Source: Trichosphaerium sp. ATCC 40318 (taxonomy: Eukaryota > Protista > Tubulinea). From it: a DNA stretch of 64,000 bases. This document shows, piece by piece, positions 1 through 64,000 of the stretch. Position 1 is the stretch's first letter. Every line of letters begins with the position of its first letter. Location of the stretch: the NCBI GenBank assembly GCA_038496445.1, contig JALMLS010000507.1:62001-126000 (forward strand). The letters are read 5' to 3'. Both the position numbers and the translations under genes were made by a program. The notes under the pieces are model-generated. The model had not been told where the DNA came from and made no database searches. It was given only the letters and a program-made list of their open reading frames with translations.

Positions 1-795
1 ATACGAAAAAATTTGTATTCAAATCCTGTTAGAGTAATTATCAAGCATTGGAAACATGGTAATAGACATGGAGATTCCAAACAGTACTACGATAATGGCC
101 ATTTACAGATACACTGTACTTATGTTGATGGTAAGCTTGAAGGAGAGTTCAATACATGGTATAGCAATGGCACAAAGCAATATAGATACCACTTTGTTAA
201 TGGGGTAAGGGAAGGACAGTACAAGTCTTGGAGAAGGACATGTGAACTTATAGAGCAGTGTTACTATGTTGAAGGGGAAAAAGAAGGAGAAGCAAAGAAG
301 TGGTATAAGAACGGTAAACTTCAACAGCAGAGTTATTTCGTCAAAGGTAAAGTCCAAGGAGAAAGTATGTCTTGGTATAAAACTGGTCAAATAAGCGAGC
401 ATAGTAACATTGTTAATGGCGAAGGAAACTATACGGAGTGGCACTCGAATGGTAAATTAAAGGAAGAATCTTTTTTTAAAAATGGTGAACGTGAGGGACA
501 GTCCAAGCAGTGGTTCAACAATGGGCAACTAAAAGAGGATTGTTGTTATGTCAATGGTAAACGAGAAGGATGTTGCGCGCTATGGCGCTACAATGGTACA
601 AAGTACTCACAAAGGTATTTTGTAAATGGAAAACGAGAAGGAGAATTCAAGTCTTGGCATGATAATGGTCAATTACATGAATTGGGTACTTTCGCTAATG
701 ATGAACTAAAAGGAGAATTCTTATCCTGGGACGAAAACGGTTCGTTGAAAAGTACACAACATTTCGGCGGGATGAAAGAATGTAGCATCTTGTGA
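1..795 (+). CDS. MORN2/YwqK-type repeat protein, 5'-partial, intronless, C-terminal CaaX (CSIL)
   Basis: Frame is open from base 1. Repeats of the form YxNGxxEGxxxxWYxNGxL recur throughout. Ends ...MKECSIL-TGA with no intron in 795 nt. Confidence 0.9.
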   Translation: MRKNLYSNPVRVIIKHWKHGNRHGDSKQYYDNGHLQIHCTYVDGKLEGEFNTWYSNGTKQYRYHFVNGVREGQYKSWRRTCELIEQCYYVEGEKEGEAKKWYKNGKLQQQSYFVKGKVQGESMSWYKTGQISEHSNIVNGEGNYTEWHSNGKLKEESFFKNGEREGQSKQWFNNGQLKEDCCYVNGKREGCCALWRYNGTKYSQRYFVNGKREGEFKSWHDNGQLHELGTFANDELKGEFLSWDENGSLKSTQHFGGMKECSIL

Positions 796-1070
796 GTGGT
801 TGTACTAGTCTGTATACAACTTTTATATCTAAAGGTAATCTTGTTTGGATATACTGGTTTGAAGATGTCAATGCGAGTGCAAGTTCAAGCAAATGTAAAG
901 TATCTAATACAATTGCATGCAACACGTCGCAGTTTGACAGAGTCAAACATGATCAAGACATCCGAATTACAAATTACAACTTGAATTTTATCATTTTACA
1001 TGAAATCGGTCCATTTACAAACAAGAACCCTACTAGTGATCTCTCATCTTGTTTATCCTAATATTTCTTA

Positions 1071-2433
1071 TTATTTGCTACCACACAAAATTTAGAATAA
1101 AGAAAAAAAGTTTATGGTTTTACCTCAAAAAAAAAATTGGTCACGTGATAAAAAAAGTTGTACCTTTGCACTAGTTCTAGATTTCGTATTGCATATTTGC
1201 AATCAGGCTTTAGTGAAATAGCTTGTGACAAGTCAGCTATCGCATTATCTGTATCTTTTATCTCTATGAATAGATTTGCCCTGTTTAAATATGCCTTATA
1301 ATCTTTGGGGTTGTGCTTCAAACACGTGTTAAAATCTCTAAATCACATAAAAAAAAATTGGATAAAAGAAATGCGAGTAAAACTTAAAGACTGATTGCGT
1401 ACTGTAGTGCCCTTACAAAGTCTTTATGGTACTCTTTGTATACACACCCTCTATTAAGGTATGCGTTCGCACATTTCTTCTCCAAGGCTATGCACTTTGT
1501 GTAATCTTGCAGGGCTTAACAAGGAGGTGATAAGTTAAAGCTTTAATAAAAAAAAAGATGGCACCTCTTTCTGGCTGGTTGAAATAGTCATGAAACTGGA
1601 CCGCTCTACAATAATACGCGTTTGCGTAACTAGGATTAATAGTTAAGGCATACGAAAGATCCTTCAAAGCCATATCATGCATGTTCATTTGACTCAAACA
1701 AAGCGCTCTCAAGAGAAAACCTATCAACTAATAAGAAAAACCTGGAGAAATATACTAACACCACTACGTCTTTTCCATTTGTTAACTATTACGTACCATG
1801 TTCCCATTCATTATTATTTGTCAAAGCAGTATTAAGTATTTTAAGACATGAGGTATAGTTGCCAGTTTCCTATTTTGTTCGAAAATACAATGTCAGTTTA
1901 AACTTCATTTAAAACTAATAAATAACGTAACTAGTTCTATATGCGCTACTGCAGCTTGGTATCTAAGCTCTAACGGGTTTAGTTGCATACACTGAGCGTA
2001 CAACGCTCGTGACTTGTCATAGTTGTGCATTACATAATTTAAATGTCCGAGATGTTCCAAGACATGATAATTTGATGGCTGGAAACGGACAGCTTTCTCC
2101 AAAGCGCTATAATATTTTTTTTACGTTAGGAAGTGTAAAAATGTGTCTTGTACTTTTTTTTATCTTTTTTTACCTTTCAGCTTTAATAAGGTCTCCCATG
2201 CCTATGTATACGTCATGACGTATAGCCCATACTTCATAGGAGTCGCCACTTTGTTTTTGAGCCTTATTCGTATCTTCTAACGCCTTGGTATACTCCCCAC
2301 ACTCTCTGTAAAGAATAGCACGTGATAATAACAAATTAGCGTTATTTGGCTTTCTATGTAACGCTTCGCATGCATCCTGGATTTTTACACTCATATTATT
2401 GCATCTTGAAGCGCTAGGCTGCTCCTCAGCCAT
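1071..2433 (-). CDS. TPR-repeat protein (multi-exon)
   Basis: Exons read LLLSRAILYRECGEYTKALEDTNKA, ALKDLSYALTINPSYANAYYCRA, AYLNRANLFIEIKDTDNAIADLSQAISLKP. The last spliced exon gives ...LELVQSK-stop at 1071. Confidence 0.85.
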
Positions 2434-2538
2434 TACATCAAAAAAACTAAAAGAAGACAGTTTTCTTCGACTAACTTAAACTCGTGTTGTTTTCGATTTT
2501 TTAATTCGTTTTGGTCTTTGGTTATTTTAAGTGTATCT

Positions 2539-4489
2539 TTACAGTGTGCTATCATCATTCAAAGCATCTTCGCTACTACCAGAGGTAGCATCGCCAACAA
2601 AATCAAACTCCTCACCACCTTGCATAACACCTTCCATTATTACAATATTCTCATTTCGTTTTGCTCGAAAATGAACAAAAGCAGCACCAGCAATAATGCC
2701 CATAATCAAGCAAGCAATACCTACCAACATTAATAAAATCTATCACATGTATAAAAGATAAATGCACGATACCAGTAAGTGCAGCTTCAACCAGACTTGG
2801 AAGCTGATATTCTTTAGATGATACAGGAGATGTGGTAGGTATAGGAGTATCAGGTTTTGCCAAAAATAGACTTCTAGCCTCTATGGCTCCTCCAGCATGT
2901 TCTGTAAATACTCCTTCGACACCCATATTGAATAGGTATAAATACTCTATCCAAAAATGTTACAACGCTTGTTTCTTACTGCAAAACAATTATGACAACA
3001 AACACGAACCATTTTTTTCTTCGTTTTGAAACAGTACTTCTATATCTGAGTCTTCTAATGAAGGACGAAGTGTCCATGTATGAACGCTCATATTAAGTGT
3101 TCTAGCATAATCAACTAAAGGTTTACCTACCATAATACCAAGCTCTCCAAGGTGACGTATACTAACCCAACCCAATGTCAATAGATAATAACAAAATATA
3201 AGTGCTATTTTAAAAGCGTACGTCACAAAATACTCGGAGAATAGGTACTTCTTTTGTGGAGATACAACATCTACATACTAGAGCACATGCATAAATATTA
3301 CAGATAGCTAATACTGTTGACGCACTGCTGAGATTTTTTGAAGACCATCTTTTGTGAGTAATTCTTCAAATTTAGAACTGGTATCAGCTGCTCTTAAACC
3401 AGCTGTATCTACTAGTTGAACAAGCCTACATACCATCTACTGTTACTAACAATACTGTAGAAGCAAATACATATAAAAAAACGAACGGAATATCTGTTTT
3501 CTTGTTCAGGTCCTCCAAGAAAGTTGTTTCGAATGATTGAATGTATATTTTAGCTTCAGGCTTTGTAAAGTTTGCCATCAATGAATCAAGGATTAACTGA
3601 CCAATATCGAAGCCAGCCTGTACGCCAAAAAGAAGTGATTAAAACAACTGTACCAGAATAGTGAGCGTACATCTTTAAAGTACTTTGGTTGCTTCGCTTC
3701 AGGGTATACACCGACATTTTTACCAAGATCTTGGTTAGCCTTGGAAACAAATGATAGTACTTCATTAAAAGTTGGAATTTTAAAGAATCCATTGTACATC
3801 TGACTCCTCGTATCAACGCGCTGCTTTACGCGAAGAGTCTTTATTTCAGCCAAGCTGAAATCTAAAGGAAACAGTTAATAAGAAATAAAGTATGAGTACA
3901 GCAGTAAAAGAACGAAAACTTAAAATCAAAAAAGCGACATTTTGGTTTGAGAAATCTGAAGCACGTGCCATTTGCAAACCAACCGTCTAGGCTCTGTCCA
4001 CTACCTAGTGTTACAACTCTTCTTCTACTAGAAAATTCAGGCTTAGAAGCTACGTTTGTGACAGAAGATAGCTCAATGTCATGAACGCAAACTAATACAC
4101 CATCTTTTGTTACTACTACGTCAGGTTCTACAAAATCGACGCCTAGTGCTCGCGTTAGACGATACTATATCGCAATTACGCTGTATTACAGCGATAAACG
4201 GTCGTATGTTGTCAAAAAAGGTATAATATGACTATTTTGGAGATAACAGTTACCTTGCTTTATTGCAATGTCATATGACGCTAATGTATGCTCCGGAACG
4301 AAGTATGGCGCTATTTTATGTCAAAAACATTTGAATTCTCACTCCGTTACCTCCACGATGCCCTATTATATAAATACTGCTATCTGTAAGTATTTGTAAT
4401 GAAACTTCGCTCATCTCGCACCTCTGTACTCTAACTATAGAAAAAAAACAAACAAGCACTAAGAGAGCGCTTAGGACACTCCAGTTCAT
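2539..4489 (-). CDS. Glycerophosphodiester phosphodiesterase (GDPD/GlpQ-like), signal peptide and C-terminal TM
   Basis: Motifs IIGHRG, PEHTLASYDIAI, FVEPDVVVTKDGVLVCVHD, DFSLAEIKTLR, VGVYPEAK, IYIQSFE, VHTWTLR, GVEGVFTE. Hydrophobic N-terminus and a TM LVGIACLIMGIIAGAAFV. Confidence 0.93.
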
Positions 4490-4779
4490 GACGGCGGGGA
4501 AAACGACAGCTTAAAATACCTTAGCTTAATGAGTGTGAGCGGTTGCTACTTAATACGTTTTTGTGATTCCTCACCAGATTACTGAGCTCGAAAAACCATC
4601 GCTACCAAGGCTACGAGTACGTCAGAGCCATTTAACGTACTATTGTACAATTCGTTGAAGTGTGACGTGACGACTTTTACATTCGAAAAGTCTTGAACAG
4701 TTTATAACTTGAACGCATTCCAGTTCTCTCACCCCAAGCAGTTTATTGACGGACACACGGGTATTTCTATTGGCACCAA

Positions 4780-5608
4780 ATGATGAAACTGGCAAGAAGC
4801 TACCACGGGGCGCTCCACAGATTCCCAATCGCTACCAAATCTATCACAGCGTTCGCTGTTGTGTTTTTTGGCGATGCCGTCATGCAAGCCATCGAATATA
4901 AACGTAAACCACTCGCAAACACTTCAAAAATGACAACAGAAACACAACAACCTTTTAAATATGATTTTAAGAGGTCTTTAAAGATGAGCTCTTTTGGTTT
5001 ACTATTCGTCGGACCTGTTCTACACTATTGGTATGCCGTGCTGAGCCGGTTTACGCCATTTTTAAATACGTTCCCAAAAGGAACACTTTTGCGTAATGTA
5101 GCTACAATAACACCGCAACGTACGAAAATCAATTAAAACGAGCGAAAAAACGTTTTATCAACGCTTTCTTAATTTTACGTTTTTGAACAAATGGATTTAA
5201 TTTTGAGAATACTCACGCACTATAGTCGCTGCTGATCAATTAATATGTGCTCCTATATTCGTAGCGTCATTTTTCACATACATGTCCATGTTTGAAAGGT
5301 ACATACGTTTTTTTAATGTTGATGAGAAAAAAACAAGATTTATTTCTAAAAAGAGTTCTAACCGGTTTTAAAATAGTGCTAGTCTATCTAACATGAAGGA
5401 AAAATTAACACAAAATATGTGGCCTACAGTATTAGCCAATTGGAGCTTTTGGCCTGGCGTACAAATCTTGAATTTAACATTAGTTCCATTACATTACAGA
5501 GTTGTAGTTATAAATGGTTTTAGTGTTTTTTGGAACGCTTATTTATCACATGTAGAACATAAAGAACCCATACAAAATACACTCAATGTAAATAAAACAA
5601 ATTTTTAA
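4780..5608 (+). CDS. Mpv17/PMP22 family membrane protein
   Basis: PIATKSITA...GDAVMQ, DFKRSLKM...GPVLHYWY, ADQLICAP, WPTVLANWSFWPGVQILN...VPLHYRV...WNAYLS across 3 exons. Confidence 0.92.
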
Positions 5609-5757
5609 CAACTACTGATGACTGTATTTCAACAACAAAAAAAGCCCAAAAAGTTTGACACATTGCAAAAAAATGAAAAAAGCGCAATGTGTCAAAATGC
5701 TCTTCATTTATTCAGATAATAGCTCAACTACTTGCTTGAGCTGATACTGTTTACAAA

Positions 5758-8700
5758 ATGGCAACAGTACCGCCATTATCGGAACTATGTATTCGTTCAA
5801 TGGCCAAGGCGCTCAAAGAAAATAAACTATCGTTAAAAGACGCTGAGATGACTATTGGTACGCATGAGTGGTATAAAGCGGTATTAAGCGTTTATTAGAA
5901 TCGCGTATAAAGATAATGTCTTATTTGTTGCATTTTAACGCGCTTTCGGACAGCATACTGCTTGAACTATTGCTTCCGTCATATGGCGCTCTTAATTTGC
6001 CATCAGCACACCTTCTCACTGATGTGGGCGTACAAAGCATTGCTGAAGCGTGTCCACGCCTCACAGGCCTGTCAAGTACGTACAAAAACATGTTTTAAAC
6101 TTGCTAAATCAAGGAATCTCAGTAAACAGATGCTACGGCGTTACAGATCTTGGTGTTAGTCTGATAATATCAAAATGCACAAATTTAAGCACGCTAAACA
6201 TCAGCGATTGCTATAAACTAACAGGTATTCCACACGCCGTTACAACTCACAATACTAATACTTACGCGTACAAGACGCGTCATTCAAGGACGTAGAAACG
6301 TTACCATCCTTCTGTAAACTTGATGTGGCTAATTGCACGCTAATCACATCTGTATCTATTGACAGCATTGCCGATAGTTCTACAACTAAGTTACAACACT
6401 TGGCACGTGCGCTAATTGTCGTGGCTTGTTTTTTTTAAACTGACTTTTTTCACTCCAGAACATTAATGGATTGACCAAAGTTACTGACTCTGCTATTGTT
6501 AACCTCTCCAAAAAATGCCCCAACCTTACTAGCCTATACGTACAGGTTAGTATACCATTATAAAAACTGTGTCATGTGCCATAAAACGTCACTAAAAGGA
6601 ATATATTAGGGATGTAAGGAACTTTCAGATAAAGCTACAAATTCATTAGCACAAAATTGTACAAGCTTGGTAAATTTATCTCTTGCAGGCTGTTACTGTA
6701 TAACAGGTATGTTAATATGGAATTAATGGATTCAACTTTTGTTCCTCCTCTTACCACAGAGAACGAAATATTGTCGAGCAAGTAGCGACATCTTTCTTCT
6801 TATTTTCCTTCCTTGTTTAGATGAAGGTATAGAGGCACTTGTTTCTGGCTGTACCAGTATTACTTACCTTTCAATCCGTGATTGTAACCAATTAAGAGAC
6901 AAGTCTCTTAGCGCACTTGCGCATTCATTACCAAATCTCAAAACCATCGGTAAAGAAAACCAAACTGTTATCAAATAAGTTTACTTTTCGTTTAGATATG
7001 AGTTGGTGTCCTGTATCTGGACCAGGGTTATTCTCAATAGCGAACTCTCCAATAGCTGTACTTTTACCAGTATTTCGTTACGTGTGTTCCTAATTCTTCG
7101 TTTAAACAGACTTCTCTTGACACCCTCAATTGTTCTTGGTGTAATCTTATGCTCGCTCCTGTATTTCGAGGTGTACGTTTCTCTACTACTACTCACTCTG
7201 TTGGATGTATTATAGAGGTTCTAACTTGGATTATTCTTTAGTCTGTATCGGAATTCGTACATTTGACAGACTTGACTATTGCTTGGCTTACACTTGGTGA
7301 TGAAACATTTGAAACAATTCTTAAAGAGCTAACTAATTTAACACGTCTTGACATGTCTGGATGTAATGATATTACATCAGAAGGATTTTCTAAGTTCAGT
7401 ATGTACCCATCATATAAGTTTATTACCCTCGATTTTGCTTGGTGTAGGGTACGTTTTCTAACAACATATTCCTATTTTTTTCTTATTTTGTCTTTTTGCC
7501 GTGGTTATTAGCTCGCAAAGGCAAAATGTTTTCCATAGAAATTTAACACAGCTTACCACTTTTTTATTTATAATTGGAGAGCCGTAATTGGTATTTTAAA
7601 AGTGAAGAAGGGTGTGAAATCTTTACTGACTTTTTTGAAGGGGTTAAATGATGATAACTTGGCTGTTATTGCTGATAGATGTCCTAATCTTACACATCTT
7701 GAACTCCCATTATGTTTATCTGTATCAGACCAAGGACTTAAGTCTCTTTCACAGTGCCCAAACCTACTACAATTAGTGTTAAACAGAAACAAAAATTTTA
7801 CAGATGATGGATTTTCTTTCACACAGGCATGTTTGTCCTCTGAACAGTGGATAAGTCAATGAGACATAATGACGATTTTTACTTATTGAGCTTATATAGG
7901 ACACACCCAAACTGCGTATTTTATATCTTGCGGATGTACCAATCACAGATCAAGGGCTTGTTTCAGTTTGTAAACAATGTCAAAATATCCGAGCGATTGT
8001 TCTTTCTGGTATCCCTCATTTAACAAATGTACGCAAAAGGTTACTTCATACCTGCCTCTCAGCTATATTTTCTACACCACGTATATACAACACTTGATGG
8101 TGTATCTATGCTGTTGAGTGTACTAGAACGCAAGAAAATACAGTCAAGTTAATGTTGTTTAGAATGGAATAGAAGCTTTGGCTATGTACTTAAAAAATCT
8201 TACGCTTTTGAGTTTGAGCGGTTGTTGTATGGTTACGGATGAAGCCATTATAGAGCTTGTAGATAATTGTCATGATACAATACAAACTTTAAATATAGCT
8301 CAAACATGTATTACAGATGCAGCGGTTGAAGTACGTCAATAGTTCTACGAACTTTATTTCTTTGCAATTTTTACTTTTTTGTTGTTTTTTATCATATAAC
8401 ACAACACTATACAAACTATTAGTTGTGTCATTGATGCACAGTATACAAAGTATTTATATTAGTAATTTACAGTCGATTGACTTCAATACGTGATAAGATA
8501 GAAGAGTAGAATTCAAAAAAAAAGTATTCTTCTTCTTTCTTGATTTTTTTTTGTTCATATCTCAAATACTCGTTTACTTATTCTTTCTTTTTCAAGCATA
8601 TTGCAAAGAAATGTCACGCCTTACTGACCCTTATAATATCGTTTATACCTACAATAACAGATATCAGTCTAAAACATATTGCAGAAAATTTACACTATTT

Positions 8701-9013
8701 ACATAAACTAGAATGTTCTGCTTGCCATATTATATCTGACAAGGGCCTTTGTGGTGTTTTGTTTAGTTGTAGAAACCTAAGACATTTGAATGTTGGCGGA
8801 TGTAAAGCTATAACAGATGATTTTGTACGAAACTTTCTCTTCTTCTTTAAACACAAACAAAAAGTGGTGGATTTTTCTGAGTGTTTTTTTTAGATGTATG
8901 AAGTTATTCTGTATGGTCAGTACCTGCAAGTATTAGATGTATCTCATTGTGTTCTTATAACAGCTGGTGCTAAAGAAATGGTTAAATCTCAAACAAATGC
9001 TACTGTAAAATAG
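5758..9013 (+). CDS. Cysteine-containing (AMN1/FBXL-type) LRR protein with N-terminal BC-box-like motif
   Basis: Starts MATVPPLSELCIRSMAKAL. About 20 LxxLxLxxCxxITD repeats across many exons, including GC-AG introns at 6403 and 7827. Confidence 0.88.
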
Positions 9014-9529
9014 AAATAGAAGAGTCAATAATGACATAAAAAAAAGTTAACTAACCAAACGATTTTTTCAGTCAAGGTGCAGCCGTAACCTAAGCTGCTA
9101 GAATGAACTGAACGGCCAATTGATGTCAACATTCACTATTTACCTCATCACAATTGTCTGTCGATAAAATTACGTCAATGTAAGAAAAATAATTCACTGA
9201 AAAAGAAACAACACGTCAGGATCGTATAACTTTTGTTAGCAATGTTGAAATTATTTGGTTCAAAAGAGACAGTTGCAGACAGCTGTTGAGTAGTCCACTA
9301 CCTTGTTTAATGCACTTGAAGCTTACAAGAGCATAGACATCATAAAAAACTAAAAAGAAAAGCGCTACCTTCGTGTGCGTGTTGTTTGTTATCACCCCAA
9401 ACTTGGTGTTAGGAGAGTGGCAAAAATTCTACACTAACTGCTTTAAAAGAACGAGAGAGCGCTTAAGAACGCATAAGCCTCGGTATTCAAGACTCTACTT
9501 TTTTCCAATTACTCGAGCAGCGGCAACTA

Positions 9530-10428
9530 ATGCAGAAACTCAAAAACCTCCAAGAAGCAAGAAAGACAGCAGAAGCCAAAACCCCTACAACCAGCAAAAA
9601 GAATGAAAAGAAAGGGAAAACCAGAAAGAGTAGTGTTTCTGAAATAAGAGCACAAAGAGGTACTTAGTTTGCATAAGAAACCATTTTAAACAAAACTGTA
9701 AATATAACTTTTCAATGAAGAAGACGAACAAGACTCTTTCAAAGACCCTTTTTAAATATATATTTTTATACTCTACTAGTGCCCATGGACGGGCACTTTA
9801 TAGGGTTTTTTTATATTACTGAGATCACGGACTTAATGATTATTTCCTAGACATTTCAGAATTGGACATGAATACAATGCCTGGTGTAGCGATAGAGTTT
9901 CCAGATCCTAATAATCTCACTAACTTCAACATTACTATAACTCCTTCAGATGGACTGTACAAGAATTGTACATATAGATTTTCTTTGAGAGTTCCTACAA
10001 ACTACCCTCATGCTCCTCCAAAAGTTGTTTGTAATACATTGGCACGCTTTTTTATTTAAACGAAAGTTGAAGCCACTTTCTTCTGACTATTGACTTGCTT
10101 CTCTCTTGTTCCTTACTATTTTATTTAAAGGTATATCATCCTAATATTGATCTCAATGGTGCCGTGTGCTTGAATATTTTACGTGAAGATTGGAAGCCTG
10201 TACTTACTCTTGAATCTGTTATATTTGGTTTGCTGTTTTTGTTCATCGAACCTAACCCAAATGATCCACTCAACATTGGTATGTTGTTTTTCTGTCTAGT
10301 TGTTAACGTTTGTACATTTAGAAGCAGCCAACTTAATGATAAACAATAAGGCAGAGTTTGAAAGTCGTGTATACATATCTCTCAGAGGTGGCAATGTCGC
10401 CGGAAGACAATTTCCTAAATTGTTGTAA
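9530..10428 (+). CDS. UBC12: NEDD8-conjugating E2 enzyme Ubc12/UBE2M
   Basis: Basic N-terminal extension, then [62 protein letters not shown]. Four exons. Confidence 0.95.
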
Positions 10429-10847
10429 TTTTAATGCCATGTAACAAACTTAAACAAGCTCGAACAATCTTTTACAGGTCTTATACTTTAGCTAGTATCA
10501 TCAACCGGTTAAATATTTGCCCATTTCGGTCAAGTTTGGATAAACTTTTTCTTTTATTTTTCGCGTGCTCTTATTTTTGATAAAATAAGTAGTACACCAC
10601 TGAACAGTTGAGCATTGTTGGGTAAGTTAGCTAAATGCCTGTCTAATTTCAAATCACTGACAGTTATCAATTATTTTAGCAAACCATAAGCGAGAGTTTA
10701 CTACAAAGGTTGAGGTAAAAAGAGAAAATGAAAACCATAAAAAAGTTGTTCTCAGAAAATTCTTGGATTGTGAATACTTGGATTACCACAATAATTTGTC
10801 AATGGATTAAACTTCAAAATAAAAACAACTTAGCATGCTCATCTCAT

Positions 10848-11045
10848 AGTGGTGCACAGTCAACATACTTTCATCGCATGATTTTCTGGTTCGAATCCAG
10901 GCCGCGGCATTAAAAACCGCGGTCGCTTGATGGTTCAAGCAGTCGGTATCATTACCCGGCTTTTCTATTCTAGTGTGCTTCCTATAGTTCTCAACAAATT
11001 GAGATAGGACCACACTCTTGTCATGTGACGCCATCACCACTTTTT
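10848..11045 (+). ncRNA. Candidate structured Pol III-type ncRNA containing a permuted tRNA-like module
   Basis: Terminal stem AGTGGTG (10848-54)/CACCACT (11035-41) followed by a T-run. Internal B-box/T-arm CTGG-TTCGAAT-CCAG, then hairpins GGCCGCGG/CCGCGGTC, GCTTGA-TGGT-TCAAGC, GTCGG/CCGGC and a long hairpin at 10973-11015. Locally GC-rich and intergenic. Confidence 0.55.
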
Positions 11046-11141
11046 ATGCTCAGAAACAATGTAGTATAGAATGTTATTCTTTAGCAACGTCTAATCACGT
11101 GTAGTTTAATAACAGTTTTTATTCTAGACCAACCATCTTCT

Positions 11142-11306
11142 CGCGTAGCGCCCAAAAATCTTTGGCTAGATGTGGACGTGTAGCATATTGTCTTGGTACA
11201 ACTACATTAACACGTGATCAATTTTTACTTGGGATCTGTACAAAAAATCCGTTTTTCAAGCAAAACACGCGTGGATTTCTGCTGTTTTTTTACCACATAT
11301 TTGCAA
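11142..11306 (+). ncRNA. Divergent U2 snRNA-like sequence (variant or pseudogene)
   Basis: CTTCTCG...TTTGGCTA-GAT...GTGTAGCATATTGTCTT is collinear with the U2 5' end (CTTCTCGGCCTTTTGGCTAAGATCAAGTGTAGTATCTGTTCTT). An Sm-site-like AATTTTTA near 11220 is followed by two weak stem-loops. Confidence 0.35.
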
Positions 11307-11565
11307 TTGCCAATTTCTACGACATAACACAACTGAAGCAGTATCTTTTTGTTGTTGATTTATTCCAAAGTAGTGCAAATGGATTGTTGCATAGGCGAAA
11401 CAACCCCAAGATCTGTCCTCTTGCGTACAAATCGAATTTGAACTATACTCAACAAGCGTTGGCATAGTGTAATTAGTACCGAGGATGGTCACCACTTTGA
11501 GAAATAAGGAAGGGAATGGCGTCAAGTTTAAGTTATTGCCGTGTTCATTTAGTGCAAAATCAACA

Positions 11566-12113
11566 ATGAACGCTATGGAACTACTGACATCCCATACTGG
11601 AGTATGGGAAGGAACATACAGACGTATAGATGCTACAGGAAAGCTCATTAGCACTAAAAAGTCAAAACTTACCATGAAACGCTCTGGAAACAAGTGGTAT
11701 CAAACGAACGAATACGTATATGAAAATGGTGTGCATCAACACTTGAAAAGTTTTTTTTTCCTTCATTCTATGCTGAATACCTTCAAGGTCGCGTAGAGTT
11801 CCTTAATTTCGGTGTTTCTGAAATAAAAGACAACGAACTTCTTTTTGACAACCCTCGAATCCTTGGCAAGCTATGGGAGACCAAAGAAAACACAATCATG
11901 TTAACTTGGACCTACAAGGATGAACCTGGAAGCCGTTTGGTTGAAATGATTAATAAAATCACCGATAATCACCGTATGCGTGTATGGCAGCACTCTAAGA
12001 ACGACGTGTTCGAAGGGCTCACGATGATAGAAGAGTGGAGAAAAGTACAAGTTGAAGAGATACCAGATGATCATTTTCAACAGAAAACAAAAATTACACC
12101 AGCATCAAAGTAA
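11566..12113 (+). CDS. DUF3598-like beta-barrel (calycin/nitrobindin-like) protein, bacterial-type
   Basis: HTGVWEGTYRRIDATG...YQTNEY...FDNPRILG...LTWTYKDEPG...EMI...HRMRVWQH...TMIEEWR. One intron at about 11749-11787. Confidence 0.75.
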
Positions 12114-12292
12114 TAAAGCGCATCTAGAACAGTTTTCCAAAAAAAAGGAGCGTGTTCATTCGTTTTGTTGAGAAAATGAGAACGGACTTATCGTGCGACC
12201 CTTATTCGCGTTAAACAAACCGTTTTCTTGCTTTCTAATAATATTGGCATAAGCCAGACCGGTTTTGTTTCAAAGAACCTTACACAATCAAA

Positions 12293-12520
12293 ATGCAAGC
12301 TACAACTTGTCCTAAACATCACAGCGATGCTTTTAAGCAATCGTTTCTTTGTAAATTCGATACAAAAGACGCATACATCGCTGCTGATGAGAAAATAATG
12401 AAAGACCTTAGAAACAGCTTAAACTTCCTAAAACTAAACTGTAACGATAGCGACCGCGATGTAGACCCTAAATCACTAAGAATATCAGTTATAGACATTG
12501 AGCTTTCTTCATCAACTTGA
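12293..12520 (+). CDS. Small hypothetical protein (75 aa)
   Basis: ATG in the AAAATG context seen at other gene starts here; protein-like composition; no recognisable domain. Confidence 0.3.
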   Translation: MQATTCPKHHSDAFKQSFLCKFDTKDAYIAADEKIMKDLRNSLNFLKLNCNDSDRDVDPKSLRISVIDIELSSST

Positions 12521-12784
12521 GCATACAAGAAAAACACAAAACAAAAGCACAGATCAAAACAAAACACATTGTATTATAGCATAATAACCACTTATACCAA
12601 ACAATAAAAAAACTTGGAACAAACGAGTAAATTCCGTGAATCTATGGCAAATCGCGAACCAAATAGATATTGTTACAAAAAAACTACACACCACTAAGCA
12701 TTCTTTTCTGCTAGCTGGCAGAACGTAGGGGTTAGATTTCAACCGTCAAAGTGAAGAAAGCCTCAAAGATTTTTAAATTACTTT

Positions 12785-14439
12785 TTATTCTTTGCCAATG
12801 TTGCCTTGTATAAAAGGACGCAAAGCAGCTAATGTTATTGGTATAGCTTCCTACAAAAAGAGTTAACAAGTAAGAAATTTGAAAAAGTGTAAGTAAATGC
12901 TTTTGTACCTCTGTGCGAATTGTTCTTGAGCCTTGACAAGGACATGTATTCAAGTAATAATCAACAATATCAACAACTGTACGGTTTGCTTCTGAAAGTT
13001 GTTTATCTCCTGCTAGACAACTCTCTAATCCTTTTAATCCACCAAATACAATAAGAATATGCCTATAAACACGTGTAAGACGGTGCTGAGCAAGTTCTTG
13101 AGGCGGACATAGACCAGAAATAAAAACAAGAAAAGCCTTTAAAGCAAAATTATAATTTACGTACTGAAACTTTGGAAGGTCTTCCATGTCATCTACAGAA
13201 CTACCGCGGTCTGAAGTACCAATGATGCAATCATAACGTTCCTTAAATGTGTTAGAAGATGTACAACGTATTAATTAAATTGCATTAATGTGTTACCTTA
13301 AAACTAGATGCACCAAGTGCTTCACGTAGACTAGATGCCCTCCTTGCTTCAGAGTTAGCAAACAGTGGACCATTTCATTAATTAGCTTCCTTACCGAACT
13401 TGAAATCCCCAATATATACCCATTGATTCTCTTGGTTCACTCGCATCTGTAGCTTTACCCTAGAATTCATGTTAAATACAGAAAAGTTGCAATTTGAGAA
13501 AAAAAAGAATTTGGCTGTCGTACTCTGAACTTATTCTTATCCATTTGATACTCTTTACCGTCATCTGTTATACCCATCTTAATTGTAACCCTCACATTTT
13601 CTCGTAAGCATTTATTTATGACACATGGCTAAAAACAACAATCAATCAATGACACCTCTTTTTTTTTTTTTTTTTGTATTTAATTGTTATGTAACACTCC
13701 TGACGGTTAGGTAGATGTGACGTACTTGTCGTAGGCCAATATTTACTGTAGATCGTTTTCCAACTTCAGTTAATACGACACCTTCTCTATATGGAACAAC
13801 AATATTCTACAAAGAGTGTCAAAAGACTCGCATGTCAAACTTGTTTTGATTCTACAAGTTGCTGATAAAATGTGTCTCATACCTCGCGCATATGGTGAGG
13901 CATATCTAGAGGAGGCAAATAGCCCGAAAATTGAAGCAATGGATCATGAGAAAACAATTTTCGCCTTAGGTACCTATATTGATGTTATACTACGCTAATA
14001 CGCTTATTTTACGCACTGTGGTGTTTCTGCGTATGTCAGCAGCTTGACAATTGCTTCAATAGAATCAAGTTCGCTGGCATTTTTACGTTTCTTTGTGTTA
14101 GCTTGTTCTTCATCTATTAAAGTAATATTTAAAACCGAGTATGACCCAAGAATTTCTCACCTGTTTGTTCTACCTCTTCAAATACTACAATCTCGTCTAC
14201 GTTAAATACAGACGCTGTACGCGCAATTCTACCGATTAGCGCAGCTTTTAGCTGTTCAGTCTGCGCATTTTGTACAATACTGGCTGGAAACTAATAAATT
14301 AGACACTAGGGTAAAATGACAGGCGTACAGCAATTGATAACGTCCAATTTCTTCCAGTTTTACCGTACTTAGCCTCTTGGAGGCGTCTACGTTTCCTATC
14401 GCTTTGGGAATCATTGCCGTGTGGGTGAGGACGCTTCAT
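12785..14439 (-). CDS. SPOUT1: SPOUT1/C9orf114-type RNA methyltransferase
   Basis: WTLSIA..ASIVQNAQ..LIGRIARTASVFNVDEIVVF, LTYAETP, YDCIIGTSDRG, HILIVFGGLKGLE, YLNTCPCQGSRTIRTEEAIPITL. Confidence 0.92.
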
Positions 14440-14612
14440 AATGTCGTTTCTTCACAGTTGAGGCGAGTGATCTTCAAAAATACTTCTTTTGACTTTGTAA
14501 TCTTCTCGGAAGCTTCTGCCGCTTTCTTGCCTAAGTGTAGTTTGGTGGTATTTATTGTACAACACATCAGGTGTTTTGTTTCTAAGGCCAGTTACATAAA
14601 TCAAGCGCCGAA

Positions 14613-16261
14613 ATGGCCAAAACGTTTATTGTATGGGTTATTGATGGCGAAGAGCGTGATGGCGGTTATCTGTGCAAGGAGCACTCTGAGGTTACATTCG
14701 CAGACGTAAAACGCCTATACAATGGCCCTATGTGCAATTTTTTGTTTAAAACCCCTGGTAAACAGTATTTATCAAAATTATTGGTGTATTTACTAACGGT
14801 AATGTTGTAGATTACTCGCCAGAGGGCAAGCAATTACCTACATACCACTGGACATTGATCGACTACGAACTATCACCTGTAAGACGCTACGGCAGCCAAT
14901 GTTTACTTATATCTCGTTGCTTTAGGTGCCATTAACAAAACCAAACGGTCAGGATACTATTTACATTTGTCCTCAAATTCTCGAGTCTCGTGCGTTATCT
15001 ATCATTTAAACCGCCAAAATGACTATCCCTAGCTGTAACAAACGTTCGGTATCATGTAGACGTACGTTTGTCTGCCAAAATGTTTTTTTTTCGCGCATTT
15101 TCTAAATTGGCGTTTGTAGGGCATTAATACTCCAATCGTTCTTACCATAAAGAAACCTACGCGCTTGGTACTTGTTAATGATGTAAAGAGTCGTTTACCA
15201 GGCTTTGGTGGTGTGTTTTTGTTTAAAACGCCAGGTATGACGTAGTTACTTATTGCGCTAAACAAAGAGGATTGTTATGATCGATTAACTGACGTGTTAA
15301 CGGAAATTATTAGAACAAGCCTTAAGCCCAACAGATCAAGACCCACATCACTGGGCCATGCTTCTAAATCACTCTGGCGTGAGACCATCAGGTCAGCATA
15401 TCAATGAAATAGAGTGTAGGATTAAAACAAATATGAAACGTGCGCATGTCACTTTTTCGTCAAAAAAAACAAACTACAACAACGCTTCGCTACCATTGCC
15501 TTTTTTTATGATTTTTGATCCTTGCAATGGGAAATATCATAAAACAAGTCCAATCTAACTACAGGGCGCCTGAATAGCGATTTTTAGTACAATTAAACAC
15601 TTTTTTGTTTATCCGAGTCTCGAACATCTTTTCGTTAAAAAAAGTATTCTACTTTTAACGCTTTTACTTTAGCAATGACTATAGTATCAATACAAGTATG
15701 GGGAAGCAATGCTACTCCTGGTTATGTACGCATAAACAGGCCACCTTCAGAGATCTGTCTTGCGGATGTATTACCTTATTTCAGATCTATACATGGCGTT
15801 TATTTGTTAAAGGTACAAAAGAGATCAACAGCAGGCTGACAAGCTCTGAAAAAAATCAAAAACGGAAAGTTTCAAAAAATAGACTGAAACTGTTTTGTTT
15901 CCACTTCTGGTCGTTTTTTGGGTTTTGACACCTCTGTTAGGTTTATGAAGAAGGCGGATATCATTATTTTCTAATACGTCGTAACAATGAGGCGTTCCCT
16001 GTAGCTGATGCAAGTCAAGTAATCGAAGTTATAGTAGTACCTCCAAAATCTTTTGAATCTGCTGCAGCATCATTACCTATAAGTCATTTATCATCTGCTA
16101 CGCCTATGGCATCACTGGTTACGCCTTTAAATAATAACACAATCAACAATATGGCACCTCCTTCTATGGCTTCTCTGGCCTCTCTTCCAATGGCTTCTAT
16201 TGCACCTTTGGCTCCTATGGCTACTATAGCTCCTGTGACATCGATGATGGACACTACCTAA
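14613..16261 (+). CDS. Protein with three tandem DIX-like (beta-grasp) domains and an Ala/Pro/Met-rich tail
   Basis: Spliced units: TFIVWVIDG..VTFADVK..FLFKT, TNVRYHVDGINTPIVLTIKKP..VLVNDVK..FLFKT, TIVSIQVWG..TPGYVRINRPPSEICLADV..YLLK. All match the DIX pattern TxVxYxxDxxxTPYxxxxxxxxxxxTLxDxK...FxFK. Confidence 0.6.
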
Positions 16262-16760
16262 ACTAGATATTTCTCATTCTTGTAGAAAAGAAAAAATAAT
16301 TTACGCGTAGCTCGTATTAGTAAAAGACCGAGAAAAAAAAATATGAACTACCCATTTTTCCAACGTTGAAATTCCTTAATTCAATGGCTTTTTAAGAGAA
16401 AGGAGGAATTGACATAAACTCTGCGTTTTTTTCTCAAAAAACTTGTAGAGTTCCTCCGGCTACTTATTCCGATTGTGGCTTGTAAACTTTCACCTGAACA
16501 CCCGTACTACGCATCTGATGGCCTTATTCGGCCAAGGTTATTGCTTTAATTTACTTATTGTATGGAACTGTAAAGTATTTAGTTGCATACAACCAGCGGA
16601 ATCAAGCACTGTTGTTTTTGGGTTTTGTGTAGCAAAAATAGCCGTACAAGCAAAAAAGGACATAATTTTATCTTGTCGTCAAAATAAATTCAAAATTATT
16701 TGGGCAGAAACAATAGGAACCTTACGTGATAACTACTTAAAACATCCTTAAAAAAACACA

Positions 16761-19008
16761 ATGGTATTGTATCAGTGCAGTCTACTATGTGGCTGTAAAA
16801 AAGCAATGAACAAAAGCCAAAAGCAAGTCAGAAAGGGGTTGCGTAGCGGTATTTTCCGCGCTACTGTTGGTACGTATACACGAACTACAACGTGCGCACG
16901 TCGGTCTTTTTCTCCGTAGGCGGCGTTTCTTTTTCAAACCTGATGCGTAAAACACCTTCAAATGGTTTTACTGCACGTACCCTATTTCTTCGGATGTTTT
17001 TGCGCACAATCGTTTCGGTATACTTAAATTTCCATTCCGAGTACCTTTAATGATAAGAGACATAAAAGTTTAACCAATGAAGGAAATAACAACGTTTTTT
17101 ACTCAAATTGGACGGAAATGATTTTTTTGAGTTTCAATTACACCACGTGGTAATTACTTTCTATAATTACTTACGCTAGTTTATATTAGGTATTCTAAGC
17201 GCTATATCATTCTTTTACTTTTTTACAAAGGTATCAATTGAGATACACCTAGTCAGAGAGCTAGAACAACGAGATAATATTATACAGACATGTATTGAGC
17301 TTACTCTACAAACTGCAAGGGAAAGAGGTAACTCCGCAATTTGGGTGGCTGGCAAAGGAACCAACCTGGTGGCGAAAGAGAATATGGGTACAGTCTTTCA
17401 GACGACATTATTTGCTTGTTGACGTTAGCCTTGGCTATACAAAAAAATTTGTGATTCATCTACGCGTTTACTTTATCCGTATTAACACGCTCTAATAGAA
17501 GCAGCAAGAGCCCAGGTAGATATATTCAGGGCAGAAGTTGAAAAACTTTACAGTAATCCCATAGCGCGATACGACGACCTAGAAAAAGCTCTTTCTGCTC
17601 TAGATGAGTTACCTGACTTCCGTCTTCGGGTACGCAAGCATCTAAAATCAGCATTCCGATTTAATTGATTCTCGTCAGGTTGATGATGTAGCGAACACTG
17701 GTATTCTCGGCAATGAGACACTGGCGTTTTATACTGATATAAATGCTTTATTTGTTGACTTTGAACTATTTGAAAGTTTTTCGAAATTTGAAGATACTAG
17801 CCGTGGCTTGTACACCATTATTCGTGAATCTCTTGTACGTATTATGAAACTTGTAGACGTTTGTTGAATTTTAAAAACTAACGGTTTTTGTTACAGTTGA
17901 ACGAGTTTACTGGTATTGAGCGTGGTACCTTTGCAGCACTGTTTGAGAGAGGTATATTTTTTTCTTCTTTTTCTTCTTTTTTTTTTTTTTTTTTGTTGTA
18001 TTGAGTTTTAATCGTTTGTTTAGGTTACTACACTAGCCAGGATGAATTTCTGGATATTATTAATATCTTAAGTCAAAAATCCGAAACTGAAAAAGAGCTG
18101 GATGTTCTACTTAGGGATGAGCACCTACAAGTCTCCACGGATGTCAAGGTACTACTTTTTTTATTTCCTTTTGTTGTGTTTTCTTTTTGTTGTACTTATT
18201 TCTGTTTGTTTATAGAATTCTGCAAGTGTAAGAGAAGCAATAAGAATAACTGATGAGATGAGGAATACTGCTATCAATGTCAACTTTTTCGAAACGGCAG
18301 TAAGATAAATTTTTGGTTTATCTAACATTTATTTGTATAGGATTTCTTGGCCTTTAACAGAGCAAATCCTTTCACTATTGATCCTGATGAGTGGTTTGGT
18401 AATATGACTACTATCATCGATAGTAAGAGAACTCTTAGAGCAGTGTTATTGTACGTACAAGTCTTCGTGAAGCGTTTTTACTAACAAGGAAACATAGTGA
18501 TGACCACAAGAAGGTTCAAAGAAAACACTTGACGCAAACGATAATCGATGCTTGTATTGCTTTTATTGCATTGTGTTTAGAAGTTACAGCATGCAGTACA
18601 TTGATATATTTGGCGTGGCCAGTACTCAAGCTATTTTGGCGTTTGGAGCGCGATTCTAAACGGTACATAAAAGAACAACTTAAAACTGAGAGTGGCTTGG
18701 ATTGCTAACTTTTTTTAATTTGTCTAGATTTGAAACTTCCAGACGTACAGATACGGCTGGTACATCGACTAAAGAGGATGACGATGATGTCGAAGATCAC
18801 AACGATATGGTTTTAGCTATGTCTGAAGAACGTATGTAGCAAAAAAGATAGAACCAACGTTTTTTGTGTGGTTTGAACATTTTTTTTTAACATTTGTTTT
18901 CCCGTAGAAGTTGGATCAGTTACTACTGAATCATCGTCAATGCTGCCAGAGGAAGAAGATTATTCTGTTACCGACTCAGTAACTCAAGAGTCAACGACAG
19001 GTGCATAG
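16761..19008 (+). CDS. Two-TM membrane protein with extracytoplasmic NIT (nitrate/nitrite-sensing) domain and acidic cytosolic tail
   Basis: Hand-spliced; essentially missed by the ORF track. TM1 FILGILSAISFFYFF; LQTARERGNSA; LPDFRLRVD; LAFYTDINALF; EFTGIERGTFAA; DPDEWFGNMTTIID; TM2 ACIAFIALCLEVTACSTLIYLAW. Confidence 0.78.
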
Positions 19009-20049
19009 GCTTGTTTTGTTGGTTATTTTCCGAAGAAAGAACGGCCCTAAATTGGTGTGCGGCGCGGATATTCTCTTCTACTTGGTAATGAGCCATGTAT
19101 TTTTATTAAATAATATTACAATAAGCATTCTGTTTTTAACAAGAACACAATACCTTTAGTCGTATTTTCTACCAATTGTTTTTTTCCAAAAAGAGATGAC
19201 TTGTCTACTATGCAAGCAAGCACCTTCCTTTTTGTTCAATAGAATTGTTAGTTATAGTTGTGTGTTTAGTGGTCTAAATTAGGACGCTAAAACCTAAAAT
19301 ACAAACATTATTACGAGATTATATTGTCATAAAAGTGTGAACACTTTTTGAAAGTACTTACGTATCCCAAGCAATATTGCTTGATGCTTATTAGAACCCA
19401 TACTGTTGACATATGCAATTGGGACCTATTGTTTTCGTAGCACAAGGTTAATTGTAGTTTTCAGTTATCCAGACAATCCCACTTTTAGTCACGCAGCTAT
19501 CGCATCGATATGCAGCTGGACAAAACATAGAATTTGGTGTGCCTCCGAAAACAATAAAGGAATTGTGAGAGTTGCTCACAGGGTTTTTGAGGTCTATGAT
19601 CACGTCTACATGTGTATTGAAGGTATTTAATATTTGGTGCTCTGGGCCAATTGTTGTCATTCCTAGGAATATTGGTTGGAAAAATAAACACTTGGGTTTA
19701 GCAAGATGGATAATTCTTGCGTCTGTGACTCCTGGGTACGCAATTGAGTGGCGCCATAAACGTGCTTTAATCTTTGTTCTTTTTATGTTCATTACCAAGT
19801 TGCAAACACCAGAAAGAAAACCAAGATGAATGTCAAACTTTAGTAAAAGTTGGCATGGTATACATTTTGTACTGAAAAGGAAATGAACATTGGATCGAAG
19901 TACAACGCCAAAAAAGGATAAACCTAAATTGAATTCCCACCTTTGTATGTGGGACGTTTAACCTACAACTTCTGTTGGCGAACTCAAGCCACGAATTCGT
20001 CCTTTAAGAACTACTAAGATTACTTAATTAAGTAAATCAAAAAAAAACG

Positions 20050-21368
20050 ATGACAGCATCTCTATTCGCTGTTGCGTTACTAATACTACTTACTATCGCC
20101 CATACCTTTCCATGTAATAACATTAAAGGACCAAAAGGGGAAGTCTACAGCTTGGCTCCTTTGCAATCAAAGGTTCAATCCTTTTTAGGTAGAATGGTGT
20201 CACGATTAGGAGACTGATAAGACCTCATTCACATTGAAGATCATTCACATAACGGATTACTCACATTCATGAGTTCATTCTCAACCTTCATGAATAGTTC
20301 ATGAATCATTCATGACCAAAAGGGAAAATTTACAGCTTGGCTCCTTTGCAATCAAAGGTTCAATCCTTTTTAGGTAGAATGGAATGTCCAACTTGCAAGG
20401 TAACGATTTAGACTTTTAATTATCTGAAAAACGCATAAGCTCCCACCTAAGCTTCTAAAAAGGAAGGTTTCTACGAGTACACAATGGATATATGCAATTC
20501 CACATATTCTTGCGGAAATTTCGAGCTATGTGGTGCATGCCAAATGAACAGAAATAATTCAATGCCACATTTCGTAAGTAATCATATGTGTTTTTTTGCT
20601 TTAATGTGCTTGTTCTCGCTTACATGTTGTAGAGATGTTATGGTGTCATGGACGAAGTTAGAGGCTTAGATAAAGAAACTGGTGTATTTTTACACTACAG
20701 GTCTCCTGATGGCGTACATTCGATGTCGTGTACGTTTCGTTGAATTGCAACTTTTTCTTTGGTGTGATTTTTCAACATACTTTTTCTTAACGTTGGCGTC
20801 AAGGGCTTATACGTCTCTCTGCTTAAACTTAAATTTCCAAATCTTAGTCTGACCTTTTTTGTATTAGTATCAATCTATTGTGACGAGTTTGGATCAGGTA
20901 CATGTTTCAAAGAACTGAAGAAAAAAATTAACTCGAGAAAATGTTGACGCTGTATTTGACAATCTTTCGTTTAGAGTGGAGCGATGTGGTAGTTTATGAC
21001 CAAGAATTATACTTGAACTATATTCCTGTTACTGCCAAGTAAAGTATGCATGCCCTATAAACAAAAAATGTACGAAAGGAAACAACACTTCTTGTAATTT
21101 TGAGATTTTAAAGAAGAATCTAAATTTCTCTTTAGACAAGGAATATGCTATCACTGAGGATGTTAAAGTTCTAGGTAAACTAGTTGGAGAAGGTCCTGCA
21201 AGATCAGTAGAAGAAGCAAGCAGGAGAGCGTCTGATAATGGAGCAGTAGCCTTCAATTATTATGATTACAGGAAACAAGCAGAGTACTTTAGGTTTGTTG
21301 ATGGACTTGAACGCCTCAGTACCAAATCGGAAACTTCAAGCGGTATTGTTTACAAGACTGGATTTTAA
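20050..21368 (+). CDS. Secreted protein with MRH/M6P-receptor-like domain and a possible PAN/apple-like C-terminal domain; exon 1 interrupted by an insertion
   Basis: Signal peptide MTASLFAVALLILLTIAHT, then C..GPKGEVYSLAPL, FYEYTMDIC..C..CGACQ, CYG, GVFLHY, SIYCD, VKYACP. Confidence 0.6.
20129..20382 (+). repeat. 69-bp direct duplication (20129-20197 and 20314-20382) flanking a 116-bp insert
   Basis: The copies are identical except 3 substitutions near their 5' ends. The insert (20198-20313) starts TGTCACGA and is rich in TCATTCA/TTCATGA. Confidence 0.95.
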
Positions 21369-21762
21369 TAAAGCAAGTTGATGAAACAGTCCTATTGTGT
21401 AGTGTCAGTAGTATCTATTGAGTATGGCAATACCTTACTACTAGATGAAGATTGACTTTAGAAATGTTGGTTTAATATAGGCCTATGAGTGCTTAGCGTA
21501 AATCACATCGGGCGTCAAGAAAGGCCACAGGAAAAACATCATAGGTATAAACTTTTACCTTCACTATGCGACAGCCTTAGCTTCACTGTCATGTTATTTT
21601 TGAAGTATTGGTAACAGAGTAAGTAGACATGGAAACATTCAGACTAGAGGAGGACTCAATTTTTAGTTCAAAGGAGGAAAAATAATTTATTTATTCGTTT
21701 TCTGCATATTTACATCTTGTCAGAAGTATTCAGTTTTAAATGTGAACGTGTAAGTTCGATTT

Positions 21763-24700
21763 TTACTCAAGTAGGCCACTTCTGCGACGATTAAGCTTTA
21801 GAGTGCTCTTGCTGTTTGTTCTTACAAGTCTTACTCGACGTTTTTTCCTTTTCTTCTTTGGAGTCTAAATGAAACACTCAGTACACGAAAAGTAAATCTT
21901 CTACACTTCCAACATAAAGGTACTAAATACTACTACAGTACACTTGTAGTAACAGTATTCTTTCACATGTGCTCAGGCAATGGAAAATGAAAAAGTGAAA
22001 GAAAAAGAGTTATCCAAGAAATATTTTAAACGTACTGCTTTCTTTGGTGTTGGTGGATCATCTACTTCCATTTCATCCTCTTTTTCACCTTCCTCTTCAT
22101 TTTCTTCAAGTTCAGCAAGCTCTGTCAAATGGTATTGTTCGTATTCAACTGTATTCTTAACAATAAATCGAACAACAGTGATAGATTGCTTTTGTCCCAT
22201 TCTAAATTCAAGTGTTTGTTTTTTTTCATTTAACAAAACTCTTAGATGTACCTGTATGCGCGACCAATTGCTTGTTGCTCAACGGCCTTGGCTTCTGCTC
22301 TAGTACCTTGAACTGGATCCACCAGAACAATATATTTAGCGCTCATCAAGTTTGTTCCAGATGCAGATTTTGCAAGGCTAAAGCAATGTAAGCTACCACA
22401 AAAGGATTCTCAAAGTGACCACATATAAAGTCGTAATTGGCGTGTACCTCAGAAGAATAACTTTAACTGCGCTATCATTACTCTTGAAGGCTTTGATAGC
22501 TCTTTCACGTCTCATAATGTTTCTGGGACCAATTTAATAAAACCAAACAAGAAAAAGGAAAAAAATAAGAACGCACCCTTCTACCATCACTGCTGGTATG
22601 TCAACATTGTAAAGTAAATCCTGAAGTTGGTAAAGCATCTCTGAGAACTGAGAGAATAAAATAACTCTAGCTTGAGGTTCTTTAACCCATAAATCAAGCA
22701 AAAAAGTGATAATAGCAGCAAGCTTTGTTCCATAAACCAAAATACGTTCATCTCGATTCAAGTTGACATAAGCTGAAGAGCTTCCGCTCATACCATCTTC
22801 CATATCAGCTTGTCTGTATATACGATCAAGTAACAGCTCTTTTTTCCCCTTTGTCGATAAGTTACGACTCTTTAAATAGGCAGTCAACTGCTTTTTGTTC
22901 CAATCTTCAACATTCTGTATAGCTGCTGATCCACGTGTTATAAGTTTTTCTTTTTGCCATGACATATCAACTGGTTTCTATGGTAGACCATAAGTAAGTT
23001 GTACAAGACTCCTAATTGAGAAATAAAGCCACAAAGCAAAAAAATTCAAAAAAAAAAACGTGATCAGGTTCACCCACATTAAGCTCGTTAGATGTAGAGC
23101 TTTGTATCTAGTACGGATTCTCGCCGATAAAATGAAGCAAATTTGAAGAAACATTAGGCGAAAGCGTACAATATCTTTCCAGAATTCCCATTTTTTCTCT
23201 TGATGTTTCAGCTCACGTGTAACTTTTTCTATTTCTCTTGGGTATCTATCAGCACGTCCTGTAATGGCTGTTATCTCTCTTTTCAACCCTTGTGACTTTG
23301 CAATAATCTCACGATACTTCTCATGGTCAGATATATCCCAAGACATCTGAGAACAAGTAAGAAAAAGTAAAGTAACTTAACAATGCTTTCTGACTTAAAA
23401 AAGTTGAAAAAAAAACGTTGTAATCAAACAAGTTTCGTGGTTAATTTAAATTTAAACATCACTTTACCTTTCTACGCTCAGCATCCACCTCTAGAAGCTC
23501 AGCTTTAGCTAAAGGCTTCCTTTTCGCGTCTACAACAAGTTGTGACTCCATATCCTTTATATTACGCCTCATACTCGTAATAGAGTTCTAGAAGTGTAGC
23601 TAAGAGTAAGACAAAAGTTCTACTAATCAAACTGGTAATCACAACAACGTACAGAAAGAGCTGGTTTGTGATATTGTCTTTTTACATCCAGAGTAGAAGC
23701 TCCACGTCCTTCTGTATCAACAGAGATACAACACAACTTTCCAAGGTTTCCGCTATAGTGTGGATGAGGTAGATACCTTATTGATGTTTGTTCAACATCA
23801 ACAACAGCACTTTTATAAATAGCATCCTCAATTGGATGAAACTTTAGATATTTCACTTCCTAAACTCGGAAAGTAAGTTCTCAATACAAAATGTTGTTCT
23901 TCTTCTCTTTCTATTGGTTACCTGTTTATATTCTGGAATTTCTATCTCATCCTTTGCACTCTCTTTAGTATGTCTCCAATAGAGATTATTAATGAGTAAA
24001 TCAGATACAACCCAACTACAGAACATTAGTTAAGCCACAACAAACAAAAAAACCAACCAAAATTAAACCGTTCTCTTGAAGCGAACTACAACGTTTACCC
24101 AGCGATTACATCCATTTGGTAATGGATAGATATAACTCAAAAACCACTGATACGATCTGATCGTAATTGGGAGGAGGTTTAAGAAAGTGTTGATTTACTG
24201 GCAAATTCTTGAAATATAAAAAAAGTGAACTTACTTGTGGTAATCATCAAAAGAGTCATCCATCGTCCAATCTTCTTGTTTATGATATCTTCGTCTCTTG
24301 TATTTTGTTGTAGGAGGTTCTATACCACAGTATCCCCTTGGTAGAGTTTAATGCATGTGCTTTAAGAACGAATTAAATCATACCATGGTAAGCTCTTTCC
24401 AGAATAGTCAGGAAGTGCTGGAGCTTTTTCATGCGACGTATCCATCCATAGATACTGTATTATACCATCTATAACCTGTAATGAAGGGAATGGTGTCCCT
24501 AAAGCAGAATATATTAGATTGAAAGGCAAAACAAAGAGTCAAGTACCTGTTACATACCACCTATATTTAGCATAGGTGATGTCAAAAAAGATTTTCATAT
24601 CATCTTGTACAACCATCTCGTGACCCTACAGGTAGGATATATTAGAGATAGGACATCTATAGATATTTATGTACCTCATCACATATAATTCTGTGCCAGT

Positions 24701-26504
24701 AAATGTTTTCTAGAGTCGGAGAAGTGTGTTGAAGCCAACCATTTTTTTTTAGTTCAAGTAGATTCTAGAAGCGTTTAGGACTTTGTGGTTTCATTACTCT
24801 TACCGTCCGTTTGGTTGTAGCAAAATTTCCCCGTCGCCTAGCTTGATCTAAACTAGGCCTCGAGGACCCTCCAATAAAAGACTTCAGGTAGTTGCCATTT
24901 TGCAAAAAGTTATACGAAACAACAACAACATCTACGACGAAAAGATTAAATAAAGTTAACTTCAATATTGGATATTGTGGATATCCTCACCTGCGTCTAT
25001 CAAATCCTTATATGTTAGGGCACGATGTTCTTTGATAACAGTACATTTGATGACCTAAACAGAGCGTAAATGACTGATTGAAATACAAAGAATATCAAAC
25101 CTTCAAGTCAGTTTTGCTTCGTTGCTGAAGTTCATCCACCCACTGTTGACATAAGTGATTTGGACAACAAACTAAGGCTGTGTTAGGCTAATGTGCTTGT
25201 TGAACCATAAAGGAGTTACCTAAAGTAGCTTTGCTTTGGAATAAAGCAACGAAGTCTGTCTCAGTTTCCTTCCAAGTTACCCCAGCTGAAACATCTTCAG
25301 TTGATGGATTTGTAACAATTAAGCCTAAAACCTCCATCGTCTTCCCTAGGCCCATCTCATCCCCAAGAATACCTCCTTTGTATGTCAAACTATATGAATA
25401 ATCGTCTCCAGCAGCCTCTACTTCCTCCTCTGTGAGGAACTTGCTTTCACCAAGAGAAAACGATAAAGAAGGTACACGCCATTGACTCAGTAAAGAATAG
25501 TCAAACTCAGTTCTTTGATCTACGTCATCCTCTACAGATTTCATCCATGCTACAGCGTCCATTTGATACTTATATAGAGTAATATTTAACTCCTTCGGAG
25601 ATACCATCTTTGGCAATTCACGCTAAGCCAGGTGAGCTAACGAATAAAGTATACTAAAAAAAAAGCCTGAGGCTTCGTACACGTGGTAAAAATGCGTCCT
25701 TGTTTGCCAACATCTTTACTCTCTCTGCAGCACATTTCTTGTATATATCACCGGCTACTCCCCAATGTAGTAATGGTTTCTAAAAAGAACAAATCAACAA
25801 CCTTCAAAAGACACAAACAGAAATAAAACCAAGTCAAAAACAAAGAGTAAAGTACCAGCTCAATGGAGACTGAATCGTCATCACGGCTCTTGTAAATGAG
25901 CCTCTCTAGTTCGCTCATATGAATAATAATATCCCAGCGCCATTCATCGTCCGTTACTTTAGTAATATCGAATTTCCAAAGATCTCCAGGGAAGACTTTT
26001 TGTGAAAAAAAGTTTGTTGGCATCTTTGTCAATAGCCTTGAAATGTAATTATTCATAGTTAGAGACATTGATCCGTCAGGAGAATCAACTTTTACTCTCG
26101 ACTAACTCTTATGGTTAGCAAAAGGAGCTTAAACATGTAATATACGCCGTACATAGTATTCATAAGCCTTCGTGGGATGTTTAATCAACCTACTGCCGTA
26201 TTTCATTTGCTCACCGTGTACACTAACCCATTGGAATAAACTATCCCTAGAAACGGCAAGCCATTGGCGCTAACGCGTAATAATCAGATTTTACACTTGT
26301 AGTTAAAACGGTTTCGGCGAAAAACGATCGTACGCTAACTAGACCGGCCAAAGGTACTTCAGGACGCTCAAGCTCAAGGAATATCATAAGTAGCACTTCG
26401 TAAGGTACAAATGGGCATTCTTCCACTTGTCGGGAGTTATTGATCGCCTCATTTAGCTCTGGTTGGAGCTGACGCTTTTTGGTAGGCTCTGTTGCCGCCT
26501 CCAT
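21763..26504 (-). CDS. Rad5/16-SHPRH-like SNF2 ATPase with N-terminal F-box and an inter-lobe SAP domain
   Basis: F-box VPYEVLLMIFLEL. Motifs GGILGDEMGLGKT, LVVCPNHLCQQW, WHRIICDEGHE, RWYVTGTP, YGTKL, VILFSQF, SASGTNL, EQQAIGRAYRMGQ. SAP-like WNKKQLTAYLKSRNLSTKGKKELLLDRI. Confidence 0.9.
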
Positions 26505-27183
26505 CTTGTTAATGATTAACTGAGACTATCAAACTTAACAAAAAAAAATGATGTTAAACTTTAATTCGAAGAATCAGCGCCACTTGTTTCACTCTCAAGC
26601 TCTTTTTATTGTTTGTTGTTGCACTTAATCCTGTGGTTTACCACTGCGATAATATAAGGGGCGGAGCAACAAAGAAATACCTCACATAACAAGTGCGCAC
26701 GTAAAATGATGGTAATAAAATGAGAATGCTAGAATTTTCGCGCCATTTTAACCCTTGGTTCACTTGGACACCTGGTTGCCCTCCGCGACAAAGTAATGTT
26801 TAGTGAAGCCAAAGGGTTTAGTGATTAACAGATAATTTATGTTGGAAATTCTAGTACGACTGTAAAGGAAACTGGGGAGCCTACGTTGCTTTCAATATGA
26901 TAAATTGTATTTGAAGCTTATGGTTTAATTTTAGGTCGTAATGCCGCTCATCGGTTGAATGTTAGCGCTCAACCTGCCATTACCATAAAACCAAGAATGT
27001 CCACCAAACAATGTTCTATTATTGCCCAGGCGATACCTATGTACCAGGTACCAAGGGCGCTACTTGTTAAAGACTCAGCTGCGCCCACGACACTATGCCA
27101 TATTTATGGATACTGTAAATGCCCTCACAGTCAAAATAAGTACTGCCAACACTAGATAATTCGAAACTACATTGCTGGCAGTG

Positions 27184-28038
27184 ATGGAATCAAAAACAAG
27201 AATGATTGAAGTAAAACAAGGGAATACAACACTTACAAACATCATTACTGATGTATTCTACGAAATACTACAAAACCTACTGTCTACAAGTGCTTTGAGT
27301 TGTGTACAACTCAAATCAACTAACAAACAAATGAAAGAGCAAATTGAGAAATATTTTGGCTCTACAACAAACCTCAAATCATCAGTGTATTTTAGCTTGC
27401 TGTGTCCGAGCATGGTACCGTTATTAATACCAAATATTATTTCGGGCAACATGAAATTCATTTCAACCAACAGTGAAGCACTGTGTTTAGGTGATGATTT
27501 TATTGACTCTTTTTATCCTTTATTTGAAGTATTCGAAAACATAGAATATGCAGAAACGACTTCAATGGTTCTTCCAAAACATTGTTTGTGTGGTTGTGGT
27601 AACTTTTGCTCAGTAACTATAGACAAGACACGGCTTTGTAAGTACTGTTCAGTACATTATGACGAAGATGAAGAAGAAGAAAGTGATGATGAGGATATTG
27701 GAGGTGAAGAAAAAACACTAAATAAGAAGATACATTACCACAGCTGTTCGGAATGTGATGATGCTAGCAATGTACATTTTCTATGGAAAGGCAGAAACTT
27801 GTGTAATGACTGTATTACAGCATATGCCCTCCGTTTTATGAGATACTGTATTAAGCATAAAATGATTTGGTTAAAGACATGTGACACATCTGACTCAGAC
27901 TACAACGCTGTTGTTGGTCACCTTGAAGAAAATTGGGCTGTGTTTGATATAAACCAATATGTAGTCTATAATTTATGGAACATGGGGAGTATGAATGGCA
28001 CCTTAGGCGTATGGTTTTGTATGAAACAAAATGTATGA
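27184..28038 (+). CDS. Intronless protein with divergent F-box-like N-terminus and Cys-rich (possibly Zn-binding) segments
   Basis: Single ORF of about 284 codons. LTNIITDVFYEILQNL...LKSTNKQM is F-box-like; also CxCGC, CxxC pairs and an acidic run. Confidence 0.65.
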   Translation: MESKTRMIEVKQGNTTLTNIITDVFYEILQNLLSTSALSCVQLKSTNKQMKEQIEKYFGSTTNLKSSVYFSLLCPSMVPLLIPNIISGNMKFISTNSEALCLGDDFIDSFYPLFEVFENIEYAETTSMVLPKHCLCGCGNFCSVTIDKTRLCKYCSVHYDEDEEEESDDEDIGGEEKTLNKKIHYHSCSECDDASNVHFLWKGRNLCNDCITAYALRFMRYCIKHKMIWLKTCDTSDSDYNAVVGHLEENWAVFDINQYVVYNLWNMGSMNGTLGVWFCMKQNV

Positions 28039-28342
28039 TTGTCAGATAAACTCTATTAGTTCTTAACTTCAACATGTCTACTAAAATCTGAACTAAAGTT
28101 ACAAGCATTACAATAAAACACAAAGATTGTGGCAGAGTTATTATAGTTTTTATTGGTTCAATTCTGGGTTACATGAAACAACAAAAACGCTTGACCTTGA
28201 TGATACTGTAGTTCTATTTATTAAGCTTTATTTGTTACAAAACGCACATCTGATTCATCTTACCAAAGTCAAAGGAAGATAAAACAAAAAATGTGGAGAA
28301 AAAAAACCTTTGTGTTCAGCTCTTCTATTGCTAAGCATCCTA

Positions 28343-30560
28343 TTACATAAAGATAGTATAAGCTTGTAGACCCAAGTGAATTATAACAGCAAACAAGATA
28401 ATATAAGTATATATGCTTGTAGAACTTGAAGAACCAACATTGTTGTAAGTAGCTTTCATCTTTTTAGACAAAGCACGGATTTGAGTTTGAAGAGCTGTAA
28501 CTTGAGCCTCTATGCTCTCCAACTTTTTACGTGTCTTTTTAGTATTCTTAGTGCTCTTTGTACTACCAGTACTCCTTTAGTAAACAGTAAGTAAACAAAG
28601 AATGATATTGACTTAAAACGTAGAACGTTTTGTTCAAAAACTATTAGTAGTGTCTACGTGAGTAAAGTGATCAATTGCGAGTAGATGAATGTTCAAGTAG
28701 CTGTCCAATGACGCGTAAATTCCAAAAAAATCCAAACTTTAGTCTGTTTTTTCAATCGAATTTCACAGACGTACTTTGTGCTGTTTTCTTCGTCTTTATG
28801 CTTATGTAAAGAACGTCTAGAAGATTTTCTAATATGAAATTATACAGTGGTAAACTTCAATAAAATGATTCAACTCATAAGAGAGTACTAAAAGCGTACG
28901 AAGGCACTCTGAGGCTTGAGCTTTGTGAAGCATTACTCTTCTTTGTTATAGAGTCAGCATGATCTTCAGGATCACCCTCAGTATTCTCCCCTTTATCACC
29001 ATGATCAGCGCTCTTAGAGTGCCTGTGTTTACTAAACATGAGTCAATAAACTTTGAAAAAAAAAAACATCATAGGAGTGAAACCACACCACGTCACGTGA
29101 TATGACTAAAAGAATGTGATATGCTAGCTTACCCTTTCTTATGTTTCTTACTCTTCCTTTCAGTCTTAGGTTCTTCAATTTGGACTACCTCCTCCTCTTC
29201 TTCGGACTCCTCAAAATCTCTAATTAAAAAAAGTTAAAAAAACACCCTTATGTAAGAATATGACTTACGCATTGTCTCCCCATGGGTCATTACGAGGCTC
29301 AGGGGCTTCATAAGTACCACCAAACTGGCTTGGTAAGTTATCCTCATCAATCACACGAAGCAACCGCTTTTTATAACCGGAGGTACCAAGAAAGTGTACC
29401 TTTGAAATAATAACAGTTAGCCAATGTTTCAAAGCCATAAAAAAACACGTGTTGCACGTGTCTGTCACATGTACCTTAGCAACAGTGTTTTTATCCAAGA
29501 ATAAGCTAATTGCACGCCAAAATGCATCGAATAACCATGAGTTATAAACCAAGAAACAACATCCCAATCGCTCTGGGTAGTAATCTTGTAAAATTTGTGC
29601 TACACTCTTAACCAAGTTCAAATCAGTATTTTTGTTTTGAGAATCCTAAAATAATACTATTTAGCATGCAAACCGATTAACATAATGTTAGATATAGGTT
29701 ACATATCTTCAAATTAAATGAGAGGTGAAGCTCAAAGTCAAAAAAAAAGATTGGGTTTTCACTTAAATAGCCCTTGTCAAGAAAAAAAAAATCGCACTTT
29801 GAAGTCTACAATGACACATAAACGCTCCAATCCGTCTACCATTAGATCATTGCATATGTATTCCATAAGATATACAAACTCTATTATAAATAACGGGGTT
29901 TAGGAACAGTACAAGACAGGAAAATAAACGGAGAAAAAAAACCACAAATTCTTGAAAAATCAACATTAAACGCACCTTTGTGAATTTCTGACTCGACACG
30001 TTTCTTTGGGTGATGATATTTTATTCTACGCAACGTTAAAAGACTTGTATCTTAATAGTGTCAAAGAATTATAATCTGTTTTTTATCTCTAAAACAATGT
30101 ATTCGCAACTAAAACGCACCTTGTGACTATTACAGGGCGATTGAATTTATCCGGTTTGGGTAAAATGTAATAAGTTCCCCATCGCTTTAAAGTGTTTTTA
30201 TGGTCTTTAGTACTACCTATAATTACTGTTATTACAGTTTGTGACGTAAATCGTGCCAAATTCGTGGCGCCAGGCGGCGTAGTTGGTAAACATGAGTAAA
30301 GATTTGCTCAACGAGTAGTTTCTAGCGCGCAAGAACCGGTACAAAGACGCTTCAGACACGTCAATGTTTACGTCGTCTTGGTATTCAGGGTGCTCTTGTA
30401 GTAATTCGCCCACGGCATCTTTAAATTCAATGTATACCTTTCATTGTTGTTAAAACGCCAAAAAGTAAAAGACCAGATTTGTTTTATAACCACGTACTTG
30501 TTTCTGCTTCTCCGTTGGCGGATCTGGTAGAGTATTATATTTACTACCTTCGTCAGCCAT
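28343..30560 (-). CDS. Sec14/CRAL-TRIO lipid-transfer protein with charged linker, coiled coil and C-terminal tail anchor
   Basis: LYRFLRARNY, DKFNRPVIV, LQDYYPERLG, KVHFLG, IDEDNLPSQFGG. The apparent stop at 29265 lies inside a GTAAGT donor; splicing continues to DFEESEEEEE...KLESIEAQVTALQTQIRAL...IYTYIILFAVIIHLGLQAYTIFM-stop. Confidence 0.87.
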
Positions 30561-30833
30561 TTATGACACTAAGTATTGTGTGGTAACGTAAATAAAAAGC
30601 CAAACAAAAAAGTCAAAAATAGTAAGCAGGCTAATTTGGATGAGTGAGTTCTTAGCGATTCATAAAGTTATTTACGTGCGAGACAATCCCTCAGGTAATA
30701 GTTGTGATGTTTTACACAGGCTACACCAAACAGTACAATTCTGATTTTAAGCGTTTTTTTTTTTCACTTTTTCTACATTTAGTTTCTGATTGTTTTCTTT
30801 TTACATGGTTTGTTGGTGATTGTTGAAGGTACC

Positions 30834-32576
30834 TTACCATCCACCGCCACCACCACCACCGCCAAATGAAGATCCACCTCCAAATGATGAACTACCTCCA
30901 CCACCTGAAGACCTGGCTGGATTTCTGCTTGCGAAACTGCGATCATTTGCAAATGAACCAGTGTAACCTGGTTGTGCCCACGTGTTAACCATTCTGTTAG
31001 ATACATATCTAAATTATCATGTGAGTATACAACAACAGTAACAGTGAAAGGTTTAAAAACTACATACCTCGGATAGTGCATGTGCATCATCCATAAATGA
31101 AATCGAAGCTCTGCAGCAGACATTGGTGCCACACCTGGCCCGTGTGCGTGAGTCTGTGTCATATTAGTTGCTGTATTGTTGACACTCTTAGGAGGTCTTC
31201 TAGGTTGACTAGGTTCCCCAGCTGCGTCTTTACGGCAAATAGGACATTTATCAGACGTCTAACAGAAGTTAGAAAGCTCAAAAAAAGAAACAAAAGGTAT
31301 TGTTTTTGAACAACAATGTAAAAAAAATTCACTGAAAACCAGGTTTGTGATATGTCAGTGTCGACGTGTCAAAATGACTCATAATATTTTTGGTTTGCTG
31401 TAACATTGAAAAACAAAACCCACTTATATATATTACCTTCATCCACTCTAATAGACATGCTTTGTGGAATTTGTGCCCACAATTCAACACAATTGCTGGT
31501 TCCTCTTCTTTTTCCTTTTTTCTATCAGAATCATCTTCACTATCTTCTTCTTTTTTATCAAAATCGTCGAGGCAAATAGGGCACTGCTTCATTAAGTACT
31601 TGTTCGCTTTTTTAAGCTTTTCTATTTTTTTCAATTTTTCTCTGCAATCCTTGTACTCGATACGTTGCTTGTTACCTCTCCAGATCAGCCACACAAATAC
31701 AAATCCGCCACATCTAAGAAGTAAGAAAAGTTAATAACATTCAACACCAAAAAGGTGATTGTAGGCAAGTATCACGTGCACAAAAAGACATACACAAACA
31801 TCAAACCAACAAAAACGTCATCCCATGTGAGCGCATTAATATCCTCTCCATTAAGTACATCACGTATTAGTCCTGCTCCTAGAACTATAGCATCACCATA
31901 ATCACCTAAACAAAATAAGAAAGCCACACAACATCAGGAGAAAACGATTAAAAAAAAAACCAAAAAAAGTCTTTTTTGGCTGTTTCGTACCGTCTTTAAG
32001 GTCTGGCTTCATTCTGTTTATGACATCAATAGATAAGCTATCAGTGAGCATATGTTTAACGTCACTTCCAGTGGAAATGTATGCATAGCGGTCATTTATG
32101 GAAAGAAAGAAAACAATTCCACTCTGACAATCTGAGTGTCCTACGCCCCATTTATCATGAAGACGTTTGGCGAACCTCTTTGCTGCCTGTACAAAAGAGT
32201 AAATAATGTTAAAATGGTTAATAGTTATTAATTTACACTCTCTTTTGTTTCTCGTGAACTGTACTGCATGCGTGATATCACAACGATGGCTAACTGAGTT
32301 TCTCTTCCACAAGCGAGTTTAATATCGCTCACTTCGTGTATTATTGCGTCTACTTTCTTTGCGTATTGTTTTGAAACGAATTTGTTAGGGTTACAAAAAA
32401 ACGACTTCTTTGTACGCCCACATTGTTCATAGTCCTATTTTTATTCATAAACAGCGTAATTAATAGTAATAACGTACTTTTACAGGGTTTGGAATATCTT
32501 CTACACTCCATTTTTTATGGGCGCTGAGCGCAAATGCTGTAGCTACTATCAATGCTACTAAAGCAATCAATTTCAT
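30834..32576 (-). CDS. Signal peptide - TPM (MOLO-1/Psb32-like) domain - TM - RING-H2 - Gly-rich tail
   Basis: MKLIALVAL.., WSVEDIPNP, FCNPNKF, FAKRLHDKWGVG..GIVFFLSINDRYAYISTG, a TM, CPICL..CGHKFHKACLLEW..CPICR, ending FGGGSSFGGGGGGGW. Confidence 0.85.
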
Positions 32577-32665
32577 GTGCTGACTGGATCAAAATGACAG
32601 TTGAGTACAAAGGCACACTTAATAGCTTATACTTAATCACGCTGACACTGGTACCAGAAGACACC

Positions 32666-34904
32666 ATGGAACTCGATAAACGAGAAGAACGTGACACCAA
32701 GCTTGAAGAAATATGTAAAGGACTAATACCTAAAAACCACATTATGAAGCTAATGAACCTCACTGGGATATGGCCAGGTACCGTAACAGAACGCCAAAGA
32801 AGTTTTAGTCTCTTCTTGGAACGTACCTTTTTTGACATGCTACAGGCGGGTTTCTGGCCACTTTGCCAGTATCACCAGAGCATATTGACGCAATGAAGCC
32901 AATAAAAGCGATTACAACAAGCGTAGGCTTGACAAATCCTGACATGCCAACAGGCATGCAAGCAATAGCTCCAGAACTAACCAGGAATCAAGGTACGTGA
33001 CTGTGCTTCGCCGTAATGCCTTTGTTTATGAGCACCACTAGATCCCGCTCCTCCTGGATTGGAAGCAATTTCGTACTCGTGTACACTTGGTTCACGAGCA
33101 CCACGTGCTGTTCCTGATGGTTAGAAACTACATCTATTTTTTGTTCATTTTATTAAATGACTCCCAAGGTAGCGCTGGTTATGGATACGAAGTTATGGTA
33201 TTGGGCACTGAAGCAGAACAATGGCACATGTCTCTTCATAATATACTCCTTCCTGATGAAATCAAACACGGCACGTTCGAGTAAAAGCAAGAAAAAAGAG
33301 TTTGCTGCGAAAAACTGTCAAAAAATATTTTGTTTTACACCTAACACTCTTTAATAAGATATTGATGTGCTTGGAAAAGTTGAGGAGTATGGTTTTTGTA
33401 TCTACTACAACGTTCAAATAGCTAAATCAACTCACAAACATTTTTTGGTATGCAACGGCAGTGGCCTCTTCTATTCTTATTTTTATCCTAGATAACGAAG
33501 CCAGATGGCCGTTGCCCACTCCCCGTTGAAGACTCAGTATCATATGGCAAGTTCAAGATATTGATTGCAACTGCTATTACTATAGACGAACTATGCCATT
33601 GTCTGCTTGAGAAGGAAGGCTACAAGCACGTGATAGATGCTCTATACTCAAAAGGCATTGGCCAATGTAGTCAACTTGCTAGAGCTAGTGTAGTACGTAC
33701 AAGAGTTTCAGATATTAATAAAATTGCTTACCGTAACACTTTACTGTAAAGGTACCCAAGGCAAAACTCTTTTCAGATGAAACATTTAATGCTATACGAA
33801 CTGGAGATTTAACAACCCTACAATCTACCATTGATAAACGTACTCATCTCATTAACAACCGGCTTCTAGACATAAACAGCTTGGAGTAACAATACTAGTT
33901 AGGGACTCTTTAGATAAATCTCACGAAAATAAGGCTATGCGCACCTTCATACTAGGCACGTGTTTTTTTTTCGTTTTACAGTGAATAATTGGTTGTTTTT
34001 ACAGGCTCTACAATTTCCACTGGTGTTCACCATCCACTTGTTTTGGCAGCTAGTTGTAAAAACCTTGATGCTTGGAAAATGTTATACGACTCAAAGTTAC
34101 CTATGATGACACCAGTAACAATAGCTGACGGAAGGAAAAACCCAATCAGTGCGTAACAAACACAATTATTTTCCGGTAACAAATAAAGTTGATATTCTAT
34201 TATAGGTGCATCTCTTGTTATAGCGCTACTAAGCGGTAATCATGTATTGGTTGACTACATATTGAGCTTGGAAAAAGCACCTGATGTGAACAAAATAACT
34301 AACTATGATAAATCTAGAGCACCGCACATGGCGTGCATGAGGTAAAGGTTAAGCAATGTCTGACACTTTATATAAACATAAACCTAGTGGAGACGTACCA
34401 GAACTGTTTAAAGTACTACATAAGCACAAATGCGACCTCAGCATTCAAACACCAAGCGGTAAGATTACTATCAAGTGTTTTTTGCTTATTTTAATGTAGG
34501 TGCAACTGCGCTTCACTTGTTGGCTCAATTCGGTCACACTGAGGCTATGAAGTATATCCTAAGCGTGGACAAAAGCTTTGTTAACTCTGTACGTTGATGT
34601 TATTAGATTATTCTTATTTGTCTAGGTTGATTGTCATGGCGCTTCAGCTTTACATTTGGCTTGTGTAAGAAACTTTCCACAATGTTGCACGTGAGTATTC
34701 GTTGTTATTTTTAGATGTATTTCTAATTTTATTGTAGTATATTGAAGAATGAAGGAATAGATATAAATATTGTGGCCAGAGGATTAAAAGCACACGAATT
34801 AGCAATGCAGTGTACGTTTTTGTTTTTTTTGATACTTTGTGATTTGTTTAATTAAGAAAATAGTTGGAAATGAAGCGTGTGCTATGGCAATCTTATCAGA
34901 CTAA
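32666..34904 (+). CDS. Ankyrin-repeat protein with uncharacterised N-terminal domain
   Basis: HPLVLAA, SLVIALLSGNHVLVDYIL, PHMACMSG, GATALHLLAQFGHTEAMKYIL, GASALHLAC across many small exons. Confidence 0.8.
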
Positions 34905-35296
34905 ACACTATAGTGCATAATTGAAGGGTGTTCATTGAGTGTACTGGTATTAATATTGTTTATTTATACTTGTGATTTATTGACAAAGTAAAGTTGGTAA
35001 CAATAAAGTGTTCATCACTTCCCTGTACTCTACTGTACTGTATACTATGGTTGCACAATAAACAGCACAAAAATGATGCAGTGGTGAGAAATTGCACTGT
35101 AAAGATCCATAAAGCAGCAAAATTGCAAATCGATATTTTGTGAATTTCTACAATTTTGACAAATTGTAAAAGTTAACATGCTGCCTATGTCTTGTATTCT
35201 GCGCTCGCAACTATAATTGTACGTTGAACACTGACGACGAAAAGCAGCATCCAGGAAAGTCGTAAACGGTCGCTTCACTGTTCGAAATCAGACAAA

Positions 35297-36632
35297 ATGA
35301 CTTCAACTCCAATAAGCAAGCTACCAGAACATAATTTTAACTTAGGCGTATGGGAGGGTGAATACACAATCCTTACGCTAGATGGAGGCGTTACAGAAAG
35401 GTACAAGAGTAAAATAGAAGTAGATACAAAGGGAGACAAGTTCCTTCAACGTAACACGTACACAAAGAACGGTGTAGTAACAGTATGATGACTTATGTTG
35501 CGTTTGTCTTTTTTTTATTGTTTTTCAATTCCAATCAATCCATTGTCATACAACTGACTGTATTCAATAGCCTCATTTCTTCGCTGCTGATATAACGGAT
35601 ACTGGTCTTAGTTATAAAACAGAAAACTTAGAAGCAAAGTCTTGGGAGATACAAGACTGCTGTCTTATATTCTATGCGTCAAAGAGTATTCTAAGAGCAA
35701 ATGGTGAAACAATGACTGAAGTTATAACGAATAACTCTGATAATACATGGAGAGAACGTACAATGCAGGTACAGGACCATATTTTTATAGTTTCGAACAA
35801 CCAATTATGGCTAACTGCCAAAAACTTTCGCTTTGGTAAAAAGACCAAATCTATCCGCCAGTGATTCATATAGCCGTATACGGCTTTAATGTTGGAATAA
35901 TGGAGTTTATTCGACTTATCGATAAAAGAGATTAACGATAATGCGGTTTTACGCCATTTCTACGCATGTGTATTACTCTACGAGTAATTAGAGAACTTCA
36001 TAGCAAAGGCGAAATTACCACTTTTACGCGGCTAGTATAAGCCTTTCAACTCTCTAAAAGAAGTGTACCGACTTGCAGTGTTTATTTTCACTGGCAAGTC
36101 ACTCAAATTGTTTTTGCCAACGAGCTTTAAGCTAAAAAAGCAAAAATGGCAAAAACCGTATCATTGTTAATTTTTTTTATTGATAATGCGGGTCAATTCT
36201 TCGTTTTTTTGCTTTCTCGACATAATTTTATGTATCGCAGAAGCGTGGTTGACATCTGGGTATAAATATTGAAAGTAGTATTTGCCGACTTTTTGTGTAG
36301 CTGTACGCTAGACTTCGTTTATACTACCCCGTAAAAATACTTCACCTTTTAGACCTGGTACAACTTGCTCTGTAAAAAAGTGTTTGTAATTACTTGAGTT
36401 TTACCTCCAGAAAAAAATTTTGTAGATGTCAATCACGTGGCAAGCCTGTAAATAGAATTTTTTATGTGTACCTAAAAGTTGTAGTTTGTGGCTAATTTGA
36501 TTGTAGGTTGTCGATTCAAAAACAGGGAAACTTATTCGTATTGTTCAGGCTTCCGAAAAGCGAATTGCAGACAAGGCGCCAGATACCTTGTTTGAAGAGT
36601 ATGAAAAGAGTAAACTGCAAAAAAAAGACTAG
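35297..36632 (+). CDS. Second DUF3598-like beta-barrel protein
   Basis: LGVWEGEYTILTLDG..YKSKI..FLQRNTY..WE..EVI..RERTMQ|VVDSKTGKLIRIVQASEKR. The last exon is reached through a 738-nt intron (35769-36506). Confidence 0.68.
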
Positions 36633-37000
36633 AGAGTAAAGCTCCTTAGGTGACTAGGAATGAAATGAATGAACTTGCTACTCTTTAAATAAAATAGTGA
36701 AAAAAACCCCCATGATTTGTTTATTCTTACGCAGCCACTTCGATGTCATAATGAACTTGAGTTACTATCTGTTTTAATCAGCTTCTTTCTGAGTACTTTT
36801 CTATTCTACTCTTTTCTAGCCACATCGGGCACCATTCCTTGATTTCACTATTGACTTGTCACTCTCTGCTTCCATAACATTGTTGTACCAACTATTCTTT
36901 GTTAACTTAGGGACCGAGGCTCTAGTCTTGAAATACATTTCTGCTGACTTCCAAGCCAGTCCACACTTGTTATCTTGAATACTGTACAGCTCGTCTCAGA

Positions 37001-39511
37001 TTAAAACACTTGAACATCTTGTATTGGTGACATGGGTTTATCTATGAAAGTTAGTGTTTCTGTGATATGGAAAAAAAAATACTTCACCTATTAAGCCAGA
37101 ATTTTCGCCATCATGTGCTTTCATTGGTTTACCGATTTTTTTAATATTCAAGATTAAATCAGGTTCATAATATTGAATTGTTCCTGCAAGTGAAGCAAGA
37201 TCTCCGTTCCACCTATGTGCTTGTTAACACAATTGCAAAAAAAAAAGTTAAAAGTAAAACTTGGTAATATTGTTTCTCGTGTGATAGTCAGTTTAAAGAA
37301 TAAATTTTGTTGTACCAATACGGAATAGATATCAAGGAAACGCCTAAATAAAATAAAGGTAAGCTCAATCATCAAATAATCTCATAAACATAAAAATACA
37401 AATAACTCAAAAGAGCCTGTCAGTACCTGCTTTTTTGCAAAATTCTGCTTTTGTTAGGTCACGTGCTTTGAGCACATTCGAAGCCAAAACATTAGGTATA
37501 GCATCTCTGTAATGTTGCTCGCCTTTTCACAGCTTGTTAAAACCACAAAAATTGTTAGGTGTTGAAAGGTAGAGGTACCTTGATACTCAAAAGCAAGATT
37601 GTGTTCTGTAACAAATATATCAACTGTGACTGGCTCTCTATCATTAGAATCAATTACATGTTCCTCTTTAACAGTGCATTCCGGTAATAAGTAACGAATG
37701 GATACCAACAAGTGCCTAGAGGATAAGTGATTTGAGTAAATAGTTTAACTTTTTTTTCTCGGTTTACCTTTGTGATGTTTTTCTTGTCATTGCTGGGTGT
37801 GCCTTCCAGTTCCATTTAAAATTAGGATACATTATTTGCAAAGCACTAGAAAATTGTCTATAAAAACCGCCTCCACCCATCTTCTCAAACTCTTTGTAGG
37901 CAAAGCGATACCTGAGCGAAAGTTAAAATACACTTTGTAAAATCTAAAAAAATAACCCAATCACTCAATTGTCATTACCAATTCTCTGGGTTTTTAACAG
38001 CATGCGTAGCAGCAATACGTTTTAGAAACTCTATTTGATTTGAAGATTTTTGCCAAAACCCTAGGGGGAATCTTTGAGGTTGCCTATTTAAAGAAGTGTT
38101 TAGATAATAAAACTCTTGTAAGACATGACTTTAATGTTCGCTCTACGTACACAAAATTCCAGACATGCCCAGGATATATAGCTGACATCATTGCATTAAT
38201 ATCAAGCTTGTATCTATAGAACAAGTTAGACATAATCAATGGGTGGTGTATTTTTTTGAAGGAGGTAATAAGTTGGGGTTGTTGTGTTGGTTCATAGAAT
38301 ATCGTACTTATAAAGTATAGAAGGACATCTACTATAAAAAACTTCTTTTTTTACATTATGCCATTGACTTATTGTTTTGAGGTTTAACTCCATTGCAATT
38401 TCATTAAATTTCTTGCGTTGGTTTGAGACACTTTCCCACATTCCTCTCTGAGTGTGCCTTGAGTTAAAATCAAAAAAACTGTAAAAAAAAACCCGCGTGT
38501 TGACTCGGTTTGTTTGACATTTAGCGTACTCACAGTAGCACTTACTTGAATTTAATGTCATCCCATTGATAATTAGGATATAATACCTTCAGGAGTGTTG
38601 GTAATGAATCTCCATATCTACAGCAAAAGAAAATTAGAAACACGAACGTTCAGGAAAATTAGAAATAATCTGCTGAAAAAACATTACGCACAGCTTGAGC
38701 ACCGAGCGTCCACCATGCTTATAAACAAGTTCAAAATGCACATTATACCATGCACAAAACGTCTTTATACCCATACTTTCAGCAACAATATTAAAGAGAC
38801 CTCTTTGATTCTCAACACTCTCCCACGTGTGTTGTTGAACAAACCTAAAAATAAAGTTACAAAAATACCACATTGCTTATTAAAAAAGACACGTGATTCT
38901 AATTCACCTGAATTTTAAAGTGTTCCACTTATGTTTTGAATATACTGTCTGTAACGCTTGGATTGTAGAGTCATTATACCTAAAGAACCACAATAAGAAA
39001 AAAAAGAGAAAAGAGAAAAATCAGCAACACAAAGTTGACATAGCATTACCTAGCTATTAGAGCTCTACCACCTAGATCCATTATGTCTCTATGCTTGATA
39101 CTGTACCAGTCATCAAGAACCTTGAGTTGCAAATGCTTGCCAACAGCATTAAAAAAAAGGCGATGATTGCTTACACTGTTCCAATAGTTCTTAGGTGCAC
39201 GACTAAAAAGAGTTACTACTGATGTTTTAACTGCTATGACGTACAACATGTGCGCATGTCTGAGCGTATTACTGCTTGTATGTAGTTGCCTAGATACATG
39301 TGAGTGTTTATAAGAAGGTTGGAACGCACTGTCGAGTGTCATGTCGCCGTATTGACGAATTTACATCTGCCACACTCACATTGCGCCAATCATCAAGAAT
39401 CTTAGCTCCAAGAAGTACAGCGAGGTCGTTAAAGCGGTTTGTTGATTGTTCAACGGTATATTTTGTTTTATTTAGCTTATAAGCGCTGTTTATACACTGT
39501 TGCGCGCGCAT
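37001..39511 (-). CDS. Tandem ~65-aa helical-repeat protein with C-terminal PD-(D/E)XK-like (DUF559/Vsr/RAP-like) endonuclease
   Basis: Four clear repeats plus one degenerate, consensus WxxxxNQRxxFxxIAxxLxxxxxxxWYxVxxxxxxxxGGxxLxxxYxxSxxxxLxxxYPxxxW. Then TVDIFVTEHNLAFEYQGEQHY...RDLTKAEFCKKAGVSLISIPYWWNGDLASLAGTI. Start codon uncertain. Confidence 0.8.
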
Positions 39512-39654
39512 ATCACAAACTGGGCGTCAACTGCGCAACAAATGTTAATACTTATGTAAGATGGCTGCCAATACAGCACGTACTCTATAAGAAGCCATAG
39601 CGGCAGAAAACGGGCTCATTTGGCTTAGCACGCCTTAATTTGAACCACCAACAC

Positions 39655-40851
39655 ATGTCAAGAGCAACAAAGCCTAGAAAAGGCGGCGCTAAAGTTAAAA
39701 CTGCGTCAGTTGACCTCCAGAGTATAATTGCTACTGCCAAGAAGGAAAAAGCAGCTAAAGCTGAAAAGGAACGCCAAGAAATAGAACGGAGGAAACGTGC
39801 TGTTAATAAAACGAAGGCTGCCACAAAATGTAACGAAGCAAAGCTGTCGTTAAAAGAATTAATGAAAGAGAGTGCTCAAGAGAAGGAAGCAAACGCACAA
39901 AAGAAGGCAGAAGCACAAGCAGCGCCTGTAGAAGCGAAAGTATCTCTAAAAGCTCTAATGGTGGCCGAAGTAACCGAACAGCCTCCCGAGAATGATAGCG
40001 GTGCGATAGACGACGATAAACGACAATACGGACTGTAATCTAACCAAATACAGATAGTGATGAGTGGGAGCATCAAGACGATCAAATAGAAGCTCTACGC
40101 AAGCAAATAAAGGATGTCAAAGTAACTGAGAAGCGACAAAAGCTTCAACAAGATGATAAAGAATACAATCCAGCACAGTACATGAAATCAGACTCTAGCT
40201 ATACACAACAAACAGACGCTTATGGCTATGTTCGTGAAGCGGTATTCCCACCTAGATTGGACCGCATGGACATTGACAGGCACGGCCACAATTGAAACTA
40301 TTTTCGGCAATGTTTTCCCTCTTTCACAGAATGCCATGCTCTATTGTTCTTAACTGACTGAATTTTTGTTAGAATTCTTAAAGTTAACGCTTTTAATATG
40401 ATATGGGTTGATGAAGGGCATGCATTAATAGCGTTTGAATCAATACGTGTTGGTACAAATGACATGATTTATTCATATGTTTTTTTTGCATGTTTTAATG
40501 TTTTTAAATAGCCACTGATGAGCAAGATCGTTTAACAGTAGCTCAATCTCCTTTACAACTAAGAAGGTTAGAAGATGCTTCAGAATTATCAAAACAAGAA
40601 TGGGAAGCAAAGTACGTGAGCTTGGAACTTTTAGTTTAAGAGAAAAGTTTCGTTTTTTTGTCATGTAATATCATCAACGTTTTTACTCATTTCATAGACG
40701 AGATACGCTTCAACAGCCTAGGGCTAGACCAAAGAAAACTGCAGTCGTTGCGCATCGTCTTATTGCAGGTCATCTAGGTCAAAGAAACGTAAAGACTGGT
40801 AATCTTATTAAAAAAGAGATTGAGTTTGAGAGGCTTCAAGGACAATACTAG
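39655..40851 (+). CDS. R3HCC1/R3HCC1L-like coiled-coil plus RRM protein
   Basis: Charged N-terminus, then FNMIWVDEGHALIAF and RPKKTAVVAHRLIAGHLG, matching the R3HCC1-type RRM C-terminal signature. Confidence 0.7.
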
Positions 40852-42156
40852 TTTGATTTTAAATGAATATTCACAGTGCTCTTCTCATGACTATTATATA
40901 CCTGAACTTTTGTGTAAGAATTTATGTAATGATGTGGCGTGCGTTCTAAAGACAGTCTAAATGGTGCAGATTGTTTGCAGATTGGAACAAGAAAATTTTT
41001 CTTTATGTTCATGCTATTTCATGCACATCATCCGAGTTTGTTACAAGGAATGCCTAAAACTACATTGTACAAAATAAATAACCATATCCTACGAAACTCT
41101 GCACAGTTCTCAGGTTGCACCAGAATTAATTGCGAATAAGTCAAAAGCGTACTAGCAGATATTATTTGTGACAACAAAGCTCTGTGTTTTTTCGTTTATT
41201 ATTTTTAAACATACGCACATGGAGGAAAAATCTTGATAAGTTCACTATTGATTTGAGCCCATACATTACATTCTATCCTCAAGGATTTACTTTGAATGTG
41301 AAGGCTTATAGAATATGTACACGTTGCCAAACAAAAAGACACTGACGAGGTATTAAACATTCTACTATTGAGAGATGAGAAAAGTAGTTAAGCACTTACG
41401 TGAAATAAATTGGTTATGTCACGTTTTTGTGAACATTTATTTTCTGGAACTGAACATTTGACATCTTGAATTAACGAAGTGGTTGTGTTTACGCCAGCAT
41501 GGCTTCTATTTACTACAACACTGTAAGTATTATTTCTTCTACTACAGGAGAAAATACCACAGCTACCATATCACAAACTCGTACAAAATTTTGTTAATTG
41601 AAAATAAAAATTATTGTACCTCCATGTGTCACTTCATACTTTTTGATTTATTTTTAAAACACAATGTACGCTAGATGTTATAATATATGGTATTTTCAAC
41701 AATAAAATACTGCAGGAAGAGAGTAAAGCAAACAAAACCTTTTGTTCGAAAGCCTGTTCGAAAATTTACTCTTACATTTTGTAACATTGTTTTCTTGCGT
41801 TTGAGATGTGTTTTTCATACAAATTTGTTCGAAAAGATGTGTAAGGTAGACACTATACACAACATTTTCGAACGAATATAGATAACCCGGCGTTAATAGT
41901 TTTTGCCTAAACGAGGCCTCTGAGTTAAGCTAAAAGAAAGCAGGAAACAACATTTGCACCAACGGGTTTTTAGTCCACAGAACAAGTCAGCTAGTGGTGT
42001 GACGAACCTACGTAACAAACTGAAATCAGAGAACGAGAATAAAAACTTGAGCCTGTAGATAACGGAGAAAATGAATCAAAAAACGGAGACAAAGTGACAC
42101 CAATCTTGGACAGATACACCATTTTTTTTACAATTAAAAGGCGTTAACAACAGCAC

Positions 42157-43355
42157 ATGGACGATGCTCTCTTCAGGTTAGATAGATACAAACAATCTCG
42201 TGTGAGATACTTCTAACTTAACTTTTAGTATCTTTATTGAACTTACGTATACTGCTATATGCGCTTGTGAGAGCGTTTGTACTCAATGGAAAGGTGTTGC
42301 CAACAAACCTTACTTGTGGAACATAGTTCGGAACAAAGTCAGTACAAACTCCTTATAATTGTACAAGGTATTTATTGACGTCTGTACATAGTTGTGGGAA
42401 GGAAAATACGTCAGCAACAGAATACGAGCATTGTGTAACCCAAAAACAGCTCTGAAGGAGAGCATACGCGATGCCAAGCGTACATTTATCACTATAGATG
42501 AGTTATGCGGGTTTACGTGGAGCTTTCGCTTCAAAGGTACAGCAGGTGTTGCTTGGACAATACAAGACCCCTGGTGGCAAGGTCAAACAGCTTTAAAGTT
42601 TAAATTTTTAAAAGAAGGTACGCATGGGTGTCAGTAGCGAACATAAGCGTACAAGTTTTTCTAATACGAAGAATAGGTAGTATTGAACTCGTTGGGAATA
42701 ATAAAAAATTGAACCAAGGCAACTGTAAGGAAAAAAAATACAAACAAAAAAAAAGTCTCAATTTTCGGGGTTTTTGAGTCTCAATATCACGTGTCAACAA
42801 AATATTTTTTTTGTATAAATGAGTGCTGTGGGTTTTATAATTTATTGGCCCTGTAGCGCAAAAACGGTGGCGTTTTGGCGAAGACGCAGTGCAAGGTAAC
42901 AATCGTTCGACTATGTGAACTGTTTGTAATTCTCCGCTAGGATCTATTGTTAGACTTGGACAATACCCATCATATCACTTCAGTCGTAATCCTGACACTT
43001 GGGCGTTTATTATGGAGAACTGTTGGGACCTGTGGTATTCAGAACCTCTCAAAAAAAGAAACATGTCGAAATCAATTGTTGAGTTGTCAGAAGAAGATGC
43101 TGCACTCAGTATTAGTGTCAAAGACCAGATGTACGTTTATTCTAGGAGAGACATATATGATTATTAACATAGTTTGTAACAGGTCTGAAGTGATGAGTTA
43201 TAACAACAGTGAGTACCGCCCAAAAAGACATGACTAGTTGAATTTCTATTGACTTTTTTGTTTTAGATATCGACGCATTAGACGTTATGGAGATCGTAGA
43301 TTACAGAGATTTACTAGACAACATTGATGTGGATATGATGTTAATAGATTTTTAA
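42157..43355 (+). CDS. F-box-like protein with conserved WSFRFK..AG..W..DPWW domain (paralog A)
   Basis: IFIEL..ICACESVCTQW..LW, ITIDELCGFTWSFRFKGTAGVAWTIQDPWW, YPSYHFSRNPDTWAFIMENCW. Confidence 0.8.
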
Positions 43356-43712
43356 ACCGACAGTCAGAATTTTTAGCTACTGAGCTTGTATAAATAACAC
43401 ATGTACTGACTCCAAATATAAATCCTACAACATCATTCACCTTAATTCACAACCGGGAATTGATGTCTGATAAACGTTGCAACTTTGAGAAACAAGAAAT
43501 CGAGATGAACAGTCTACAAATGATAGTAAATGAGCTTGTAATCTCTTTTGGAATATTTAAAACTCAATTAATTGTCTAAGTTTATCACTTACTTGTACTC
43601 TCTCAGCTCTTATATTCATTAAAAGACATGCGACGGGGCAAGTAAGAGCGACTTAGACCTAAGATAAAACACGTGAACTTAACCACGGTTTCGCTTTTTG
43701 AAACAGCATAAC

Positions 43713-44750
43713 ATGGAAACTACTGTGGAAACACCACTGATTAACTCTCAATTAATACAAACTAAGTACATTGAAGAGGAAACTACAAACAGTCCGTTTG
43801 ATACACTTCCAGATGAAGCGTTTCTGTTGGTGTTACAACACTTGAATTTAGATAGTAGTTTCAAAGCACGTGTCGTATCTACCCATTGGCAATATTGTAC
43901 TGAAGACCCGACCGTATGGAATAAATGGCACCACGAAACGCTAGAGATGGTACGACAGCGTAAGAAAAAAGAAAAAGAAGCAGTAATAGCAGAGAAATGG
44001 TTTAAACTTGGTAAAAGCATGCAAAAAAATTGTGTAGTAATGCAACTTAGGCTATGTATGTACGTCATTTGTAGACTATATTAGAGCGGTTATTAAAAGC
44101 AATATAGGATTATTGCAAGCGCTATAGAGTTCGGTCTAGGATGGCTTTATGACACTGATATATCATGTGATAACGATGCAGGTACTGGAGCTTTTCAAAC
44201 CAATACAGTTCTATCACAGTGACCTCTGGCACATTTCTATAGTTACGCATACACCAGCTGTCTATTTCTCAGTTTGTTACAACAAGTAATGTTGACATGT
44301 GAAGTCTAAGTATCAAAATTCATGTACTTGACGATTGATACTCTTGATAAGTTGAGTTACTTATAGAAACTCCAGAGGTTGCTGTGTTTGTTTTACAAGT
44401 GATGATTTAACTTTTTTTCAGTCATTGGTATACACAAATGGCTTATATATGATGGTTCATTCACGTTCATAAGTACACTCTTTATGCAACTTGGACTTAT
44501 ATTATTATTGCCTTATATGGGTAGAACCAGAAGGAATTTTTTACTTGTTGTTGGTTTTCCTAGTATTCTCTTTGGTTTTGCATCTTTTGGTCTTCTTGTG
44601 TTAGGTGCTATCATAATCTCACAAACAACTTCATGTTTATATGTGGCAAAAAGTTGGTTTGCTTTCATAGCTATGAGTATAACTAAATGGATACTGGCCA
44701 TAAGTTACTTCATTTCAGTACCTCTGTATTGTACTGTATACAAAAATTGA
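43713..44750 (+). CDS. F-box protein with multiple C-terminal transmembrane helices
   Basis: FDTLPDEAFLLVLQHL..ARVVSTHW..DPTVW, followed by several hydrophobic segments. Confidence 0.75.
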
Positions 44751-45111
44751 ATAAAATAGTTATGTTGCAGCGTTTCTGTGAAAAATTGATTGACCTTTTA
44801 ATAACTTTGAAGTGTTTGTTTTCTTATCAAAGATACGCAGTAGCACAAGAAAATAAATATTTTCATAAAACTTCCTGGATAAAATATAACTGGTATTATT
44901 GCGTTGCAGATTGGTAGGTATCATGGTTTGAGAACAACATAAGTTTCTGATAGAATAATCCGCTGGATACTTTGATAGAAGACAGCACTGCAAGTAGCAT
45001 GATACATGAACAACTGTAACATCTAAATGGCGAAGAAACGCATGACGACTGTTAACAGCGGCGTCTGAAATAGGGTTTTTTTTTAATAACTACAATACTA
45101 GGTTTATCAGA

Positions 45112-46387
45112 TTACATCATATCGTCCACTGCCTTTATGATTGCATCTGTTCCATCTTCGTCTTCATGTATTTCATCCATTGGCACTGCGTCTAGGTCAT
45201 CTTCTAGTTCCATATTTGCTTCTACTTGGTATACCTGTACGTCATCATCATCCACAGGAAGTCCTACAATAACATATCAATATTTGGGATCATTGCGAGC
45301 TCTAGTTACCGTAATTATAAGCCATGACTTCTGTCCTTTATAGCAAGAGTATCAGTAGTGTTAATATAATTTAGGATGGAGTAAACGTACAATTGATCTT
45401 CAACACTAACTCCAAATTTAGCATCTTCTTCTGATATTTCGAAAAATGATTTTGACAAGTCACGTTTTTTGAAAGGTTCTGAAGACCACATAACCCAACA
45501 ACTTTGAAAGATAAAATGCCAAGTAATAGGATTACGACCACAATGATAGGATGGGTATGCATTGACTTGAATTATAGATCCTAGTAACAAAGACTGAGTC
45601 AAAAAAGTTGAAATCCTCTTTTTTGAGTTTACCTTGTGGACAACGTGTGCCTGTTACAAAACGCCAACGTCTTTCCGCTAACAGAAGTTTTAAATGACTA
45701 ACGAGTAGCAATGATTAAATTGACTTACTGGTACCCATATTACGCATAGCGTCGGTCTTATCAGTGCGTTCAATACCACCTAAAACGAACTTCAGTACAA
45801 ATCGCAACCTATTTTGCCATCAAATAGAAGTTTGACACAAACGAATTACGTGTTGCTCTCCAAAAATGAAAAATAAAGGCAGTATTGCTCGCTATCACGT
45901 GATCTTCATGCGTACCGTCTTTTTTGAATTTAAACGTCAAAGCTGTTTGGCCTTGCCACCAGGGATCTTGGCGTGTCCAAGCAACACCTGCTGTGCCTTT
46001 GAAGCGAAAACTCCACTCAAACCTACATAACTCATCTAGAGTGATATATGTACGCTTGGCATCGCATATGCTCTCCTTCAGAGCTGTTTTTGGGTTAGAT
46101 ATTGCCCGTACTTTTTCGTTAACGTATTTCCCTTCCCAAATCTAATGCACTCAGTTAGTAACTATGTGTTAATGCAAAGGGCGAAAAGTTTGTCCGGCTT
46201 GTACTGACTTGATCACGAATAATCGCCCACAGGTACTGTCCGGAAGCAACGGTTTTCCATTGAGTACATACGCTCTCACAAGCGCATATAGAAGGATATG
46301 GAAGATTTTTAAAGATACTAAAGTGAAATTAGAGGTAAACTAGCTCTTAAATGACATAGTATCGAACCTGAAGAGTATGTCGTTCAT
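45112..46387 (-). CDS. F-box-like protein, paralog B (inverted duplicate of 42157-43355)
   Basis: Same exon structure as paralog A. ICACESVCTQW, NPKTALKESICDAKRTYITLDELCRFEWSFRFKGTAGVAWTRQDPWWQGQTAL, YPSYHCGRNPITWHFIFQSCW. Confidence 0.82.
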
Positions 46388-46782
46388 GTGTTGTTGTTAA
46401 CGAGCAGTTATCAGCCTCCAAGCGATCTTAGCGCAGTGTTAAGTAAACACCGAATTCGTGCTCAAACCAAAACGAAAACATGGTGCAAACCTTACAACAG
46501 ATAAACTAGGAGCTAGTTGTAGTGTAGCACCACCACTGGAGAACGTGAGAATCAAGTAGCTCTGACAAGTTAAGTGGTTGAGCTGTTGTACGGTACAGCG
46601 TTCTTGCGTCAATTAGTTTTCGAGCACTGTGTTTCGACAATAGTTCATAGTGTAGCGCCTCGAGGTTTTCATCTCATCCAGTGTTTCAGCAAAGGTCATT
46701 TCTCAATCACAAAAAAATAAAGTTGGTTTTTTTGTTAAGTTCGTGTTCACATAATAATATTTCGGATCACGTGAAGCAATAG

Positions 46783-47548
46783 ATGGAAACGCCATACGCA
46801 CAGCAGCCTTACGCGCATCCCGGACAGCCAGTACAATATCCTCAACAAGGCTACGCTCCCCAACAAGGCTATGCCCCGCCTCAACAGGTGTACACTCCAC
46901 CTCCACAGCAAACTGTTGTAACGAATACACAAGCCCATGTCGTTCAAGGACAACCAGTGATGGCCCCACCACCGCAACAGCAACACGTTGTTGTCACACA
47001 ACCAGCACAGAATACTGTGGTGATGTACGAGACTCATCAAAGCCAAACACACAAAGTTTTTGTTAAATACCCAAACAACCTAATTTTTGAGGAATACAAT
47101 TTCTTCTACGTAGAATTCGCTTTATTTGTACTGCTGTTTTATACTTGCGTTAATGATGAAACGTTAAAGCTTATTTTGGTTTTTAGTCACCATACTAAGA
47201 GTAATGGCAATGAGGCTGGTATTGCGTGGTGTTTGTACGTCGAAAATCAATTAAACGATTACAATCTTATTAGTCTTTTAGATTCATTGCTGGATTCTTT
47301 GTGGCTATCACGTGGTGTATTGGTGCTTACTTCGTCGTTTCTAAAGACCCTGGTGCAAGGTGCGCTTTTTAATACATTCTTGATTTTTAACACGTGCACC
47401 AAACGTCATCGCTTGCAAAGTTATATCAGTGTCCATAAATGCTTATTTTAACCGAACTTTTAGAGTCGCTGGTATATTGAACCTCGTCTTTGCAATCCTT
47501 ACTGCAATCTTCATTGTTATCATAATAATAGCCATCATAGCACTTTAA
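46783..47548 (+). CDS. Pro/Gln/Tyr-rich N-terminus with C-terminal membrane domain
   Basis: YPQQGYAPQQGYAPP repeats. Spliced C-terminus GIAWCLFIAGFFVAITWCIGAYFVVSKDPGARVAGILNLVFAILTAIFIVIIIIAIIAL. Confidence 0.75.
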
Positions 47549-47983
47549 TAAACATTCGAAAAAAGAAAAGAAACCGTTAGGAAGTACAAAAAAGACAAAA
47601 GAAAAGCACTTGTAGAAAGTTTAGAAGATAATAAAATGCTTGTTTGTGGAGAAATTAGAATGCAATGACCCATGACGTGGTTAACGGTAGTTACAAATGG
47701 AATCCACGACTAGAAAGGTCATATTTTTTGTTCAATCCAAAACATAGGCTGGCAATGAAAAGGAAAAGTTGATTAAAACTTTCTGAACGTGAGCAGTTCC
47801 TCTTTCGATTATACTTAAAAGCTCCGCACATGGTAGAAAAAGTGCTCATTGTTGAGTTCAGCATGTGGCTGAATAAGGAAGTAACACCTGCCTTAGTTCC
47901 TGTTCGAACTTCAAAAAAAGTTGTTTTTTTATTTTTGTTTTTTTTACAATTATAATCTATGTACACGTATTATCATCTCAACT

Positions 47984-49048
47984 CTACTCCCATTCTGATG
48001 CTGGCAGCTTTTGTGGTGGTCTAGCACCTAAAATCTCCGCCAAGTGTACGAGTAAACTAAGTTGTTTGAGAACAAAGGCGATTGAAAATTACTTACCCAT
48101 CAACACCCTCTCCTGTTAGAGCGGATACCTCAGTAAACGCTGTACCCTTTAGAGTCACAAAGTGCTTTTGACCTTCCGCGGTGGTGATTGCTCTATCATC
48201 TACTCTATCGACCTTATTTGCGCATACAATGAAGCGACACTCGGTATTGTTCTTAGCTTGAAGCTCGTTTAACCAAAAATCAACTTTCTGAACAATGTTA
48301 GATTTAAGATTTTGTATTGCGCGCTCGAGTCAGTTCTCTCTTACCTCTAGTGTTTCTGCTCTGGTGACATCGTATACGAGTATGGCAAGATCTGCGTCTC
48401 TAGTGTATTATGGTTAGAGCACGAGAAGCATGCTATGACGTGGGAACGAGTAAAATTATTTGAAAAGTTTTAAAGTGGAATTGTAACAAAAGGATGCGCT
48501 ACAGGCGCTAGCAAGTGATCGAAAGAGTTTTATAAGGTGTACCTGTAGTAGATAGGCATTATAGCAGAAAATCGCTCAGAACCTTGGATATTTTGTTAGA
48601 TGCATCAAAATCGTACATTCTACGCACCAGCTGTGTCCCTGGTAATATGATTAGCTAATGGTACAAAAATTAAATAACTTACCAGATGTCTACGTTTATT
48701 TGCTTTCCTTCCTCTGTGACAAGGGTTTTTGTCATGTACGCGGCTCCAACTGTTGGTTCCTCGTCTTGGTAATTTGAGAACGTGTTTCGACATTTGAATG
48801 GGTCGTACCTTCATCAAACGTATTTTTTGTTATGCGCATGCCAAGCTACAAACGAGTTAGATGTTTCTTGAGGATAAGTTCGTTAATGTACGCTAGATTT
48901 GCCTAAACGATGTAAGGATACATTTTAAACGTTATGTTGACGTACCCACGGCCATCGCGCCAAGTAAAACGACTTTGTAATTTGCCGACTTTTCTGAAGC
49001 CAGTGGCTTTGCTGTAGGCGCAGCACCGTAGCAGCAGTAAGAACTCAT
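47984..49048 (-). CDS. Rab5/Rab24-related small GTPase lacking C-terminal prenylation cysteines
   Basis: YKVVLLGAMAVGKSS, PTVGAAY, IWDTAGSERF, YYRDA, LVYDVT, ANKVD, EVSA. N-terminus MSSYCCYG; ends ...KLPASEWE-stop. Confidence 0.9.
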
Positions 49049-49171
49049 GTTGTAATAATAATTTGTTTACTTGAATTCCATTGAAATTGGTCCTTTGGGA
49101 CTAAATTATTTTGTTAGTATGTTGTACAGCAAGCAGACAACTTCAACGAACTTATAACCTCTAATTCAAGC

Positions 49172-51660
49172 ATGCAATACCTTCCTAAAGAGCTTTTTCA
49201 TGAAATCGCCAAGCACTGCACGGTTACTTCCTTGGTTGCGCTTGGCATGGTGTGTAGACCGTGCACAAGCATATTGGCGGATAAAAACTTATGGTGTACA
49301 GTAATCGAGACGAGATATCCTACCGCGTATTCCAGGTATGTGATCCCGTTTTTTTGCGTTGAATGCGCTTTTTTTAATTTAATATCGTTGGTGGACCACC
49401 AAGTCATCCAACAAACTCTCGAACATGTCGCATAGCGGTTAAAAACTTCATTTTATTAACGGCATGTAGCCTCATTGATATTCCGGGCCATGAGTCGAAA
49501 TATCCCAGTAGATGGGATTGGTCATCAGAAGCTACAACCCACAAGCAGTTCTTTTTCTATTTGAGCAGTAATAAGCTTGTTAAAAACAAAGCAACACCCA
49601 AAACATATGACATGAGCGGTAATTACCCGGAACACCTACAAGTGCGTATTTCAACCACTGATAAACTGAAGTCACATTGTCTGATATATTCGTAAGATTT
49701 ACGACCTGCTACGACGTCATCCAACCAACAACAGCCTCATAGGTAAGCGCAACGCTCGAATAAGAAAACAAAATTAACGTTGCTAAAAACCAAAAATTTT
49801 GTTTCTAACGCCACATTCCTTTTTAGCTGTATCTTTCTATGCATTGAAGCGTATGATGTACAGAGAAAAGCATAATGAATTTGGCATCGAAGAAGATTTA
49901 CTCCGAGGTAAACTCTTTTAAAACCCATCAAAGTGTTTCAAATAGCTTCAATTCTGCGTCAACATCGCTTTTTAGACGTCATGTTTCATTAGCATCATTT
50001 TTTTCAATGTAATTTGAAGTTGTATTCTAAGTGTAAGTGCCTTTGTGTTCACTCTTTATCGTAGTTGGTGCCACAGAGTTTATAGTAAACTTGGTGATTA
50101 AATATGCATCTGCTACAGTAGGATATAGAGGATCTGCTTTACTATCAAGTGAGGCATTTGGAATGCTAGGGAACATGGCAACGTTAGGTACCTCTTTTGT
50201 TTTACATTCCCAAATTGTGCTTTTGAAGAAAAATATTACAGCACCTCGCTGTTTTACATCCTCTATTATTGCTTAAAATAAATGATATATATTTAAACCG
50301 CGTATTTACATGGTTTGAGCTACTTTTAGTCGTACAAACTAGCGCAAAATGTTTGATGTCCTTTTTTCTTGGTTGGTGTTTTTTTTATTGTTCTTATCGG
50401 TTTTTTTAAGGTAAAACAAGAGAATACCTGTCAAAAACAGATATACACGCATGGCTAATAGATGCTCTTAAGAAATATCCTAATGAAGAGGCTTTACAAC
50501 GTGATGCTTTATTTTTTGCTTTTAATTTATGTATTCGCCAAGAAAGAGGTACCTCAGCAGTTTGAAGTCTTTCATTTGCGTTTTATTCCGTTGTGAGGTA
50601 TTGTTAACTATATTTTAGAGCACAAGGACTATGTCAGTACGTATTTGAAACATTTACAAAGTTGGTTCTGGCAAACCTTTTTCACTGAGCGGAGTTTTAT
50701 TTGTCTTTTTTCTGTATTATCTTTGAAGCGACTTCAAACTACATTTCTGTCAGGTGGACACAATATGTTACCTATACATCGGCAATTATATTGGAATGCT
50801 AAACCATGTAATAACGTTGCTACTAGGCAATTTATTTCGTCAGCACTATGACTGAAATTGTGGTTTCAATCGAAGATGTTTTGATTTTTTTTTTTGGCTT
50901 GCCTTTTTAGCTGTTTACTTATTCTTTTATTAGTTAATACCTCTAAACTCATACAAGCTGGTATTATACACTGTGTATTAGTTGCCTTAAGAGGTGCAGC
51001 AAGAGAGAATAGAGAAATACAAGATGACGTGTTCAAAATTGTAACGCACATGTTTAATCGCTCAGGTTAGATTTTTTTTTTGTTTCTTTTTTGAATCCAA
51101 TTCCACTTTGACAAATACCTTTATAAGATATATCGTATTTCATGTAAATTTTCTATTCTACTAAAACTGTAAACAAAAGAATTTGCGATTGAACTTTGTA
51201 ATGACGCACGGCTGTCCAGATATTTCTGGGTTGATAGACCTTTTATTTTACACTTTTTTTTTTGCACTCTTAGTTTACGCTTATTAATAAATAGAACATT
51301 GTTGTAATGAATTCATAAATGGTGGTGGATTAACAATGATAACAGAGATTTTAAAGACTTACATAGGTAAGTAATAGAGGATTGCTGGAGCATTATTTTT
51401 GGTTTTTTTTTTGACTTTCTTTGATAGATGATGGTGTTAATGTACCAAGCGTGTTATACCCTGGGCTTTACTTTTTGGCTTCCAGAGTAGGTAGTCAGAG
51501 ATTAAGTCGTACTATTATGCCTTTATTGGTTGTTATGAATCCTCCAGATACAGTTGAGAAGAAATTAAAGATGTTATGGAGAGAAATACTGAGTTTGCTT
51601 GATTTACAACAACCAGAAATTGACGATAGGAGTTCAATACTTCATCAAGATCAAGAATAA
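49172..51660 (+). CDS. F-box protein with ARM/HEAT-like repeats
   Basis: MQYLPKELFHEIAKHC..LGMVCR..LW. Later helical repeats such as LIDALKKYPNEEALQRDA and AGIIHCVLVALR. Confidence 0.7.
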
Positions 51661-52106
51661 ATTAACTTTCCCGGAAAGATAAGCCAAAAAATTCCCAAAA
51701 TATCAGTGGTGAATCAGGAACGTTGAGTTTAAAAGCACGAAAATAATGGGAATACAAAGTAAAAAAAAGTAACTTTACCTAAATAAAATGACATAGCCTT
51801 CCTTATTTTAAGATACATCAGATTTAGTAGATTCTATAAGTAATGTCAAATGGAAACAAAACTAAAAAAGGAAAGAAAATTTGTGACAACATTGCGTAGT
51901 GTTCATTTAAAACCGTTTTGATAAAATTACGTTAAAAAAAAGGCTTCATTGAATATGTCAAAAAAAGATACAGTTGCAGTTTACCGGTAGAATGTTAGCA
52001 TTGTTACTTTCTCTATATATAAAGCTATTGTAGAGTACGATTTTTATTAAAAAACATGTGGCCGACGGTCAATAATAGTATTCGTTTTGATTCTTGTGAT
52101 TAAACA

Positions 52107-53843
52107 ATGCAAGCACCTTTTATTGTACAGCTACTGGAAGGTAAAGTGAAGATTGGACGCTTACAGTTTACAAAAGCAAAAGTAAGTCAATTTTAGCACG
52201 TCATTGCGTGTCAACACTTACATATAACGCTAAGGAACACTTGTATGCGATTACAAGCTTGTTATTTTTTAAAACTGATCAAAACATCGAACCGCTGTTC
52301 TCTTTGACACGTACAGGGACAAAAGAAATTACTTTAATCATTAGTAGCGACCATGGCACGTTTCGTAATAACAAAGCGATTTAATCTCGTTTTCAGCGTT
52401 ATATACGCTCAGAAAACGCGTATAAAGAGCGTTTGTGGCTATAATAAGCATACTAAGTAATTGTAGAGTTCGCAGCCCAAAACGATAGATTCGAGTGGGA
52501 ACAGTCAGAGTATTGCGTATTCTCTGTAGCTATGGGCGCGTCAGGAGCAAATAAAAACCAAAGTCTTGTTAGCCTTGCTTCTAAACCACTAGCATTGGCT
52601 GGTATCAGTATTTACTACATGAGGTGCGCAGTAATGAAATAACCACAAGGCTAGAATCGTAAAAACCTGTAAAAACGGAGAGAAGTAATATCGGGAATTC
52701 TTATTTCTCCTTTCTGAATTTTTCTCTTTTTTTTTTTGGCCAAAGCACCTTTGTACTCCAACAGAAATTTTTCGGTTTCAATATCAGCAACGGTTAGCTA
52801 TTATAGGTGGTTGACGTTGATAGTAAAGTAACTTTTGATAAGGCTATATATTGTTGCAATGTATTAATTGGTCTTTAGCTCGTTGGATTCGGATTATGTT
52901 CTTGTACAGTCAGAAAAGTTAAATGATGCTGTTAATTGCCTGCGACAGTTTTATAATATAGATGTTCTTGGATCTGATAATATAGAAAGAAAGGAAATGG
53001 ATATAAACAAACAAGAGCAGGTAATCTAATTTTCTTTTTTTTGTTTTCAGATTCCTCTCTTAATAAGCTACCTGTCTGTCGTGTAACTCTTCTGCGGTTA
53101 CCTAAGAACGGTATCAATCTAAATAGGCTATCTTAAATCTGAAAAAGTTTATCTTTCGATCATCAACAAGAGAAAATGTTCTCAAAAAATTCTTACTTCT
53201 CTAAAACCTTGTAGGTCTCTTTACCTAATAAACCTAATATAAGAATAATATCTGATATATACTTATGCAAATTTAATGCTAAAATGGCGAATACAATGGG
53301 TATAGACATGCTTAATGCACTACTTCATCCAAAGACAGAAGACTCTTTTTTTAATCTTGTTAAAACAGATGGTGATATAAGTCTTGGTACGTACAAGTCT
53401 TTATACTTTCCGTCAAGCACAACAGCAACAATAACGACAAATCTTGCTCTTGGACATCACTTAAGGAAGTATCTTTAAGCTATACTTTACTTACTGTCTT
53501 TGTTTTAGTTCTGGATGTTGGTTGCGCAAAAGTGTTTCAAAAACAGCCAGCTATCACATCTTATAGTTCTTTTTGTAAGCTTATACAAGTAGGCGCTGAA
53601 CTTGGGTTTGCTGAACCTGGTACGCACTTTGTTTTTGTTCAAAAAAGTTTTGCATCATGTGTTGACTTTTTATCCTTTTTAGGTATTGTTTATGGAGTTT
53701 CATCTGCTCTTGCAAAAGGTGGTATATCGAGTCTACCTTACATATCAACATTTAGTAATGATTGGGCTATTGTAGATGCAGAGGATGCTGAACAAGCATC
53801 AAAGTGGCTAGAACAGGGTGAATACACTGTAACAACTACATGA
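52107..53843 (+). CDS. CASTOR/GATS-like tandem ACT-domain protein (arginine-sensor family)
   Basis: LFSLTRT..EITLII, SKPLALAGISIYYMSSLDSDYVLV, FFNLVKTDGDISLVLD, LGFAEPGIVYGVSSALAKGGI..YISTFSNDWAIV. Splices into an intact frame. Confidence 0.83.
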
Positions 53844-54024
53844 AGTTTTTTTTTTCTTGATATTTTTTTGCAATACTTGTTAATAAAATTGCGCCTACCC
53901 TTCATCCTCTGTCAGCACACGAGCAATACTGACCTTAACACTGCCATTTGTTTGTATCTAATACTGCATTACGGATAAGTTGTTTTTATTGGAACAGTTG
54001 TTGGTACTTATTTGTACTGGATAG

Positions 54025-54194
54025 AGTTCGCTGCAGGTAATTCGGCTATTGAGGTTGAATTGTTTGAGCACTCTTGGGCACAACCTTCCGTGATTTGCCG
54101 TTGGAAAGGAGAACATGATGAGCTAGTGATTTTAGGCGCTCATGAGGATTCTATTGCTGGAGCCGCAATAAGTGCATCTGCAGTACAGTTCTAG
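54025..54194 (+). pseudogene. Isolated fragment of an M28 (Lap1-type) leucine aminopeptidase
   Basis: VELFEHSWAQPSVICRWKG..ELVILGAHEDSI. No upstream or downstream peptidase exons found. Confidence 0.65.
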
Positions 54195-54488
54195 ATTCAT
54201 GTGGTAGTGCAGCCCGTTTCTTCAGAAATTGAAGCTGTTGTGGATCTACTTTGTTATCCTCGTGAGTATGTAGCAGGGTGATTTTACTGATACACCTTCT
54301 ACGACAAGACATTCAGAAATATCCATTTCTTCAGTAGCACCATTACCAAAAAACTAACAACTTTCATTTTTGATTTTTTCTTACCTATCACGTGATAAAA
54401 ATGGAAAATTTTTGTTTTGTTACTAGACGACTTCAGGCTTTTAGTTTTGTGTTGGGTATTGTTTTACTAATGTTGGTTTACTTGTAGA

Positions 54489-55640
54489 AGCTGATTTGAG
54501 CAATGAAGGTTCTTTTGAAGAAGCTATTGATGGCGCTGATGCCGTACTTCATATCTTCACCAGTAACAATGACAGCTCAAAACCCTGAAGAAGAAATAGT
54601 CAAACCAGCGTAAGTTTTGTGTATAAATCTCAATCGCAGCATCTTACTTGTGCTTAGTATTCAAGGTGCACTTAATGTCTTGCGTACATGCAAAAAAGTT
54701 GGTTCAGTGAAGAAGGTAATTAATTGTAACAAAGAGAAACCTCAAGAGATTATTTCTTTTGCAAAGCGATACTGACATTAAGCGTTATTTTACTTGCTTC
54801 CCTAACTAATAATTAGGTTGTTATGACGTCTTCAGTTGCAGCTGTACGTTGGGCTGGAAAAGAACCTTCTGGCACACCAGCTGTATTCACGGAGAAGGAC
54901 TGGAACACTGTTTCTACTATAAGTACTGAACCTTACCCAGTAAAGGCCGAACAAGCTGCATGGGACTGTGTTAAAGAAGACAAGTCGTTTGCTCTTGTAA
55001 CAATCTGTCCGTCTTTCATATTGGGTCCAGTTTTAAGTCCAGGAAGATTAAGCGAAAGCTTGTCAGCTGTAAAAAGGTACAACAGTCAAAAGAAACCATG
55101 TTGTTAACGATATTGAAAGTCTCATCACTGGTGGATACCCACGTGTTCCAGATATGTATTTTGGTATAACTGATGTAAGAGATGTTGCTATGGCTCATAT
55201 TATTTCGATGGAGAAGGCAGAAATTCAAAGTAAGAGAGGAAGCTTGTTCGGTTTTTTTCTTACCTTTTTGTTTTATAGACGAACGCTATATCTGCTCAAG
55301 AAACGGTCTTGTTGCAATGCTTGATTTGTCTAAAGCGCTCAAGAAGTTGTATCCAAAACAACCTATTCCTATGAACACCATGCCTAACTTTGCAATGTAC
55401 GCAGCAGCAATATTTGATAAGAGATTATCTTGGAATTATTTGAACAACACTCTTGGAAAGAAGTATCACTACAACAATGAAAAGATTGTCAGGTTCGTAC
55501 CTTTTACACTTTGCTACTATTCCAAAGAGATAAACTAACAACTTACAAGTGAGCTTGGTATACAATTCAAGGATATGGATACATCACTTAGAGACAGCAT
55601 TGAGGCTATGGCTGAACATGGACACTTTGAATTAAAGTAG
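54489..55640 (+). pseudogene. DFR/cinnamoyl-CoA-reductase-like extended SDR, 5'-truncated and frameshifted
   Basis: EADL..GSFEEAIDGADAVLH, a frameshift before SPV, KPAIQGALNVLR, VVMTSSVAA. The catalytic YxxSK is reduced to YPVKAE, and no GxxGxxA exon was found. Confidence 0.72.
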
Positions 55641-56421
55641 TGTAGTTAAGAAATAAAATATCAGATAGTTCGAAACAGCGACATTGTTAACTTTTAAGTA
55701 AATTTTCCAAACATACTCAGTACCACCTAAGTACAATGATATCAATAGGGTTTCAACTGTTGTGTATCTTAAAGTCAAAATCATTAACCGGTACAACATA
55801 CCGAAAGTTGCTGGCCGTGTTTAGTGTGTACAACGTGGCTTAATGTCGGGAAGAACTCTGATTGAGCAAAAAATTTGATCGTTTACTCCTCGGGTGCTGG
55901 AATAATTTGTCTTAAATATTTTTCATGCATACACATTGTACGTCTTGGTTTGCATGCACATGGATGTTAGGTCAAATCCGCATGTAAACCAGAAAAGTGT
56001 TGCTGATTTTAACAATTTTACTACGGCATCCTACAGTGCCCATACTTCTGTCACATGGCCGCCATGTGATATAAAAGCGTCGACAGTAGTGATAGGGTGG
56101 AGAAATATGGAGATTCTGAGAAATCGCCAAAAAACTGATACCTTTTGCTAATTTTTATCAGTTTTGTTTTTACAAACTCTACACCACTTGAAAGGGGAGA
56201 ATATATATACAGTAAAACGTTTTCACTTCCAAAATGTTTTTTGGCAGGCATAGCTGGCCGCTAGAGCTAAATTACAAAAAAAAAAAACCTGCAGCAAATT
56301 TCAGTGAATTTTCTGATCGAGCTCCTTAAGTGTTTAATATCACCCAGCTAACGCATTTAATCCCTCAAGTTCTCTTTTTAGTTTATAACATTTGCTTAAC
56401 AAAAACTAACGGCGATCATAC

Positions 56422-57501
56422 ATGGAACAACAACAAACACAGTTCAACCAAGTATTCGACCTTGTTGCGCTACCAATTGAGTTAATAGTCCATATTCTCA
56501 AACAAGGGACGTATACGCTTCGTATAGCCCAAACATGCCATCTTTTACGAGATATTGTTCACAACCACGTTGGGTATGGTCGTATCCGTACTAAAAACAC
56601 AAATAAAGTTCAGATGCTTTCTGGTAGTCCATTACTCCACAATACGACTATTGATCTCAGCCAATGTAAGCTACCAAACGACATTATTGCGGCATTGGCA
56701 GGCGTGCACACTATCAACCTATCTAGTTGTAAATCAATAACAGACAATGGCATTGCAGCATTGGCAGGTGTACATGAGATTAATTTATCATATACAAATG
56801 TAACAGATGAAGGTTTGAAGGCATTGGCAGGTGTGCACACTATCAACCTATATAGTTGTAAGTCAATAACAGACAATGGCATTGCAGCATTGGCAGGTGT
56901 ACATGATATTAATTTATCATTTACAAATGTAACAGATGAAGGTTTGAAGGCATTGGCAGGTGTGCACACTATCAACCTATATAGTTGTAATTCAATAACA
57001 GACAATGGCATTGCGGCATTGGCAGGTGTACACACTATCAACCTATATAGATGTAATTCAATAACAGACAATGGCATTGCGGCATTGGCAGGTGTACATG
57101 AGATTAATTTATCATATACAAATGTAACAGATGAAGGTTTGAAGGCGTTGGCAGGTGTACACACTATCAACTTATGTTATTGTAAGTCAATAACAGACAA
57201 TGGCATTGCGGCATTGGCAGGTGTACATGAGATTAATTTATCATATGCAAATGTAACAGATGAAGGTTTGAAGGCATTGGCAGGTGTGCACACTATCAAC
57301 CTATTTAGTTGTAATTCAATAACAGACAATGGCATTGCGGCATTGGCAGGTGTACATGAGATTCATTTATCATATACAAATGTAACAGATGAAGGTTTGA
57401 AGGCATTGGCAGGTGTGCACACTATCAACCTATCTAGTTGTAAATCAATAACAGACAATGGCATTGCAGCATTGGCAGGTGCACACACTATCTATCAATG
57501 A
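56422..57501 (+). CDS. Intronless F-box plus LRR protein with near-identical repeats
   Basis: LVALPIELIVHIL..IAQTCHLL, followed by alternating 25-aa and 24-aa LAGVHxINL repeats. Confidence 0.92.
   Translation: MEQQQTQFNQVFDLVALPIELIVHILKQGTYTLRIAQTCHLLRDIVHNHVGYGRIRTKNTNKVQMLSGSPLLHNTTIDLSQCKLPNDIIAALAGVHTINLSSCKSITDNGIAALAGVHEINLSYTNVTDEGLKALAGVHTINLYSCKSITDNGIAALAGVHDINLSFTNVTDEGLKALAGVHTINLYSCNSITDNGIAALAGVHTINLYRCNSITDNGIAALAGVHEINLSYTNVTDEGLKALAGVHTINLCYCKSITDNGIAALAGVHEINLSYANVTDEGLKALAGVHTINLFSCNSITDNGIAALAGVHEIHLSYTNVTDEGLKALAGVHTINLSSCKSITDNGIAALAGAHTIYQ
56690..57495 (+). repeat. Coding tandem repeat of alternating 75-bp and 72-bp units (147-bp higher-order unit)
   Basis: GCATTGGCAGGTGT(A/G)CA recurs at 72- or 75-nt spacing; one extra 75-bp unit breaks the alternation. 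Confidence 0.95.
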
Positions 57502-57670
57502 TGGCTATAGGAATAAGTGCACTGGTAGGCGCAAAATTAATTAGTTGGTAAACATTCAGCAAAATTATTTCACGTCATGTGCAATATGTAAGCAGTTGTT
57601 GCTCTAGTAAAGTTCTATTAATCAGTAAGAAAAACTTACTATTGTCTCCTTTCTTTAGGACTAGTTCAAA

Positions 57671-58481
57671 ATGACTTCTTTCACAAAATGTATTTGCACT
57701 CTAAGTACATTCCACTTAGCCAGTGGAAGATTACATACATGTGGAAGCGACTTCTCCAAAATGTCATGCAAAGGGGCTTGCTGTCATGACGATTTCAATG
57801 CCTGGTGTTGTCCTAGTACAAATCCGCATGCATGGTCCTGTAAAGCAACTTTCCAACACGATCAAAATCACTGCGACGCTCCCAAATCGTGTATATGTCA
57901 TATGTTGTTAGTATCGAACAGGCGGGTTCCCCAAAACCTATCGCTACACATGACCTAAAACATGTATCTTGCTGCGCATCAGGCGAATTGTGCTCACTAC
58001 CGGCTACTTTCGAATATCCACAAACAACTACACTATCATGGTCTGACAGGCACGTGCTTTTCTTTATCCGATATTACACCCATTCCCAGGGCTCAAAGTT
58101 AGGTTTTACTGATGTGACTTACATTTTTGTTGTAGCTCCATCGGTTCACTTGAAATCAACAAAAACATGTTTATTGGTAACCAAAATGTTACTTTATCTA
58201 ATACGTACACAACGGAAGCAAGCTACTCCCGACAAGTATCAGTAGCTGTATCTGAAACATGCACAATCGCTGCTGGAAATAGACAAAATGATATGATGGG
58301 GTACCTTGAAGCTATGGGTAATGTTTATGTTGTACCTGTCAAAATGAATGTCAGAAGTTGCGGCCTGATGAGAACTATCCATGGAACTGTTAAAGCTATA
58401 GTAGTAACAGATAATAGTACATGTACTAAGAAGATTTGTACAAACAAATGTAGCAACGATGGTTGTATTGTAGTTGCTTAA
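57671..58481 (+). CDS. Cys-rich protein with an aerolysin/ETX-MTX2-like beta-pore-forming segment (5' structure uncertain)
   Basis: Cys-rich N-terminal part (CKGACCHDD..WCCP..WSC). After a GC-AG intron at 58050: TTTLSWSDSSIGSLEINKNMFIGNQNVTLSNTYTTEASYSRQVSVAVSETCTIAAG...YVVPVKMNV...TIHGTV. Confidence 0.45.
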
Positions 58482-58531
58482 ACAAGTTATTGTTCCATGG
58501 AACTTTTTCCCCATTTTGACTCATTCAATTA

Positions 58532-59506
58532 TCACTCGTGCACATTATTTAGGTCATTAATAGCTTCCTCTATAATATGAGCGCAATAATTTAGTGTTAA
58601 TATCTTGACGCCAGAGAGTGGTGCAATCCACTCATCTGTTGCCTTTGTGAAAGAAAGATCTGAGTGTGCATCTTTAAGATATTTCAAGTACTCTCCAATG
58701 ATATTGAGACAACTCCTTAGACAAATATTATGTACTCCAGCAAGATATTCAAAGCATGATCCTGTGATTCCAGGACATTCAGCAAGATTAATTGTGTGAA
58801 CACCAGCCAATGGTATCACACCTGAATCTGTTATAGCTGTTTTGCTTAAATGTATCTCATGAACACCAGCCAATGCTGAAACACCTGTGTCTGTAATGAG
58901 AGCACATGCGTGTAGAAATATTGTGTTTACTCCAGACAAGAAAGATAGCACGTCATCTGTCACACTTGAATGTATAATACTGATACGTGGTACACCAGAA
59001 AGTGCTTTCAAACTCAGAGTTGTCACTCCGGGAACTTCAAACAAAAAAATGGATTTGAGGTGTTTCACAAGAGGTGTTATGTCTGTGATACCTGTACATC
59101 GTTCTATGATCAAACGATGAACACCACAAACAGATTTAAGCCCTTCATCAGTTATAAAGTCATTATCACAAAGCTTCAGTTCAGAAACACCAGAAAATAA
59201 TGCAAGCTCTTTGTTTGTTAATGCCGGAAAATGTCGGAATGATACTAATGAATTTTTAAGAAGAGGACTTCCACACAGTTGGTAACAATGTGAAGATGAC
59301 CGAACTAAGATAAAATTGTATCCTACATGATAGTGTATTATGTCTGATACAAATTTGCAGGTTTGAGAAGCATTACATCTATCAGAATCATCCAAAAACC
59401 CAAGCAAATGAGCAATTATCTCTGTTGGTAACTCTAATAGCTCAATGGTACCAGGTACCGTCGTATTGTCCTTAAATGAAGCTGCAATGTTTGATAATAG
59501 GTCCAT
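58532..59506 (-). CDS. Intronless F-box plus LRR protein (diverged paralog of 56422-57501)
   Basis: LLELPTEIIAHLLGFL..ASQTCK, the shared linker HVGY...GSPLL.N, and LAGVHxIxL repeats. Confidence 0.88.
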   Translation of the reverse strand: MDLLSNIAASFKDNTTVPGTIELLELPTEIIAHLLGFLDDSDRCNASQTCKFVSDIIHYHVGYNFILVRSSSHCYQLCGSPLLKNSLVSFRHFPALTNKELALFSGVSELKLCDNDFITDEGLKSVCGVHRLIIERCTGITDITPLVKHLKSIFLFEVPGVTTLSLKALSGVPRISIIHSSVTDDVLSFLSGVNTIFLHACALITDTGVSALAGVHEIHLSKTAITDSGVIPLAGVHTINLAECPGITGSCFEYLAGVHNICLRSCLNIIGEYLKYLKDAHSDLSFTKATDEWIAPLSGVKILTLNYCAHIIEEAINDLNNVHE

Positions 59507-59689
59507 TGGTGGTATAGTTGTTAATTTACTGCGAAACAAGCTTGTGGACTTTTCTGGGTCACTTAAGAGATATACTTCCGCAAGTTAACCATACTCTCAT
59601 TCGTCAACCTCCGACAACCACGTTTTAGTTGGCTTTCCACTTTTGTATCATAACCATTTTCCTTTTTCTGAAATGTGTTAATAGCAGCT

Positions 59690-59947
59690 TTCTTTGATAG
59701 ACAAACCATGTGGGTTGATGGTACAAAGAGAGTAAAGGATGGCATGAGAACGGACTACTTGAGGGGCAAGGTACATGGGTTGAGGGTAAACAACATGGCA
59801 AACAGAAACGTTGGTAAGAATGGACGAATTAAAGAACAATCCATGTGGGTTGATGGTGAACAACATGGTGAATTTAAAGGATGGTATCCAAATGGAGAAC
59901 TAGAGTACCAGCTTATGTGGTTTGCTGATAAGAAACAAGAGTCTTAG
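59690..59947 (+). pseudogene. Degraded MORN2-repeat fragment
   Basis: NGRIKEQSMWVDGEQHGEFKGWYPNGELEYQ. Short, no proper start, broken repeats. Confidence 0.65.
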
Positions 59948-60199
59948 AACAGTCTATTAATGGAGCTACAGCACGTGACAATGTACAGCAACAAATGACA
60001 ATAAAACCTCTTCATAAAACTGTCGAACCATACAGTTGATGAAGTATTGAGCACTTTCTATGTACTACAAATCTTCTCGTTTGATATAATTGGCAGAAGT
60101 GTGAAATACAATTAATTCCAGTTTAATGTACATAACAGTTATTTGGTTTTTTTACTTACAATGTGCTATTATTTACTTGACTTGTTTACTACTACTAAT

Positions 60200-62851
60200 C
60201 TATATATTATTTGATTCAATGTTTGCTTTATACCAATACTCTTCCAGCCATGAAGGACGCTTTAACCCAAAGAATTGGGAAAGAACCTTTTCACCAGACA
60301 AAAGAGAACCTTCAGCCCATCCTATAGCAGAACTGGTTAGTACATTCATAAAAATATCGTTGGGAGGTGCTTTGTTTTTGAAAAAAAATAACTTCTGTAC
60401 TTTTACTGTACTGGTCTTCTACTATTATAGTTTCTTGTACGGGTAAACTGTTTTCAAGGCAACAAAAGAAATGTAAAATCAAACGACATTTTTCAATAAA
60501 ATCGAACAAAATAAACTCACCAGCGTATGTAGAAAAGTCAAGATTGACAAGGTGTAGTCTCTGACCAGGTACTGGTTCGATTAAGTTCTCTATCCATTTA
60601 CCATCTGGGACTGTACTCGGTTGTACTACTGTACCCTGTGGACCAAACCAATCTGCTGTCGCCCAGTTTGCAAAAATAGCAACTGTTGGTTTTGTAACTA
60701 GTGCGAGTTCTTCTTCTGATAACAGCTTTCCATGTGTTCGTAGTACAATATCGTGTACCCAATCAAGAAATAGAGAGTGTTGGACGTCATCAGATGCTCT
60801 TATGATATTAACAAGTGATTCCTCACGGAAAGGCTGTAAAGAAAAGAGTCAACGTTCAACCTGACTAGAAAAAAGGGCGTACGTTTATTTTATCCTGTGG
60901 GAAGATACGCTGTTGTGTACCACCAATCCTATAACTGACTTGTAACCATCCTCTGCAATTTTGTCCATTAGAGTCGCACGTGCCCTTACCATCATGAATA
61001 CGTGACTCTCCAAAAAGCTCTAAAAATACAGTTAGAAAACAGTTGATAGGAAAAGCTGTGTCTTATTGTCATATTCTTACTTACCATCTGTGAATAACGA
61101 AGCGCTGTATATTTGGTTATTCAACCAGAATGCCTCAGGATAATAAACATAAATCTTTTCACCAAAGACAGGCGTTGAAACAGATTCAATTGCTTTCTTT
61201 CCAATCCCGAAAGCTGTAACATTTCAATGTCAGAATCAAAATATTATTCTAAGCTGAGCGTACTGTTTGTGAATATGTAACTGTTTGAGTTCAGTTTGTT
61301 AATGGCATATTTGCCGATATTGAGGATCAAGTTTTTACAGCGTATGATACGTCCATTTCTGAAATGAACTCTCCAACGAGAACCAATTTTATAAAAAGCT
61401 GTCATTTCATGTCTATAGAATACATCTCCTCCTGCTTGTTTATATTGATGCAAAAGTTGTAAAACCCAAGTATTAAATCCTGTTCTTCCTTCCCCTTCAA
61501 CAATAGCTCGAACATCTGGTAGCGTGCTTCTTTCGTTGGCAATGGCCTAAAAATAGAATCAATTTTGGTGCACACAGAAATTCCAAACACAACAGTTTTT
61601 ACGTACACGAACTGTATCTGCAGCCAAGAAGTACATAGGTTGCGAGAAAATAACGTCACTTATGTCTCCATTTCCTATGAGTATACTAGCAAAAGCACGT
61701 GCTTCAGCAGACATTTTGTCACCAATGTAAGTATGCAAGTCAATTGCCATACCATCTGCGTAAAAGTAAGGTTTCTTTCTTCCTTGAAGATGTTGATTCG
61801 ATGTACCTGTTCTTGTCCCATCTGGTAGAGTTACTCCTGTTTGACGCATAGAAGCAAGTACGTCTTCGTAAGCTTGCCAACGCACTTGAGGGTCAGCGTC
61901 TGTTAGGAAAGGGATATTCTGTAATATTTGAGGGTATGCGTCAAACAAAAAGTTGAAGCCCTGTATCGGCTGTGTGTTTGCTTCACCACTGGGAGCATAT
62001 TTCTCGGAGTCTCGGAGGAAATATGGTACGTTAGCCGAGCTTGTCATGAGATCTTGAGCGGAGATGTTCTGGTTACTACACGAAGCTTTATATTAGCACA
62101 AAAACTGCATACAAAGCAACTTGGAAATTTCAGTTAACAAAAACCAAAAAAAAACTTACCGAAGTAAATAATAATTGTTGGCAACTGTACAATCTGTAGT
62201 AGTCTTATCTCCATTTAATATAAAGTCTACGTTTGAGGTTGAATAGCATCTTGTAGGAATATTCAGTACATCCTCCACAAGAGCCCTATAGAACGTTAGT
62301 ACGTGCGTAGAGTAATATTGTTGTAATGTCCGAATATCGTCAGTTCATCACACGTGGAAATTTAGGTTTAGAAATTACAAAAAATCCTCAGGACGTACCT
62401 TGTCATTATGTGCTCGTGTGTTCTGTACCTGTACGCTCCTAGTTCCAAGACATAATCAGGATCTATTTCAGGAACTTCATCGTTGCCTATTGGTCTTACA
62501 CGGCCTCCAGGACGCGAAAGACCTTCAACTATCGCAATGGAATTTGGTCTGTAACGCCACTGTTCATAGTTGCCTGTAAGTAACCGCCACCCGGTATAGA
62601 CACCTCCAGGTCCTGCTCCTACAACTAAAGTGTCATAGTAGCGCCTAAGCAAGGTAAATTTTAGGAAGATAGCTAAAACTCGAACGATTCACACGTGCTG
62701 ATATCATTGTGTGGTGACGAGAATGGTAAAAATAAGCTGAAGTTGGCACAATTGTGGCCAACAGTTTCGTTTTGGACTCATACCTTGGGTAGTACCACCC
62801 AGACACAAAGGTGAAGGCGAAGAAGAGTAAGAGAAGCTGTGGTTTAAACAT
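60200..62851 (-). CDS. Secreted flavin amine oxidase, L-amino-acid oxidase (achacin/aplysianin-like)
   Basis: Signal peptide MFKPQLLLLFFAFTFVSG, VVGAGPGGVYTGWRL, GGRV, ELGAYRY, C-terminal GWAEGSLLSGEKVLSQFFGLKRPSWL. Confidence 0.85.
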
Positions 62852-63022
62852 GTTGTTGATATTTTTATCCGTTGATATCACCTGCTTAACTGGTTTATCT
62901 TAAAAATAGTTAAGGCAAAAAACGAAACTAGGCCAACAAACTAGCGCTCAGAAACTCATTTGTTTTAACTCAATTAACCTTGCAATCTTGTGCTGTGCTT
63001 CAAATAAACCCCACTTTGTGTC

Positions 63023-64000
63023 ATGAAGGCACAAACGGGTAGGCTGGTTTTATGCCTAATACTGTATATTCTGACATCAGCACGTGGCATTCTACTATTT
63101 GCCAATAGAACAGAGGAAACCGTACCTTTAAAATTCCAAGGTAACTCTGGCGCAGTAGAAGAAGACATTACTGGCGTTCTGGCTCTACGAGAAAGCGTAA
63201 CACCAGGTAATCAGTTGACGCTTTTTTGGCTATGTTGGCTCTTTGTTCCCTAACTTACAGATAATAGGATGTATTGTTGTAATGACTGAAGTACATATAT
63301 GCGACCAGTCTTCATCTGTTGATGCGATGATTATGGCGATTAACGAAGGCGCAGTTGGAATACTTGTAGTCGGTGGTAACTACGGTTGCTTTCCATACAC
63401 GCTATGCCAACGTACGTAGTAATATTTCTGGTTTCCTCACTTTCCTTTTTTAACTTTTAGGTTATAACCTCACTGTTTCGCTAGATGATACTACTATGGT
63501 GACAGTGCCTGTTGTAGAGATTGATAAATCCGTAGTTTCTTTTGAAGACTTTAAGAGTTTTATATCACGTGGAAGTATTAATATTACGATGATACAAGGT
63601 ACGAACCGTCAATTATGTTATAAAACCGCTAGTAGATAAAAAAAAAACCAGTTTAAACTAACCGTATTTATGACCGTTGTAGATACATCCAATAATCCTT
63701 GCAGGGCCTATTACCAATCAGCATTATTTGGAATTATACAAGGCGTCTTAATGATCGCAAATACTCTCAATATATGTCTTTGCTTATTACGGTACTAGCA
63801 ATGGAACAATTACTTTTTTTTATTTTTTAATACTATTTTGTTCATGAGCGTATTTTCATTAATTCGGAACTAAAATAAACATAAACCGTAAAATACGTTT
63901 ACAGAAAATACAATATTCGCGTTTATGTTTCGTAGTCTCGAGATTATCGGAACTCACGTGTTTTATTTTTGCCTGAACGAAAAAATACGTTTTCAGCTCG
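63023..64000 (+). CDS. Signal peptide - PA-like domain - TM protein, 3'-partial
   Basis: ITGVL, AINEGAVGILVV, VPVVEIDK, INITM, then TM ALFGIIQGVLMIANTLNICLCLL. No stop reached before the window end. Confidence 0.6.

Follow-up and report, generated by a model that had tools for sequence, protein, structure and literature searches.

NIT domains were long regarded as bacterial, but in pelagophytes they have since been found either joined to a protein kinase or unaccompanied between two membrane segments. The locus at positions 16761-19008 (+ strand) of the 64,000-nucleotide stretch analyzed here (the window), from the marine amoeba Trichosphaerium sp. ATCC 40318, raises the question of whether a eukaryotic nuclear gene can encode a NIT receptor that ends soon after its second membrane span, and how such a protein would signal. 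An earlier note had proposed exactly this layout, with two intact ERG motifs and an acidic Ser/Thr-rich tail in place of an output domain. Our analysis indicates that the locus is an expressed, single-copy nuclear gene of the amoeba that encodes a two-pass membrane protein, in which a NIT domain lies between two transmembrane (TM) helices and nothing but a tail follows.

The gene has 11 exons, and its open frame runs from the ATG at 16761 to a TAG at 19006-19008. All ten of its GT..AG intron joints were present in spliced public contigs (4 runs from 3 studies), confirming the eukaryotic origin claimed in the earlier note, because ten spliceosomal introns mark a eukaryotic nuclear gene. The coding part of exon 1 (16761-16869) specifies the N-terminus (aa 1-29, MVLYQCSLLCGCKK...) and begins TM1, which exon 2 (17190-17387) completes at about aa 50; exon 2 also encodes the first NIT helix and the motif ARERGNSA. 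The NIT domain then continues through exon 3 (17499-17629; joints 17386/17498 and 17628/17678 in the contigs), exon 4 (17679-17834, with the sequon NET at aa 158), exon 5 (17897-17951, with GIERGTFA on the helix matching helix 5 of the bacterial protein NasR), exon 6 (18024-18148) and exon 7 (18216-18299), and it ends in exon 8 (18341-18450), which carries the conserved WF-x-NM-T/S at aa 304-309. Exon 9 (18498-18662) encodes TM2 and the juxtamembrane segment KLFWRLERDSKR, exon 10 (18728-18831) the first half of the tail, and exon 11 (18908-19008) the tail end and the stop codon. Spliced contigs support each exon, and the joints 18450/18498 and 18831/18908 were found in 4 of 4 runs. The start of exon 9 was corrected to the second AG, at 18498, and the resulting product of 445 aa was identical, letter for letter, to the stored MMETSP protein P0005. 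Retention of the last intron gives the 414-aa form P0001, which ends in ...SEERM, and a further intron-retaining form, P0006, also exists. Thus, the public 414-aa model is the intron-retaining form, and the spliced product has 445 aa. All six coding differences found in the other runs were synonymous.

The mRNA extends over 16692-19124 (+ strand). Its 5′ end is given by contig X5 (1534 nt, 16692 to 19116), which has a cDNA-adapter-like loose end before 16692, and the 3′ end of contig X1 lies at 19124. Ahead of the start codon, an in-frame TAA stands at 16749-16751, and reading the sequence directly revealed no ATG between 16692 and 16761. An ATTAAA at 19105-19110, just 5′ of the contig ends, may serve as the polyadenylation signal.

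The product was identified as a NIT protein by both profile and fold. The Pfam NIT profile (PF08376/IPR013587) gave P0005 a score of 77.0 bits and an E of 3.9e-21, the cut-off being 24.9, and aligned residues 74-324 with positions 2-236 of the 239 in the profile; running this check on the spliced protein therefore bore out the domain assignment of the earlier note. Three paralogues, P0002 (75.0 bits), P0007 (75.1 bits) and P0004 (59.6 bits), also exceeded the cut-off. Both ERG motifs lie in frame, ARERGNSA at 17315-17338 with the dyad E81-R82 and GIERGTFA at 17912-17935 with the dyad E206-R207, and these four dyad residues are invariant in the alignment of the four paralogues. An AF2 model, computed from an alignment of the four sequences, had a pLDDT of about 90 over the NIT part (aa 60-330); as modeled, the domain of about 285 residues is all-helical and forms two four-helix bundles as in NasR. 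When this model was searched against the PDB with Foldseek, only chains A and B of NasR (4AKK) fell below an E of 0.001 (E = 6e-7, probability 1.0), and VIA-align superimposed NasR 4AKK over 269 residues with a Z of 29.4 and an rmsd of 3.3 Å, the next match having a Z of 12. With an offset of about 31-32 residues in the latter alignment, R207 would fall on NasR E175/R176, an equivalence taken from the aligned ranges. These two NasR residues are proposed to line the pocket, the arginine contacts being proposed rather than seen in a ligand complex (PMC7496416).

PDB searches by sequence with exon 2, P0001 and profile A1 matched no NIT structure, and the hits returned to hemoglobin alpha (aa 106-155) and a lipoyltransferase were set aside as chance. 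Single-exon Pfam searches gave a weak NIT match for exon 3 alone (E = 0.075), and the domain became clear only once the full-length stored protein was searched.

The first hydrophobic span bridges the joint of exons 1 and 2 (about aa 30-50). TM2 covers about aa 338-366 (nt 18541-18627), and no other exon reaches its peak hydropathy over 19 residues (2.15). Three TM2 residues, E351, C355 and P364, are invariant across the four paralogues, and the helix also contains the small or polar residues T, C and S. The N-terminal segment (aa 1-29) is Cys-rich and holds 7 Lys+Arg and no Asp or Glu, and the first 19 residues after TM2 likewise hold 7 Lys+Arg; most N-x-S/T sequons fall within the NIT part. 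These features suggest that both termini are cytoplasmic and that the NIT domain faces the outside or a vesicle lumen, but the charge argument is not clean because the 20 residues before TM2 are basic as well (6 Lys+Arg). The tail of 67 residues (aa 379-445) contains 19 Asp+Glu, 21 Ser+Thr and 3 Lys+Arg, for a net charge of -16, and is disordered, its pLDDT being below 50 in the AF2 model, in agreement with the acidic Ser/Thr-rich tail described earlier.

Next, we asked whether the polypeptide carries any output. Pfam searches with the whole protein and with aa 330-445 alone found no domain besides NIT; for the latter segment nothing reached a curated cut-off, the best row being HemY_N (E = 0.076), and an NCBIfam search gave no match. 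No kinase, cyclase, HAMP, MCP or ANTAR module was found in the protein, nor does any catalytic or signaling domain follow TM2 in the same chain. The transcripts end about 110 nt past the stop codon, none of them joins an exon further downstream, and no contig from any run examined lies between 19352 and 21518. Supportively, the transcript contigs of two paralogues run into poly(A) straight after the equivalent tails. Because the transcripts join no downstream exon, the protein truly ends at its acidic tail, and the absence of an output domain, which the earlier note had made conditional on the 3′ end, holds. This eukaryotic nuclear gene thus encodes TM-NIT-TM and nothing further.

The four diverged paralogues share the layout TM-NIT-TM-tail and the same ends. 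P0002 bears the label MMETSP0405 (taxid 498012) of Trichosphaerium sp. ATCC 40318, and in GC content, intron size and intron density the window agrees with the genome published for it (PMC10521059). A tblastn search of the exons against the 64-kb window found no paralogue there. Comparing the four sequences, which probably all come from one organism, we found identities of 62-72% in the N-terminus, 67-76% in TM1, 45-65% in TM2 and 50-58% in the juxtamembrane segment, against 25-37% in the NIT domain and 13-26% in the tail, the least conserved region of the protein. The N-terminal peptide MVLYQCxLxCGC is conserved, as is KLFW after TM2. In the exon 1 segment, 27-32 of 36 residues are identical in pairwise comparison, 15-19 of them encoded by different codons, as are at least half of the identical residues in TM2. 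Since synonymous sites are heavily diverged, this conservation reflects selection on the protein rather than recent gene conversion. One ERG motif is altered in each of three paralogues (to ERV, ERA or ERE), and P0005 retains both in full; given these changes and the low NIT identity, the family may sense several ligands.

How could a sensor built in this way signal? We put the probability at about 0.55 that the protein is a two-pass NIT membrane protein in which an anion is sensed at the Glu-Arg dyads and the signal is read by a separate partner. The short, basic, Cys-rich N-terminus would lie in the cytoplasm, its three cysteines being candidates for palmitoylation, and TM1 would act as a signal anchor; the NIT domain would face the outside or a vesicle lumen, and TM2 would bring the chain back to the cytoplasm, where a short helix (KLFW...) would lead into the disordered acidic Ser/Thr tail. 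A small anion may bind between the two bundles at E81-R82 and E206-R207, and for P0005 it is probably nitrate or nitrite because both full ERG motifs are kept, an assignment suggested by sequence. As happens in bacterial TM-NIT-TM sensors, binding would displace TM2, and the partner would read this shift through the N-terminal peptide and the TM pair with its buried Glu351, so that the receptor itself would not rely on an enzymatic domain. Since conservation is lowest in the tail, the link to the partner likely runs through the N-terminal peptide, TM1, TM2 and KLFW rather than through the tail. Gene neighborhood, in a eukaryote, offers no clue to such a partner. The same low conservation, together with a count of only three S/T-x-x-D/E sites, weakens the suggestion of the earlier note that the protein signals by tail phosphorylation. 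In this scheme we infer the topology, the ligand, the acylation and both the existence and the nature of the partner, and a role in sensing prey or redox zones is speculation.

Binding of nitrate and nitrite has been measured for the NIT domains of chemoreceptors (PMC12358799), and some bacterial NIT domains bind neither (PMC13343842). That some have no known ligand would suit a protein that does not signal at all, whose role in a phagosome- or contractile-vacuole-type endomembrane might be structural, in sorting or in the regulation of a transporter, with the Glu-Arg dyads serving fold stability and the tail trafficking. The sequence itself demonstrates no signaling, and acidic Ser/Thr clusters do occur in sorting signals. 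We nevertheless regard such a role as unlikely, since all NIT proteins characterized so far are sensor modules (PMC7400543, PMC7496416, PMC12358799) and the tail, which would be the trafficking signal, is the part conserved least. A somewhat smaller chance attaches to a regulatory or decoy subunit, that is, a longer NIT receptor stripped of its output, which would heterodimerize with full-length NIT kinases or cyclases and tune them. The closest structural neighbors are indeed the sensor modules of TM-NIT-TM histidine kinases and animal NIT-guanylate cyclases, and the strong conservation of the TM helices would suit packing against another receptor chain, but neither the exon-2 search nor the word searches returned an output-bearing NIT protein from Trichosphaerium; these searches were insensitive and length-limited, so that this absence is not proof.

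The conserved membrane parts also allow the tentative idea, to which we would give low odds, that the four proteins constitute a novel receptor type whose output is the membrane module itself (Glu351, Pro364, KLFW and the palmitoylatable N-terminus), either as a NIT-gated oligomeric channel resembling P2X or ASIC or as a ligand-binding subunit that would join a signaling chain by an intramembrane charge pair, in the manner of immunoreceptors and DAP12. If either were true, a bacterial sensor domain would have been rewired into eukaryotic signaling without enzyme fusion. Taken by itself, a ligand-gated pore, in which NIT would gate an oligomeric channel with TM2 lining the pore and Glu351 in the permeation path, seems very improbable to us. 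It would account for a sensor that works without an enzyme domain; P2X and ASIC/ENaC channels likewise have a large ectodomain between two TM helices, with both termini inside, and TM2, with its invariant acidic residue, T/C/S and Pro, is among the best conserved parts along with the N-terminal peptide. The case for it, however, is made from topology and conservation alone, no sequence or fold likeness to any channel was found, an ion-transport domain row in the ESM Atlas had a TM-score of 0.23, the PDB matches to membrane proteins were generic helical ones, and bacterial TM-NIT-TM sensors work as dimers rather than pores. That the whole arrangement could be an artefact, namely a truncated or mis-modeled gene, a pseudogene or bacterial contamination, is hardly credible. 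Intron-retaining forms do exist (P0001 and P0006), and bacterial contamination had to be removed from the published assembly (PMC10521059). Yet the gene has ten GT..AG spliceosomal introns and complete spliced transcripts in three studies, strains differ only synonymously, the four paralogues have the same ends, and no bacterial or archaeal relative was found among 185,579 species genomes; the spliced transcripts, the poly(A) ends of the paralogues and the synonymous-only differences refute the artefact reading.

The family has few detectable relatives. The exon-2 search of 1.84 billion representatives returned only P0001 (the same locus) and the paralogue P0002, and the word searches with the single protein, profile A1 and the NIT-only profile A2 (E up to 10) returned only family members; they missed P0002 too, which is present in the collection, and their blanks are thus weak evidence. 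Scans with the family profile found no relative in the 185,579 bacterial and archaeal species genomes or among viral contigs and JGI metagenome contigs, and these scans gave no support to a giant-virus origin of the family. The family has diverged to the point where the HMM and the fold are its only ties to other NIT domains, and both support its membership.

NasR of Klebsiella oxytoca (PDB 4AKK), a NIT-ANTAR antiterminator that responds to nitrate and nitrite, likewise folds its NIT domain into two four-helix bundles, and the Glu-Arg dyads of the amoeba protein lie on helices corresponding to NasR helices 1 and 5; the two share 17% identity and no match at the sequence level. NasR is soluble and cytoplasmic and has an ANTAR RNA-binding output, whereas the amoeba protein is embedded in the membrane by two TM helices and has no output. 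The membrane topology of its sensor module is that of actinobacterial CvnA-type TM-NIT-TM-HAMP-HATPase kinases and NIT chemoreceptors, which in contrast carry HAMP plus kinase or MCP outputs, HAMP being absent from the amoeba protein.

Among eukaryotes, NIT domains fused to guanylate cyclases are known from animals, including Placozoa, molluscs, annelids, hemichordates and others (Moroz et al. 2020, PMC7400543). They have the same TM-NIT-TM sensor module with two conserved arginines, but a cyclase catalytic domain follows TM2 where the amoeba protein has a disordered tail of about 80 residues and then stops. The pelagophyte Pelagomonas calceolata has a TM-NIT-TM protein without a kinase; its authors suggest that it senses nitrate/nitrite externally, report its overexpression in waters poor in nitrate, and list no homologues beyond pelagophytes, dictyochophytes and one putative cryptophyte (Guerin et al. 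2022, PMC9481584). The two are both eukaryotic TM-NIT-TM proteins without a kinase, likened here by description only; Pelagomonas is a stramenopile alga of another supergroup, and the amoebozoan family has its own MVLYQCxLxCGC peptide. With these animal and algal proteins in print (PMC7400543, PMC9481584), the novelty implied by the earlier note was overstated, and since eukaryotic NIT proteins without an enzyme have already been published, the family is a new and strongly diverged addition, from Amoebozoa, to a kind of protein already known. It adds Amoebozoa as a third eukaryotic supergroup with NIT, in a small, intron-rich family long resident in its genome. Every copy lacks an enzyme, yet the N-terminal peptide and the TM pair are conserved, which makes the family a clean case for how a bare sensor signals in eukaryotes and a candidate for the perception of nitrate, nitrite or a related anion by a bacterivorous marine amoeba.

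In the ESM Atlas, the best structural neighbors were bacterial TM-NIT-TM histidine kinases (TM-score 0.72 by query), and a cluster of mollusc NIT-guanylate cyclases reached 0.59-0.64. Short NIT-only clusters similar in length and domain content were also present, with feature scores of 0.92-0.93: bacterial ones of 354 and 278 aa and an arthropod one of 386 aa with 64 members, all of them automatic clusters compared by summary only.

Three-frame translation placed the two ERG motifs, ARERGNSA (E81-R82) and GIERGTFA (E206-R207), at 17315 and 17912 of the + strand, and an 11-exon NIT gene (16761-19008, +) was read from the sequence, with GT..AG borders at all exons and a frame closed from ATG 16761 to TAG 19006-19008. 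All 10 introns were seen as joints in spliced contigs from four public sequencing runs of three studies (region 16200-22100). These contigs indicated that the second AG of intron 8 is used, so that exon 9 starts at 18498 and the product, P0005, has 445 residues. At the 5′ end, one contig begins at 16692, right behind a cDNA-adapter-like loose end; 16692-16761 holds no ATG, and an in-frame stop precedes the start codon. At the 3′ end, contigs stop at 19116 and 19124, shortly past ATTAAA (19105-19110), and 19352-21518 was without contigs from any of the four runs. Six coding differences separate the window from contigs of other runs, and all are synonymous. An artefact reading of the NIT gene is refuted.

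Contigs from run X2 (organism B, 2024) spanning 16714-19317 differed by ~1-3% from the window, and therefore a second strain or close species has the NIT gene; some of these contigs are unspliced, covering intron 1 and the 3′ flank. Most of intron 5 is a long T-rich run (17953-18008) that was skipped as a repeat in contig mapping, and reads seem cut there. Upstream, a separate transcript was seen at 16200-16329 as ~1.1 kb contigs in runs X1, X4, and X5 that end at 16328/16329, and an untranscribed spacer of ~360 nt (16330-16691) separates it from the NIT transcript, which starts at 16692.

A search of 1.84 billion representative proteins with exon 2 gave two matches, P0001 (414 aa, 100% identity over the exon) and P0002 (429 aa, 48% identity). 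P0005 clusters with P0001 and is identical, letter for letter, to the spliced model. P0001 derives from this gene too, with the last intron (intron 10, 18832-18907) retained, ending in SEERM before a TAG at 18837-18839; the main spliced product is therefore not the one given by the public 414-aa model. Similarly, P0006 is a fragment retaining intron 7 (18300-18340).

The Pfam NIT profile, which the earlier note had suggested running on the spliced protein, matched P0005 with 77 bits (E = 3.9e-21; gathering score 24.9) over profile positions 2-236 of 239, and three paralogues scored 60-75 bits; searched exon by exon, Pfam gave only a weak NIT match in exon 3 (E = 0.075). An AlphaFold2 model of P0005, built on a four-sequence alignment, had a pLDDT of ~90 over the ectodomain and <50 for aa 376-445. 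Foldseek against the PDB returned chains A and B of the NasR antiterminator (4AKK) as the only matches with E <0.001 (E = 6e-7, probability 1.0). VIA-align superposed the model on 4AKK with Z 29.4 and an rmsd of 3.3 A over 269 aligned residues (model 41-336, chain 9-287), the runners-up being single four-helix-bundle chemoreceptor domains at Z ~12. The ectodomain is thus a NIT domain by two independent criteria. Neighbours in the ESM Atlas were actinobacterial TM-NIT-TM histidine kinases, a mollusc NIT-guanylate cyclase cluster, and bacterial TM-NIT-TM-HAMP proteins. The structural alignment has an almost constant shift of 31-32 residues, which places R207 on NasR E175/R176, helix-5 residues proposed as lining of the nitrate pocket (PMC7496416). 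At aa 106-155 (17507-17705; DDLekALSALdeLpdfrLRVD), phmmer returned haemoglobin alpha matches, with E down to 1e-5 solely for tandem-fused haemoglobin constructs; this likeness was judged to be a coincidence within a helical stretch.

Pfam and NCBIfam found nothing besides NIT in P0005, with HAMP, kinase, cyclase, MCP, and ANTAR domains all absent, and a separate search of aa 330-445 gave no domain match. Together with the transcript ends, which on available evidence do not extend into a catalytic domain, these searches bear out the earlier proposal of a stand-alone sensor without an output domain.

In the collections searched, relatives formed four clusters: P0001/P0005, P0002, P0003/P0007, and P0004. 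P0002 bears the label MMETSP0405 and taxid 498012, that of the marine amoebozoan Trichosphaerium sp. ATCC 40318. P0003 and P0004 lie on separate transcript contigs from the same JGI sample, both with poly(A) directly after the tail; the P0004 contig (L001, ~170-230) retains an intron at the codon position of intron 1 of the studied gene and encodes the same N-terminus upstream of it. Relatives were not found in scans of viral contigs, bacterial and archaeal species genomes, and metagenome contigs, and the family is therefore isolated at the sequence level. A word-based protein search missed P0002 although it was present in the collection and even when it was included in the query alignment, so a negative result of that search says little about Trichosphaerium. 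The GC content of the window (~36-37%) and the ten short introns and small exons of the NIT gene agree with the Trichosphaerium genome as published, which has 37.7% GC and 8.7 introns per gene with a mean length of 75 bp (PMC10521059).

Identity to the paralogues was 62-72% in the cytoplasmic N-terminus, 67-76% in the first membrane helix (TM1), 25-37% in the NIT ectodomain, 45-65% in TM2, 50-58% in the juxtamembrane KLFW segment, and 13-26% in the tail, which keeps composition alone (19 acidic residues, 21 Ser/Thr, net charge -16). Invariant residues of the NIT domain include E81-R82 and E206-R207. The initial description of a TM-NIT-TM layout with both ERG motifs is right. Invariants in or just after TM2 include E351, V352, A354, C355, L358, Y360, L361, P364, and K367-L-F-W370. 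Across the conserved N-terminus and TM2, different codons encode roughly half or more of the residues that are identical, indicating purifying selection on the protein rather than recent gene conversion. The N-terminus carries seven basic and zero acidic residues, with three cysteines (C6, C10, and C12) adjoining the membrane, and most N-x-S/T sequons lie within the ectodomain; this pattern fits a predicted topology with both termini cytoplasmic and NIT outside or in the lumen.

Judging from these alignments, the constraint falls on the N-terminal peptide and on the transmembrane pair, which holds a buried glutamate, and not on the acidic tail; this favours signalling via that module to a separate partner. 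We infer, with a probability of roughly 0.4, that the NIT sensor would pass TM2 movement to such a partner through the N-terminal peptide/transmembrane module. Of the two routes put forward earlier, signalling through partners is retained, and the tail as the signalling part is disfavoured by its low identity; its role would not go beyond modulating the signal, and it may be phosphorylated. Less probably, the protein regulates longer NIT receptors as a subunit, forms a ligand-gated pore, or is a membrane protein without a signalling role. Nitrate or nitrite would be a plausible ligand of this paralogue, which retains both full ERG motifs; NIT chemoreceptor domains bind both anions (table, PMC12358799), yet other NIT domains lack nitrate/nitrite binding (PMC13343842). 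The paralogous ectodomains have diverged strongly, which suggests that the family has several ligand specificities.

Animal NIT domains occur in TM-NIT-TM-guanylate cyclases (PMC7400543). The Pelagomonas genome encodes NIT-protein kinases plus one TM-flanked NIT protein without a kinase, whose expression is higher in low-nitrate waters (PMC9481584); like the amoeba protein, it has NIT between two transmembrane segments. NIT-only clusters from bacteria and arthropods are also in the ESM Atlas. The output-less architecture is therefore already known in eukaryotes. The new points are that an amoebozoan has it as a NIT family that is small, intron-rich, and highly diverged, and that the family's conserved part is the cytoplasmic N-terminal and transmembrane module.

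Elsewhere in the window, long ORF pieces matched Pfam families: MORN repeats (13-795, +), an RNA methyltransferase (12732-13187, -), a SAP domain (22534-22965, -), a SNF2 helicase domain (25188-25616, -), an LRR_6 array (56422-57501, +), and an F-box plus LRR protein (58532-59539, -).

Follow-up and report, generated by a model that had tools for sequence, protein, structure and literature searches.

A truncated LTR-like element and a 69-bp exon duplication in a secreted-protein gene of Trichosphaerium: candidate proto-intron or young null allele

In Trichosphaerium sp. ATCC 40318, a piece of DNA interrupts the first exon of a gene for a small secreted protein. Is it a newborn spliceosomal intron, or is it an insertion that disables the gene? 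The question is raised by a locus in the window, by which we mean the whole stretch of 64,000 nucleotides analysed here, where a first-pass annotation had suspected the birth of an intron through an insertion plus a 69-bp duplication that creates exact splice sites. The window consists of AT-rich eukaryotic DNA (G+C 35-39%) and forms part of contig C10 in an assembly of 70.3 Mb and 642 contigs; the published Trichosphaerium draft comprises 70.9 Mb in 710 scaffolds, with a G+C content of 37.7% (PMC10521059).

The core of the locus is a direct repeat of 69 nt on the forward strand, with copy 1 at 20129-20197 and copy 2 at 20314-20382, whose copies agree at 66 of 69 positions (96%) and start 185 nt apart, a likeness far beyond chance. 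Between them lie 116 nt (20198-20313). This recovers the duplication that had been claimed, together with its three mismatches, which fall at repeat positions 12, 15 and 17 (20140, 20143 and 20145 in copy 1 versus 20325, 20328 and 20330 in copy 2) and are all transitions, copy 1 having G or C where copy 2 has A or T. If the insert is retained in the mRNA, the open reading frame that begins with the start ATG at 20050 (a small correction to the first-pass annotation) meets a premature TGA at 20215-20217 on the forward strand; the frame 20050-20217 ends, as had been reported, in ...FLGRMVSRLGD-stop, with VSRLGD and the stop standing in place of a conserved Cys-x-x-Cys-Lys.

Copy 1 contains AG/GT at 20171-20174 and at 20187-20190 (the slash marks the splice point), and both sites recur in copy 2. 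They define two candidate introns on the forward strand, each beginning with GT, ending with AG and measuring exactly 185 nt, just as had been proposed: the first spans 20189-20373, with donor AG/GTAGAA and, at the end of a pyrimidine tract, acceptor tcctttttAG/GT, and the second, in an alternative register, spans 20173-20357, with donor AG/GTTCAA and acceptor gcaatcaaAG/GT. Because the two AG/GT sites lie in the duplicated exon piece, exact removal of 185 nt would restore the original mRNA. The reading frame is kept on such removal, as 139 nt (20050-20188) and 26 nt (20374-20399) add up to the 165 nt of 55 codons; at the junction, G and GT combine into a Gly codon, after which RMECPTCK follows, and the restored ...FLGRMECPTCK aligns with the ends of the first exons of the paralogs. 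The candidate intron is not purely duplicated exon sequence, since 116 of its 185 nt are foreign element DNA. We estimate from base composition that an AGGT occurs in a random 69-bp exon piece with odds of about one in five, and its presence alone is therefore not evidence of selection for splicing.

Comparison with the paralogs gives a gene model of seven exons, all of them on the forward strand, provided that the 185 nt are taken out. Exon 1a (20050-20188), an open reading frame that aligns to the first exon in the paralogs L033 and L028, encodes a signal peptide, the first cysteine and ...LQSKVQSFL and ends on the first base of a Gly codon, and exon 1b (20374-20399) is, according to the paralog alignment, the 26-nt rest of the ancestral exon 1 (..G RMECPTCK). 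Exon 3 (20463-20573; EGFYEY...PHF) is preceded by an intron at 20400-20462 that is common to the paralogs; exon 4 (20633-20729) and exon 5 (20868-20897; ..SIYCDEFGS.) were placed by comparison with paralog sequence, exon 6 (20975-21038) is taken from the gene model, and exon 7 (21136-21157) carries the tenth conserved cysteine in ..QGICYH, followed by TGA, where the paralog L028 ends in ...SQYACP. The coding sequence without the 185 nt amounts to 489 nt and 162 codons, which bears out the earlier statement that the frame remains open through the downstream exons. The window gene retains each of the ten paralog cysteines and every downstream splice site, and this fits a young event; in a very young event, the downstream exons would be intact whether the unit is spliced or not.

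Together with L028:1000-1815 (minus strand) and L033:1480-2230, the window gene (20050-21157) forms a family of small secreted proteins with ten conserved cysteines and the motifs C-x-N-I, Y-D/S-L, CPxCK, Y-x-Y-x-x-x-IC, CD and AC. Single exons matched no family in a Pfam scan and no relevant chain in a PDB search, which returned one weak chance match, and a guess that the protein contains an MRH (mannose-6-phosphate-receptor-homology) domain was dropped after a six-frame genome search in which Pfam CIMR and ATG27 had no hit at the locus. Exon 3, compared with 1.84 billion protein cluster representatives with no length limit, retrieved only a spurious repeat protein (P0001), and a 27-mer from exon 1b had no match when metagenomes were scanned with it. 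The unspliced ORF of 55 aa, looked up by exact sequence, is absent from the collection, but so are four other ORFs of the window, so that this result is of little information. That exon 3 retrieved no protein containing it would suit a null or leaky allele, though absence from protein collections may reflect low expression only.

The ancestral state of the exon can be read from three paralogous loci that were found exon by exon in the genome, namely L028 on contig C4, L032 on C70 and L033 on C80, the latter two being 96.6% identical. At the insertion point the paralog exons run uninterrupted (...LQSTVLTGLGRLRCNFCK and ...IQSKIVVGLGTMPCPNCK, each within one exon), their first exons are continuous (...YDLSKLQSTVLTGLGRLRCNFCK and ...YDLTVIQSKIVVGLGTMPCPNCK), and the intron that follows the first exon lies in the same place as 20400-20462 of the window; the window exon pieces 1a and 1b align to both ends of the paralog first exon. 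Given that all three paralogs are uninterrupted and the next intron is kept, the uninterrupted exon is ancestral and the interruption derived and specific to the window copy. An insertion-free state, for which the first-pass annotation had suggested searching the paralogs, is hence on hand, and the exon sequence restored by removal of the 185 nt matches it. The assembly holds no second allele or further copy of the window gene; as haplotigs were purged in the published assembly (PMC10521059), an empty allele could have been discarded. Because paralogs exist, the loss of this one gene copy may be tolerated.

The loci L032 (G000:C70:73377-76490) and L033 (G000:C80:57043-60156) are 96-97% identical over ~3 kb including non-coding DNA. 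They owe this likeness either to a recent segmental duplication or to being divergent haplotigs that remained in the assembly, in which case heterozygosity would be ~3%.

To judge by the signals that the interrupted exon presents to the spliceosome, the prospects of precise splicing appear mixed. The better donor, GTAGAA, carries a G at position +4, followed by A at +5 and +6, whereas the native donors read GTA followed by A or C in 15 of 15 cases, the set being hand-curated from the window gene and its paralogs; the alternative donor, GTTCAA, is also unlike this pattern. The acceptor at 20373 has eight pyrimidines in the ten bases before AG and a T at -3 (TAG), and tcctttttAG/G looks as good as the native acceptors. 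The AG/GTA of the donor offers five contiguous pairs to U1, which counts against reading the locus as a null allele. Five native introns carry a YTNAY-like motif 12-17 nt before AG, and the candidate intron has no clear YTNAY at that distance, its nearest TTTAC lying 41 nt upstream of AG. The native introns of the window gene measure 59-138 nt and the candidate 185 nt. In addition, several cryptic splice pairs that keep the frame would compete with the exact ones. Training of a splice-site model by mixture EM on GT sites, on ORF-bridging candidates with decoys, by one-per-cluster EM and under a strict long-ORF filter drifted to the T-rich background or became dominated by chance pairs.

On paper, the locus would be a splice-competent proto-intron. 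The reading that we favour, at a probability of roughly 55%, is that of a young, possibly heterozygous, null or leaky allele in which precise splicing is at most partial, and not of an established intron. Where the insert is retained, translation would stop after codon 55, and the unspliced mRNA would yield a truncated protein and be a target of nonsense-mediated decay. That the unit is instead a genuine newborn spliceosomal intron, efficiently removed at either AG/GT pair so that the normal secreted protein is kept, is possible, but we consider it doubtful. Such an intron would make sense of two exact AG/GT pairs 185 nt apart whose use restores the conserved paralog motif, of a strong polypyrimidine tract with a TAG acceptor, and of downstream exons, splice sites and ten cysteines that are all intact, even though this last point is uninformative if the event is very young. 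It would also suit a genome that is intron-rich with short introns (mean 75 bp, ~8 per gene; PMC10521059), and a duplicated AGGT alone has been found to give 6-16% splicing in human cells (PMC3265369). The same intron would, however, have to be recognised through a donor that at +4 to +6 is unlike all 15 family donors, with no clear YTNAY 12-17 nt before its AG, and in competition with the cryptic frame-keeping pairs.

The DNA that opened this probably null or leaky allele can be traced within the genome. The 116-nt insert matches at least nine other sites, the best two with 97% identity, and corresponds on the forward strand (20198-20313) to nt 1 to ~118 of a 171-nt LTR-like dispersed element, with 97-98% identity to the copies on contigs C363 and C16. 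The family counts ~12 full or partial copies in the genome, the numbers from this search being lower bounds. Alignment of the loci delimits the element as a discrete unit of 171 nt that starts with TGTCAC and ends with CTAACA, giving it TG..CA ends, and perfect 5-bp target duplications (AACTG, CCGGC, TTCTC and TTGCT) flank four of the six full copies. This combination of TG..CA ends and 5-bp duplication is the hallmark of LTRs. A terminal inverted repeat was sought in the element and none was found, and an Rfam search of 19900-21300 gave no match. Among the ~12 matches, again a lower bound, there were neither paired copies within one contig nor an internal gag-pol partner; because no paired copies were seen, the element should be called solo-LTR-like at most, and no stronger label applies. 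A piggyBac-like family with 5-bp duplications was considered and rejected, as its N-T-A/T-A-N target is incompatible with the duplications of the element.

The insert is thus a truncated copy of a mobile element and not anonymous DNA. The earlier proposal of an insertion plus duplication stands as far as the architecture is concerned; what changes is its reading, from a duplication alone to the capture of a transposon fragment with a long target duplication. The family also differs from introners: in place of many intron copies in unrelated genes, there are ~12 copies or fragments, of which the full copies carry 5-bp duplications and no consistent splice signals, and neither splice site comes from the element, the donor lying 9 nt before it and the acceptor 60 nt after it, in the duplicated exon.

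Several features of individual copies were observed along the way. The element holds three to four tandem 12-nt units (TTCATGAGATNN; window 20281-20313 and L002:1587-1626), and in the window copy the same G is lost from two units and the truncation falls at the matching point of the third, a pattern that suggests polymerase slippage or an unsampled source variant. When the empty site of an older copy with 85% identity and the target duplication TTGCT, L020:1357-1760 (G000:C5, ~590014), is reconstructed, an open frame of 79 codons surrounds the point of insertion, and a likely donor, AGG/GTAATC, follows ~11 nt downstream of the copy. Here a donor shift may have drawn a second insertion at an exon end into an intron. 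At L023:1479-1676 (G000:C199), a truncated copy (nt 53-171) is flanked by an imperfect 17-nt direct repeat (14/17), which may point to another truncated insertion that made a long duplication, or may be due to chance. The 3'-truncated copy L008:1476-1572 (G000:C5:511939-512028) comprises nt 1-75, and its upstream flank (ttttttacctaaaatg) is similar to the insertion site in the window (cctttttaggtagaatg), a likeness that could reflect target preference or coincidence. In L026:1612-1950 (G000:C18), finally, a 36-nt element fragment adjoins an array of at least five tandem copies of a 63-nt unit, which looks like a coding repeat.

The two junctions of the insert are unequal. On the left, the window copy opens at the exact first base of the element, directly after copy 1; on the right, the junction is internal to the element, at position 118-120, where GA (20314-20315) is common to the element and copy 2 and constitutes a 2-nt microhomology. 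The window copy lacks the 3' end of the element, and the target duplication on either side of it measures 69 bp versus the usual 5 bp. Compared with its closest relatives, it has no substitutions and two 1-nt deletions (20293/20294 and 20304/20305). Together with the three transitions of copy 2, these deletions are confined to a stretch of 38 nt around the right junction, while the remaining 95 nt of the element and 52 nt of the repeat show no difference, and such clustering has a P of ~0.006 for all five differences and of ~0.012 for the three substitutions alone. The first-pass annotation was right that all three differences between the copies are in the part of copy 2 that would be intronic; the relaxed constraint to which this might be ascribed is a poorer explanation than one cluster of mutations at a repair junction (P ~0.01).

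Since a precise left junction, a right junction with microhomology and a local mutation cluster are what one event would be expected to leave, the locus looks like a one-step aberrant integration or break repair and not like a simple tandem duplication. A foreign insert between direct repeats of the target, as break repair would leave it, is present, and the repeat is far longer than in published cases. Here we propose that a recent single mutational event in the ancestral first exon of this gene for a small secreted, ten-cysteine protein probably joined the first 116-118 nt of the 171-nt LTR-like element into the exon, along with a 69-bp target duplication. On the left, the true end of the element would have been joined precisely, and on the right, the insert would have been sealed inside the element by end joining at the 2-nt microhomology with error-prone fill-in. 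We infer either a half-completed integration or a chromosome break that was repaired via a captured fragment of element DNA or cDNA.

A history in two steps, in which a full 171-nt element first inserted with its 5-bp duplication and a later rearrangement deleted the 3' third and duplicated 64 more exon bases, seems improbable: the target ...GAATGG/AATGTCC is compatible with a 5-bp AATGG duplication at the left junction, but two rare events would have been needed at one spot, the mutation cluster and the right-junction microhomology fit one repair event, and the assembly contains no intermediate allele. More improbable still is an artefact of assembly or polishing, with the duplication or the three differences absent from the real DNA, for while short reads of an insertion-free allele could have mis-polished one copy in a draft built from Nanopore and PacBio reads with Canu, Pilon polishing and a Redundans haplotig purge (PMC10521059), and other loci paired at 96.6% identity suggest divergent haplotypes, the structure spans only 254 nt, well within single long reads, its foreign piece consists of an exact element end plus microhomology that an overlap error could not produce, and there is no overlap sequence able to mis-join both copies.

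The single event that we favour as the origin of a null or leaky allele resembles several known systems. Moore and Haber as well as Teng et al., both in 1996, reportedly described yeast retrotransposon cDNA fragments captured at chromosome breaks. As in the window, those fragments are said to extend from the exact LTR end and to be fixed by end joining with microhomology, whereas the window element is only LTR-like and had no internal gag-pol partner among the matches found. The neo-introns of Daphnia pulex that arise from staggered double-strand-break repair (PMC4202315; reviewed in PMC3443670) likewise have foreign DNA in an exon flanked by a direct repeat of adjacent exon sequence, but their exon/intron repeats are 4-12 bp long (PMC4202315), compared with 69 bp here; the Daphnia introns are polymorphic and identified as introns (PMC4202315), while the filler in the window can be identified as a mobile-element fragment. 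Introns made by duplication, according to the Rogers model and as exemplified by vertebrate ATP2A1 (Hellsten et al. 2011, PMC3265369), share with the window that both splice sites derive from a duplicated exonic AG/GT and that the coding sequence is restored exactly. They differ in being plain tandem duplications, whereas the window copies are split by 116 nt of transposon DNA, and in that splicing of the ATP2A1-type intron was measured, at 6-16% of transcripts (PMC3265369), whereas the window intron is a candidate. In introners and other transposon-derived introns of Micromonas, Aureococcus, fungi and dinoflagellates (PMC9860276, PMC11282704), the target duplication takes part in splice-site formation as it might in the window; introners are, however, specialised families with many intron copies that usually carry at least one splice signal (PMC9860276, PMC11282704), in contrast to a window family of ~12 copies with ordinary 5-bp duplications and to splice sites that both lie in the duplicated exon. 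An event of this kind, with transposon insertion or break repair and a target duplication that gives splice sites, is already known (PMC3443670, PMC4202315, PMC9860276, PMC11282704). Two points are unusual: at 69 bp the duplication is longer than the 4-12 bp seen in Daphnia, and it provides both splice sites, in two redundant registers.

Apart from Daphnia, a few fungi and the algae that bear introners, there are few cases in which the start of an intron can be clearly read and dated. We can only tentatively entertain, as an unlikely outcome, that an intron has been caught at birth in an amoebozoan, made in one repair event from an LTR-end fragment and a 69-bp duplication with two redundant AG/GT pairs, and spliced enough for a working gene; if this were true, a single event would unite three textbook routes to intron gain, namely transposon insertion, exon duplication and the repair of a break. 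Precise removal of the unit from RNA would make the locus a very young and fully readable case, in which the donor element, the junctions, the repair scars and the ancestral state are all visible, and it would mean that both splice sites can come from one long target duplication. Without splicing of the unit, the locus would be an ordinary insertional null allele. Either way, the present analysis documents a low-copy LTR-like element and an aberrant mode of its insertion in this genome.
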